Below, piece after piece: positions 1 through 31,117 of a DNA stretch of 31,117 nucleotides. Under the pieces are notes generated by a model, which worked only from the letters and a program-made list of their open reading frames with translations, did not search any database and was not told the origin of the DNA. The position numbers and the translations under genes were made by a program. Location of the stretch: contig CAXSIE010000001.1 of assembly GCA_964237295.1 (NCBI GenBank), forward strand, positions 2,137 through 33,253. Direction: 5' to 3'. Positions within the stretch are counted from its first letter, which is position 1; every line of letters begins with the position of its first letter. Origin of the DNA: an uncultured Flavihumibacter sp. (GTDB lineage: Bacteria > Bacteroidota > Bacteroidia > Chitinophagales > Chitinophagaceae).

Positions 1-1038
1 TGGCTGGCTTTTTTCATCCTGCCCTATCCTAATAGCCGTGGCCCTGTATGGGTAAATTTTAATTCACCACTTCTTTGGGATGTATTTGCGATTTCAACTT
101 ATTTTACTGTTTCATTATTGTTCTGGTATAGCGGACTGTTGCCTGATCTTGCTACTGTCCGCGACCGTGCAAAATTAAAATGGAGAAAGTTCATGTACGG
201 ACTTTTATCCTTCGGTTGGTCGGGAAGTACCAAACACTGGCAGCGGCACGAAAGTTTATCCCTGGTGCTTGCCGGCCTGAGTACCCCGCTGGTATTATCA
301 GTTCACACAATTGTATCATTTGACTTTGCCACCTCGGTGATTCCCGGCTGGCATACTACCATATTTCCACCTTATTTTGTTGCCGGTGCGGTGTTTTCAG
401 GATTTGCCATGGTGCAGACCTTGTTATTAATAACCCGCAGGGTATTGGGATTGGAAGATTATATTACTTTAAACCACATCGATGTGATGAATAAGGTAAT
501 TCTTTTAACAGGTTCCATTGTAGGGGTTGCCTATCTGACCGAACTGTTTATTGCCTGGTACGGGCAAAACGGTTATGAGTGGTATGCATTCAGTCAGAAC
601 AGGGCCAATCCTTTCTCTCCATATGGATGGAGTTACTGGCTGATGATGGGCTGTAATGTTCTCTCGCCACAGATATTCTGGTTTCGCAAAATGAGAAGGA
701 GTATATCGGTTACCTTCTTTATGTCTATCCTCATTAATATAGGCATGTGGTTCGAACGTTTTGTAATTGTTGTTACATCCGTTTACAGGGATTACCTTCC
801 AAGCAGTTGGGCAACATATTATACACCTTCCATATGGGAAGTGGGTTTTTATATGGGAACCTTTGGATTATTTTTTACCTGTTTCTTCCTGTTTGCTAAA
901 TTCTTCCCTGTAATTGCCGTTGCTGAAATCAAGCATATACTTAAGAAATCAGGCGAAAATTATAAAGACAAAATGGATGGAATCGAATCACAAAAAGCGG
1001 AAGTTTTTTACTCGGAAACACATAGTGCACATCATTAG
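1..1038 (+). CDS. actC: Alternative complex III subunit ActC (NrfD/polysulfide reductase membrane family), 5'-truncated by window edge
   Basis: Frame is open from base 1 ([38 protein letters not shown]...). Contains NrfD-type [24 protein letters not shown] and GMWFERF motifs; followed by actD/E/F. Confidence 0.93.
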
Positions 1039-1061
1039 TATTAATAAAAGAACCTCTTAAT

Positions 1062-1652
1062 ATGAGTGTAAAAAAATTTGTAGTCGGCTGTTTTGATAAT
1101 GAAGATGTTTTATTTCCGGCAGTTAAAAAAGTACGTAAAGCTGGTTATAAGATTTATGATATTTATACTCCAATGCCCATTCATGGTTTGGATAGTGCTA
1201 TGGGTCTTCGTGATACAAGCCTGCATACTGCCGGCTTTATTTACGGTATTTCAGGAACTATAACTGCACTTTCCTGTATGACATGGGTTTTTACATCAGA
1301 CTGGCCTTTAAACATCGGAGGTAAACCTCACTTTGCGCTTCCGGCATGGATACCCATTACCTTCGAGCTAACAGTTTTATTTGCTGCAGTAGGAATGGTA
1401 CTTACATTCTGTTATCTATGCCAGATGGCACCATTCGTTAAAAAGCATCATTTCCATTTGCGTGCAACCGACGACCTGTTTGTAATGGTAATAGAATGTA
1501 CTGCTAAAACCAATGATGCGGAAGTAACCGGTTTTTTAAACAGCATAGGTTCCGTAGAAACGAATGTTCAGGAAGCGGAAACAGGCTGGTGGCTGGGAAG
1601 ATATGACAGGGAAAGCAAGCCGTTTGAGAAAAAAGGAATAATAACAGTTTAA
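1062..1652 (+). CDS. actD: Alternative complex III subunit ActD (DUF3341 family)
   Basis: YTPMPIHGLD and WPLNIGGKP..ALPAWIPITFELTVL motifs, two TM helices, position between actC and actE. Confidence 0.9.
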   Translation: MSVKKFVVGCFDNEDVLFPAVKKVRKAGYKIYDIYTPMPIHGLDSAMGLRDTSLHTAGFIYGISGTITALSCMTWVFTSDWPLNIGGKPHFALPAWIPITFELTVLFAAVGMVLTFCYLCQMAPFVKKHHFHLRATDDLFVMVIECTAKTNDAEVTGFLNSIGSVETNVQEAETGWWLGRYDRESKPFEKKGIITV

Positions 1653-1676
1653 ATTGAACGAACTTAACCACTACAG

Positions 1677-2357
1677 ATGAAGAAGCTATCCGTCATATCT
1701 TTGGTTTTAATTACAGTTTGTGTTATTGTAAGCTGTAGTGACATAAAACGTACGCGTGGAAGAGAGTACATGCCCGATATGGCCTATAGCCGGGCTTATG
1801 AAACCTATGCCCCTCACGAAATGCTGGCAGCACAAAATATTAACTATACTGCCATGCCGGTTGCCGGCACTATTAAAAGAGGGGAAGTATTTCCATTTCC
1901 TATTCCCAAAGATACAGATGGAGACAGTGTTAATTATAAAGCTGCAAGACAGGTAGTGAATCCACTACCCGCTTTGGATTCCATTCAGTTTAAAGAAGCT
2001 GAAAGAATGTATCTTATAAATTGCGGGATCTGCCATGGACCTAAATTAGATGGTAACGGTCCACTTTATAACGGTGGTAACGGTCCATACAGTGCTGCAC
2101 CAAAGAACCTGGTAGCGGATGCTGTTGTTTCTGTAATGCCTGAAGGGCAGATATTTTACTCCGTTACTTACGGTAAAGGCCAGATGGGTCCTTATGGTCC
2201 ACAGCTGTCAACAAGCCAGCGCTGGAGAATCGTTCATTACGTTAAGTCAAAACAGTTAGCAGCCAAGAATGGCGCTACTGAAGGTACTTCAGGAAGCGGA
2301 TCAGATTCAACAAGTACAAAAAAAGCCGGATCAGATTCTACTAAGGCTAAAAAATAA
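1677..2357 (+). CDS. actE: Alternative complex III monoheme cytochrome c lipoprotein ActE
   Basis: Lipobox-like VIVSC; single CxxCH (CGICH); YMPDM motif; distal Met in GKGQMG; operon position. Confidence 0.88.
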   Translation: MKKLSVISLVLITVCVIVSCSDIKRTRGREYMPDMAYSRAYETYAPHEMLAAQNINYTAMPVAGTIKRGEVFPFPIPKDTDGDSVNYKAARQVVNPLPALDSIQFKEAERMYLINCGICHGPKLDGNGPLYNGGNGPYSAAPKNLVADAVVSVMPEGQIFYSVTYGKGQMGPYGPQLSTSQRWRIVHYVKSKQLAAKNGATEGTSGSGSDSTSTKKAGSDSTKAKK

Positions 2358-2392
2358 ATGTTCATTAATCTTTTGATTATAAATTACTCAGA

Positions 2393-3610
2393 ATGGCTTT
2401 AAAAGAACAATTTCAAGTTAGCAGCAGGTATAAAACCTGGTCTCTTTCTTTATCAGGCGTTGGTGTGCTGTCTATACTGATTGGTTATTTTGTTTACGGA
2501 ACCGGCGATGAACATGCACAGGTTAGGTTCTGGTCTATGATGCTGCAGAACAGTGTATATTTTTTACTGGTAGTAAACGCATCCATGTTTTTTATATGCG
2601 CTACTACATTAGCGATGGGTGGCTGGCAGATGAGCTTCAGAAGGGTATCTGAAGCGATCTCAGTGGCCGTTATTCCTTTGGGAATTATTGCCTTTATAAT
2701 TCTTATGTCCTTGGTCTTCGGTAATCAGCATCATATCTACCATTGGTTAACCCCGAAAGGAGATAAGATACTGGAAGGTAAAAGCGGGTTCTTAAATCCT
2801 ACATTCTTTACAGTGTGGACGGTATTAAGTATAGGATTATGGATCGTACTGGGCCTGAGAATGAGGATGATCTCCAGGGAGCTTGACAACAATCCTATTC
2901 AATCAATAGAAGAAGGCAAAAAATATGTATTTAAAACAACAATATGGGCTGCCCTTTATCTTTTTTGGTTCGCGCTGACAGTGGCTTCCACAACTCCCTG
3001 GTTATGGTTGATGAGTATTGATGCTCATTGGTTTTCTACAATGTACAGCTGGTACACTTTTGCCAGCACTTTCGTAGCCGGCATTGCCTTGATAACACTT
3101 TTTGTGATTTATTTAAAAAATAAAGGCTACCTGGAACTGGTTAATGAAGAACACCTTCATGACCTAGGTAAATTTATGTTTGCATTTTCTATATTCTGGA
3201 CCTACCTGTGGTTTTCACAGTTTATGCTTATATGGTACGCTAACATACCGGAAGAAACAGTTTATTTTAAGCCACGGTTACAAGGTGCCTACCAGGGAAT
3301 ATTCTGGCTAAACCTGATCATAAACTTTCTGGCACCATTGTTAATCCTGATGAAGCGAAATTCAAAACGTAGTTATACTACTGTTACATTCATGGCCGTG
3401 TTCATTTTATTTGGTCACTGGCTTGACTTCTACCAGATGGTGTTTCCCGGCCCGGTAGGTAATCATTTAGAATTAAGTGTTCTGGATTTCGGTGTAGCGT
3501 TAGGGTTTATAGGGCTGATCATGTTTGTTACCGGCAGGGAGCTTAGTAAGCATTCATTATATGCAAAAAACCATCCTTTCTTTAAAGAAACGATTATACA
3601 CCATACATAA
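2393..3610 (+). CDS. actF: Alternative complex III membrane subunit ActF
   Basis: About 10 hydrophobic segments; WLMSIDAHWFSTMY and HDLGKFMFAFSIFWTYLWFSQFMLIWYANIPEE motifs. Confidence 0.88.
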   Translation: MALKEQFQVSSRYKTWSLSLSGVGVLSILIGYFVYGTGDEHAQVRFWSMMLQNSVYFLLVVNASMFFICATTLAMGGWQMSFRRVSEAISVAVIPLGIIAFIILMSLVFGNQHHIYHWLTPKGDKILEGKSGFLNPTFFTVWTVLSIGLWIVLGLRMRMISRELDNNPIQSIEEGKKYVFKTTIWAALYLFWFALTVASTTPWLWLMSIDAHWFSTMYSWYTFASTFVAGIALITLFVIYLKNKGYLELVNEEHLHDLGKFMFAFSIFWTYLWFSQFMLIWYANIPEETVYFKPRLQGAYQGIFWLNLIINFLAPLLILMKRNSKRSYTTVTFMAVFILFGHWLDFYQMVFPGPVGNHLELSVLDFGVALGFIGLIMFVTGRELSKHSLYAKNHPFFKETIIHHT

Positions 3611-3680
3611 CCATAACATTAAACAAAAAGCGCATATAGAAAAATTATTTAGAAACTTTGCAATAAATATTTGAAAGATA

Positions 3681-4757
3681 ATGTCAACCATTTTTTTGAT
3701 TGCGATCCTGTTGTTAGGCTTTCTGGTTACTTTTCAGATTGCTAAAGCCAGTGAATATGTAGGGATATTAAAAGGAGAGAAAAAGAATTTTGAACAGAAC
3801 AATCGTATCAACGGGTTCTTAATGATAGTGTTCCTGGTAATGGGATTGGTGGGTGTTTACTGGTGCAATGAACTTTTCAGGGGAAGGATACTGGGTTTTC
3901 CAGCTTCACAACACGGAGTGAAGATTGATAACATGTTGTATATCACGATAAGCTTAACAGGTGTGGTTTTCCTGATAACTCAGGTTTTGTTGTTCTGGTT
4001 TGCTTTTAAATATCAGTATTCTGAGAAGAGGAAAGCGTTTTATTTTCCTCATAATAACCGGCTTGAAGTTATATGGACCGTTGTGCCGGCAATAGCTTTG
4101 ACCGTACTGGTAGGTTTTGGCTTGTATTACTGGTACCAGATTACCGGCGATGCTCCGAAAGATTCCCAGATAGTTGAGATTACCGGGAAGCAATTCGGCT
4201 GGATATACAGATATCCGGGCAAGGATGGTATTTTCGGCAAAAAATATTATAAAAATATAGACGGAGCAAAAAACAATGAGCTTGGGATAATCTGGGATGA
4301 CCAGGCTTCCAGGGATGATCTTGTTACAACCAGTGAAATGTATGTAATAGTTAACAAACCCCTTAAGCTGGTTATTAATTCAAGGGATGTAGTGCATGAT
4401 GTAGGTTTATCCCATTTTCGTTTGAAGATGGATGCTGTTCCGGGCACACCTACTACCTTATGGTTCACACCTTTATTTACCACGGAAGAAATGAGAGTGA
4501 AAACTGGAAAACCAGAATTTGAGTATGAAATTTCATGCGATCAGATGTGCGGAAAAGGCCATTACAGTATGAGAGGGATCATTAAAGTGGTAACGGCGGA
4601 TGAATTTTTCTTATGGAGAGCCAAACAAGTTCCCGCATATACCCAGGCAACACAAGGCTCTAATCCTGCATCATCCGGAAAAGATTCCGCAGCTGTAAAG
4701 ACTACGGCAGCGTTGCCGGCATTGGAACAGACAAAAATAGCAGCAGCAACGAATTAA
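3681..4757 (+). CDS. coxB: Cytochrome c oxidase subunit II (CuA)
   Basis: LEVIWTVVP, GKQFGW, DVVHD, KMDAVPG and CuA motif CDQMCGKGHYSM; no fused CxxCH domain. Confidence 0.95.
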   Translation: MSTIFLIAILLLGFLVTFQIAKASEYVGILKGEKKNFEQNNRINGFLMIVFLVMGLVGVYWCNELFRGRILGFPASQHGVKIDNMLYITISLTGVVFLITQVLLFWFAFKYQYSEKRKAFYFPHNNRLEVIWTVVPAIALTVLVGFGLYYWYQITGDAPKDSQIVEITGKQFGWIYRYPGKDGIFGKKYYKNIDGAKNNELGIIWDDQASRDDLVTTSEMYVIVNKPLKLVINSRDVVHDVGLSHFRLKMDAVPGTPTTLWFTPLFTTEEMRVKTGKPEFEYEISCDQMCGKGHYSMRGIIKVVTADEFFLWRAKQVPAYTQATQGSNPASSGKDSAAVKTTAALPALEQTKIAAATN

Positions 4758-4800
4758 TAAAATTAAACTTACAAGAGAGGCCAGCTATAAAAGATAAAAT

Positions 4801-6621
4801 ATGAGTAACGAAACCGAATTACAATTAAACCCGGAGATTGCCCTCCACGAGGTTCATCACGATGAAGAGCATCATGTTCATCATAAGGAAACTTTTATTA
4901 CAAAATATGTTTTTAGCCAGGATCATAAAATGATTTGTAAACAGTTCCTTATTACAGGAATGATCTGGGCAGTTATTGGAGGTTCTTTTTCTGTGCTGTT
5001 CCGTTTACAATTAGCATATCCTGATCAAAACTTTCCATTTCTTGAAGATCTACTGGGTCATTGGGCAAAAGGTGGCAGGATAGCCCCGGAATTTTATTAT
5101 GCTTTGGTAACCATGCACGGGACCGTACTGGTATTCTTTGTACTAACAGGTGGATTAAGCGGAACATTTGCCAATTTTCTAATACCGTTACAAATTGGCG
5201 CCAGGGATATGGCTTCCCCTTTTATGAACATGTTGTCTTATTGGTTCTTCTGGGCGGCAAGTGTAGTGATGATATCTTCATTGTTTATTCAAACAGGACC
5301 TGCAAGCGGCGGTTGGACATCTTATCCACCTCTGAGCGCTTTAGGTGCAGCTTCCGATGGATCCAAAGCCGGAATGGATTTCTGGATAATCAGTATGGCA
5401 TTATTCGTTGTTTCTTCCTTACTGGGCGGACTGAACTATATTTCCACTATTCTTAATATGCGTACCAAGGGTATGAGCATGACTAGGATACCATTGACAA
5501 TATGGGCTTTGTTCTTTACAGCCATTCTGGGAGTTTTGTCTTTTCCGGTTTTACTGTCAGGGTTTATACTTTTGTTGTTTGACCGTCATGGAGGAACAAG
5601 TTTCTATTTATCTGATATTTATATTGCCAATACCAATACTGCTTTACCTAATGAAGGTGGAAGCGCTATTTTATACCAACACTTGTTTTGGTTTCTTGGA
5701 CATCCGGAAGTATATATTATCATATTACCGGCAATGGGAATTGTATCGGAAGTAATGAGTATAAACGCCCGTAAACCGATCTTTGGTTATATGGCAATGA
5801 TCGGATCGCTGTTTGCCATTACCATCCTTGCCTTCCTTGTTTGGGCGCATCATATGTTCGTAACCGGTTTGAATCCTTTTCTTGGTTCTGTATTCGTTTT
5901 GCTTACCCTGTTGATAGCTGTTCCATCAGCAATCAAAGTATTTAACTGGATAACAACATTATGGCGAGGGAATATTCGTTTTACACCGGGAATGTTATTT
6001 TCAATAGGTTTTGTGAGCATGTTTATTTCAGGTGGCTTAACGGGTATATTCCTGGGTAATTCTACATTAGACATACACCTCCATGATACTTACTTTGTAG
6101 TGGCTCACTTTCATATAGTGATGGGAGTATCCGCTTTCTTTGGAATGTTCGCAGGCGTTTATCATTGGTTCCCTAAAATGTATGGTAGGTATTTAAATAA
6201 CACTATGGCCTATATACATTTTTGGGTAACATTGATTGGAGCCTACCTGATTTTCTGGCCTATGCATTATGAAGGACTCGCAGGTATGCCCAGACGTTAT
6301 TACGATTTTAGTCCTTGGATTTCCTTCAATAACTTCCAGGGTTTAAACAGGTTTATTTCAATTGTTTCCATGATAGTTTTTGCAGTGCAATTATTGTTTT
6401 TGTTTAACTTCTTCTATTCAATTTTTAAGGGAAGAAAAGTAAAAACACAAAATCCTTGGGGAGCTACAACATTGGAGTGGACCGCACCTATCCGTCCGGG
6501 ACATGGTAACTGGGTTGGTGAAATTCCCGAAGTACATCGCTGGGCTTATGATTATGGTAAGGATGGAAGGGAATTCGTACCTCAGACAGAAAAAGTAGGT
6601 GTAAATGAAGTTAAACATTAA
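4801..6621 (+). CDS. coxA: Cytochrome c oxidase subunit I, A1-type
   Basis: TMHG, HLFWFLGHPEVY (A1-type GHPEV), WAHHM, HFH, GMPRRY; D-pathway Asp (GARDMA) and K-pathway Lys (PSAIKVF). Confidence 0.97.
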   Translation: MSNETELQLNPEIALHEVHHDEEHHVHHKETFITKYVFSQDHKMICKQFLITGMIWAVIGGSFSVLFRLQLAYPDQNFPFLEDLLGHWAKGGRIAPEFYYALVTMHGTVLVFFVLTGGLSGTFANFLIPLQIGARDMASPFMNMLSYWFFWAASVVMISSLFIQTGPASGGWTSYPPLSALGAASDGSKAGMDFWIISMALFVVSSLLGGLNYISTILNMRTKGMSMTRIPLTIWALFFTAILGVLSFPVLLSGFILLLFDRHGGTSFYLSDIYIANTNTALPNEGGSAILYQHLFWFLGHPEVYIIILPAMGIVSEVMSINARKPIFGYMAMIGSLFAITILAFLVWAHHMFVTGLNPFLGSVFVLLTLLIAVPSAIKVFNWITTLWRGNIRFTPGMLFSIGFVSMFISGGLTGIFLGNSTLDIHLHDTYFVVAHFHIVMGVSAFFGMFAGVYHWFPKMYGRYLNNTMAYIHFWVTLIGAYLIFWPMHYEGLAGMPRRYYDFSPWISFNNFQGLNRFISIVSMIVFAVQLLFLFNFFYSIFKGRKVKTQNPWGATTLEWTAPIRPGHGNWVGEIPEVHRWAYDYGKDGREFVPQTEKVGVNEVKH

Positions 6622-6665
6622 AAGGTACCGGTATCAGGGATAAAAGGCAGGTTTCTACAAGTAAT

Positions 6666-6695
6666 AAAATGCCCTGACAATTATCAGGGCATTTT
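6666..6695 (+). terminator. Intrinsic terminator-like hairpin after coxA
   Basis: Perfect 12-bp IR AAAATGCCCTGA-caatta-TCAGGGCATTTT with A/T tails on both sides. Confidence 0.75.
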
Positions 6696-6743
6696 GCTCT
6701 TAAACAGGTTTAAAATTAAAAGACAGGAACTTAACATTATTAA

Positions 6744-7691
6744 ATGAATGAGATTCACCAAATAAAAGCTAATCCTTACATATTGAAGCAACAAGACAAT
6801 GTAATGAATTCGGGCTCCTTTACAGTTGCCAGTAAACTGCGGGATTACATGATGTTGGTTAAATTCAGCCTGAGTTTTATGGTCGTTTTTTCAGCGGTAA
6901 TCAGCTATCTAATGGTTCCCGGGATTGTTGAGTTTAATGTAAAAATGATTTTATTGCTTTTTACAGGTGGCTTCCTGGTAACCGGAAGTGCTAATACCAT
7001 TAACCAGATCACTGAAAAAAATACAGATGCTATGATGAAGCGGACTGCTAAACGTCCGATAGCTTCAGGCAGAATGAGTGAGAAAGAAGGATGGGCTTTT
7101 GCAATAATTACCGGAACTATGGGAATATTGCTTCTCTGGTATTACTTTAATGGGATATCTGCCGCACTGGCTGCCTTTAGTTTGTTCTTATATGCGTTTA
7201 TCTACACGCCTCTGAAAAAAGTTAATTCTATTTCGGTTTTGGTGGGAGCTATTCCCGGTGCGCTTCCATGTTTGATCGGATGGGCGGCAGGTAACGACGG
7301 ACTTAGCGCAGGTGGCTGGGTATTGTTTGCGATTCAGTTCTTTTGGCAATTTCCACATTTTTGGGCTATAGCATGGATTGCGCACAAGGATTACACAAAT
7401 GCAGGTTTTAAATTGCTGCCATCAGTCCAGGGCCCGACAAAATATTCTGCAATACAGTCAATAATATATTCATTGTTTCTGGTACCCGTTGGAATTTTGC
7501 CTTATTTTTTTGGAATGAGTACATTTCCAAGCGTTTGGATTTTGTTGGTTGCAAACTTGTTCATGGTTTATCAATGTGTTAGGCTTTACAGGGAAATGGA
7601 GATAAAGGCAGCAAGAAGGGTAATGTTCAGCAGTTACATTTACCTGCCTATAGTTTTATTAGCTTTGCTGGCTTTTAAACTGCATAATTAA
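6744..7691 (+). CDS. cyoE: Protoheme IX farnesyltransferase (heme O synthase)
   Basis: NQITEKNTDAMMKRTAKRP (UbiA family), YTPLKK, GAIPGALP and WQFPHFWAIAW. Confidence 0.96.
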   Translation: MNEIHQIKANPYILKQQDNVMNSGSFTVASKLRDYMMLVKFSLSFMVVFSAVISYLMVPGIVEFNVKMILLLFTGGFLVTGSANTINQITEKNTDAMMKRTAKRPIASGRMSEKEGWAFAIITGTMGILLLWYYFNGISAALAAFSLFLYAFIYTPLKKVNSISVLVGAIPGALPCLIGWAAGNDGLSAGGWVLFAIQFFWQFPHFWAIAWIAHKDYTNAGFKLLPSVQGPTKYSAIQSIIYSLFLVPVGILPYFFGMSTFPSVWILLVANLFMVYQCVRLYREMEIKAARRVMFSSYIYLPIVLLALLAFKLHN

Positions 7692-7781
7692 AATGTAAAA
7701 ACTTTGATACTTTTAGAAAATTTATCAAATTTTGTTGGGTAAATTAAAGGTCTCGATAAAAACAAAAAGGTTATAAGTGTT

Positions 7782-8354
7782 ATGGATATTGCTATGAATA
7801 GTGATTCACAAAGAAAAAAAATTCATCCGCATAAATTTACTTTATGGGTAGCCATTGGAAGTATTATTATGATGTTCGCAGGTTTAACAAGTGCTTATAT
7901 TGTAAAAAGTAACCAACCAAAATGGCTCACATTTGAAATGCCACGCATATTTTGGTATTCAACAGCGGTTATCTTATTAAGCAGCCTTACCATGCAAATG
8001 GCTTTAAAGGAGTTTAAGGATAGAAGAATAAATAAATATCGTAACCTGATCACTGTTACACTTTTTTTAGGAATATTATTTATAGTGATGCAATGTCTGG
8101 GATTTTCGCAGATATGGACTACCGGGGTGACTTTATCCGGATCGGGGGCGGCACCGTTTATGTATGTGATTTTTGGGCTCCATGGCGTGCACGTTGCAGG
8201 AGGTATAATCGCTTTATTGATCATGTTCCTGAAAGGATTAAGTACTAGGAGAAGAAGCTATAATCCGGTACCTGTGGAAGTGATCAGTACCTACTGGCAT
8301 TTTGTAGATGTTCTTTGGATTTATTTGTTTGTTTTCTTTATGTTTATACAATAA
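7782..8354 (+). CDS. ctaE: Cytochrome c oxidase subunit III-like (first homolog)
   Basis: MMFAGLTSAY, FGLHGVHV and YWHFVDVLWIYL. Confidence 0.9.
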   Translation: MDIAMNSDSQRKKIHPHKFTLWVAIGSIIMMFAGLTSAYIVKSNQPKWLTFEMPRIFWYSTAVILLSSLTMQMALKEFKDRRINKYRNLITVTLFLGILFIVMQCLGFSQIWTTGVTLSGSGAAPFMYVIFGLHGVHVAGGIIALLIMFLKGLSTRRRSYNPVPVEVISTYWHFVDVLWIYLFVFFMFIQ

Positions 8355-8431
8355 ACCAGCGAAGTTTTTAATAAAAGAAGATACAATTTAACGTTAGTCA
8401 ATTAAATTTGTGAACTACTTAAACAGACAAC

Positions 8432-9106
8432 ATGGCAACAGCAGTACCAGTAGAACAAAAGTGGTGGAGTGGCGGAAGAAGCCCTTTTAATATTGAGTAT
8501 GGTAAATTGATGATGTGGTATTTTTTGATGAGTGACGCCTTTACTTTTGGTGCCTTCCTGATATCCTACGGAACAATCCGTTTCTCCAGTAATGACTGGC
8601 CCAGTCCGAACGATGTCTTCTCTTCTTTTCCTTTAATGGGACATACTCATTTACCCCTTGTTTTCGTAAGTTTAATGACGTTTATTCTGATAATGAGTTC
8701 GGTAACAATGGTACTGGCTGTAGCATCAGGACATAATAATGACAGGGCCGGAGTAATGAAATGGATGGTATGGACAATAATTGGTGGTATAGCTTTTTTA
8801 AGTTGCCAGGCATGGGAATGGACACATCTATATCATGAAGGTGCCTGGTGGGGAAGTAACCCTTTTCTGAATTTTGGCGGATCAAAAGCTTCTACCAATT
8901 TTACCAACTTCTTTTTTACAATTACGGGCTTTCATGGTTTTCACGTTTTTTCAGGTGTTATCATAAACATCATTATGCTGATAATGACCTATACAGGCGT
9001 TTTTGATAGGAGAGGCCATTATAATATGATTGAAAAAGCCGGATTGTACTGGCACTTTGTTGACCTGGTCTGGGTTTTTGTATTTACCTGTTTTTACCTG
9101 TTTTAA
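8432..9106 (+). CDS. Cytochrome c oxidase subunit III-like (second homolog)
   Basis: GKLMMWYFLMSDAFTFG, ITGFHGFHV and GLYWHFVDLVWVFVF. Confidence 0.9.
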   Translation: MATAVPVEQKWWSGGRSPFNIEYGKLMMWYFLMSDAFTFGAFLISYGTIRFSSNDWPSPNDVFSSFPLMGHTHLPLVFVSLMTFILIMSSVTMVLAVASGHNNDRAGVMKWMVWTIIGGIAFLSCQAWEWTHLYHEGAWWGSNPFLNFGGSKASTNFTNFFFTITGFHGFHVFSGVIINIIMLIMTYTGVFDRRGHYNMIEKAGLYWHFVDLVWVFVFTCFYLF

Positions 9107-9128
9107 TAACGACTTAAATAATTAATAT

Positions 9129-9554
9129 ATGGAAAACGCACAAACATTAGTACATCATGGACATGCAGAACCATCATTTTCAACAAAAGCTATCTGGAGA
9201 ACATTTTGGATACTGTTAATAATTACCTGTATTGAGTTAACGATCGGAATGTTTATAGCGCCACATTTTCATAACCTGAAAATAATGTTTAATATATTGT
9301 ATATATTTCTCACCCTTATTAAAGCTTTTTATATAGTGGCTGAATTCATGCACCTGCGTCATGAGCTTAGAAATCTGTTGATGACGATCCTGGTTCCACT
9401 ATTTTTATTCGGCTGGTTTATAGGAGCTTTTTTATGGGATGGCAATTCTTACAGAAATTTAAGGAACAACTATGATCCTTATAAAAAAGAACAGAGCCAG
9501 ATAAAAATTGAAAAGCATGAAACAGAGGCTAAAAAACCGGGAGAAATTGAATGA
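9129..9554 (+). CDS. Cytochrome c oxidase subunit IV family protein
   Basis: Three TM helices; KAFYIVAEFMHLRHE motif. Confidence 0.85.
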   Translation: MENAQTLVHHGHAEPSFSTKAIWRTFWILLIITCIELTIGMFIAPHFHNLKIMFNILYIFLTLIKAFYIVAEFMHLRHELRNLLMTILVPLFLFGWFIGAFLWDGNSYRNLRNNYDPYKKEQSQIKIEKHETEAKKPGEIE

Positions 9555-9588
9555 TAATTAAAAATTAACAATAATAAGTAAATACTTT

Positions 9589-9614
9589 AAACCATCGTCA
9601 CATGACGATGGTTT
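9589..9614 (+). terminator. Terminator-like hairpin between subunit IV and SCO
   Basis: Perfect IR AAACCATCGTC-acat-GACGATGGTTT followed by TTAATT. Confidence 0.7.
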
Positions 9615-9658
9615 TTAATTGGTATAAAACTTATACCCGGAGAAAACGGAATGTAGCT

Positions 9659-10378
9659 ATGAACAAGAAAGCATTATTGGCATTATGTATTGCTATTGTA
9701 TTGCCCGTGATAAGTTATTTATTGGTTAAGTATTACAGTGATGATGCAGTGATAATGCCATCACGGTATTATGCTGATTCAGTTATTACTAAAATAACGG
9801 ATGGCAAGGAAACAACGGATACAGCCTGGCATAAGGTTGATAATATTTCACTCACTAACCAATTAGGCAGGCAGGTATCTTTAAGCGATTTAAAAGATAA
9901 AGTGATAGTAGCAGATTTTTTCTTTACAAGATGTCCTTCTATATGTCCTACTTTAACCCGGAATATGAAAAAACTTCAGGATGCATTAAAAATTAAAGAT
10001 GAGTTAAGGGGAATAGATTCATCATTTATCCAGTTCATATCATTTACCGTAGATCCAGAAAGAGATTCGGCCAAAGTGCTCAAAAAATACGCTGACAAGT
10101 TTGGAGTTAATCCTGATATTTGGTGGATGCTGACCGGTGCTAAAAAGACTATTTATGATTTTGCTATTAATGAGTTGAAACTGGGTTTAATAGATGGAGG
10201 AACAGTTGATTCTAATTTTATCCATACCTCTAAATTTGTATTACTTGATAAAGACAGGGTTGTAAGAGGTTATTACGACGGAATGGATAGCCTGGCGCTT
10301 AATAAATTGGCAGGCGACCTGATATATATCATGCTCGAAAAAGACAAAAAGAAAAAACGAGATCTTTTTAGAAAATAA
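9659..10378 (+). CDS. SCO1/SenC copper chaperone
   Basis: FFTRCPSICP (CxxxC), FTVDPERD and distal FIHTSKF His; N-terminal anchor. Start moved to MNKK (9659) because the ORF-track ATG at 9602 lies inside the hairpin. Confidence 0.92.
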   Translation: MNKKALLALCIAIVLPVISYLLVKYYSDDAVIMPSRYYADSVITKITDGKETTDTAWHKVDNISLTNQLGRQVSLSDLKDKVIVADFFFTRCPSICPTLTRNMKKLQDALKIKDELRGIDSSFIQFISFTVDPERDSAKVLKKYADKFGVNPDIWWMLTGAKKTIYDFAINELKLGLIDGGTVDSNFIHTSKFVLLDKDRVVRGYYDGMDSLALNKLAGDLIYIMLEKDKKKKRDLFRK

Positions 10379-10383
10379 ATATT

Positions 10384-10986
10384 ATGATAAAAACCGGAGG
10401 GCAGACATTTACTTCCCAAGAACGCACGAATAATATTCATCCTGAATTACCACCATCCGTTAAAAAAAATGACTCAAAAGCAGCCTGGCTTATTGGCATC
10501 TTTTCATGTATAGTGTTTGCACTTGTTGCAGCTTTAGGCAAAATCAAGTTAAGCATAGATTTGGGATTTGATACACATTTGTTTGCTAAAGTCAATGCAG
10601 TTATCAATTCAATGGTTTTTGTTTTGCTAATTGCAGGATTGGTTGCAGTGAAAAAAGGTAAATTCATGTTGCATAAGCGGATAATGTTTACAGCATTACT
10701 GCTGTCAATATTATTTCTTGTTTCATATATCTGTCACCATTTATTAACCGGTGATACAAAATACGGTGGTCAGGGAAGCATACGGTACGTATATTTCATA
10801 ATTCTTATTACGCATATTTTTTTAGCTTCCGTGATTCTTCCATTTATATTGTTTACAGCTTACCGAGCTTTGATCAGTGAATGGCCTCGTCATATTAAGC
10901 TTGCAAGGCTTACCTGGCCTATATGGTTGTATGTTTCGGTAACAGGACCGATTGTTTACTTAATGATCAGTCCTTATTATAATTGA
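10384..10986 (+). CDS. DUF420 family membrane protein (CtaM-like)
   Basis: LHKRIM, FLVSYICHH, ILITHIFLA and H.KLARLTWPIWLYVSVTG; typical cox-cluster neighbour. Confidence 0.88.
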   Translation: MIKTGGQTFTSQERTNNIHPELPPSVKKNDSKAAWLIGIFSCIVFALVAALGKIKLSIDLGFDTHLFAKVNAVINSMVFVLLIAGLVAVKKGKFMLHKRIMFTALLLSILFLVSYICHHLLTGDTKYGGQGSIRYVYFIILITHIFLASVILPFILFTAYRALISEWPRHIKLARLTWPIWLYVSVTGPIVYLMISPYYN

Positions 10987-11096
10987 TTATTTCCTTGAGA
11001 AAAGCTTCAAAGTTTAGCTGGTGTTAAGCTGATTATGAGATGACGTATCAAGTTGAAGTGGTTTAGACCGTAAGTCACATTAAGATTAACTTGACA

Positions 11097-11309
11097 CTAG
11101 GTGAGTTTTTTAACTTGAAACTGATCTTTAATAAACCTGTTGAAATATTCTCCATGTGAAACGGCATTCATTAAACCGGTGTAATGAGTGTGGGGTACTT
11201 TAAAATACTGATATATATCACCACTGGTAAATTTTAACTCCAATATCTGCTGATCAATGTTATATCCTGCAGAGTGCAATGTGGAAGATTTTAAAAAGCT
11301 GCGGTGCAT
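11097..11309 (-). CDS. KTSC domain protein
   Basis: SSTLHSAGYN...LELKFTSGDIYQYFKVP...L.NA.SHGEYFNRFIK matches the KTSC consensus; start at MHRS. Confidence 0.9.
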   Translation of the reverse strand: MHRSFLKSSTLHSAGYNIDQQILELKFTSGDIYQYFKVPHTHYTGLMNAVSHGEYFNRFIKDQFQVKKLT

Positions 11310-11434
11310 ATTGCTAAAATTTAATTTAAGCGGTAACAATAATCAGTAATAAAAGGTGCGTTTAAACTTAAATCTTTCCATAATATATTTTTCATACCTT
11401 GAACAGGAATATAGCACCATCCAACTAATAACAT

Positions 11435-12280
11435 ATGAAATCGAGAAGAAACTTTTTTAAAACAGCCTCTCTCACTCTGGGCGCAAGCGGATTACTTCCA
11501 TTTGTTAACAATGCCGCTGCGTTATCATTTTATAATCAAAGAGAATCAGATAAGGCCCTTCAATTGGGCATGGCTGGTTATACATTCGCGCAATTCAGCA
11601 TTGATCAGACAATTTCAATGATGAACAGGGTAGGAGTTACAGACCTGTCATTAAAAGAATTTCATTTGCCCATGAATGCTACCCAGGAACAAGCTACTGA
11701 AGTAGTGGGAAAATTTAAAGCAGGAGGAATTAAAATTTATGCAGTAGGTGTAATTTATATGAAGGATAAATCAGAAGTGGATCGTGCCTTTGACTATGCC
11801 AAAAAAGTAGGTGTTAATCTTATAATCGGGGTTCCTGAATATGAACTGTTGCCTTATACTGAAGAGAAAGTAAAAACTACAGGAATAACTATAGCTATAC
11901 ATAACCATGGTCCTGAAGACAAACGATATCCCGGTCCGAAAGATGTATTTGACAGGATAAAAAACATGGATCCAAAAATGGGATTGTGTCTTGATATCGG
12001 GCATGCAACCCGTGCAGGCGCAAATCCGGCAAAAGCGGTTACTGATTACAAATCACGTATGTTTGATCTTCATATTAAAGATGTTTCTAAAGCTGCACAG
12101 GATGGCAAAGCTATCGAGCTTGGCAGGGGTGTAATAAATTTTCCCGAAATGGTTAAAGCGTTGCGCAAAATAAACTACCAGGGCAGGTGCAGTATTGAAT
12201 TTGAAAAAGATATGAAAGACTCTTTACCGGGAATCGCAGAATCTGTTGGATTTTTCCGCGGCGTTATAAAATCAACTTAA
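11435..12280 (+). CDS. Sugar phosphate isomerase/epimerase (AP endonuclease 2 TIM barrel), Tat-exported
   Basis: Tat signal SRRNFFK; IHNHG, LDIGH, HIKD and SIEFE metal motifs. Confidence 0.88.
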   Translation: MKSRRNFFKTASLTLGASGLLPFVNNAAALSFYNQRESDKALQLGMAGYTFAQFSIDQTISMMNRVGVTDLSLKEFHLPMNATQEQATEVVGKFKAGGIKIYAVGVIYMKDKSEVDRAFDYAKKVGVNLIIGVPEYELLPYTEEKVKTTGITIAIHNHGPEDKRYPGPKDVFDRIKNMDPKMGLCLDIGHATRAGANPAKAVTDYKSRMFDLHIKDVSKAAQDGKAIELGRGVINFPEMVKALRKINYQGRCSIEFEKDMKDSLPGIAESVGFFRGVIKST

Positions 12281-12298
12281 CACAAGGATAATTAATGA

Positions 12299-12916
12299 CT
12301 AATCAGGCCTGGCTTGCAATTTCATATCATGCACATCATAAATGCAAATCGTTTTAAAATGTAACGGAACGAAATACTTTTGAATAATTTCACAAATTTT
12401 GTTCCTGCTGCGATTAAGATATACTTCATTCTTTTCAAGCAGCACACGGCTCTCGGAATACATCTTTTTTTGAAATTCATTATAAGCCGCTTCATTCTCA
12501 AACCGGAACCATCCTTTTTTATTGCTAGCTTCCAGCCTGTTAAGGTGTATTTCGTAGCTAAGTAATTTTGGAGATGGTAAATAAACTTTAAGCACAGAAT
12601 CTGAATGCTCTATCCGAAGGCTGCTATCACCAAGATCTACACCGTATTTAGCCGTATATGGCGCAGATAAACGAACTGTGTTCTCAATAAAAAGCTTTTT
12701 AAAGTCATCGGTGAGACTGCCATCATTAGCAATATTGCTGCTTGTGGAGGTTGTAATACCGGTAACCTCAATACTTGCGAGTTCGGCAATATCACGAACA
12801 AACGAAAAATTTTGAATGATACCGGTTTGATTGCCCCGGTTGGTAAAAAAAGCGCCAACATTATATCCGATAATTACGGCAGCGATAACAATAATGAACC
12901 CTAAAAAATATCGCAT
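12299..12916 (-). CDS. DUF4230 domain protein
   Basis: N-terminal TM; IAELAS, AKYGVDL and LKVYLPSPKLLS motifs. Confidence 0.8.
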   Translation of the reverse strand: MRYFLGFIIVIAAVIIGYNVGAFFTNRGNQTGIIQNFSFVRDIAELASIEVTGITTSTSSNIANDGSLTDDFKKLFIENTVRLSAPYTAKYGVDLGDSSLRIEHSDSVLKVYLPSPKLLSYEIHLNRLEASNKKGWFRFENEAAYNEFQKKMYSESRVLLEKNEVYLNRSRNKICEIIQKYFVPLHFKTICIYDVHDMKLQARPD

Positions 12917-12987
12917 AAGACTTGGTATTTTATAAGGCGATATACTTTTTTATAAAAGCTGTTTTGCAACGATTGAAAGCACCTTTA

Positions 12988-13386
12988 CTAATCAATTAAC
13001 TCCTTAACAGGATCCCAGAATAATAATTTAAAATCAACCACTTTGTCATTTACTACCTTGATGCCTTCTTTCTCAAGCAATTCCTGCATTAAGTCAGGCG
13101 TCTTAAAATGATGCTTGCCGGATAACATGCCATTGCGATTTACTACTCTGTGAGCCGGAATATTGTCCGGTGCAGTATGTGCAGCGTTCATCGCCCAACC
13201 TACCATACGTGCTGATAATTTTGTGCCCAAACAAACAGCAATTGCGCCATAGGTTGTTATCCTTCCTTTTGGGATCTGAAGGGCTACTTCGAATACCAAT
13301 TCAAAAAAAGACGCTTCCCGCTTACCTGAAGGCTTAACTGTTGACAGTTGTCCGGTGGAACTAATGGTTCGTTTAACTGCAGGCAT
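12988..13386 (-). CDS. MGMT-family alkyltransferase-like protein (no catalytic Cys)
   Basis: QIPKGRITTYGAIA, ARMVGWAM and PAHRVV (PCHR motif with Cys replaced by Ala). Confidence 0.88.
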   Translation of the reverse strand: MPAVKRTISSTGQLSTVKPSGKREASFFELVFEVALQIPKGRITTYGAIAVCLGTKLSARMVGWAMNAAHTAPDNIPAHRVVNRNGMLSGKHHFKTPDLMQELLEKEGIKVVNDKVVDFKLLFWDPVKELID

Positions 13387-13437
13387 ACAAGTATGTAAAT
13401 TTTATTTTGAAGTTACACTAATTAAAAGGGTCTATAG

Positions 13438-13614
13438 CTACCTTCTTTCAAGCAGTTCACTTCTCCTGTTTTCAGGCACGTTTTCATAATCATATGCACA
13501 ATGAAGACAGCCCCTGCCACAGCAAAATCCTCTGTTCAAATGATACACTTCGGTAAGAACGATAAATCCCTGTTCGTTATAATAAAAATCGGTTCCTTCA
13601 ATTAATTTTTTCAT
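13438..13614 (-). CDS. Small Cys-rich protein (DUF5522-like)
   Basis: DFYYNEQGFIVLTEVYHLNRGFCCGRGCLHCAY; start at MKKLIE, overlapping the trmB stop. Confidence 0.8.
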   Translation of the reverse strand: MKKLIEGTDFYYNEQGFIVLTEVYHLNRGFCCGRGCLHCAYDYENVPENRRSELLERR

Positions 13615-14305
13615 AATCATTAATTCTTTCATGCAATTGATCATCAAATTCCGGCATAGCAGCTGGTGGTAATGAAAATCTTAAGTAATGTATCTTATTG
13701 CTTTGTGCAATATCAAGGCCTTCATAGTGGGTTTTAATGCTTAATTCCCGGTTAATAGAATTACTTGCATAAACATCTTCATTATCTTCATGCAAAATCA
13801 GTCCATACATTTCTATCACAGTTTTAGTGAAATCATATAAGTCCGGTGAATCGGTCTTTAAATGTATATTACCATCAGGTATTAAGATTTGTTGATAGAG
13901 CCGGAGGAATTTAGGATGAGTTAACCTTTTTTTTGCTTTAGACTTCCTTAAATGAGGATCAGGAAAGGTGATCCATATCTCTGATACCTCTGAAGAATTA
14001 AAATAAGTATGTATCTTATCAATATGGGTTCGTAGAAATAAAGTATTATTGATTTTAGCCTCAAGGCATTTTTTAGCTCCTATATAAAGCCGGTTTCCTT
14101 TAAGATCAACCCCGATAAAATTTCTTTCCGGATGAATTAATGCCAACTGTACCGCATACTCACCTTTACCACAGGCCAGTTCTAATGTAAGGGGATGATC
14201 GTTGTTAAAAAAACTTTTCCAATTACCAGCCATTTGTACCGGATACTGCAATACATTAGAAAATGACTTAATAGCTTCGAAACGCAGTAACTTTTTTTGA
14301 CCCAT
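13598..14305 (-). CDS. trmB: tRNA (guanine-N7)-methyltransferase
   Basis: LELACGKGEY, GVDLKGNR, ITFPDPH, KAKKRLTHP, LKTDS and KTHYE. Confidence 0.96.
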   Translation of the reverse strand: MGQKKLLRFEAIKSFSNVLQYPVQMAGNWKSFFNNDHPLTLELACGKGEYAVQLALIHPERNFIGVDLKGNRLYIGAKKCLEAKINNTLFLRTHIDKIHTYFNSSEVSEIWITFPDPHLRKSKAKKRLTHPKFLRLYQQILIPDGNIHLKTDSPDLYDFTKTVIEMYGLILHEDNEDVYASNSINRELSIKTHYEGLDIAQSNKIHYLRFSLPPAAMPEFDDQLHERINDYEKIN

Positions 14306-14312
14306 CGGTTAG

Positions 14313-14320
14313 CAAAAGTA
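14313..14320 (-). promoter_or_regulatory. Putative Bacteroidota -7 promoter element for trmB
   Basis: Minus-strand TACTTTTG matches TAnnTTTG, 7 nt before the ATG; no clear -33 TTTG. Confidence 0.5.
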
Positions 14321-14446
14321 AAATTTGTATAGATTACACCTAATAAATTTTTAAAGTGTAAGACATCGCCGGTTCATAATTTTCCAGAGGTGCGATTTTT
14401 GATTGGAATAGTGATATAAATGTTCTTCTAACTAAAAAAATTTAGA

Positions 14447-14773
14447 ATGCCAGATCAGTTTAATGAAAAACAGTTTTCTTTTAAAGCATGGATAGAAAAA
14501 AAAAGTTCAAACGGCGCTCTGAAATTGCACGTTCATGGTGAAGTTGAAGTAAAAGATGAAACATTGCTGTATCAGCTGGATAAAAAAACCGAGCAGGGTT
14601 ATTTTCCTGAGGAACTATTTTTAGTGATAAAACCCGATCCTACGCCTGGAAAGAACATGGTTTCAATAAAATATCATGAAGATTTGCAAGATACCAACCA
14701 ATATAAAAAAGTAACCATTCTAGCCCAGACGGAACAGGTTTTTGAAATTAATGAAATCGGCGTAAAAGAATAA
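14447..14773 (+). CDS. Hypothetical protein
   Basis: 108-aa ORF; FKAWI...LHVHGEVEV...QG..PEEL.L resembles a small beta-rich hypothetical family I recall but cannot name. Confidence 0.7.
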   Translation: MPDQFNEKQFSFKAWIEKKSSNGALKLHVHGEVEVKDETLLYQLDKKTEQGYFPEELFLVIKPDPTPGKNMVSIKYHEDLQDTNQYKKVTILAQTEQVFEINEIGVKE

Positions 14774-14867
14774 TATAGCAAAGTAATTGTAGTACAGTTA
14801 GGCATTTTAGCACATTTAGATTAACTTCATTTATCAGCTATTAAACTAATTGTAAACTTTATATATT

Positions 14868-15062
14868 ATGGTAAAGACAGAAATTAAAGTAAAACCAGAA
14901 TTAACTGAAAATGTTGAAACCTTTGTGCCATACTTACAAACCTTTGTGAGTAAAATAAACTACAACTATGGCAGAAAATTATCCCTCCATTCCTGGGAAG
15001 TAGATATTCAGGAAGATGATGAAATGAAAAATTTAAGAACAGTTGTTTTATCACTGCAATAA
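14868..15062 (+). CDS. Hypothetical protein
   Basis: 64-aa ORF with AT-rich upstream region; ends 3 nt before the next ATG. Confidence 0.5.
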   Translation: MVKTEIKVKPELTENVETFVPYLQTFVSKINYNYGRKLSLHSWEVDIQEDDEMKNLRTVVLSLQ

Positions 15063-15065
15063 TAT

Positions 15066-15437
15066 ATGAAAGTTCGCTTCGTAGCGGAAAGAGGAACAAA
15101 AGGGGAGGATAATGTGGAAGTTGCTTTGTCAGGAATAAAAAACCTTCCTAAATTTATAATTATTACTGCTGAAGATTTTACCACAGCTATTGGTACTGGT
15201 AAAGTTTTTATTGATAATAACGAATTAAAGGTGGAAGCAGATTTACGAGAACAGGAATTTCATCTTTATCCTACTATAGGTTTCGAAAGCCTTGTTGAAG
15301 ATAATATTAATGGAACTGTTATAATAATAGAGTCAGAATTACAAACTGTTTCTTTACAACCTAATCCAAATACAGATAGCGAAATTAAGACCATCATTGA
15401 ACAAATAAATAATGGAATGGCTGAAATCTTAGAGTAG
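15066..15437 (+). CDS. Hypothetical protein, possibly degenerate HK97-type prohead protease fold
   Basis: Motif order AIG...D.NELKVEADL...TIGF...ELQTVSL..NP..D..I resembles Peptidase_S78; catalytic His/Ser not retained. Confidence 0.5.
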   Translation: MKVRFVAERGTKGEDNVEVALSGIKNLPKFIIITAEDFTTAIGTGKVFIDNNELKVEADLREQEFHLYPTIGFESLVEDNINGTVIIIESELQTVSLQPNPNTDSEIKTIIEQINNGMAEILE

Positions 15438-15466
15438 CGTTCCATTATTTATTTTTTAACTTCTCA

Positions 15467-15640
15467 TCAGGCCGGATCAATACCTTCTATTTCAGTAAAT
15501 TTATAACTGGTGGGATGGGTAAGATCTTCCCACTGAATAAAAAGTATATCCTCTCCTACTTCCACAACCTCACCATAAACTAATTCATCATTGTCTGACT
15601 GATGCTTTACTCTTGCGCCTGTTTTGTATGTATTCTCCAT
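15467..15640 (-). CDS. Small hypothetical protein (SH3/KOW-like)
   Basis: MENTYKTGARVKH...GEVVEVGEDILFIQWED pattern, typical of small beta-barrels. Confidence 0.55.
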   Translation of the reverse strand: MENTYKTGARVKHQSDNDELVYGEVVEVGEDILFIQWEDLTHPTSYKFTEIEGIDPA

Positions 15641-15740
15641 AAGTTTTAGTATTAGTATGCAACACAAATGCCATTCAATTAATAAATGCATGAACAATCC
15701 TACTCTTTATATAATCCGATATTTTTTAATTAAACATAAC

Positions 15741-16031
15741 CTAACTCAGCTTGATGCTGCCAACGGTATTAATTGCTTTATTATGAGTACTGTCATCAAA
15801 CAAGATACCTTCTAAAACTACCTCCTCTTTGATAACACCGTATATATATAGAACGTACAGGTCGTTATGCAATTCTTCTGCAACAGTAAAGGAACCGGTA
15901 GTACCGCTTTCATTTTGTTCAATGGAACAGGTGCCGATGATATTAGTTCTGTTTTTATAATAAACGGTTATAACGGTACCGTTTTCAAGATTAGAGACAG
16001 GTAAATTTAAATGCAATTTAATATTTATCAT
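15741..16031 (-). CDS. Hypothetical protein
   Basis: 96-aa ORF, beta-strand-like composition; function unknown. Confidence 0.6.
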   Translation of the reverse strand: MINIKLHLNLPVSNLENGTVITVYYKNRTNIIGTCSIEQNESGTTGSFTVAEELHNDLYVLYIYGVIKEEVVLEGILFDDSTHNKAINTVGSIKLS

Positions 16032-16113
16032 AAATGATCTTTATTATGAATTATAGATTTATTGAAATTTAGTGAAGATTCATATAAAATCACTAATAAC
16101 ATGATAATACTTG

Positions 16114-16335
16114 TTAAATATTTTCCCGGTAAATAACATCTACCTGAGTCTCATCAATTTCGTCAAAAATAAAATCGGCATCGGGATTAAAATCTTCTTT
16201 TATTGCCTCAACGATGGAGTTTTCACCCTGCACTCCTGGTATTTCAATATTTAATTCAGTTGAAATAGTTACCATTTTATCTATTGCATCTTTTCTTTGA
16301 GCCGGGTTTAACTGAGAAAATTGTAACATTTTCAT
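16114..16335 (-). CDS. Small acidic hypothetical protein
   Basis: ORF from MKMLQF; acidic C-terminus; no recognisable motif. Confidence 0.55.
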   Translation of the reverse strand: MKMLQFSQLNPAQRKDAIDKMVTISTELNIEIPGVQGENSIVEAIKEDFNPDADFIFDEIDETQVDVIYRENI

Positions 16336-16502
16336 GAAATATAATTTAAGTTGATAATGGATCAATGTTGCATTGCAATAATAAAGATTATTAGTGTTAA
16401 GTTAAGCATGAAATCATGCATAAATGCTATCAGTATTCAGTTATCAGCAATCAGAAGATCAATGAGTGACCATTTCCTTCTGATAGCTATTACGTGTAAA
16501 CA

Positions 16503-16525
16503 CTTAAGATCAATAAGATCTTAAG
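16503..16525. promoter_or_regulatory. Perfect inverted repeat (possible operator) in divergent intergenic region
   Basis: CTTAAGATC-aataa-GATCTTAAG, between 16335(-) and the HTH gene at 16599(+). Confidence 0.45.
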
Positions 16526-16598
16526 GAGCAGTCAAGACATTATATTATGCTGAAATATTAAACTCACATAAATTTCGTTAATTATTAAATATCTATTC

Positions 16599-16859
16599 AT
16601 GTCACAAAGAAACAATCCTTTTTCCGATTTACCGGTAACAAACCAAATGAACAATAATACTCCAAAAGCATATAATACAAATTTGTATGATCACCTGCAG
16701 CAGGGTAATGCTATAAATTTTGTTCAGGCTAAAGCTTTGGGAATCACACAACTTGATTCACATATTGCAGAGATCCGCAAAATCACCAATGTTTATTCGC
16801 GGACTGTAAGAATTAATACTGTTAAGTGCATGGAATATAGCCTGAATCCATTTGCATAG
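16599..16859 (+). CDS. Winged helix-turn-helix protein (HTH_39-like, phage-associated)
   Basis: LYDHLQQGNAINFVQAKALGITQLDSHIAEIRK...CMEYSL resembles the HTH_39 pattern L..L..G..IT..EA...GI.RL.ARI.ELR......Y.L. Confidence 0.65.
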   Translation: MSQRNNPFSDLPVTNQMNNNTPKAYNTNLYDHLQQGNAINFVQAKALGITQLDSHIAEIRKITNVYSRTVRINTVKCMEYSLNPFA

Positions 16860-17034
16860 TTTTAAATTATTCAGGGCACATAATACTTCAATCGATTTTC
16901 AATTCCCTATCTTTAAACCTCTTTGTTATATTTAGAAGGTGTTTGTATATATATTGCTCTTTTGCAACAGCTCCTGATAGTAACGGTTTTCTATCTCTTG
17001 AATACTAAGGCACATTTTTAATACAACCAATAGT

Positions 17035-17814
17035 GTGGAAAAAAACATTTTCGTTTCAGGCATTTTGTTGTTTATTGTTTCAGTAACCTTTGCCCAGGCA
17101 CCACCAAAAGCTATCAGTAAAAAACTTATAGAAATGGAGGTGGATATGCCTGATGAAACGCAGGAAACGGATCTGATGGAAAAGGGACGCTGGCAGGTTG
17201 AAACTGCGTATTTACATAATGTTTACAAAAAAGGTAAGCATTCTTCTGTTGGGCAGGGTCTTTTCAGGTATGGGGCGTCAAAACATCTTGAATTGAGGTT
17301 ATTGGTGGAAGCCGGCAGCGAGCTTCAACGATATATTGAAGAAACAGTTCAAAGCACTTTTCCACTGGCAGCTTCTGCAAAAATTCTGTTGGTAAAAGAT
17401 AAAAAAAATTTACCTGATATCAGTTTGGTTTCTTATCTGCAATTACCTTTCTATAATAGAAGCAAAGATAGAAAAGCTTATTGGTCACCTATTCTCTTAC
17501 TTGCTTTTCAAAATAAATTCGGTGAAAAATGGAAACTAGAATACAACGCCGGAATTCAACAGGAAGCTTATGGTTCGCAATGGGCCTGGATAGGTAATGC
17601 ATCTTTACATTATAAACTGATTGATCAACTGGAATTATTTACAGAATACTTTGCACAATACCGGCAGGGCGATAATCCCCAACATAATGTAGGCGGTGGT
17701 GCTGCTTACCAGTTAAACAATTACATTGAATTCTTTGTGATGGCCGGCGGTACGGTAGATTATGCTGAATCGAATCATTACTTCAATGGCGGAGTAGCGT
17801 TCAAAATGCCTTAG
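17035..17814 (+). CDS. Outer-membrane beta-barrel 'transporter' (MetA-pathway/ZMO1147-like family)
   Basis: GTG start, signal peptide, early TETxxxxxxGxxQxE-like motif (ETDLMEKGRWQVE), alternating beta strands, terminal aromatic. Confidence 0.72.
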   Translation: MEKNIFVSGILLFIVSVTFAQAPPKAISKKLIEMEVDMPDETQETDLMEKGRWQVETAYLHNVYKKGKHSSVGQGLFRYGASKHLELRLLVEAGSELQRYIEETVQSTFPLAASAKILLVKDKKNLPDISLVSYLQLPFYNRSKDRKAYWSPILLLAFQNKFGEKWKLEYNAGIQQEAYGSQWAWIGNASLHYKLIDQLELFTEYFAQYRQGDNPQHNVGGGAAYQLNNYIEFFVMAGGTVDYAESNHYFNGGVAFKMP

Positions 17815-18203
17815 TGCAGGCACAAAGGAATCGCAAGAGCGTTAAGTATAATGTTGTTATGTAAGATATCCTAAGTTCGATAATCATATCAATTAAATTC
17901 CAAGCTTGTTTGTCTACTAAAGTTTCATCGCACATTAAGAATTCAATTGGATTGACTTAAGATGCAGATAGAACGGATATGTTTATATACACAATGTTTC
18001 CTGCCTCGGAAAGCCAACTTGTCAAAAAAAAATGCTATGAACCTTTAAAGAACAGTTTTCGTTACTTGCAGTGGCCAGATCAAAGTGAAGAATGAAGGGC
18101 CATAAAAATGTATTTTTGAAAAAAATAATCTGATTACGAGGTAGTAAAAATCTAATGGAGGGAAAAGTTTAGTAAATTAAAGTATGATAAACAAAATGTT
18201 GAA

Positions 18204-18639
18204 ATGTTGCAGTATAGCGTAGCAGTAAATATCATCATGATTCTCATGCTGTTGGTTTGGAAACCATGCACGCTGCCTGCACCAGTGCTGAGCCAGGAGA
18301 AAATAGATTCCCTCGTTAAACAATTGGCAAAAGCTAAGCCCGACACTCAGCGCTGAGAAAAAACGTTCAGATATCCTGCTGTTGAACATCCTTCCGGCCG
18401 ATGTTGCAGAAGAACTAAAAGAAAAAGGCAGCGCGGATGCACGTCTGTTTGAAGAGGTGACCGTTTTATTCACTGACTTTGTAAATTTTACTTCCATCTC
18501 TGAACTGTTAACGCCACAGCAACTGGTAGATGAACTCCACTATTGCTTTAAAACCTTCGACGAAATTATTACCGAACATAAAATAATAATTATTACCATT
18601 AAGAGGATTTCTCAAAACACTAACTCATCAGACAATTAA
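18204..18639 (+). pseudogene. Class III adenylate/guanylate cyclase pseudogene (internal deletion, frameshift, 3' truncation)
   Basis: 18204-18356 encodes signal peptide + QEKIDSLVKQLAKAKPDT. A different frame gives EKKRSDILLLNILPADVAEELKEKG...VTVLFTDFVNFT...DELHYCFKTFDEII, then breaks off before the second catalytic Asp. Confidence 0.82.
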
Positions 18640-18992
18640 AATAAATCAATGGTGGTTGTGCAATAATAAAATCCACCAACTGACGGTCCACCCACGTATG
18701 AGTAATAATATTTGTTCAACAGGAGAAAAGCATTTATTAATCATTAAGACAGTGTGATAGTTTTGTAAAGCAGACATTGCAAATAATATTCCTGCATATT
18801 CTAAATTATTACTTTATTTCTGTACCGGATAAACTATAGAACAGGTATGATCAAGGCATCCACATTTGGATGCCTGCTTGCTTGATAATTTATAATCGTT
18901 ACTTTGCTGTTGCAAGTTAGAAGAAAATCAGTGTTAGAATAATACTCAGATGGTTTTTAGATAAAGTCTTTAAAAAATCTTAATAAAAAGCT

Positions 18993-19364
18993 ATGTCTTC
19001 AATAAGGCCCATACTTCGCATGTTTAATTATGATAAGGCTATTGAGTTTTACATAAATTGGCTGGGCTTCAATCTTGATTGGACACACGAGTTTGAAGTT
19101 GGGACTACTCCCAAATTCATGCAGGTATCGTTGAGAGATATAGTGTTGTACCTTTCGGAACATCATGGAGATGGGAGCCCTGGAATACATATAACTATAG
19201 AGGGTTTTGAAGGATTAAAAGATTATCATCAGCAGCTTATCGATAAAAAGTATAAATATAACCGTCCCGGGATAAATATTCCGGAATGGGACCCATCAAC
19301 CATATCTGTTACTGTAATTGATCCTGTCGGAAACCAACTGACTTTCAACGAGAAAGTAAAGTAG
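18993..19364 (+). CDS. Glyoxalase/bleomycin-resistance (VOC) superfamily protein
   Basis: PILRMFNYDKAIEFYINWLGF..DW.H, LYLSEHHGDGSPG and DPVGNQLTF. Confidence 0.9.
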   Translation: MSSIRPILRMFNYDKAIEFYINWLGFNLDWTHEFEVGTTPKFMQVSLRDIVLYLSEHHGDGSPGIHITIEGFEGLKDYHQQLIDKKYKYNRPGINIPEWDPSTISVTVIDPVGNQLTFNEKVK

Positions 19365-19416
19365 TTTTTTAAGGGCAATGTGCATAAACGCTATGTTACA
19401 GAACTGTAAACATCTC

Positions 19417-20418
19417 ATGAAAAAGAAACTGATAGTACTTGTTATTTTGATTGTAAAGCTTAGCGTCACTACAGCACAATCAAATGATGTTACGTTTCTC
19501 ATCGACACTACTATTACTATCATGAAACAAAACGTTTATGATGGCGGGGTGATCAACTGGACCGAATTAAAGCGACAAGCGTTATTACAAGCTGCAAATA
19601 TCACCAGCCCTTATCAGCTTGGACCGGTCATGAGATACTTGTATAAATCTATCAATGATTTTCATGGCGCTTTTTTCTACAAAGACAGCACGTTTCAATG
19701 GCAACATAACAAACTCGTAATTTCAGACAGTATATCTAACGAATGGAAAAAAGGTGTCGAAAGCAAGACCATGTTACTTGATGGCGAGATTGGGTACTTG
19801 CGGATACCTTCCATGCCGGTAGCAGATAAAAAAGATTTTAATGTTAAAGCTCAGAAGTTAAATGACAGCCTTTGTATCTTGCTGAATAAGCACGTAAAAG
19901 GAATAATTTTAGACTTAAGACTAAACGGTGGTGGCGCAATGCATCCCATGATTTTGGGCCTGGAGCAATTGCTTACTCCAGGACGGGTAGGATCGTTTCA
20001 AACTAAAATAAAGGAGGCCTGGTCTATTAAAGAAAATGGTTTTTATGTTGACACTGCCTTAATTTCAAAGATTAATCCAACCTGTAATATCAATGCCCAA
20101 AAGATTCCGGTCGTCATGCTAATTAGCCCGATTACCGGGAGCGCCGCTGAATGCCTTATAATTTCTTTTAAAGGTCGAAAGAAAACAATCTTATTAGGTT
20201 CCAAGACTGCCGGATATGTAACCGTTAATACCGGCATCCCAATAAATAATGAGGCATTCATTAATCTGTCTGTTGGTTTTAGCATGGATAGAAATGGAAA
20301 GGTTTATAAGGATGCGATTGAACCTGACATTCCTTTAATCACTACGGATAAGTTCAATGACATTCAAAATGATGAGAAGGTTAGAGCGGCTACAAAGTGG
20401 TTAAAACAAAATAGGTGA
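19417..20418 (+). CDS. S41 family peptidase
   Basis: Signal peptide from MKKK; IGYLRIP, ILDLRLNGGG, TGSAAE, GSKTAG and IEPD. Confidence 0.9.
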   Translation: MKKKLIVLVILIVKLSVTTAQSNDVTFLIDTTITIMKQNVYDGGVINWTELKRQALLQAANITSPYQLGPVMRYLYKSINDFHGAFFYKDSTFQWQHNKLVISDSISNEWKKGVESKTMLLDGEIGYLRIPSMPVADKKDFNVKAQKLNDSLCILLNKHVKGIILDLRLNGGGAMHPMILGLEQLLTPGRVGSFQTKIKEAWSIKENGFYVDTALISKINPTCNINAQKIPVVMLISPITGSAAECLIISFKGRKKTILLGSKTAGYVTVNTGIPINNEAFINLSVGFSMDRNGKVYKDAIEPDIPLITTDKFNDIQNDEKVRAATKWLKQNR

Positions 20419-20525
20419 TTGTTTCACCTAACTAAAACCGGTTGCAGAAAATGGAATGGCAATTCAGACCTTTAATTGAGCCAGTTTGGTTGGATGAATT
20501 GGACAACAGGTTGGAAGAGTCTATA

Positions 20526-20918
20526 TTATTTCACAACTGTAGCTTCAATTTCAATATTCAATTCAGGAAAAGCCAGTGAAGCCACCTCCACAAGCGTACT
20601 TGAAGGTGTGCAACCCTGTTGGTTCATCCAGTTAATAATTGTACCATACGCTTCAAAAAAAGATGAAACAGATGTTGTATAGAAATTGAGCCGAACAATA
20701 TTTGAAGTATTATAATCAGCGTGCTTAATAACATGATGAAGGTTATCCAGACTACACTTTATTTGTTCGCTCATATCGCCAGTTACAGGCTTTCCATCTG
20801 CATTTATTGCTGCCTGCCCCGAGCAGTATAAGGTTCCTGTGTTACTTTTTACTTCTATTGCTTGTGCATATCCAAAGTTGTTCTGCCACTGCCATGGATT
20901 AATAACTGTTTTTTTCAT
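20526..20918 (-). CDS. RidA/YjgF family protein
   Basis: GYAQAIEV, LYCSGQ, PSSTLVEVASLAFPELNIEIEATV; start at MKKTVINPW. Confidence 0.92.
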   Translation of the reverse strand: MKKTVINPWQWQNNFGYAQAIEVKSNTGTLYCSGQAAINADGKPVTGDMSEQIKCSLDNLHHVIKHADYNTSNIVRLNFYTTSVSSFFEAYGTIINWMNQQGCTPSSTLVEVASLAFPELNIEIEATVVK

Positions 20919-21058
20919 TGCTGTTGTTATTGATATAAAAGTATAGTGAAAGTTTAAAGAAATCTCTGGTGGATCAAAGTAAGTTAAAGAAGGTGTACAC
21001 TGCTCCGTTACCGGCAATAACCTGTTTCGTTGTTGGTTTAAATTTTAAAATACTCACG

Positions 21059-21679
21059 TTATAGTTTGGCTAAAGTATGTTTAGCAGCATGAACCGTAAG
21101 GTGAATATTTACATCAGGCAAAATATAAAGAGGTTTAGACGGGTCGCCATAAATATTCATACCCCACTGCTTGCGATTTATATTAAATGTTGCTTCTGCT
21201 ACTATTCCATTTGCGTAGGTGTTTACTTTTACCGGAAATGAAATGGAATGTGTTTGACCAATCATGCTGAAATCACCTGTAAGCATGTAATTGGCGTTTT
21301 TTACAGCACTTGTATCGGTAGTTGTGTAAGGTTCTGCTTTGGTAACATGAAACTTTGCATAAGGGTGCGTCACCAGATTAAAAAAGTTAGGGCTCTTTAA
21401 ATCTTCAAGAAGAGTCTGCCTTACCGGGTCTGGCAAATCGTAATCCTGTATAGACGATATTGGAATTACAAAGTCGCCTCCGGTAACCTTTCCAGCACTG
21501 GTAGCAGTTAAAGCGCCGGTTACTTTAAAAGATCCTATGTGGAAATGATCGGGCGCCGATCCTTTCCATTCTGCTTTCGATAAAGTTTCATTAACGTTGT
21601 AATCAGTTTGTTTTTGATTTTTTGTACCGCAGCTTACGATTGATGTTGCAATTAATAAGAGTGCTAATAATTTTTTCAT
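21059..21679 (-). CDS. YceI family lipoprotein
   Basis: Lipobox IVSC; EWKG, DLKSPNFF, LTGDFSMIGQTHSISFP and FNINRKQWG. Confidence 0.88.
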   Translation of the reverse strand: MKKLLALLLIATSIVSCGTKNQKQTDYNVNETLSKAEWKGSAPDHFHIGSFKVTGALTATSAGKVTGGDFVIPISSIQDYDLPDPVRQTLLEDLKSPNFFNLVTHPYAKFHVTKAEPYTTTDTSAVKNANYMLTGDFSMIGQTHSISFPVKVNTYANGIVAEATFNINRKQWGMNIYGDPSKPLYILPDVNIHLTVHAAKHTLAKL

Positions 21680-22281
21680 TGTTTAGTTTTTTAATTTTTA
21701 TTTTTTGTTTGATGAAACAAATTTCATCGATAAACTCAATATTTTAAAGTGAACAATGAATGAATTGCAGAAATGGCTGCATAAACTGATAAAACTATGC
21801 ACCGATATTCACTCAGGCAGCGTATTGCAGGCATTGTAAGAGTAAAGAAGTTTCTTATTACATCTGAAAATACGGTAAGAATTGCCTTAAAATTGCCTTT
21901 ATTTCAGTGCTTATGTTGGTTGATAATTTAATAATAGTTACTTTCATTTCCAAGAAGAACAGGCCGGTATCACCTCAAAAAGCTTAATGAATATAAATTT
22001 AACCGAGAGGATATTAAGCATGAAAGTGGCAAGCTAATAATGCAAAAACAACAAATTAAATTTTGCTCATTCTTCAACCTTTAATGATCCATTTAATTAT
22101 GATCTTCACATTCTAGTTTATGACTTTACTGAAATATGTGATGAGGCCTAGAGGAATATCTGAAATTAAAGAAGAATTCAACAAAGTTTAGATTTGGGCT
22201 AACAACAATTTGATTCCGGTTTATAAGGGAGATTACTCATTCTCATCAAGCGTATTCTGATTTTTTTAAAAACTTATTTTT

Positions 22282-23022
22282 ATGGTTTGCAAAGGCTGCG
22301 GATTAGTGCTTGACAATAATTACATTTTTTGTCCTCAGTGCGGTGAGAATGCGCATCCTCATAAGCTGAACGTCAAATACATTTTTCATGAGTTTGTCCA
22401 TGCTTTTACCCATGCAGATAAAGGCATCTTCCTACTTGTCAAATCGCTGGCAATTAAACCAGGAAAGGCAGCGATCGATTATGTGGAAGGTGATAGAAAA
22501 AAGTATTTTAATCCTGTCAATTTTTTATTAATAACTGGTGGTTTAACTTTTTTCCTTCGCAACAAATTGGGTTTTACTGGTAATGTTACCAGTAAAAAGA
22601 TGGCTTTATATTTAGATCAATTCTTTCATCAATTTACCACCCCTGTAATTATACTTAGTATTCCACTGCTTGCCCTCTACTCCTGGTTATTTTTTAGATC
22701 ATCTGGAAAAAATTATGCTGAAAACATGGTCATGAATATGTACATGATCGGAGAATATCATTTGTTTAGTACTATTGTGGTGGTTATTCCGTCTTTCTTT
22801 TTTCCTCAGACTGGGATACTTTTTACGGCTATTGGTTTTTTTGTAATGTGCCTTTATAATTACTTTACGGCGGTCCATTTCTTTAACCAATCCAAACAAA
22901 TTACACTTTTCAAAGTGGTATGTATAGAATTTCTTTTTATACTTAGTTTTGGGCTCATAATGGGAGTTTCTTTTATATTTTACTTAATTCAAACAGGCCA
23001 CCATATCAAAGAATTCCGCTAA
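22282..23022 (+). CDS. DUF3667 domain membrane protein
   Basis: N-terminal CxxC..FCPQCGE; L..KPG...DYVEGDRKKYFNP; several TM helices. Confidence 0.85.
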   Translation: MVCKGCGLVLDNNYIFCPQCGENAHPHKLNVKYIFHEFVHAFTHADKGIFLLVKSLAIKPGKAAIDYVEGDRKKYFNPVNFLLITGGLTFFLRNKLGFTGNVTSKKMALYLDQFFHQFTTPVIILSIPLLALYSWLFFRSSGKNYAENMVMNMYMIGEYHLFSTIVVVIPSFFFPQTGILFTAIGFFVMCLYNYFTAVHFFNQSKQITLFKVVCIEFLFILSFGLIMGVSFIFYLIQTGHHIKEFR

Positions 23023-23453
23023 AATCTAAGCATTCTAATCAGGTTAACAAAGATTTCGTTTATGCCAAGATTTATTAATAGTTGCTTTGCAAGATTCGAA
23101 TGTATAATAGGTACTACAATTTTCCCTTCAGATAGTAAATTATAACTGCAATTTTTCTAAGCTGAAACTTACGATCGTGGAGGCAGGGATTAAAAAGCGG
23201 TCACCAACAACATCAACATTTTTCGAATTCGTCGTTGGGCAGGCTTCTCCAGGATTGCTTCCAGACCCGGAAATAACCCTAACGTAAACCGAAGATAAAT
23301 AAGTCATTTCTTAAAACAGCTATAATCCTATAGGTATAAGATCACTTTAATAGTTGGATTTATTTCTCGCGTTGCATTGCAAAGGATATAATAACTTTTG
23401 TCGCACTAGTAAAAGAAAGTGATTCCAAGAGCGTGGCAGGATCAAATCCTTAT

Positions 23454-25874
23454 CTATCTGATAAGTGTGATCGTTCCATACCTCTTAATTTTAGTTCCGT
23501 GAAAGTCTGTGCCTTCTGCTATCCAGGTAAATAGAGCGGAGCTTTGAAGGATGCCGTTCAGCCTGCCATCCCATCCATTGGAGCCTGGAGTAAAACGGTA
23601 AACGATACCGCCCCATCTATTGTAAATAGTAAAGTTTGTAAGTTCTCTAATCCCTATAAGAATGGGCCTTGCATAGTCATTGTAGCCATCCCCATTCGGA
23701 GTAAACGCATTGGGTACGTAAATATCAGCCGATGTATAAATTTCAACAGTCACATTATCTGAAGCTTCACAACCGGAAGCTGTTTTGGCGGTAACCCGAT
23801 ACGTGATGTTTTTGTTCAGCGTAGCCACCGGATCTGCAACATTTGGATTGCTGAGTCCGGTTCGAGGTTGCCAGTTGTATTGTATAAATCCGGAGTTGTT
23901 TACATCTACCGCTTTGAGATTAAATGGCTGATTGATAAGTACACTTGTATCATTACCTGCAAAAATCTTCGGAGTAGTTACGGTTATCTTCACGATATCC
24001 GGTTGCACAGATGAACAACCAGCGGCATCGGTTACGGTAAGAGAATATTCCAATGTAAAAGCGGGCTTCACCGAAACGGGATTTGAGCTGTGGCTGGCTG
24101 TAAGGTAGCTGGCTGGCATCCAGTTGAATGTTAGTCCGCCACTGCCTTCCAGCCTTGCATCCTCACCATAACATATAGCCTGGTCCTTTCCGGCGTTTGC
24201 GTGGGGCGCCGCTTTTACAATCACCATAACGGTGTCTGACATGGTACATTTTCCTGTTGTTGCAGTAACGGTATACCGGGTGGTTACAAGGGGCGCAACG
24301 TTCTGATCACGCAGTCCCGGATCATTGATGCCGGGGCCCGGGGCCCACTGGAACATTGAACCATTGGAGTTAACTTTTAAGGAAGCTGTGTTGCCCTCAC
24401 AGATAGTAACCTGTGAATCAAGACTGAGTACCAGGGAATTTTTAAGGGGAATGATCACATCCATCGAGTCAGCACAGCCGTTGCCATCTTTTACCATCAA
24501 TTTATAATTACCACTGGACAGGTTGCTGAATACCGGCGAAGACTGAAAGTTTGCTGATAGGATACTATAAACCAACGGCGATTGTCCGCTGGCGTTTACA
24601 ACGGTTATGCTGCCGTCATTGTCTTCGCAAGAGGCAGCGGTAGCTGCGCCTGAAACCTTTGGCATAGGTTGTCCGCTTATTATAGCGTTAGTTGTATTTA
24701 TTCCACCAGCAATATCTTTAACAGATATTGTGTACTTAGCCGCAGCCAGGCCAACAAAGCGGTTTGACATCTGGTAATTAGTGCCATCAATAGAGTACTT
24801 ATATGGAGCCGTGCCACCGGAACCAGTCACTTCTATTTCACCATTATTCTGGCCACAAGTGGCATCTTTAGTTATTGCTGTTGTTGTAGTACAAGAACTG
24901 ACTAAAGTTGTACTCATGCTTACAGTTAGGCCTCTAACGTCTCTGACCTTAACAAGATAAGTTTCTGCCTTTAGAAAATCAAACTGGTTGGAAGTTTGGT
25001 ATGGCCCGTCATTGATAGAATACTCGTATGGCCCTTCACCCTTGATTGGAATGGCAGTTATGCTACCACCAGTATTACCGCAACCTGCAGCAACAGTTGT
25101 CAGCGAAAGCTGCATTACGCAATTATAGCTCAATTCAATAGAAAATAATCGAACAAAGCCAGTTAAATCTTTAATTCTGATAGTATATACCCCTGGGGCA
25201 AGATTGGTAAAAGTTGCACTGTCCTGGTAATTTATTCCATCCAGGGAATATTTCCTGGGTGGAATGCCCGGAAGCGGATCAACAACAGACAATCTGCCGT
25301 TGTTGCCGCACTTTGGAAAGCTTCCTGATACACGGATAGTATAGCCACAATTCGAAGCAAACAAGTAAACTGTCTCCGGTAATGTATTTCTGCATCCGTT
25401 CGCGTCTTTAACATACACATGGTAATCTCCATGAGTGAGATTTGTGAATACGTTGCTACTTTGATAAGTTAAATCATCGAGACTGTATTGAAAGGGAGGA
25501 GATCCTCCGGACATCATTACAGTCAGGATCCCGTCCAGTTTTTCACAAGAGGAAGGATCTTTTGTACTGAATGACGGGACAGGCGGAATAGAAGTGTTTG
25601 TTATAAAAACGTGTTCGCTTACGATAGTTCCGGTTGCGTCCCTTGTTGCAACAAGATATTCCCCGGGCTTCAAAGAAGTAAAGTTTCCATTGCTGAAACC
25701 CGCTACACCCGCCATTGAGTATTCATATGGCGGAACACCATTGGACGCGACAGCAGTAACGCTTCCATTATTCATTCCGCAGGCTGAAGTGTTAATAGAA
25801 GTTACAGTTAGCTTAAGCTGACTTCTGGCAACAAATGTCAGGAGCAGCAGCAGGATCAAAGGGTAAGGTTTCAT
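23454..25874 (-). CDS. T9SS type-B (gliding motility CTD) secreted protein with SprB repeats
   Basis: Signal peptide; six G.I.V...GG.PPY.YS(I/L)DG SprB-like repeats; three W.P..GL...Y.VT Ig/PKD-like modules; C-terminal IYVPNAFTPNGDGYND...IYNRWG...G.ITLIR. Confidence 0.92.
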   Translation of the reverse strand: MKPYPLILLLLLTFVARSQLKLTVTSINTSACGMNNGSVTAVASNGVPPYEYSMAGVAGFSNGNFTSLKPGEYLVATRDATGTIVSEHVFITNTSIPPVPSFSTKDPSSCEKLDGILTVMMSGGSPPFQYSLDDLTYQSSNVFTNLTHGDYHVYVKDANGCRNTLPETVYLFASNCGYTIRVSGSFPKCGNNGRLSVVDPLPGIPPRKYSLDGINYQDSATFTNLAPGVYTIRIKDLTGFVRLFSIELSYNCVMQLSLTTVAAGCGNTGGSITAIPIKGEGPYEYSINDGPYQTSNQFDFLKAETYLVKVRDVRGLTVSMSTTLVSSCTTTTAITKDATCGQNNGEIEVTGSGGTAPYKYSIDGTNYQMSNRFVGLAAAKYTISVKDIAGGINTTNAIISGQPMPKVSGAATAASCEDNDGSITVVNASGQSPLVYSILSANFQSSPVFSNLSSGNYKLMVKDGNGCADSMDVIIPLKNSLVLSLDSQVTICEGNTASLKVNSNGSMFQWAPGPGINDPGLRDQNVAPLVTTRYTVTATTGKCTMSDTVMVIVKAAPHANAGKDQAICYGEDARLEGSGGLTFNWMPASYLTASHSSNPVSVKPAFTLEYSLTVTDAAGCSSVQPDIVKITVTTPKIFAGNDTSVLINQPFNLKAVDVNNSGFIQYNWQPRTGLSNPNVADPVATLNKNITYRVTAKTASGCEASDNVTVEIYTSADIYVPNAFTPNGDGYNDYARPILIGIRELTNFTIYNRWGGIVYRFTPGSNGWDGRLNGILQSSALFTWIAEGTDFHGTKIKRYGTITLIR

Positions 25875-25949
25875 GCTGAGGCGTAAAGATATTCTTTTAT
25901 ATTAACGTGAATGCCGGAATAGAATTTTATAAGCTATTGTTTTTCATTG

Positions 25950-26787
25950 TTATGCTGCTTGTAAGTAATTGATGGCATCAGGAATAAAGACATGCGATTT
26001 ATGTTCAAGGTACTGATAAGCAACCAGAGCTGATAAGATGTTAGCCAACCCATGCAAGGGGTTACGATGACGCGAATGCTCCACATTGCATACAGTGGCC
26101 AGGATATCGTTAACCGATTCTATAACAGCGCGCTGTTTAAGCAGCCTGATATCACCCGGCAGCGCAGCTAAGGGTTTCATGTTCTTCTTTGGCCGCACCA
26201 ACAGGTGAAGCCCTTGTTCATAGAAGGTAACAAACAAGGTGGTTAAGTACCCTTTATCTGCACTATATTTTCCTTGCAGACCTTTCAGTAAATAAGAGAG
26301 CACCTCTTTGTTGTTGTCAGCTGTGTGACCGGCTGTAACCAGAAAGTTTACTATCTCTCCCAGATGATTGATGACCAGGTGCAGCTTCAGGCCATAAAAC
26401 CATCCGTTGCTGCTCTTGCCTTTGGAGGCTTGTTCACTAACTACTTTGTGGCTCTTTTCACGCTTGATGTGACAGACTTCCAGCTTTTTGGAATCGATAA
26501 AGTAGTGGTTTCATCAAATGAAATTTCGTGAAGATTACCTGATAATATATCTCGGCCAGCAGCTTAAAAGGAAGGAGCACCAATGTAAGGCGGGAAAGTG
26601 AATAATACGAGTGTTTGCGGGTAAGAATTGCGTAAAGTACCTGGTAAATTCTACTTACATTTCCAGCCACTTCCAAAATCCATGCTTCATGACGCCCAGA
26701 AAAAAGAACAAGCCGATCAAAAAGAGTACTATTAACCAGTACAGGGTGACGCGGGTGGGTGGATGACGGCGGTAGGACATCTATCAA
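25950..26787 (-). mobile_element. IS982-family transposase remnant (frameshifted pseudogene)
   Basis: Continuous frame from about 26505 to 25950: YFIDSKKLEVCHIKR...GKSSNGWFYGLKLHL...AD...ADKGY...KQRAVIESVND...HSRHR. In-frame stops lie just upstream (about 26510-26516) and the N-terminal part is degraded; TIRs not identified, so boundaries are approximate. Confidence 0.9.
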
Positions 26788-27336
26788 AGTTTTAAGGTAT
26801 TCACTAAAAGAGTCGGTTGCGGTTTGGTAGGATAGTGGAATTGGGGTGGGTGACTGGGATTTAAAATTAAAACTATTGAAAGTTTTGTGCTTGCTAATTG
26901 ATTATTACATTTGTTTTCACTGTATCTTAATCTGCTCTTCCTTATCTATCTTTACTTTCCTGTAGAATTACGGTGTTTAATAATAATTCAGGGTTTGGCA
27001 AGGTTTGACAATATCCCTTTAATTCTGCTAAAAACCTGTTAGCGTTTATAGCTTTTTTCAACAGAAACGGACTGTCTAAATCAATTTCTGGTGGAAGACT
27101 AAGTAAACTATTATAAGGAAGATCCGGATTTTCCTACACAATAATGTATTTATTATAAAGGTAATAAAAGGATATATTTATATTACCAAAAAATATAAAC
27201 ATATTAAGGGCATATGTTTATAATGTAGATGTAATGTGAATAACCTAAATTTAGCTCTTAACAATAATAACAGATAAATGTAAATGTAAAATCAGTGATC
27301 ATCTTACTTTTTGATTAAACTTTATTCGAACTACCT

Positions 27337-27783
27337 ATGGCCAACGCAGAGCAGCTTGAAATATTGAAACAGGGGGTTGAGGTTTGGAATGAGTGGAGAG
27401 TAAAGAATCCTGAAATAGTTGTTGACTTAGCTAGAGCAGAATTGTCTTCCCTCGATTTTGAATAAATTAATTTAAGCAGAGCTTATCTGAGCAGAGCTAA
27501 TTTTACAAGCGCTTGCCTGAAGGGAGCAGACCTTAGTAGTTCAGATCTTTCCAATGCAATTATGCATCATGTAAACCTTGAAAATGGAAATCTTCATAAT
27601 TCGAACCTAATGGCCGTTGAATTAACTCGTTTAACAGATCCTAGCAGCATATCACATGAATTAGCTACTATAATTCCATTTTTAAGGACCACGCCAGTGT
27701 TGCCAATTAAATTAAAGGATCAACTGGTTACAGTATGTTTACTGACTACCAAAAAGCATACAACTGGGTCTTCCAACCCATGA
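27337..27783 (+). pseudogene. Pentapeptide-repeat protein pseudogene
   Basis: MANAEQLEILKTGVEVWNEWR...DLARAELS, in-frame TAA at 27463-27465, then INLSRAYLSRANFTSACLKGADLSSSDLSNA in the same frame; C-terminal part is non-repeat. Confidence 0.85.
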
Positions 27784-27908
27784 GTACCCAGACGGCCCAT
27801 CTTTTATAGCCGAACTATCCAGCATCATCGCCCCGGCAAATGAAACGGCTGAAGCGTTCAGGAGGAGAGAGTAAAAACTAGGAAGTGGGCAACCAACGGG
27901 CAACTATA

Positions 27909-27950
27909 TAAAAAATGGTGTATTGATTGTCATTCAATCAAATACACCAT
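27909..27950 (-). terminator. Intrinsic terminator of the tRNA-like RNA pair
   Basis: Minus strand ATGGTGTATTTGATTG-aatga-CAATCAATACACCAT (15 bp, one bulge) followed by a T-run; starts 7 nt past the 3' end of the distal RNA. Confidence 0.82.
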
Positions 27951-27957
27951 TCAAATG

Positions 27958-28127
27958 CTGTAGAGGGAGGACTCGAACCTCCACGGAGTAGTTAGCCTTA
28001 GCACAAAGTTCAGTGGTCGACCCTGGTCGCTCCGGTATTGCTACAAGAACGGCTCTATGCTACGTTTATCCCAATTCCCCACCCCCGAGACAAGAGGGCA
28101 TGTCTGCCAAAATTTCATCACTCCACA
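27958..28127 (-). ncRNA. tRNA-like RNA copy A (GUC anticodon, 99-nt variable-arm domain)
   Basis: Acceptor TGTGGAG/CTCTACA + G73; D arm ATG..AAATTTTGGCAGA..CAT; anticodon arm CCCTC-TTGTCTC-GGGGG; T arm GGAGG-TTCGAGT-CCTCC. Confidence 0.85.
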
Positions 28128-28137
28128 TTATTACAAG

Positions 28138-28307
28138 CTGTGGGAGAAGGACTCGAACCTCCACGGGGCAGTTAGCTATTGCACAAAGTTCAGTGGTCGA
28201 CCCTGGTCGCTTTTATATTGCTATAAAAGCGGCTCTATGCAACGTTTATTCAGAACCCCCACCCCCGAGACAAGAGGGCATGTCTGCCAAAATTTCATCA
28301 TCCCACA
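28138..28307 (-). ncRNA. tRNA-like RNA copy B (GUC anticodon, 99-nt variable-arm domain)
   Basis: Acceptor TGTGGGA/TCCCACA + G73; D and anticodon arms identical to copy A; T arm GGAGG-TTCGAGT-CCTTC; 180-nt period with a 10-nt spacer. Confidence 0.87.
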
Positions 28308-28364
28308 TTTAAATCAATGAACTGATTAGTATCAAAAGAATGCCTTCAACAGATAATCATGATG

Positions 28365-28397
28365 CAATATTAATACAACTACCCCGTTAGTTACAAA
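28365..28397 (-). promoter_or_regulatory. Putative Bacteroidota housekeeping promoter for the tRNA-like pair
   Basis: Minus-strand TTTG (28397-28394)-N21-TAATATTG (28372-28365) versus consensus TTTG-N19-21-TAnnTTTG (one mismatch). Confidence 0.5.
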
Positions 28398-28480
28398 ACA
28401 TTCAATAAAGATTTTAAAACTTTAGTAAACGTCTAAGAAAAGGTATATTACAGTGAATATATTCTAAAAGACATCTTTAT

Positions 28481-28951
28481 ATGGCGGTTAAATTTAATCT
28501 TGACAAATTGGATATTCAAATTATTCATGAAATGGTAGAAGATGCGGAAATATCTTATGCCGAACTCGGAAAAAAATTGTTTGTTTCCGGCGGTACCATT
28601 CATGTAAGAATTAAAAAACTTCAGGAATATAAAATAGTCCGGGGTACAAGGTTGGCAGTAGATTTGAAGCAGCTGGGATATGATGTTATCGCTTTCATAG
28701 GAATTTACCTTGAAAAAAGCTCATTATACGATGCTGTAGCAAAGGAATTGAGAAAGATACCCGATATTGTACGACTTAACTACACTACCGGCAATTATAG
28801 CATGTTCGCAGAAATTATTTGTAAAGATATCAACAAGCTTAGGTTTGTTTTACATGATGAACTGCAAAAAATAAAGGGTATCGAACGAACAGAAACCTTT
28901 ATTTCCCTGGAAGAAAGTTTTTCGAGAAACGTTCAGATTACTATGGATTAA
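28481..28951 (+). CDS. Lrp/AsnC family transcriptional regulator
   Basis: LDKLDIQII...ISYAELGKKL.VSGGTIHVRIKKL HTH; RAM domain YTTGNYSMFAEI...IERTETFISL. Confidence 0.95.
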   Translation: MAVKFNLDKLDIQIIHEMVEDAEISYAELGKKLFVSGGTIHVRIKKLQEYKIVRGTRLAVDLKQLGYDVIAFIGIYLEKSSLYDAVAKELRKIPDIVRLNYTTGNYSMFAEIICKDINKLRFVLHDELQKIKGIERTETFISLEESFSRNVQITMD

Positions 28952-29027
28952 GAATAGATACAGTAATATTCACAAACTTTCCAGGATATGTTAACTTTAT
29001 GCGTAACCTGAGAATTAATTAAACCAT

Positions 29028-29426
29028 ATGAAACTATCAAAATATATTCTTTTATCAATTTGTATCATACTTTTCGCAGTAGTTGCTTGTCAAAAAAGTT
29101 CATCAAAAGAAGAATCCCTGGTGGTAGAAACACTGCCGCTGGCAAACGGGCATGTTGAAGCTGCCGCTCCCGGTCCTGATTTTCCATTAACGGTTACCAT
29201 TAAATCTGCCATGCCTTCCGGTGGTGTTAAAATTGATGTTACGGCAAAACCTGATGGCGGTACTGTAGCATTTTTTTCATCTTCAAAAACTACCAGTACA
29301 GCAACAACAAGCTTTAGTATCACAGGCACTACCGCAGGCATTGTGTCATTGGTAGAAATTACCGTTACATCAGTTTCGTCTTCATCAAATAAATGGACAG
29401 GAAGCTATAAGTACTCGAGGAAGTAG
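29028..29426 (+). CDS. Hypothetical lipoprotein (Ig-like, Ser/Thr-rich)
   Basis: Lipobox VVAC; beta-strand pattern. Confidence 0.78.
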   Translation: MKLSKYILLSICIILFAVVACQKSSSKEESLVVETLPLANGHVEAAAPGPDFPLTVTIKSAMPSGGVKIDVTAKPDGGTVAFFSSSKTTSTATTSFSITGTTAGIVSLVEITVTSVSSSSNKWTGSYKYSRK

Positions 29427-29431
29427 TTGTC

Positions 29432-29458
29432 AGGTATGAGATGTTGGGTATGAGGTTT
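29432..29458 (-). repeat. Inverted, partly degenerate copies of the heptamer
   Basis: AGGTATGAGATGTTGGGTATGAGGTTT; its reverse complement matches 29531-29557 at 23/27 positions. Confidence 0.85.
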
Positions 29459-29533
29459 AGGCAAAGCAACTTACAACAAATATTGAAGATAATGTTATGC
29501 GAAGCAGCGCATGTCACTAATTCTTTGTCAAAA

Positions 29534-29592
29534 CCTCATACCTCATACCTCATACCTCATACCTCATACCTCATACCTCATACCTCATACCT
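29534..29592 (+). repeat. Perfect heptanucleotide tandem repeat (CCTCATA)8
   Basis: Eight exact units at 29534-29589 plus partial CCT, abutting the TAG stop of the ABC permease. Confidence 0.97.
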
Positions 29593-30679
29593 ACTTCACA
29601 TTCAAAGCGTCTCTCAAGCCATTACCCAACAAATTAAAAGCCAGCACCAGCAACATTATTGCAAACCCCGGAGCCAGGGCCAGCATCGGATTATGGGTGA
29701 TAATAAAATTATAATTCTCCTTAATCATCAATCCCCAACTAGGTTGTGGCGGTTGAACACCAACGCCAAGAAAACTAAGTCCGGCTTCAATTACAATGGC
29801 AGAAGCGAAATTGGATGCGGCTACAACCAATACCGGGCCTAATATATTAGGAAGAATGTGCCTGAAAATGATGCGGCTGTCGGAAAATCCTAAAGCCCTT
29901 GCTGCTTCTACATATTCCAGTTCACGAACACCCAAAACCTGGCCACGCACAATGCGCGCTACACTTACCCACATCGTTAATCCTACTGCAATAAATACCT
30001 GCCAGAAACCTTTTCCTAATAATAATGTAATGGCAAACACAAGTAATAAAGTAGGTATGCTCCATATTATGTTTATCAACCACATGATAACATCGTCTAC
30101 CCATCCACGGAAGTAGCCGGCAATGGCTCCTAAAACAATTCCAATGGTTAATGAAATAATAATTGCTATCAGCCCAACACTTAAACTTACCCTGATGCCC
30201 ACTATCAGCCTGCTTAAAATATCTCTGCCATATTTATCCGTTCCCAACCATGATGTTTTGGTAACAAAATAATTATCTGCGGACTTCTCAAATCCGGATT
30301 TGGGAAACCTGATAATTTCGTAAACCCCTTCATCAATATATTTTTCAAAAATCACTGAATCCCTGGTTATATTATAGCCATTCACAGGAACAAAAATGTA
30401 AGCTTCCTCCTGTCCATAAAGCAAACGATGAATAAAACCGGCTGTTTTTACAGGTCCTTCTTTTTTTTCTTTCATAAACATTTGCCTCGATCCTGGTTTT
30501 AAACCGCCTATTTCTACAATCATCCTGTTTGCGTTGGGGGAAGCATCGGGTGCAATCAGGTAAGCGGAAATAGCAAGTAGCGTAGCCATCAATATAATGA
30601 ACATCCCAAAAACAGCAGCTTTATTTTTCTTTAATTTAAGCCAGGTAGCTTTTTGTATGGAATTTTCGGGAGGTATCAT
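29591..30679 (-). CDS. Peptide/nickel ABC transporter permease (DppC/OppC family)
   Basis: WLGTDKYGRDILSRL, EYVEAARALGFSDSRIIFRHILPN (EAA loop), IEAGLSFLGVGVQPPQPSWG. Confidence 0.95.
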   Translation of the reverse strand: MIPPENSIQKATWLKLKKNKAAVFGMFIILMATLLAISAYLIAPDASPNANRMIVEIGGLKPGSRQMFMKEKKEGPVKTAGFIHRLLYGQEEAYIFVPVNGYNITRDSVIFEKYIDEGVYEIIRFPKSGFEKSADNYFVTKTSWLGTDKYGRDILSRLIVGIRVSLSVGLIAIIISLTIGIVLGAIAGYFRGWVDDVIMWLINIIWSIPTLLLVFAITLLLGKGFWQVFIAVGLTMWVSVARIVRGQVLGVRELEYVEAARALGFSDSRIIFRHILPNILGPVLVVAASNFASAIVIEAGLSFLGVGVQPPQPSWGLMIKENYNFIITHNPMLALAPGFAIMLLVLAFNLLGNGLRDALNVK

Positions 30680-30703
30680 TTTTTGTAAAGTACTGAATTT
30701 ATA

Positions 30704-31117
30704 TTATTTAACTTTCCTGCTTTTCCATTCGTAACTGCCAAACTTGCCTAACCATCCGGCTACAACAGTATAAATAATATGTAAGGGTTGCAAAAAAGGA
30801 AAGTAAATCATCAGGTGTTGCTGATTAAAGAATACAGATACTTTTCTAATAAAATAAAATTCAAAAATGGTTTTAGCTGCTATTAATGCAAAAAATACGA
30901 ATACCCATTTAATGTTCCATATCCCGGCAAATAGAAATATAAGTATAAACAGGTTGATCAGGTAAACAATCAGCAATACACCAAAAATTCTTTTATCATT
31001 GTATTTATCCGCCTTGCTGGCCCATCGGATACGTTGATGAAGGAAATCTTTCCAGGAGGGGGCGGCGGCTGTGCTTACAATCGCAGCTTTTTCTTTCACA
31101 AAAAAGAACCGGTTCGG
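30704..31117 (-). CDS. GT2-family glycosyltransferase C-terminal membrane part, 5'-truncated
   Basis: Frame is open to window end; FLHQRIRWASK (QxxRW motif), TM helices and terminal YEWKSRKVK typical of Bacteroidota GT2. Confidence 0.82.
   Translation of the reverse strand, partial: PNRFFFVKEKAAIVSTAAAPSWKDFLHQRIRWASKADKYNDKRIFGVLLIVYLINLFILIFLFAGIWNIKWVFVFFALIAAKTIFEFYFIRKVSVFFNQQHLMIYFPFLQPLHIIYTVVAGWLGKFGSYEWKSRKVK

Follow-up and report, generated by a model that had tools for sequence, protein, structure and literature searches.

The 31,117-nt stretch of DNA analysed here (hereafter the window) contains, on its minus strand, two adjacent segments that read as tRNAs except for an outsized variable region, raising the question of what such an RNA does and whether it takes part in translation at all. 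The original prediction had described a 180-nt tandem duplication in which each unit folds into a full cloverleaf with 99 nt in the variable region. TRF recovered the duplication at 27968-28309 (period 180, 1.9 copies, 87% matches), and both units, each 170 nt long, read as described. The locus comprises the following features:

28481-28951, plus strand: gene for an AsnC-type regulator of 156 aa, divergent, its start codon 173 nt upstream of U1 of unit A
28365-28397, minus strand: candidate Bacteroidota-type promoter (-33 TTTG at 28394-28397, 21-nt spacer, -7 TAATATTG at 28365-28372)
28138-28307, minus strand: unit A, tRNA-like RNA of 170 nt (U1 at 28307, G73 at 28138, C74 at 28137; covariance-model score 178.9 bits)
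28301-28307, minus strand: acceptor 5′ strand of unit A
28262-28278, minus strand: anticodon-like stem-loop of unit A
28163-28261, minus strand: 99-nt variable region of unit A
28146-28162, minus strand: T arm of unit A
28139-28145, minus strand: acceptor 3′ strand of unit A
28128-28137, minus strand: spacer of 10 nt (CUUGUAAUAA) separating G73 of unit A from U1 of unit B
27958-28127, minus strand: unit B, tRNA-like RNA of 170 nt (U1 at 28127, G73 at 27958, C74 at 27957; covariance-model score 179.6 bits)
28082-28098, minus strand: anticodon-like stem-loop of unit B (loop UUGUCUC at 28087-28093)
27983-28081, minus strand: 99-nt variable region of unit B
27966-27982, minus strand: T arm of unit B
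27959-27965, minus strand: acceptor 3′ strand of unit B
27907-27952, minus strand: intrinsic terminator 3′ of unit B (17-bp hairpin at 27913-27952, followed by UUUUUUAU)

Each unit has a 7-bp acceptor stem whose strands covary between the copies, as had been claimed (UGUGGGA/UCCCACA in unit A, UGUGGAG/CUCUACA in unit B). The 5′ strand is followed by U8 and G9, a 3-bp D stem (A10-U25, U11-A24, G12-C23) with A14 present and a loop carrying GG (G18G19), then G26 (G26.U44) and a 5-bp stem closing the 7-nt loop UUGUCUC. Beyond the variable region, which is exactly 99 nt in both units, lies a 5-bp T stem with the loop UUCGAGU, a sequence of the T-loop form UUCRANY, giving an acceptor/T architecture of 7/5. 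Both units end with G73 and then C74; CCA is not encoded, as is the case for all 34 tRNA genes of the window's genome. The 7-bp acceptor stem, the D arm with G18G19 and the T arm of a cloverleaf are all present, and every helix is either supported or invariant. Units A and B differ at 24 positions, of which 15 lie in paired columns and cover 10 pairs; five of these pairs are fully compensated, four exchange G-C for G.U, and the last is mispaired in one of the two units. No further copies exist in the window's own genome. Both copies are also present in a genome of the same genus (L006), which, together with the pattern of differences between units A and B, suggests that the duplication is old and that both copies are maintained. 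Since the folding energy of unit B taken singly is unremarkable (z = −0.17), the structure rests on covariation. Several homologues have A in place of G at position 26, which contradicts a GGCA/UGCC hairpin proposed by single-sequence folding and fits the cloverleaf.

The 10-nt spacer is too short to hold a promoter of its own, suggesting that units A and B are co-transcribed and would then be cut apart as in tRNA operons. Transcription from the candidate promoter would give a leader of about 50 nt (28308 to about 28358), the removal of which would yield U1. In aligned upstream regions, a TAnnTTTG or TAATATTG box is visible by eye upstream of homologous loci, and a strict TAnnTTTG occurs in 100 of 162 loci when counted anywhere within 165 nt upstream, at scattered distances. 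A sigma-70 promoter scan found none, as expected for Bacteroidota. On the other side of the pair, the terminator fold reaches −18.7 kcal/mol (z = −5.4; 0 of 200 shuffles equally stable). Flanked by a promoter candidate and a terminator, the pair appears to form a self-contained transcription unit. A GTTCTT motif recurs in the leader.

Standard annotation does not see these genes. The original prediction had expected pseudo, odd or intron calls from tRNA finders; instead, ARAGORN run on the whole window called no tRNA and no tmRNA. A search of the RNA against Rfam 15 returned nothing above the gathering thresholds and no more than noise at E≤10, the tRNA model staying silent even at E≤10. The proviso that a described family might already cover the RNA also falls, as neither an Rfam family nor a description in the literature searched in full text was found. 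The RNA family is thus uncatalogued, and annotation pipelines in current use miss it completely. We also considered a tRNA carrying an intron or an inserted element and rejected it, since the insert is itself conserved and covarying (helices 4-8) and Rfam gave no group I/II signal.

Units A and B are genes of a family of RNAs with the shape of tRNAs, which occurs in Bacteroidota and in their phages. Within the window's family of bacteria, 140 of 201 genomes, spread over 108 of 151 genera, carry the RNA (blastn, full-length, 68-92% identity), mostly in one copy and in some cases in tandem arrays of two to four. Covariance model R1, which places true members above 85 bits and ordinary class II tRNAs of 83-87 nt at 40-56 bits, identified the RNA in 28 of the 151 genomes of a class-wide sample, representing at least 14 families, and in a single genome from another class. 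Scanning named genome records for the motif gave more than 120 matches; among those listed, nearly all belong to Chitinophagaceae/Chitinophagales, one being labelled Saprospiraceae and one Sphingobacteriales, which makes Chitinophagaceae the probable family of the window.

Conservation has sharp edges, starting at U1 and ending at C74. When 54 units are aligned with MAFFT, 97.6% of cells hold standard pairs, compared to 44-55% when partners are slid by 1-3 columns, and 18 of 45 pairs show compensatory changes on both sides (0 of 500 shuffles reach the observed values). The homologues therefore covary and do not drift at random, in agreement with what the original prediction had proposed from the two units alone. 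Members range in length from about 110 to 213 nt, and in all of them the variable arm is a structured domain (40-140 nt across the family). The tRNA body (UGU..UG.YGAAA, GGCAG.C, a CCCUC/GGGGG stem and the T arm), the 3′ end ..ACAGC and an internal loop of the arm, AUAAA opposite CUAAC, are conserved in all members; the apical loop of the arm is GGUUGACCAC. Medium and long forms have an extra helix capped by GGGUUGACCAC, and long forms, including those of the window, form a three-way junction; its third hairpin, in many cases closed by a GNRA loop, is free to vary as long as changes are compensated. The D arm is almost base for base that of the genome's own tRNA-Leu (UGGCGAAAUUGGUAGACGC in tRNA-Leu and UGAUGAAAUUUUGGCAGACAU in the RNA), suggesting that the scaffold is a class II tRNA.

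Contigs of the RNA and its relatives were found in four soil metatranscriptomes. The summed word depth reaches about 6×10^4 and is confined to 27938-28311, falling to zero in the flanks; as the reads come from related organisms, these sharp edges partly reflect conservation. Such a depth, from a run totalling just 98 million letters, indicates a very abundant RNA. As a widespread and highly abundant RNA of soil Bacteroidota and of their phages, it would join the short list of conserved bacterial RNAs whose function is unknown. In the RNA runs, adapter-joined contig ends fell at ambiguous positions.

The Lrp-type neighbour that the original prediction had listed for tabulation is real and resembles AsnC specifically. 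The product of 28481-28951 has Pfam HTH_AsnC-type and AsnC_trans_reg domains, and its best NCBIfam match is AsnC PRK11179 (156 bits, below the 227-bit cut-off), compared to 52 bits for Lrp. An AsnC orthologue (73-90% identical) lies divergently upstream of the RNA in 144 of the 158 loci with enough flank, at a median gap of 152 nt. Counted genome-wide in the window's family, the RNA and AsnC are both present in 134 genomes, the RNA only in 6, AsnC only in 8 and neither in 53. In E. coli, asnA is located next to asnC; here the RNA takes the place of asnA. The conserved neighbours of the RNA are AsnC, TrmB, an OppC-like permease and a GT2 glycosyltransferase; Ro60 (TROVE), RtcB, WYL, nuclease and defence genes are not among them.

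Five IMG/VR phage contigs also carry the RNA (112-122 bits), in each case without AsnC; these copies come from a motif scan of IMG/VR only, and a blastn search of INPHARED phages with the RNA gave no match. tRNA genes occur on the same stretch as the RNA in L087, L088 and L089, within about 600 nt upstream in L087 and L089, and L087 also carries a tmRNA gene. In L086, the genes bordering the RNA encode a phage DNA polymerase and an endolysin. The lack of AsnC on these contigs suggests that the RNA functions in the absence of its regulator and benefits phages, leaving room for a conflict-related role.

A conserved U33 and a purine at position 37 are near-universal rules for tRNAs that decode. 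Position 33 of the loop is U in 147 units, C in 41, G in 2 and A in 1, while position 37 is always a pyrimidine (U or C), suggesting that the RNA is unlikely to decode on the ribosome. The loop sequence of the window, UUGUCUC, is nevertheless nearly invariant in the family, and one lineage has the triplet UUC instead of GUC (G34U). A canonical tRNA-Asp(GUC) coexists with the RNA in the window's genome and in five of five complete relatives. We considered and rejected the RNA as the sole tRNA-Asp of the window's genome (G000), where ARAGORN found none: the canonical gene is present, cut at the end of contig C606. Widespread, covarying, abundant, in breach of the loop rules and accompanied by a canonical tRNA-Asp, the RNA has the properties of a functional, structure-conserved tRNA mimic and not of an ordinary decoder, as was originally proposed.

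The nucleotides by which enzymes would recognize such a mimic point to aspartate. The strong Asp determinants G73, G34, U35, C36 and C38 (PMC9976931) are all found in both units of the window, together with G2-C71, and G73 occurs in 180 of 181 units of the family. Position 10, however, is A10 and not the determinant G10, and the G1-C72 pair favoured by bacterial AspRS (PMC9976931) is replaced by U1-A72 in 54 of 54 sequences; both departures count against a role as carrier of aspartate. The pair U1-A72 is the single identity element for bacterial GatCAB, for which anticodon base 36 is irrelevant (PMC1635274). An extra D-loop nucleotide (20A) acts as an antideterminant and lowers transamidation about 10-fold in Neisseria (PMC1635274). 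The RNA has a class II D-loop in which additional bases follow G19 before the 3′ strand of the D stem begins, and this long loop counts against the RNA being a GatCAB substrate. The tRNA-Asn of the window's genome also has U1-A72, so GatCAB could be kept for tRNA-Asn instead.

Of the genomic partners of the RNA, GatB, which scores 534.6 bits in the window's genome, follows its distribution most tightly. Across the 201 genomes of the window's family, both are present in 139, the RNA only in 1, GatB only in 4 and neither in 57, counts that, like those of the class sample, are not phylogenetically independent. The sole RNA-only genome is an 89%-complete MAG; the four GatB-only genomes, three of which are fragmented MAGs, were all negative with the covariance model as well. 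In the class sample, GatB was found in 28 of 28 RNA-positive and in 83 of 123 RNA-negative genomes (one of the GatB-positive, RNA-negative counts being the unpublished genome G425). Close relatives lose the RNA and GatB together, as seen in g61 (both in G060, neither in G194), g272 (both in G422 and G455, neither in G383), g238 (both in G392, neither in G349) and f5 (both in G420, neither in G215).

The complement of charging enzymes differs between genomes with and without the RNA. GlnRS, AsnRS and GatB are all present in five of five RNA-positive genomes tested, suggesting that GatCAB has no obligatory canonical job there. Conversely, GlnRS is missing from five of five RNA-negative, GatB-positive genomes tested, in which GatCAB would serve its ordinary role. 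Genomes having AsnRS, GlnRS and GatCAB, some of them Bacteroidetes, have been described before, and GatCAB in these was ascribed to Asn synthesis on tRNA-Asn, with no mention of a giant-armed RNA (PMC4206432). We asked whether the RNA replaces asparagine synthetase and rejected the idea: of the 201 genomes of the window's family, 175 encode an asnB homologue, and its occurrence is not inversely related to that of the RNA. An asnB homologue accompanies the RNA in most RNA-positive genomes and asnA does so in some, the presence of asnA being mixed in both the RNA-positive and RNA-negative groups, arguing that the RNA is no simple substitute for asparagine synthetase.

Among the roles listed by the original prediction, a non-ribosomal aminoacyl carrier or synthetase ligand best fits the AsnC linkage, the GatB co-occurrence, the Asp determinants and U1-A72, while partnership with Ro60, RtcB or WYL proteins loses its ground, these genes being absent among the neighbours and the topology being unlike that of YrlA. 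We give roughly even chances to the RNA being a non-decoding carrier that is charged with Asp and amidated to Asn by GatCAB under AsnC control, or a reporter of that reaction. The pair would be transcribed from one promoter, probably controlled by the AsnC-type regulator, and the transcript would be cut into 170-nt units by tRNA-processing enzymes before addition of CCA. AspRS would then load the RNA with aspartate, GatCAB would convert this aspartate to asparagine on the RNA, and the RNA would take no part in decoding at the ribosome. In its stronger form, to which we assign a little under an even chance, the RNA, abundant and regulated through an amino-acid sensor, would represent a new class of non-decoding, tRNA-derived RNA cofactor whose sole job is aspartylation followed by GatCAB amidation, such that Asn is made, or nitrogen status is sensed, off the ribosome. 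Besides the A10, U1-A72 and D-loop features mentioned above, the phage copies lacking AsnC count against the carrier, and we know of no route for releasing or using Asn from it, which also speaks against this reading. If true, this would be the first RNA to keep tRNA identity for a synthetase and an amidotransferase yet stand outside translation. It would act as an RNA cofactor dedicated to amino-acid metabolism, encoded at the position that asnA has in E. coli, and would also answer the puzzle of why many bacteria possessing AsnRS and GlnRS, including Bacteroidota, retain GatCAB.

The co-occurrence with GatB and AsnC would equally be seen if the RNA were a regulator or sensor, either because its charging, amidation or binding state reports the supply of Asp, Asn or Gln, or because it organizes or titrates an AspRS-GatCAB transamidosome acting on ordinary tRNA-Asn. 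The latter accommodates the U1-A72 pair of the tRNA-Asn of the window's genome, Asn being thought to be made on tRNA-Asn in genomes with AsnRS, GlnRS and GatCAB (PMC4206432); the very high abundance of the RNA suits a stoichiometric binder, and its extra D-loop nucleotides argue against its own efficient amidation. We nevertheless hold such a role to be unlikely: a mere binder needs no joint invariance of G73, U35, C36, C38 and U1-A72, AsnC is the sole syntenic protein partner, and no regulatory target is known. The phage contigs bring in another reading, according to which the RNA is a decoy or replacement in phage-host conflict that absorbs or resists anticodon nucleases directed against tRNAs with GUN anticodons, or is itself their target. 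Five phage contigs with the RNA and no AsnC, tRNA genes on the same stretch in three and a tmRNA gene in one of these, the position between DNA polymerase and endolysin genes on another, and the near invariance of the loop UUGUCUC would all agree with this. Defence-related elements are usually patchy and fast-evolving, whereas the RNA stays single-copy or tandem at a fixed chromosomal site by a housekeeping-type regulator in about 70% of the family and tracks GatB. Neither nuclease nor defence genes are among its neighbours, and as a decoy would leave the link to GatCAB and AsnC unexplained, we regard this reading as quite improbable.

Two further explanations were weighed. The RNA could be a special tRNA active on the ribosome, decoding GAY codons or carrying out a rescue-type reaction with its giant arm projecting like helix 2 of tmRNA; the complete cloverleaf with canonical T-loop, G18G19, U8 and A14 and the occurrence in phage tRNA clusters are in keeping with this. 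tmRNA provides a precedent, its large domain branching off the tRNA-like part where a variable arm would be. Yet the lack of a conserved U33, the pyrimidine at position 37 and the presence of a normal tRNA-Asp all argue the other way, as do the absence of an ORF and of a resume codon and the failure of tRNA and tmRNA models to detect the RNA; moreover, a decoder has no reason to track GatB where AsnRS and GlnRS exist, making this role very improbable. Finally, the least probable of the explanations considered is that of a serine-accepting class II relative resembling allo-tRNAs, charged by SerRS through the long arm and G73 and acting as a seryl carrier or missense tRNA. Part of the bacterial Ser identity set (PMC9976931) is present, namely G73, G2-C71, R4-Y69 and a very large variable region, and long-arm allo-tRNAs often carry a GUC anticodon (PMC5389517), but the RNA lacks C72 and C11-G24, its 7/5 acceptor/T architecture departs from 8/4 or 9/3, its D arm resembles that of Leu and not of Ser tRNAs, and the links to GatB and AsnC would again go unexplained.

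Among known systems, the indirect pathway, in which AspRS and GatCAB act on tRNA-Asn, operates in Thermus, Deinococcus and Bdellovibrio (PMC1635274, PMC4206432). Like bacterial tRNA-Asn, the RNA has U1-A72, G73 and an AspRS-readable anticodon loop, and GatB is found in 139 of the 140 RNA-positive genomes of the window's family; unlike tRNA-Asn, it has the triplet GUC and not GUU, a class II body with a 99-nt arm and a long D-loop, and a linkage to AsnC. Given the variable position 33 and the pyrimidine at position 37, its product could not serve translation as Asn-tRNA-Asn does. With tRNA-Leu the RNA shares, in addition to the nearly identical D arm, a 7/5 cloverleaf and an arm leaving from the variable position; it differs from tRNA-Leu by G73 in place of A73 and by a loop of non-decoding type. 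The variable region is 4-5 nt long in class I tRNAs and about 10-24 nt in class II tRNAs, compared to 40-140 nt for the arm of the RNA, which both ARAGORN and the Rfam tRNA model miss.

Allo-tRNAs (PMC5389517) resemble the RNA in having a long variable arm, a mismatch between the anticodon and the likely charging identity and a common GUC, but they have an 8/4 or 9/3 architecture, a normal class II arm and a proposed role in decoding, whereas the RNA is 7/5. YrlA, a bacterial Y RNA (PMC4201824), is also a non-coding tRNA mimic with T-arm and D-arm elements; its ends form a Ro60-binding stem and its gene lies beside rsr, whereas the ends of the RNA form an acceptor stem, no Ro60 or RtcB gene is near it, and it has no Rfam match. 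tmRNA, like the RNA, combines an acceptor stem and a T arm with a sizeable structured domain that departs where the variable arm would, and is phage-borne beside tRNAs. Unlike tmRNA, the RNA keeps a complete D arm and an anticodon-type arm, lacks a coding part, a pseudoknot ring and G3.U70 (it has U3-A70), measures 170 nt as opposed to about 360 nt, and matches no tmRNA model. A giant arm at the position of tmRNA helix 2 is relevant to how tRNA-like domains gain modules.

TrmB, the tRNA m7G46 methyltransferase, which acts on the variable loop, is encoded on the same strand and directly 3' of the giant-armed RNA in 42 loci, with a median gap of 330 nt. At the homologous locus L160, trmB occupies positions 2803-3513 and only 68 nt separate it from the RNA. 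In the genome of the uncultured Flavihumibacter sp. (G000), TrmB lies on the strand of the RNA pair, 13.6 kb downstream, and the two are separated by a T9SS SprB-repeat gene along with relics of transposases, as if a former adjacency had been broken up by insertions. The 117-aa DDE transposase fragment downstream of the pair, which retains only the C-terminal part of its domain, is probably the decaying pseudogene of the original prediction. The surroundings of the pair in the window include the following features:

13607-14305, minus strand: TrmB
25950-26303, minus strand: 117-aa DDE transposase fragment (DDE_Tnp_1_3)
about 28320-28330: GTTCTT(A/T) motif, upstream of U1, the first nucleotide of the mature RNA
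29441-29842, plus strand: 133-aa ORF
29591-30679, minus strand: OppC-like permease gene, conserved next to the RNA in 52 loci

The 133-aa ORF, which overlaps the permease gene on the opposite strand and matched no family, is probably spurious. The GTTCTT(A/T) motif is conserved and precedes the mature 5' end by approximately 7-10 nt, within the predicted leader, at many loci (e.g. L138, L012 and L105), and might constitute an RNase P signal or a signal related to AsnC, the divergent regulator encoded upstream.

Members of 110-120 nt devoid of the distal arm occur in tandem with long members at the same locus; arm size therefore differs even among neighbouring paralogues. The short members lie at:

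L054, 3220-3337: one short member
L053, 3205-3322: one short member
L029, 1761-1877: one short member
L205, 1511-1630: one short member
L142, 41-150 and 357-466: two short members

On the 79-kb IMG/VR phage contig L087, the giant-armed RNA, a tmRNA gene and four tRNA genes all reside within 2.7 kb (positions 278-2963).

The canonical tRNA-Asp(GUC) gene of G000 is located on contig C606, from around position 2841 to the contig end, which truncates it; for this reason it was missed by tRNA finders, and a naive tRNA census of this metagenome-assembled genome would wrongly score tRNA-Asp as absent. In one RNA-positive genome, G044, asnA (C13, 46081-47034) lies 1.6 kb from the GatCAB amidotransferase subunit gene gatB (48621-50045).

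Follow-up and report, generated by a model that had tools for sequence, protein, structure and literature searches.

A tRNA-like RNA of Bacteroidota and phages in which the variable region forms a giant branched arm

Introduction

Two neighboring elements on the minus strand of a 31,117-nt stretch of DNA from an uncultured Flavihumibacter sp. (contig CAXSIE010000001.1; the window) have the shape of tRNA genes, and each of them contains an insert of 99 nt. This raises the questions of what the insert is, whether it remains part of the RNA, and what an RNA of this kind is used for. The original prediction regarded the insert as a covarying structured domain on a tRNA scaffold, with a GNRA-capped hairpin for tertiary docking and an invariant segment that would act as a protein-binding or docking module.

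Tandem genes with a class II cloverleaf body

The two genes lie in tandem with a spacing of 180 nt, are 171 nt long each and are 86% identical (Table 1). In copy B the acceptor stem is UGUGGGA/UCCCACA, the D stem AUG/CAU, the anticodon arm CCCUC-UUGUCUC-GGGGG and the T arm GGAGG-UUCGAGU-CCUUC, and the acceptor stem of copy A (UGUGGAG/CUCUACA) covaries with that of copy B. Together these elements form a complete class II cloverleaf of the tRNA-Leu type. Indeed, the cells of the acceptor, D, anticodon and T stems are paired in 98.5%, 96.3%, 99.5% and 100% of cases in the homologs, respectively, with double changes present, and the nucleotides of the tertiary core, namely U8, A14, G18G19, U48 and the T-loop nucleotides U54, U55, C56 and A58, are each 98–100% conserved, with the G18G19 columns falling inside the search pattern and the others outside of it. 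The T loop of the family is UUCGA. The anticodon loop departs from the class II pattern of U33 and a purine at position 37: position 33 is U in 81%, C in 12% and G in 7% of the homologs and can be U, C, G or A family-wide, while position 37 is U in 68 of the 71 members that were retrieved without a constraint on the loop. With G73-C74 at its 3' end, the RNA conforms to the rule that also holds for 30 of the 34 tRNA genes of the window's genome.

ARAGORN reports no gene in the window or in 13 homologous loci, and within the family it calls only phage members of 90–97 nt, as tRNA-Asp. Rfam yields no match for the RNA at gathering score, RF00005 included, and up to E = 10 it returns only chance-level matches, C/D-box snoRNA models among them. 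A CM built from the family matches ordinary tRNAs of 84–88 nt at 35–57 bits. Other identities were considered and rejected. The RNA is not a tmRNA: it has an anticodon arm, ARAGORN makes no tmRNA call here, and the genome contains a separate tmRNA. A C/D-box or k-turn reading of UGAUGA...CUGA does not hold, since UGAUG is made up of U8 and G9 followed by the D stem, in which AUG/CAU covaries to ACG/CGU, and CUGA is the 3' strand of hairpin 9 of the arm. The idea that GACCAC pairs with GUGG in the 5' strand of the acceptor stem was likewise discarded; members with a UGUAGGG acceptor still have GACCAC.

The variable region as a giant branched arm

In both copies the insert coincides exactly with the whole variable region, its first nucleotide being the U that follows the anticodon stem and its last the U that precedes the T stem, and it is hypertrophied into a branched arm. 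The arm begins at the body with a basal stem of 4 bp, followed outward by a bulge, a helix of 3 bp, the internal loop RAYAAA/CUAA, a 10-bp helix and a three-way junction. Two hairpins leave this junction: the variable hairpin 8, which has a GNRA cap in the window, and the conserved hairpin 9, whose loop is UNGA and which contains a bulged A. The sequence features and coordinates that the original prediction gave for both inserts are present as described, among them the basal stem GGGG/CCCC of copy B versus GGGG/CUCC of copy A and the double compensatory change in the 10-bp helix, which runs from U-A to A-U. The pairing of hairpin 8, said to be kept, is so in general, except that copy A forms only eight of nine pairs and has one U·C mismatch. 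Across the family the length of the variable region ranges from 17 to about 140 nt; the shortest members have a simple arm only, and among the short members there is a gradual transition to normal class II arms.

Table 1. Positions in the window of the two tRNA-like RNA genes, the parts of their arms and the flanking elements.
Feature	Position	Strand	Sequence or remark
Copy A tRNA-like RNA gene	27957..28127	-	U1 28127, G73 27958, C74 27957; CM 189 bits
Copy A variable region (giant arm, 99 nt)	27983..28081	-	covariation
Copy A arm base, 5' strand	28063..28080	-	GGGG, bulge AAU (3 nt), UGG, GAUAAAC(G)
Copy A helix 6/7, 5' strand	28053..28062	-	UAGCAUAGAG
Copy A hairpin 8	28029..28050	-	GUUCUUGUA-GCAA-UACCGGAGC; peripheral, variable
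Copy A hairpin 9 region	28009..28028	-	GACCAGGGUCGACCACUGAA; core CAG-GG-UCGA-CC-A-CUG, bulged A
Copy A helix 6/7, 3' strand, and arm base	27985..28008	-	CUUUGUGCUA, AGGCUAA loop strand, CUA, basal CUCC
Copy B tRNA-like RNA gene	28137..28307	-	U1 28307, G73 28138, C74 28137; CM 192 bits
Copy B variable region (giant arm, 99 nt)	28163..28261	-	covariation
Copy B arm base, 5' strand	28243..28260	-	GGGG, bulge, CUG, AAUAAAC
Copy B helix 6/7, 5' strand	28233..28242	-	UUGCAUAGAG
Copy B hairpin 8	28209..28230	-	GCUUUUAUA-GCAA-UAUAAAAGC
Copy B hairpin 9 region	28189..28208	-	same sequence as copy A
Copy B helix 6/7, 3' strand, and arm base	28165..28188	-	AGCUAA loop strand, CUG, CCCC
Lrp/AsnC-family regulator gene, 156 aa, divergent	28481..28951	+	PF01037, PF13404; 173 nt from RNA 5' end
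Putative Bacteroidota-type -7 box	28365..28372	-	TAATATTG; about 58 nt upstream of mature 5' end
Intrinsic terminator hairpin and U tract, directly after copy A	27910..27951	-	read from sequence

Two copies by themselves are little proof of such a structure, and it is the family that supplies the proof. In 121 homologs 96.1% of the cells are paired, compared with 84.4% in shuffles and 48–58% with slid partners, and none of 500 shuffles reaches the observed pairing. Changes on both sides are found in 36 of the 46 pairs, including every pair of the arm helices: helices 4 and 5 at the arm base are 99.6% and 95.7% paired with double changes, helices 6 and 7 show double changes in 10/10 pairs, and helix 8 shows them in 9/9 pairs while being 87% paired. 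The same arm base and helix are recovered by RNAalifold on an unfitted MAFFT alignment. On this evidence the arm is a covarying structured domain on a tRNA scaffold, as had been proposed. Folding of the single sequences gives z = -2.58 for copy B and z = -0.18 for copy A, so that for copy A thermodynamics alone lends the structure no support.

In the cellular homologs one element of the arm alone is near-universal, the basal internal loop RAYAAA/CUAA, in which A-Y-A-A-A is 97–100% and C-U-A-A 98–100% conserved, both lying outside the search pattern. Such near-invariant unpaired nucleotides indicate selection on the arm itself. The segment CGACCAGGGTCGACCACTGAAC, which had been put forward as invariant, is identical in both copies and holds within the genus, while outside the genus it varies (GACCRGGGUYGACCAC...). 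It is also not single-stranded: it folds into hairpin 9, with 4–5 bp, the bulged A and a UNGA tetraloop, which is present in 185 of 248 distinct members, its core being missing in 63. The second outer pair of this hairpin covaries (G-C 64, A-U 63, U-A 33), and its second loop base can be U, C or A. A partner-binding role for the UNGA hairpin would be plausible. The view of the GNRA cap as a conserved docking feature had to be given up, since the loop of hairpin 8 is GNRA in only 58 of 93 cases and the hairpin is missing in 47 of 140 motif-bearing members, so that a GNRA docking contact cannot be essential to the family. The basal internal loop, the most conserved element of the arm, had been overlooked in the first reading.

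Retention of the arm in an abundant RNA

The RNA is very abundant in soil RNA libraries (metatranscriptome contigs). The habitats of sequencing runs were set aside, since these runs contain small shares of the window. In four soil RNA runs from four studies, coverage is confined to positions 27954-28313, and the bins of the arm are as deep as those of the body; in run X7, hairpin 9 reaches 59,010 versus 24,649 for the 5' body, and the hairpin 9 region of copy A has the highest RNA depth. Unitigs cross the 5' arm junction, and no joint that removes either variable region is found in the soil metatranscriptome contigs. The sole reported joint links 28176 to 28255 within the copy B arm and matches the short-armed relatives rather than an excision. 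The absence of an arm-removing joint and the high depth of the arm argue that the insert is retained and is not an intron, in line with the original prediction, these data being contigs only, none of the listed ones reaching 31 nt beyond an arm junction in both directions (the bridging rule). The arm thus stays part of the abundant RNA, for which the contig evidence is supportive, not final.

Identity marks for aspartate and GatCAB

Five strong determinants are known for aspartate, G73, G34, U35, C36 and C38 (PMC9976931), and all five are present in both copies of the window. G73 is 99% conserved in the homologs, and among the 71 phage members retrieved without a constraint on the loop, G34 is found in 68, U35 and C36 in 71 each, and C38 in 69. 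In these members the loop YNGUCUC is constant, while the anticodon stem varies widely with its pairing kept. Of the pairs of bacterial tRNA-Asp, G2-C71 is present in the RNA and G1-C72 is absent from it. At pair 1-72, which was unconstrained in the search, 112 of the 114 host members and both window copies have U-A, and U1-A72 serves as an identity mark for GatCAB in bacteria (PMC1635274). With its 13 nt the D loop belongs to the large class II type, some phage members carrying an inserted hairpin, and the second GatCAB rule, which speaks against a supernumerary D-loop nucleotide (U20A being an antideterminant), is a class I rule that cannot be mapped onto a class II D loop.

Distribution and genomic company

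Carriers of the RNA are found among the Chitinophagaceae, Saprospiraceae, several Cytophagales and some Flavobacteriales, and on many phage contigs. GatB is present in 33/33 RNA-positive relatives and in 28/28 RNA-positive genomes of a class sample, and no genome in the relatives or the class sample has the RNA without GatB. For GlnRS-positive relatives, the numbers of genomes with GatB and RNA, GatB only, RNA only, and neither are 30, 3, 0 and 10, and for the GlnRS-positive genomes of the class sample they are 12, 4, 0 and 35, these being counts of genomes that are not phylogenetically independent. AsnRS, which was checked in the relatives only, is present in 61/61. In the GlnRS-positive relatives, GatCAB is not needed for translation. 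A possible explanation for GatCAB beside AsnRS and GlnRS is the synthesis of asparagine on ordinary tRNA-Asn (PMC4206432).

The RNA was also considered as a replacement for asparagine synthetase, which is not supported, AsnB-family genes being found in 55 of the 61 relatives. They occur with or without the RNA, indicating that it is not the sole route to asparagine. AsnA is found in two genomes only, and these have neither the RNA nor GatB, a number too small to carry weight. Nor is the RNA the only tRNA-Asp of its hosts: a canonical tRNA-Asp gene coexists with it in four genomes of relatives, each of them complete or, judged by marker genes (100%), nearly so. No canonical tRNA-Asp gene is present in the assembly of the window's own genome (93% complete). 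In phages the RNA is set in tRNA arrays, beside tRNA-Met, Leu, Thr, Ser and tmRNA. The phage loci with tRNA neighbors carry it together with a canonical tRNA-Asp in 4/51 cases, which is similar to the rates for Lys, Phe or Ala and therefore gives no substitution pattern. Five phage records are without a canonical tRNA-Asp, two of them at least 94% complete. The phage members came only from IMG/VR, by pattern search, and blastn against deposited phage genomes gave no match.

In 71 of 100 loci a Lrp/AsnC regulator, assigned to the family level only, is the divergent neighbor, the median distance being 149 nt. This link is absent in Saprospiraceae, Cyclobacterium, Belliella, Algoriphagus and Fulvivirga, and the phage tRNA arrays that carry the RNA show no sign of the regulator. 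Boxes resembling TAnnTTTG are found at variable upstream distance in about 100 homologous loci, and the position of the putative -7 box in the window predicts a leader, implying its removal by RNase P. At the other end, a weak terminator-like match in Rfam covers 27904-27951. The downstream neighbors TrmB (16 loci) and an AMP-binding enzyme (12 loci) are each confined to one order and were therefore treated as local synteny.

Possible functions of the RNA

The RNA probably works off the ribosome. We favor a reading in which it is a non-decoding carrier and the arm is both a handle for a partner and a tag that excludes the RNA from the ribosome, and we put its probability at roughly 0.45, that is, a little short of even. 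The RNA would mature like a tRNA, through cleavage of the leader by RNase P and completion of the CCA from the encoded C74 (as in the genome's own tRNA genes), would be loaded with aspartate by AspRS, and would then be handled in its charged form, off the ribosome, by GatCAB. Two jobs would fall to the arm: the conserved loop and hairpin would serve as a handle for a protein partner, whereas the bulk of the arm, together with U37 and N33, would bar a potentially miscoding aminoacyl-RNA from decoding. Transcription would be set by the divergent Lrp/AsnC amino-acid sensor. A more detailed version remains tentative, and we consider it possible rather than probable: AspRS would load the carrier via GUC, C38 and G73, GatCAB would convert the product via U1-A72, the RAYAAA/CUAA loop and the UNGA hairpin would assemble a carrier particle and bar EF-Tu and the ribosome, an AsnC-type regulator would act as the switch, and phages would have borrowed the RNA. 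GatCAB senses the D loop as well, and the large class II D loop of the RNA may count against the carrier reading. Class II synthetases such as AspRS approach the tRNA from the side of the variable arm, so that an arm of 99 nt might hinder charging.

The phage copies, which lie in tRNA arrays without the regulator, fit a translation-related role at least as well. The RNA could then be a working tRNA-Asp isoacceptor of class II, with the arm as an expansion that is tolerated and may serve regulation or stability, and with the use of EF-Tu and the ribosome intact. This would agree with the location of the phage gene inside tRNA arrays, the tRNA-Asp calls by ARAGORN for the 90–97-nt members, the five phage records without a canonical gene, and the tRNA-gene-like 3' end and leader. 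A nearly invariant U37 and a position 33 that accepts any base, however, are almost never seen in decoding tRNAs, the hosts keep a canonical tRNA-Asp, the phage loci show no pattern of substitution, and the near-invariant unpaired nucleotides of the arm imply selection on the arm, which together make a decoding isoacceptor unlikely. If it were one, it would reveal how much additional RNA on a tRNA the translation machinery can tolerate.

Nuclease-resistant or decoy tRNAs are known from phages, and the RNA might be a decoy or sponge, a look-alike of tRNA-Asp that titrates a reader of the GUC loop or of the elbow (for example a modification enzyme, a stress sensor or an anticodon nuclease), with the arm providing a second binding site. 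The very high depth in RNA libraries, the invariant GUCUC loop on a covarying stem and the carriage by phages would suit such a role, but among the genes linked to the RNA there is no candidate partner, and the invariant U1-A72, the G73-C74 end and the tie to GatB are left unexplained, so that we regard a decoy as quite unlikely. G73 and a long arm are also a serine signature, and charging by SerRS via these elements, as proposed for allo-tRNAs, would lead to recoding or mistranslation at GAY. Of the serine identity set, G2-C71 fits, while U1-A72, U3-A70 and the D-stem pair U11-A24 of the RNA differ. GUC is among the predominant anticodons of allo-tRNAs (PMC5389517); the branch is nevertheless 7/5 and not 8/4 or 9/3, the three pairs just named are off the serine set, the anticodon loop is ill-suited to decoding and all five strong aspartate determinants are present, leaving SerRS charging very unlikely.

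That the insert is a removed intron or processed spacer, leaving a tRNA of ordinary size, could be suggested by its variable length and by its location, with the anticodon arm on one side and the T arm on the other, but is highly improbable given the depth across the arm interior, the unitigs over the 5' junction and the position of the sole joint, and since the base of the arm keeps to the geometry of a class II variable stem and the short members pass gradually into normal arms. A bacterial Y-RNA-like molecule that binds Ro (Rsr) via the GUCGA-containing segment can practically be dismissed: a loose resemblance in sequence is all that speaks for it, the window lacks a TROVE gene, as already stated in the original prediction, and so does the genome (93% complete; Deinococcus and B. 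thetaiotaomicron controls positive), no Y RNA model of Rfam matches even at E = 10, the termini form an acceptor stem and not a Ro-binding helix, and the letters G-U-C-G-A make up the loop of the small hairpin 9, in which the second loop base is variable.

Comparison with known systems

Variable regions of class II tRNAs measure roughly 13–21 nt. The RNA resembles tRNA-Leu and class II tRNAs in its 7/5 acceptor/T branch, its 3-bp D stem and its large D loop with G18G19, its D arm (AUGAAAUUUUGGCAGACAU) matching that of the genome's tRNA-Leu (GCGAAAUUGGUAGACGC), and as in class II tRNAs the variable stem directly follows position 44 and U48 precedes the T stem. Unlike in class II tRNAs, the variable region has 99 nt here and contains conserved internal modules, and in contrast to tRNA-Leu the RNA has G73 in place of A73, a GUCUC loop, U37 and a free position 33. 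To our knowledge, no tRNA or tRNA-like RNA has been described with a 100-nt multi-helix variable arm that bears conserved modules of its own. The family is widespread and abundant and goes undetected by Rfam and, with the exception of the 90–97-nt members, by tRNA finders.

With the tRNA-Asn that is served by AspRS and GatCAB (the transamidosome) the RNA shares U1-A72, G73, the predicted aspartylation and the occurrence in GatB-carrying genomes only. By contrast, its anticodon is GUC (Asp) and not GUU, it has the giant arm and a class II D loop, and it occurs in a setting in which AsnRS and AsnB-like genes are also present. Owing to the GUC anticodon a discriminating AspRS could charge the RNA, and the product would be unsafe for decoding. 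If the arm is a handle on an Asp-charged, GatCAB-addressed RNA, this would be a new metabolic use of the tRNA fold, and the carrier would represent a new class of tRNA-derived metabolic cofactor, which would also offer one explanation for the retention of GatCAB in some Bacteroidota despite GlnRS and AsnRS.

Allo-tRNAs likewise combine a long arm, G73 and GUC with a non-canonical structure and an uncertain use (Mukai et al., 2017; PMC5389517). Their branches are 8/4 or 9/3, their D arm resembles that of tRNA-Sec, and they are found in Clostridia, Proteobacteria and Acidobacteria (PMC5389517), whereas the RNA described here has a 7/5 branch, a Leu-type D arm and an arm several times longer, and belongs to Bacteroidota and phages. 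YrlA-type Y RNAs contain a tRNA-like module (PMC4201824), and they are similar as stable non-coding RNAs in which a tRNA-like module is combined with an extra protein-binding module, a putative one in the present case. The topology is reversed, however, the ends of YrlA being the Ro-binding helix, and a Ro gene and an Rfam match are absent here. Pseudo-tRNAs that act outside decoding include the staphylococcal non-proteinogenic tRNA-Gly. The tRNA-Other of B. cereus (PMC3399842) is also tRNA-shaped and kept beside a normal isoacceptor for a non-decoding role, which for the present RNA is a probable one. Both tRNA-Other and the staphylococcal tRNA-Gly are of normal size, and neither has a structured 100-nt arm or the phylogenetic spread of the RNA described here.

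Structure and Expression of the Giant-Armed RNA

The tandem copies A and B of the giant-armed RNA gene share 86% identity, are spaced 180 nt apart and are followed by an intrinsic terminator. Both adopt a complete cloverleaf fold, in which the 7-bp acceptor stem reads UGUGGGA/UCCCACA in copy B and UGUGGAG/CUCUACA in copy A, a compensatory swap. U8-G9 connects the acceptor and D stems, the D arm comprises a 3-bp stem and a GG-containing 13-nt loop, the anticodon arm has a 5-bp stem and the loop UUGUCUC, and the T arm (GGAGG-UUCGAGU-CCUYC) is followed by G73 and C74. The D arm is of the tRNA-Leu type, as judged against the tRNA-Leu of the same genome, where 30 of the 34 tRNA genes likewise end in N73-C74 with only the first C of CCA templated, the other four ending in CCA or CC. 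ARAGORN found no tRNA in the window, and an Rfam search of the window returned no family at the gathering score or at E = 10.

The inserts delimited by the original prediction coincide exactly with the variable region of each copy. Taken by themselves, the two copies show few compensatory changes; folded singly, copy A is unremarkable (z = -0.18) and copy B scores modestly (z = -2.58). BLAST and a covariance model of the family recovered homologs from 33 of the 61 related genomes, and a pattern scan located over 120 loci among named Chitinophagaceae, Saprospiraceae, Cytophagales and Flavobacteriales. Among 121 homologs, standard pairs occupy 96.1% of cells vs. 84.4% in column shuffles (0/500 shuffles reached the observed value), pairing is only 48-58% when the partners are slid by 1-3 columns, and both-sided changes occur at 36 of 46 pairs, including all arm-helix pairs. 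A MAFFT alignment never fitted to the proposed structure yields, with RNAalifold, the same acceptor, anticodon and T arms as well as the base and helix of the giant arm. The original observation holds: the family comparison settles the reality of the arm structure, and the covariation and RNAalifold results bear out the proposed structured domain on a tRNA scaffold. Members measure 90 to 212 nt overall, and the smallest have a plain 17-24-nt class II arm; no description of the family was found in the literature searched.

A Bacteroidota-type TAnnTTTG box, a putative promoter element, lies upstream of the RNA loci at varying distance, implying a leader that needs removal. In many Chitinophagaceae leaders (e.g. 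L036, L045, L081, L103) a GTTCTTAAA-like motif is conserved between this box and U1, 5-15 nt ahead of the mature 5' terminus; it might serve in processing or regulation.

That the arm could instead be an intron is unlikely. In four soil RNA libraries, each from a different study, contigs map solely to 27954-28313 and to neither flank, at depths of 10^3 to 7x10^4 summed across related organisms. The arm interior is covered as deeply as the body (in one run, 59,010 over hairpin 9 vs. 24,649 over the 5' body), and no joint removing the arm occurs in these contigs, the listed pieces of which cross the arm junctions by 10-25 nt on the short side, below the 31-nt rule of the tool. The sole reported joint, 28176 to 28255, lies inside the copy B arm and fits short-armed relatives.

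Coordinates of the giant-armed RNA genes and associated features
Feature	Location	Strand	Basis
Copy B, 171 nt	28137-28307	minus	sequence
Copy A, 171 nt	27957-28127	minus	sequence
Variable region, copy B	28163-28261	minus	
Variable region, copy A	27983-28081	minus	
DDE transposase fragments and ORF-poor stretch (~1.1 kb)	25950-26787, 26790-27900		
Phage tmRNA	L169:1341-1732, L173:3393-3776, L178:598-986, L185:9574-9957, L188:370-761, L190:6630-7021		
Palindrome-bearing phage members, e.g.	L200:2645-2816, L207:720-891, L258:598-768		alignments A4, A5 of phage members
Phage members with D-loop hairpin, e.g.	L196:2737-2907, L198:4790-4958, L227:1472-1643		
90-nt phage members with AUC	L205:10577-10666, L263:6924-7013, L291:2746-2835		

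Architecture of the Arm

The arm starts with a 4-bp basal stem (GGGG/CCCC, GAGG/CCUC, GGAG/CUCC or GAAG/CUUC), a 3-4-nt bulge and a 3-bp helix (CAG/CUG, CGG/CCG, AAG/CUU and others). This leads into an internal loop in which A-Y-A-A-A (5' strand) and C-U-A-A (3' strand) are unpaired and show 97-100% conservation, in columns that belonged to no search pattern. No other part of the arm is as strongly conserved, and this loop is the key element that the original prediction overlooked. Above it, a 10-bp helix opens into a three-way junction. Hairpin 8, the variable branch, is freely rewritten in sequence; its predicted GNRA cap tops 58 of the 93 hairpins present (41 with GCAA), but the hairpin is a dispensable peripheral element, missing in 47 of the 140 members that bear the hairpin 9 branch. 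The segment described as invariant proves to be a conserved hairpin, but not an invariant one: hairpin 9 (N-G/GG-UNGA-CC-A-C-N', with a bulged A) is found in 185 of 248 distinct members, with UUGA, UCGA or UAGA loops and G-C (64), A-U (63) or U-A (33) as second outer pair. A likeness to Ro-binding Y RNA is unsupported because the genome lacks a TROVE gene.

On IMG/VR phage contigs, the giant-armed RNA lies within tRNA arrays, often next to a phage tmRNA; the contigs with their own tmRNA in the same array are large (52-161 kb), and the tag peptide terminates in ...FVGADYAVAA. In 66 of 73 phage-type members, a perfect Watson-Crick palindrome of 6-12 nt follows 2-3 nt past the UNGA hairpin (e.g. 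GCUUGCAAGC, UUGUGCACAA, GCGCGC, GCUAGC, GCCGGCCGGC). The self-complementarity extends even to the central four bases, which a plain hairpin would not require, and suggests a possible RNA dimerisation or DNA-level site. The only comparable palindrome in the window, GGUCGACC, lies within hairpin 9. Some phage members carry a ~20-25-nt hairpin in the D loop, so that the D loop as well as the variable region can expand in this family.

Aspartate Determinants and Co-occurrence With GatB

The five strong aspartate determinants G73, G34, U35, C36 and C38 (PMC9976931) are all present. They are fixed in 71 phage members retrieved without loop constraint, in which the anticodon stem covaries. Three phage members have AUC in place of GUC at the anticodon, with U37 and C38 kept. 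Of 114 members, 112 have U-A as pair 1-72; U1-A72 allows bacterial GatCAB to accept Asp-tRNA-Asn and reject tRNA-Asp (PMC1635274). A U at position 37 and a variable position 33 count against ordinary decoding. A canonical tRNA-Asp exists alongside the giant-armed RNA in four complete or near-complete related genomes (100% by marker genes) as well as in 4 of the 51 phage loci that have tRNA neighbours, a rate like that of Lys, Phe or Ala, indicating that the giant-armed RNA is no simple tRNA-Asp replacement.

GatB is present in all RNA-positive genomes (33/33 relatives, 28/28 in the class-wide sample). In GlnRS-positive genomes, GatB with RNA, GatB only, RNA only and neither number 30/3/0/10 among relatives, in which translation does not need GatCAB (Fisher p ~1e-7), and 12/4/0/35 in the class sample (p ~1e-8), both uncorrected for phylogeny. 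The class tally holds 111 GatB-positive genomes, including the unpublished G294, which lies outside the GlnRS-positive table. AsnRS occurs in 61/61 relatives, the set in which it was tested. Three genomes with GlnRS and no giant-armed RNA (G247, G285, G319) carry GatB_N at a lower score than usual in an ORF of ~1110 aa (family f99), which may represent a GatB fusion or a divergent GatB.

In 71 of 100 loci the gene lying divergently upstream (median 149 nt) encodes an Lrp/AsnC-family regulator, of 156 aa in the window, across Chitinophagaceae, Flavobacteriales and several Cytophagales; among the 100, it is absent at the loci of Saprospiraceae, Cyclobacterium, Belliella, Algoriphagus and Fulvivirga. 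Downstream of the RNA pair lie DDE transposase fragments (ORFs of 117 and 109 aa) and a region poor in ORFs, as if an insertion sequence had broken up local synteny; in 16 related loci, chiefly of Chitinophagaceae, a TrmB-like methyltransferase (PF02390) takes this place.

A Possible Role for the Arm

On the likeliest reading, the arm would set the giant-armed RNA apart from tRNA-Asp, its conserved internal loop and hairpin serving as a handle for a partner; the bulk of the arm, together with U37 and N33, would bar the Asp- or Asn-charged GUC RNA from decoding during the action of AspRS and GatCAB on it. We assign this reading as a whole a probability of roughly 0.45, and consider the full carrier model doubtful. 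A simple “asparagine factory” is disfavored by AsnB-like genes in 55 of 61 relatives, with or without the giant-armed RNA, and by the proposal that such bacteria possibly make asparagine on ordinary tRNA-Asn (PMC4206432).

Follow-up and report, generated by a model that had tools for sequence, protein, structure and literature searches.

The window analysed here, a stretch of 31,117 nt from an uncultured Flavihumibacter sp. (Chitinophagaceae), carries on its minus strand two tandem genes for a tRNA-like RNA with a giant variable arm, called copy A and copy B in the following (Table 1). A repeat search of the window found the two copies to be 86% identical at a spacing of 180 nt, and the covariance model R1 of the family scores them with 186.4 bits (copy A) and 182.4 bits (copy B). 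Compensatory differences between them occur in the acceptor, variable-arm and hairpin stems; the acceptor stem reads UGUGGGA/UCCCACA in copy A and UGUGGAG/CUCUACA in copy B. In both, the D stem is formed by A10-U25, U11-A24 and G12-C23, with A13 facing A22; A14, A15, G18 and G19 are all there, and U48 directly precedes the T stem. The elements listed in a preliminary description of this DNA (the UUGUCUC loop, G73, the 3-bp D stem, A13.A22, and A15 with U48) are thus present on the minus strand in both copies. The variable arm begins with a base stem of 4 bp, followed by a 5' bulge and a stem of 3 bp; next come the conserved internal loop GAUAAAC/GCUAAC and a three-way junction, which bears both a hairpin with a GCAA cap and a conserved stretch, ACCAGGGUCGACCACUG. 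Like both RNA copies, 30 of the 34 tRNA genes of this genome encode N73-C74 followed by a nucleotide other than C.

A terminator follows copy B, and hairpin plus U-run terminators are found downstream of homologues elsewhere as well. On the other side, a candidate promoter box lies ahead of copy A, and the motif TAATATTGCA is found again upstream of the RNA in relatives. Given the distance between this box and U1, the transcript would carry a leader needing removal, as in a tRNA precursor. The gene next to copy A in divergent orientation encodes a regulator with AsnC-type HTH and ligand-binding domains according to Pfam. Its best NCBIfam match is AsnC with 156 bits (E 6e-46), under the equivalog cut-off of 227, and the next family follows with 61 bits.

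Table 1. Features of the giant-arm RNA locus, with positions counted along the window.
Feature	Position	Strand	Remarks
Copy A, promoter-proximal giant-arm tRNA-like RNA	28137..28307	-	171 nt; U1 at 28307, G73-C74 at 28138-28137
Anticodon-position loop, copy A	28267..28273	-	U32 U33 G34 U35 C36 U37 C38; GUC at 28271-28269 ('gac' on the plus strand, 28269-28271)
Variable arm, copy A	28163..28261	-	99 nt
Copy B, giant-arm tRNA-like RNA	27957..28127	-	171 nt; U1 at 28127, G73-C74 at 27958-27957
Anticodon-position loop, copy B	28087..28093	-	same sequence as copy A; GUC at 28091-28089 ('gac' on the plus strand, 28089-28091)
Variable arm, copy B	27983..28081	-	99 nt; architecture as in copy A
Intrinsic terminator 3' of copy B	27910..27949	-	14-bp stem 27916-27929/27936-27949, then U run 27915-27910; read from sequence
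Candidate Bacteroidota-type -7 promoter box TAATATTG	28365..28372	-	about 57 nt 5' of U1 of copy A; read from sequence, putative function
AsnC-like regulator gene, divergent	28481..28951	+	codes for 156 aa; separated from U1 of copy A by 173 nt

In the homologue alignment, the helices of the cloverleaf and the variable arm are 95-96% paired, and 32 to 41 of their 52 pairs vary in a compensatory manner. Such values were not attained in any of 500 shuffles, and slid controls drop to about 50% paired. Covariation is seen in the D stem at 10-25 and 11-24, in the anticodon stem at 30-40 (UG, UA, CG, GC, AU) and 31-39, and in both the 7-bp acceptor stem and the 5-bp T stem, which define branch type 7/5; all five helices of the variable arm show compensatory changes. 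G18, G19 and the T loop UUCGA are invariant in 98 homologues. The variable arm itself spans 38 to about 150 nt across the family, and in minimal 38-nt forms it is reduced to the base stems plus the GAYAAA/CUAA loop. Folding of single sequences was uninformative (z = -0.10 for copy B, -2.54 for copy A). An alternative GGCA/UGCC hairpin, suggested by single-sequence folding and RNAalifold, was rejected, since its pairing is disrupted in genome G034 and lacks any covariation; covariation does support the D stem and the 5-bp anticodon stem.

The core of the giant-arm RNA is of the tRNA-Leu type. Applied to the genome's own tRNAs, the family covariance model scores tRNA-Leu genes best (33-43 bits), followed by Ser (27-31), Tyr (26) and Asn (14). 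Because the highest cross-score falls to the tRNA-Leu genes, the Leu-type core proposed in the preliminary description is confirmed. Identity with a class II tRNA-Leu was nevertheless rejected: the 3-bp D stem, A15-U48 and the long arm do match, but GUC and G73 are invariant, and there is neither A73 nor a leucine anticodon. ARAGORN calls no tRNA or tmRNA at the giant-arm RNA genes in the window, and Rfam 15 reports nothing there at the gathering threshold and only chance-level hits up to E = 10; for tmRNA, the Rfam search gives nothing beyond a 9-bit T-arm fragment. A tmRNA was therefore discarded, both on the negative ARAGORN result and on the presence of an anticodon arm. Branch type 7/5, instead of 8/4, 9/3, 8/5 or 9/4, likewise speaks against an Allo-tRNA or tRNA-Sec-like tRNA. 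We found no description of the giant-arm RNA in the literature, and the Allo-tRNA paper does not cover it (PMC5389517).

A covariance-model search without any filter on identity bases yielded a set of 98 unique homologous sequences. G34, U35, C36, C38, G73 and the pairs G2-C71 and U1-A72 are invariant in all 98, and GUC together with C38 is kept also in tandem copies that were not chosen by a sequence pattern. Position 10 is A in 92 of the 98, not G10, which is a minor aspartate determinant in E. coli. Elsewhere in the genome, U1 occurs only in tRNA-Asn and tRNA-Gln. The strong determinants of aspartate identity are G73, G34, U35, C36 and C38, with G2-C71 as a minor one, and G73 in addition blocks LeuRS (PMC9976931). 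G1-C72 is strictly conserved in bacterial tRNA-Asp (PMC9976931) and acts as antideterminant for bacterial GatCAB, the determinant of which is U1-A72 (PMC1635274, PMC2811023). Read from the alignment, the invariant positions comprise the identity set for aspartate together with the determinant for bacterial GatCAB. The latter, U1-A72, was overlooked in the preliminary description; it points to amidation of aspartate to asparagine. GlnRS and AsnRS were discarded as charging enzymes, the anticodon being GUC and not YUG or GUU.

The anticodon loop is the same in both copies, and G34, U35, C36 and C38 are invariant in the homologues, but positions 32, 33 and 37 vary, such that the loop as a whole is not uniformly conserved across the family. 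U33 is near-universal in decoding tRNAs. Among 234 family members, position 33 is U in 196, C in 25, G in 11 and A in 2, that is, U33 is replaced in 38 cases (16%). Position 37 is U in 223, C in 8, G in 3 and never A, thus a pyrimidine in 231 of the 234 (99%). Ordinary tRNAs of the same genome have a purine at position 37 in 34 of 34 cases and U33 in 33 of 34, those in phage arrays in 222 and 221 of 224, respectively, which amounts to deviations of 1-3% per position. With position 33 varied and position 37 never A and nearly always a pyrimidine, the loop appears to be kept for recognition and not for decoding. A signal for queuosine insertion (U33-G34-U35) was considered and dropped, as position 33 varies. 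Taken together, the alignment supports an RNA that would be chargeable with aspartate yet unfit for decoding, and the pair in our window probably encodes a tRNA-derived RNA not used for decoding. Of the preliminary suggestion that the RNA may be charged with Asp or Ser yet be poor at decoding, the unusual position 37 and, on comparative grounds, the aspartate part are supported, while the serine part leaves the invariant anticodon unexplained.

Genuine tRNA-Asp, with G1-C72 and the loop CUGUCAC, exists beside the giant-arm RNA. ARAGORN called no tRNA-Asp on the assembly. A fixed anticodon-arm pattern proved too narrow for tRNA-Asp, and BLAST with a real tRNA-Asp, used instead, located a truncated canonical tRNA-Asp at the end of contig C606. 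Complete relatives hold both a canonical tRNA-Asp(GUC) and the giant-arm RNA. On these two grounds, the giant-arm RNA was rejected as the sole tRNA-Asp of the genome.

Within Bacteroidota, the giant-arm RNA is conserved across several orders (Chitinophagales, Cytophagales and some Flavobacteriales), and it is also carried by large phages; it often occurs in tandem, with up to five copies. On viral contigs it sits in phage tRNA arrays, and a normal tRNA-Asp is found in the same arrays. Four phage variants of 94 nt are called tRNA-Asp by ARAGORN. Cultured carriers include Chitinophaga pinensis, Cyclobacterium, Algoriphagus, Belliella and Terrimonas.

In three sets of loci, an AsnC-like gene adjoins the RNA in 21 of 22, 58 of 81 and 49 of 80 cases, and it is divergent in 48 of the 49 cases of the last set. 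This divergent adjacency extends across orders; the neighbour is missing at the phage copies and at the loci of two families (f4 and f25). A precedent for pairing AsnC with an asparagine synthesis gene is asnC-asnA of E. coli. Neighbourhoods of the RNA loci contain neither a conserved transferase gene nor conserved toxin or defence genes. Rhodanese, OmdA, DUF2911, GH113, Smr and an ABC permease were also considered as conserved neighbours and set aside as lineage-specific and uninformative.

GatB is present in 87 of 87 RNA-positive genomes, a phyletic association that was counted among relatives and could have another shared cause. By sample, GatB is found in 62 of 62 RNA-positive genomes of the order sample and in 28 of 28 of the class sample, against a background of 121/151 and 111/151, and neither sample holds a GatB-negative genome with the RNA. 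The 77 GlnRS-positive genomes of the order sample divide into 43 with GatB and RNA, 4 with GatB and no RNA, 2 with partial GatB and no RNA, none with RNA and no GatB, and 28 with neither; for the 52 GlnRS-positive genomes of the class sample, both occur in 12, GatB alone in 4, RNA alone in none and neither in 36. GlnRS-positive genomes retain GatB almost only alongside the RNA, four or five of them having GatB without a detected RNA. Joint absence of RNA and GatB recurs within families and genera (G079 and G139; G078, G104 and G171; G162; G053; G218; G216 and G295; G179 and G268). Since AsnRS is found in 146 of 151 genomes, GatCAB should not be needed for translation in these lineages. GatCAB is known to be kept despite AsnRS and GlnRS in 67 of 547 genera, and a non-discriminating AspRS acting on tRNA-Asn explains many bacteria with all three enzymes (PMC4206432). 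Retention for Asn-tRNA-Asn by such an AspRS, as in Bdellovibrio, may apply here, too (PMC4206432).

Other routes to asparagine were also tabulated. AsnA takes the place of the RNA within two genera (G053 versus G028; G095, G118 and G152 versus G052), and both occur together in three genomes (G082, G106 and G127). AsnB-family enzymes are encoded in the RNA-positive genomes G012 and G034, hence the RNA route would not be the only one there. As a discriminator, the AsnB profile was abandoned; it is present in genomes both with and without the RNA.

From these observations, we propose a role off the ribosome. Maturation would be tRNA-like, involving RNase P, 3' processing enzymes and the CCA-adding enzyme. 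Ordinary AspRS would then load aspartate onto the RNA; with GUC as anticodon, this would not call for a relaxed synthetase. The Asp-RNA would be taken by GatCAB via U1-A72 and converted to Asn-RNA. For these two steps together, charging by AspRS and amidation to asparagine off the ribosome, we see the chances as about even. The Asn-loaded GUC RNA would be held off Asp codons by the giant arm, the pyrimidine at position 37 and the free position 33, and the asparagine would be released or handed on, leaving a reusable cofactor for asparagine synthesis. In asparagine shortage, the divergent AsnC-like regulator would turn the RNA on, which parallels asnC-asnA of E. coli, and phage copies in tRNA arrays would exploit the same host enzymes. 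The complete scheme is a tRNA-derived cofactor for amino-acid biosynthesis that combines AspRS loading, GatCAB conversion, exclusion from the ribosome by giant arm and altered loop, and a reusable asparagine supply under AsnC control; it would include a reason for GatCAB retention and an auxiliary metabolic RNA gene of phages. We put this scheme forward tentatively, as plausible but somewhat short of an even chance. We know of no reaction by which asparagine would be freed from the RNA. In the D loop, four nucleotides (CAGA or CAGC) separate G19 from the stem, as in tRNA-Leu; the genome's own tRNA-Asn has three. For tRNA-Asp of Neisseria, a supernumerary nucleotide in the D loop acts as an antideterminant of GatCAB (PMC1635274), a rule that may not be transferable, given the three nucleotides in the genome's own tRNA-Asn.

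The same identity and non-decoding evidence would also fit an RNA that is charged with aspartate, perhaps amidated, and, instead of leading to free asparagine, donates its aminoacyl group outside the ribosome, for instance to a lipid, a peptide natural product or a component of the cell envelope. Such a donor would be comparable to the non-proteinogenic staphylococcal tRNA-Gly. The conserved GAYAAA/CUAA loop of the variable arm could be the handle for a dedicated transferase, and RNA-positive genomes already have AsnB-family enzymes. Yet no transferase gene is conserved beside the RNA, the AsnC-type neighbour and the AsnA exchange within genera point to asparagine supply, and the strict dependence on GatCAB would still need explaining. 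We consider such a donor unlikely, though worth keeping in mind.

A regulatory or sensor RNA would make different use of the regulator gene next door and of a structured arm that could bind a partner. Its charging or amidation state would report the supply of aspartate, asparagine or glutamine, or it would titrate AspRS or GatCAB, and GatCAB would be kept for Asn-tRNA-Asn, in line with the explanation by non-discriminating AspRS given above for many bacteria with AsnRS, GlnRS and GatCAB (PMC4206432). However, there is no evident target or effector, the regulator does not accompany the RNA in phage tRNA arrays, and up to five tandem copies are not obviously needed for a sensor, which makes this role rather improbable.

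The preliminary description also suggested a bait for anticodon nucleases. As a decoy for nucleases or toxins aimed at tRNA-Asp or tRNAs with GUN anticodons, the RNA could well keep GUC and C38 while U33 and position 37 become unlike those of real tRNAs, and its location on viral contigs is in phage tRNA arrays, which established work reads partly as counter-defence. Only the phage arrays speak for the bait as it was proposed. A bait does not need the invariant U1-A72, G2-C71, G73 and C74; chromosomal copies are paired with the AsnC-like regulator and found only together with GatCAB; and the vicinity shows no conservation of toxin or defence genes. We regard a decoy as quite improbable.

Little credence can be given to a genuine decoding isoacceptor of tRNA-Asp with an oversized variable arm, for instance as a back-up in stress or for phages. 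Its full cloverleaf, the T loop UUCGA, G18 and G19 and the GUC anticodon would suit such a tRNA, and so would the place among phage tRNAs and the four 94-nt variants that ARAGORN calls tRNA-Asp. Against it stand the replacement of U33 and the pyrimidine at position 37 at rates (16% and 99%) far from the 1-3% per deviation in ordinary tRNAs, U1-A72 in place of the strictly conserved G1-C72, and the want of a short class I variable loop. Moreover, the same genomes and the same phage arrays also contain a normal tRNA-Asp, and the window copies are missed by both ARAGORN and the Rfam tRNA model.

Charging by SerRS, for which the long variable arm, G73 and G2-C71 as well as the presumed serine acceptance of Allo-tRNAs with GUC anticodons (PMC5389517) could be cited, is highly improbable, because SerRS ignores the anticodon and would leave the invariant GUC and C38 unexplained, and in addition the D arm is of Leu and not Ser type, the length of the arm ranges between 38 and about 150 nt, and serine does not figure in the link to GatCAB and AsnC.

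If the asparagine-carrier reading is true, the giant-arm RNA would be the first RNA of tRNA shape to be dedicated to amino-acid synthesis outside the ribosome, and the retention of GatCAB despite AsnRS and GlnRS would be accounted for in Bacteroidota. From the annotation point of view, a widespread and often tandem RNA gene has been missed by ARAGORN and Rfam. The family also constitutes a natural experiment, in which tRNA positions for recognition by synthetase and amidotransferase can be told from positions for decoding.

Among known systems, class II tRNA-Leu shares with the giant-arm RNA the 3-bp D stem, the D loop AAAUU(U)GGYAGA, A15-U48 and a long variable arm. The giant-arm RNA differs by the LeuRS antideterminant G73 where tRNA-Leu has A73, by U1-A72, by an unrelated anticodon arm, and by a variable arm that is 3 to 10 times longer and has a conserved internal loop. 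With bacterial tRNA-Asp(GUC), it has GUC, C38, G73 and G2-C71 in common; it shows U1-A72, U or C at 37, a variable position 33, class II architecture and A10, whereas tRNA-Asp has G1-C72, A37, class I architecture and G10. Allo-tRNAs and tRNA-Sec-like tRNAs are likewise non-canonical, with long variable arms and often GUC and G73 (PMC5389517). Their branches are 8/4 or 9/3 and their presumed identity is serine, in contrast to the 7/5 branch and the invariant aspartate set here, and they were reported from Firmicutes, Proteobacteria and others, not from Bacteroidota (PMC5389517).

Being tRNA-shaped, charged by a normal synthetase and kept from ordinary decoding would be a combination shared with the staphylococcal cell-wall tRNA-Gly and the tRNA-like domain of tmRNA. 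The tRNA-Gly is of normal size and loses EF-Tu or T-loop features, and tmRNA is without an anticodon arm, whereas the giant-arm RNA retains the cloverleaf in full, along with a canonical T loop, and gains the giant arm. Finally, tRNA-Asn in tRNA-dependent asparagine synthesis by non-discriminating AspRS and GatCAB (Thermus, Deinococcus, Bdellovibrio, Helicobacter) shares U1-A72, G73, G34 and U35. Predicted charging by AspRS and subsequent amidation by GatCAB would be common to both, and hosts also have AsnRS and GlnRS (PMC1635274, PMC4206432). The giant-arm RNA has GUC instead of GUU, such that a discriminating AspRS would suffice, and it sets itself apart by the Leu-type core, a structured arm of 38-150 nt, the free position 33, the pyrimidine at 37 and the AsnC-like regulator; with such a core, arm and loop, its product, unlike that of tRNA-Asn, would not enter translation.

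The giant-arm RNA, a tRNA-like RNA family, is represented in the window by two tandem copies, A and B, which share 86% identity at a spacing of 180 nt. The acceptor stem reads UGUGGGA/UCCCACA (copy A) or UGUGGAG/CUCUACA (copy B). Each copy has U8 and G9, a D stem of 3 bp (AUG/CAU) with A13 facing A22, the D loop AAAUUUUGGCAGA, a 5-bp anticodon stem CCCUC/GGGGG with the loop UUGUCUC, a variable region of 99 nt, U48, the T arm GGAGG-UUCGAGU-CCUYC and finally A72-G73-C74. In both loops, GUC corresponds to gac on the plus strand (28089-28091 and 28269-28271), just where the preliminary description had placed it. ARAGORN called neither a tRNA nor a tmRNA in the window, Rfam 15 gave nothing at gathering score and only chance-level matches up to E = 10, and literature searches yielded no description of this RNA.

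Features of the window at and around the giant-arm RNA genes
Feature	Position	Strand	Remarks
Protein with SprB repeats and CHU_C type IX secretion signal	23454-25874	-	806 aa; gliding/adhesion-type surface protein, typical of Bacteroidota
DDE transposase fragment	25950-26303	-	117 aa; matches only the C-terminal part (DDE_Tnp_1_3, profile positions 75-154); remnant of a truncated insertion sequence; distance to the RNA genes about 1.6 kb
Terminator	27949-27910	-	strong hairpin and U-run, 3' of both copies
Copy B	28127-27957	-	171 nt, tandem with copy A
Copy A	28307-28137	-	171 nt, tandem with copy B
Candidate Bacteroidota -7 box TAATATTG	28372-28365	-	upstream of the copies, read from the sequence
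Lrp/AsnC-family protein gene	28481-28951	+	156 aa; opposite strand, 173 nt from copy A
ORF	29028-29426	+	132 aa; directly 3' of the AsnC-like gene, position conserved in 8 related loci; no match in Pfam and NCBIfam

Folding of single sequences did not tell the copies apart from shuffles (z = -0.10 and -2.54) and favours a different pairing for the 5' part of the RNA. BLAST recovered homologues from 23 of 41 relatives. A cloverleaf with five variable-arm helices is 95.1% paired across 28 aligned copies, and 32 of the 52 pairs show compensatory changes; this was matched by none of 500 shuffles, and slid controls were 44-56% paired. A larger alignment (103 distinct sequences) is 95.8% paired, with compensatory changes in 41 of the 52 pairs. 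Covariation is seen in the D stem (10-25 as AU, GC and UA; 11-24 as UA and CG) and in the anticodon stem, where pair 30-40 occurs as UG (61), UA (19), CG (11), GC (5) and AU (3) and 31-39 covaries too, which fixes the register of the 7-nt loop. The question of the predicted structure is settled by these comparative data, not by single-sequence folding.

The Leu-type core proposed in the preliminary description is borne out: The D arm (UGAUGAAAUUUUGGCAGACAU) resembles that of the genome's tRNA-Leu (UGGCGAAAUUGGUAGACG), and the family covariance model, applied to the genome's tRNA genes, scores highest for the five tRNA-Leu (33-43 bits), followed by tRNA-Ser (27-31), tRNA-Tyr (26) and tRNA-Asn (14). 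In the order-wide search, true members reach at least 98 bits and the next class, class II tRNAs of 83-87 nt, at most 59 bits. Within the variable arm, positions 28192-28211 and the homologous stretch 28012-28031 hold a conserved ACCAGGGUCGACCACUG that includes the self-complementary octamer GGUCGACC, replaced by GGUUGACC in other genera. The octamer could pair inside the predicted hairpin, between two RNA molecules, or between the tandem copies.

A sample of 151 genomes from the order (the order sample) was searched with the covariance model, with no filter on particular bases; 62 genomes were positive and gave 98 unique full-length sequences. Invariant in all 98 are U1, G2, U8, G9, G12, A14, A15, G18, G19, C27-C29, G34, U35, C36, C38, G41-G43, U48, the T loop, A72, G73 and C74. 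Position 32 is U in 62 and C in 36; position 33 is U in 83, C in 9, G in 5 and A in 1; position 37 is U in 90, C in 6 and G in 2. Pooling with a wider and a viral set (234 unique sequences altogether) gives U 196, C 25, G 11 and A 2 at position 33, and U 223, C 8, G 3 and A 0 at position 37; since GUC and C38 were part of the search pattern behind the wider sets, these are informative only for positions 32, 33 and 37. GUC and C38 are kept also in extra tandem copies outside the pattern selection. Ordinary tRNAs have a purine at position 37 in 34 of 34 cases in the window's own genome (G000) and 222 of 224 in phage arrays, and U33 in 33 of 34 and 221 of 224, respectively. The loop identity noted earlier between the two copies thus extends among homologues to G34, U35, C36 and C38, not to positions 32, 33 and 37, with a pyrimidine at position 37 in 231 of 234 sequences. 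Judged from the sequences, the loop is conserved but unlike a decoding loop: bases read by the synthetase are kept, and those for the U-turn and for codon-anticodon stacking are free or altered. Three extra tandem copies in which the GUC loop is intact and the D arm or the acceptor stem is damaged (L140:205-375, L140:2-167 and L195:2920-3098) are probably decaying paralogues.

Aspartate identity has five strong determinants, G73, G34, U35, C36 and C38, and G2-C71 as a minor bacterial one (PMC9976931); all of these are invariant in the 98 sequences. G73 is also a LeuRS antideterminant (PMC9976931). The giant-arm RNA differs from bacterial tRNA-Asp, in which G1-C72 is strictly conserved (PMC9976931), by its U1-A72. 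According to Bailly et al., U1-A72 promotes Asp-tRNA amidation by bacterial GatCAB and G1-C72 prevents it (PMC1635274); Nakamura et al. located the recognition of this base pair in a turn of GatB (PMC2811023). Among the ordinary tRNA genes of G000, only those for tRNA-Asn and tRNA-Gln start with U1. ARAGORN found 34 tRNAs in this assembly (93% complete), with no tRNA-Asp among them. The giant-arm RNA was rejected as the cell's tRNA-Asp, since the canonical gene (G1-C72, loop CUGUCAC) is present, truncated by the end of contig C606. Element-bearing relatives, complete genomes included, have an ordinary 75-nt tRNA-Asp(GUC) alongside.

Of the 34 tRNA genes of G000, just four encode a complete CCA end; in the other 30, N73 and C74 are encoded and the next base is not C. 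This pattern suggests a lineage-specific 3'-end rule with a cut after C74 and subsequent addition of CA. In both copies and in every one of the 98 homologues, the encoded end is G73-C74, and the bases beyond it vary. With the -7-type box about 57 nt upstream, a leader would have to be removed. The shared end and the leader suggest that the giant-arm RNA is processed by the tRNA machinery.

The Lrp/AsnC-family neighbour is by far best matched in NCBIfam by AsnC (E 6e-46, full length; next family 61 bits), at 156 bits, which falls below the equivalog cut-off of 227. An AsnC-like homologue adjoins the RNA in 21 of the 22 first loci, in 58 of 81 order-wide loci and, among the matches listed in a scan of all species genomes, in 49 of 80. 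Of the latter 49, 48 are divergent at 125-250 nt from the RNA; they include Cytophagales and Flavobacteriales loci with a protein only 45-55% identical. Families f4 and f25 are without this neighbour, and no other conserved protein neighbour was found at the order-wide loci. In E. coli, the divergent genes asnC and asnA form a regulator-target pair, with asnA activated by asnC at low asparagine.

A pattern scan with one genome per species gave at least 120 loci. The matches listed include Chitinophaga pinensis, C. solisilvae, C. cymbidii, Terrimonas, Hanamia, Ferruginibacter, Sediminibacterium and Flavisolibacter, Saprospiraceae such as Neolewinella, further Cyclobacterium, Algoriphagus, Belliella, Marinoscillum and Parachryseolinea, and some Flavobacteriales metagenome-assembled genomes; among them, the RNA measures 109 to 228 nt (median 153). 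The minimal variable arm of 38 nt consists of a 4-bp stem, a 5' bulge, a 3-bp stem, an internal loop GAYAAA/CUAA and a hairpin cap. Up to five tandem copies occur. The RNA is also found on 42 viral contigs, mostly within phage tRNA arrays (up to 26 tRNAs per locus); several encode ordinary tRNA-Asp and tRNA-Asn as well, and on none of the 42 does an AsnC gene lie near the RNA. Four phage variants of 94-95 nt (L264:1229-1322, L281:7348-7441, L292:2567-2660 and L284:383-477) have A1-U72 instead of U1-A72, are without the GatCAB determinant, carry the loop CUGUCUC or CGGUCUC and are called tRNA-Asp(gtc) by ARAGORN. Such variants may represent intermediate forms that link ordinary class II tRNAs with the giant-arm RNA.

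GatB is present in all 62 RNA-positive genomes of the order sample versus 121 of 151 overall, and in all 28 of an independent class-level sample versus 111 of 151. GlnRS splits the order sample. Its 77 GlnRS-positive genomes comprise 43 with GatB and RNA, four with GatB only, two with a partial or weak GatB and no RNA, 28 with neither and none with the RNA only; for the 52 of the class sample, where partial GatB was not separately scored, 12 have both, four GatB only, 36 neither and none the RNA only. The four GatB-only genomes of the order (G051, G073, G100, G133) are assemblies of 80 to 520 contigs; three of the four in the class show unusual GatB-like frames of about 1110 aa. Open frames of about 1110-1120 aa contain the GatB match (355-363 bits) in family f66 (G212:C19:17848-19227, G255:C47:27577-28959, G292:C8:96830-98209), which suggests GatB fused to another domain; these three genomes have GlnRS and lack the RNA. 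G264, flagged as unpublished, is GatB-positive and RNA-negative in the class-level tally and not among the GlnRS matches; none of the conclusions depends on it. GlnRS is absent in 19 RNA-positive genomes of the order sample, which need GatCAB anyway. Whole GlnRS-negative families, e.g., f19, have GatB and no RNA, and the dependence is thus one-way: the RNA needs GatCAB, not vice versa.

These counts are taken among relatives, which are non-independent; despite this kinship, joint absence of RNA and GatB recurs within families and genera. It is seen in the window's own family (G079, G139), in f25 (G078, G104, G171) and f26 (G162), and in G053 versus its congener G028, G218 versus G261 and G297, G216 and G295 versus G259, and G179 and G268 versus G227. 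AsnA is rare in the order (9 of 151 genomes), and six of the nine lack the RNA. In genus g17, G053 has AsnA and neither RNA nor GatB, and G028 has RNA and GatB and no AsnA; in g48, G095, G118 and G152 have AsnA and no RNA, and G052 the RNA and no AsnA. AsnA and RNA occur together in G082, G106 and G127. AsnB-family enzymes are found both in RNA-positive and in RNA-negative genomes. AsnRS, present in 146 of the 151 genomes, occurs as a contiguous asnS-model match of about 550-620 bits (f1, f4, f7, f19, f25) or as a two-piece match in one frame (about 300 + 170 bits), implying an insertion; in the order sample, this split does not track the distribution of the RNA.

The most economical reading of these comparisons is that the giant-arm RNA would be a tRNA-derived carrier, charged with Asp, amidated to Asn and kept out of decoding. 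The normal AspRS would load aspartate onto it, and GatCAB would turn the bound aspartate into asparagine. Exclusion from decoding would be required, as an Asn-loaded GUC tRNA would otherwise place asparagine at aspartate codons. A weak point is AsnB in RNA-positive genomes, beside which this route to asparagine would not be the only one, and the reading does not account for the release of asparagine. The large D loop may be a GatCAB antideterminant. GatCAB might also have been retained for another reason, a non-discriminating AspRS that acts on tRNA-Asn. Less probable alternatives would make the RNA a sensor, a donor of aminoacyl groups to another acceptor, a true isoacceptor or a nuclease decoy; the last had been considered in the preliminary description beside a charged RNA poor at decoding. 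For an amidated carrier, there is a precedent of GatCAB beside AsnRS and GlnRS in the tRNA-dependent asparagine synthesis on tRNA-Asn of Thermus, Deinococcus and Bdellovibrio (PMC4206432). The giant-arm RNA differs from this route in its GUC anticodon, so that a relaxed AspRS would not be needed, and in its apparently non-decoding design.
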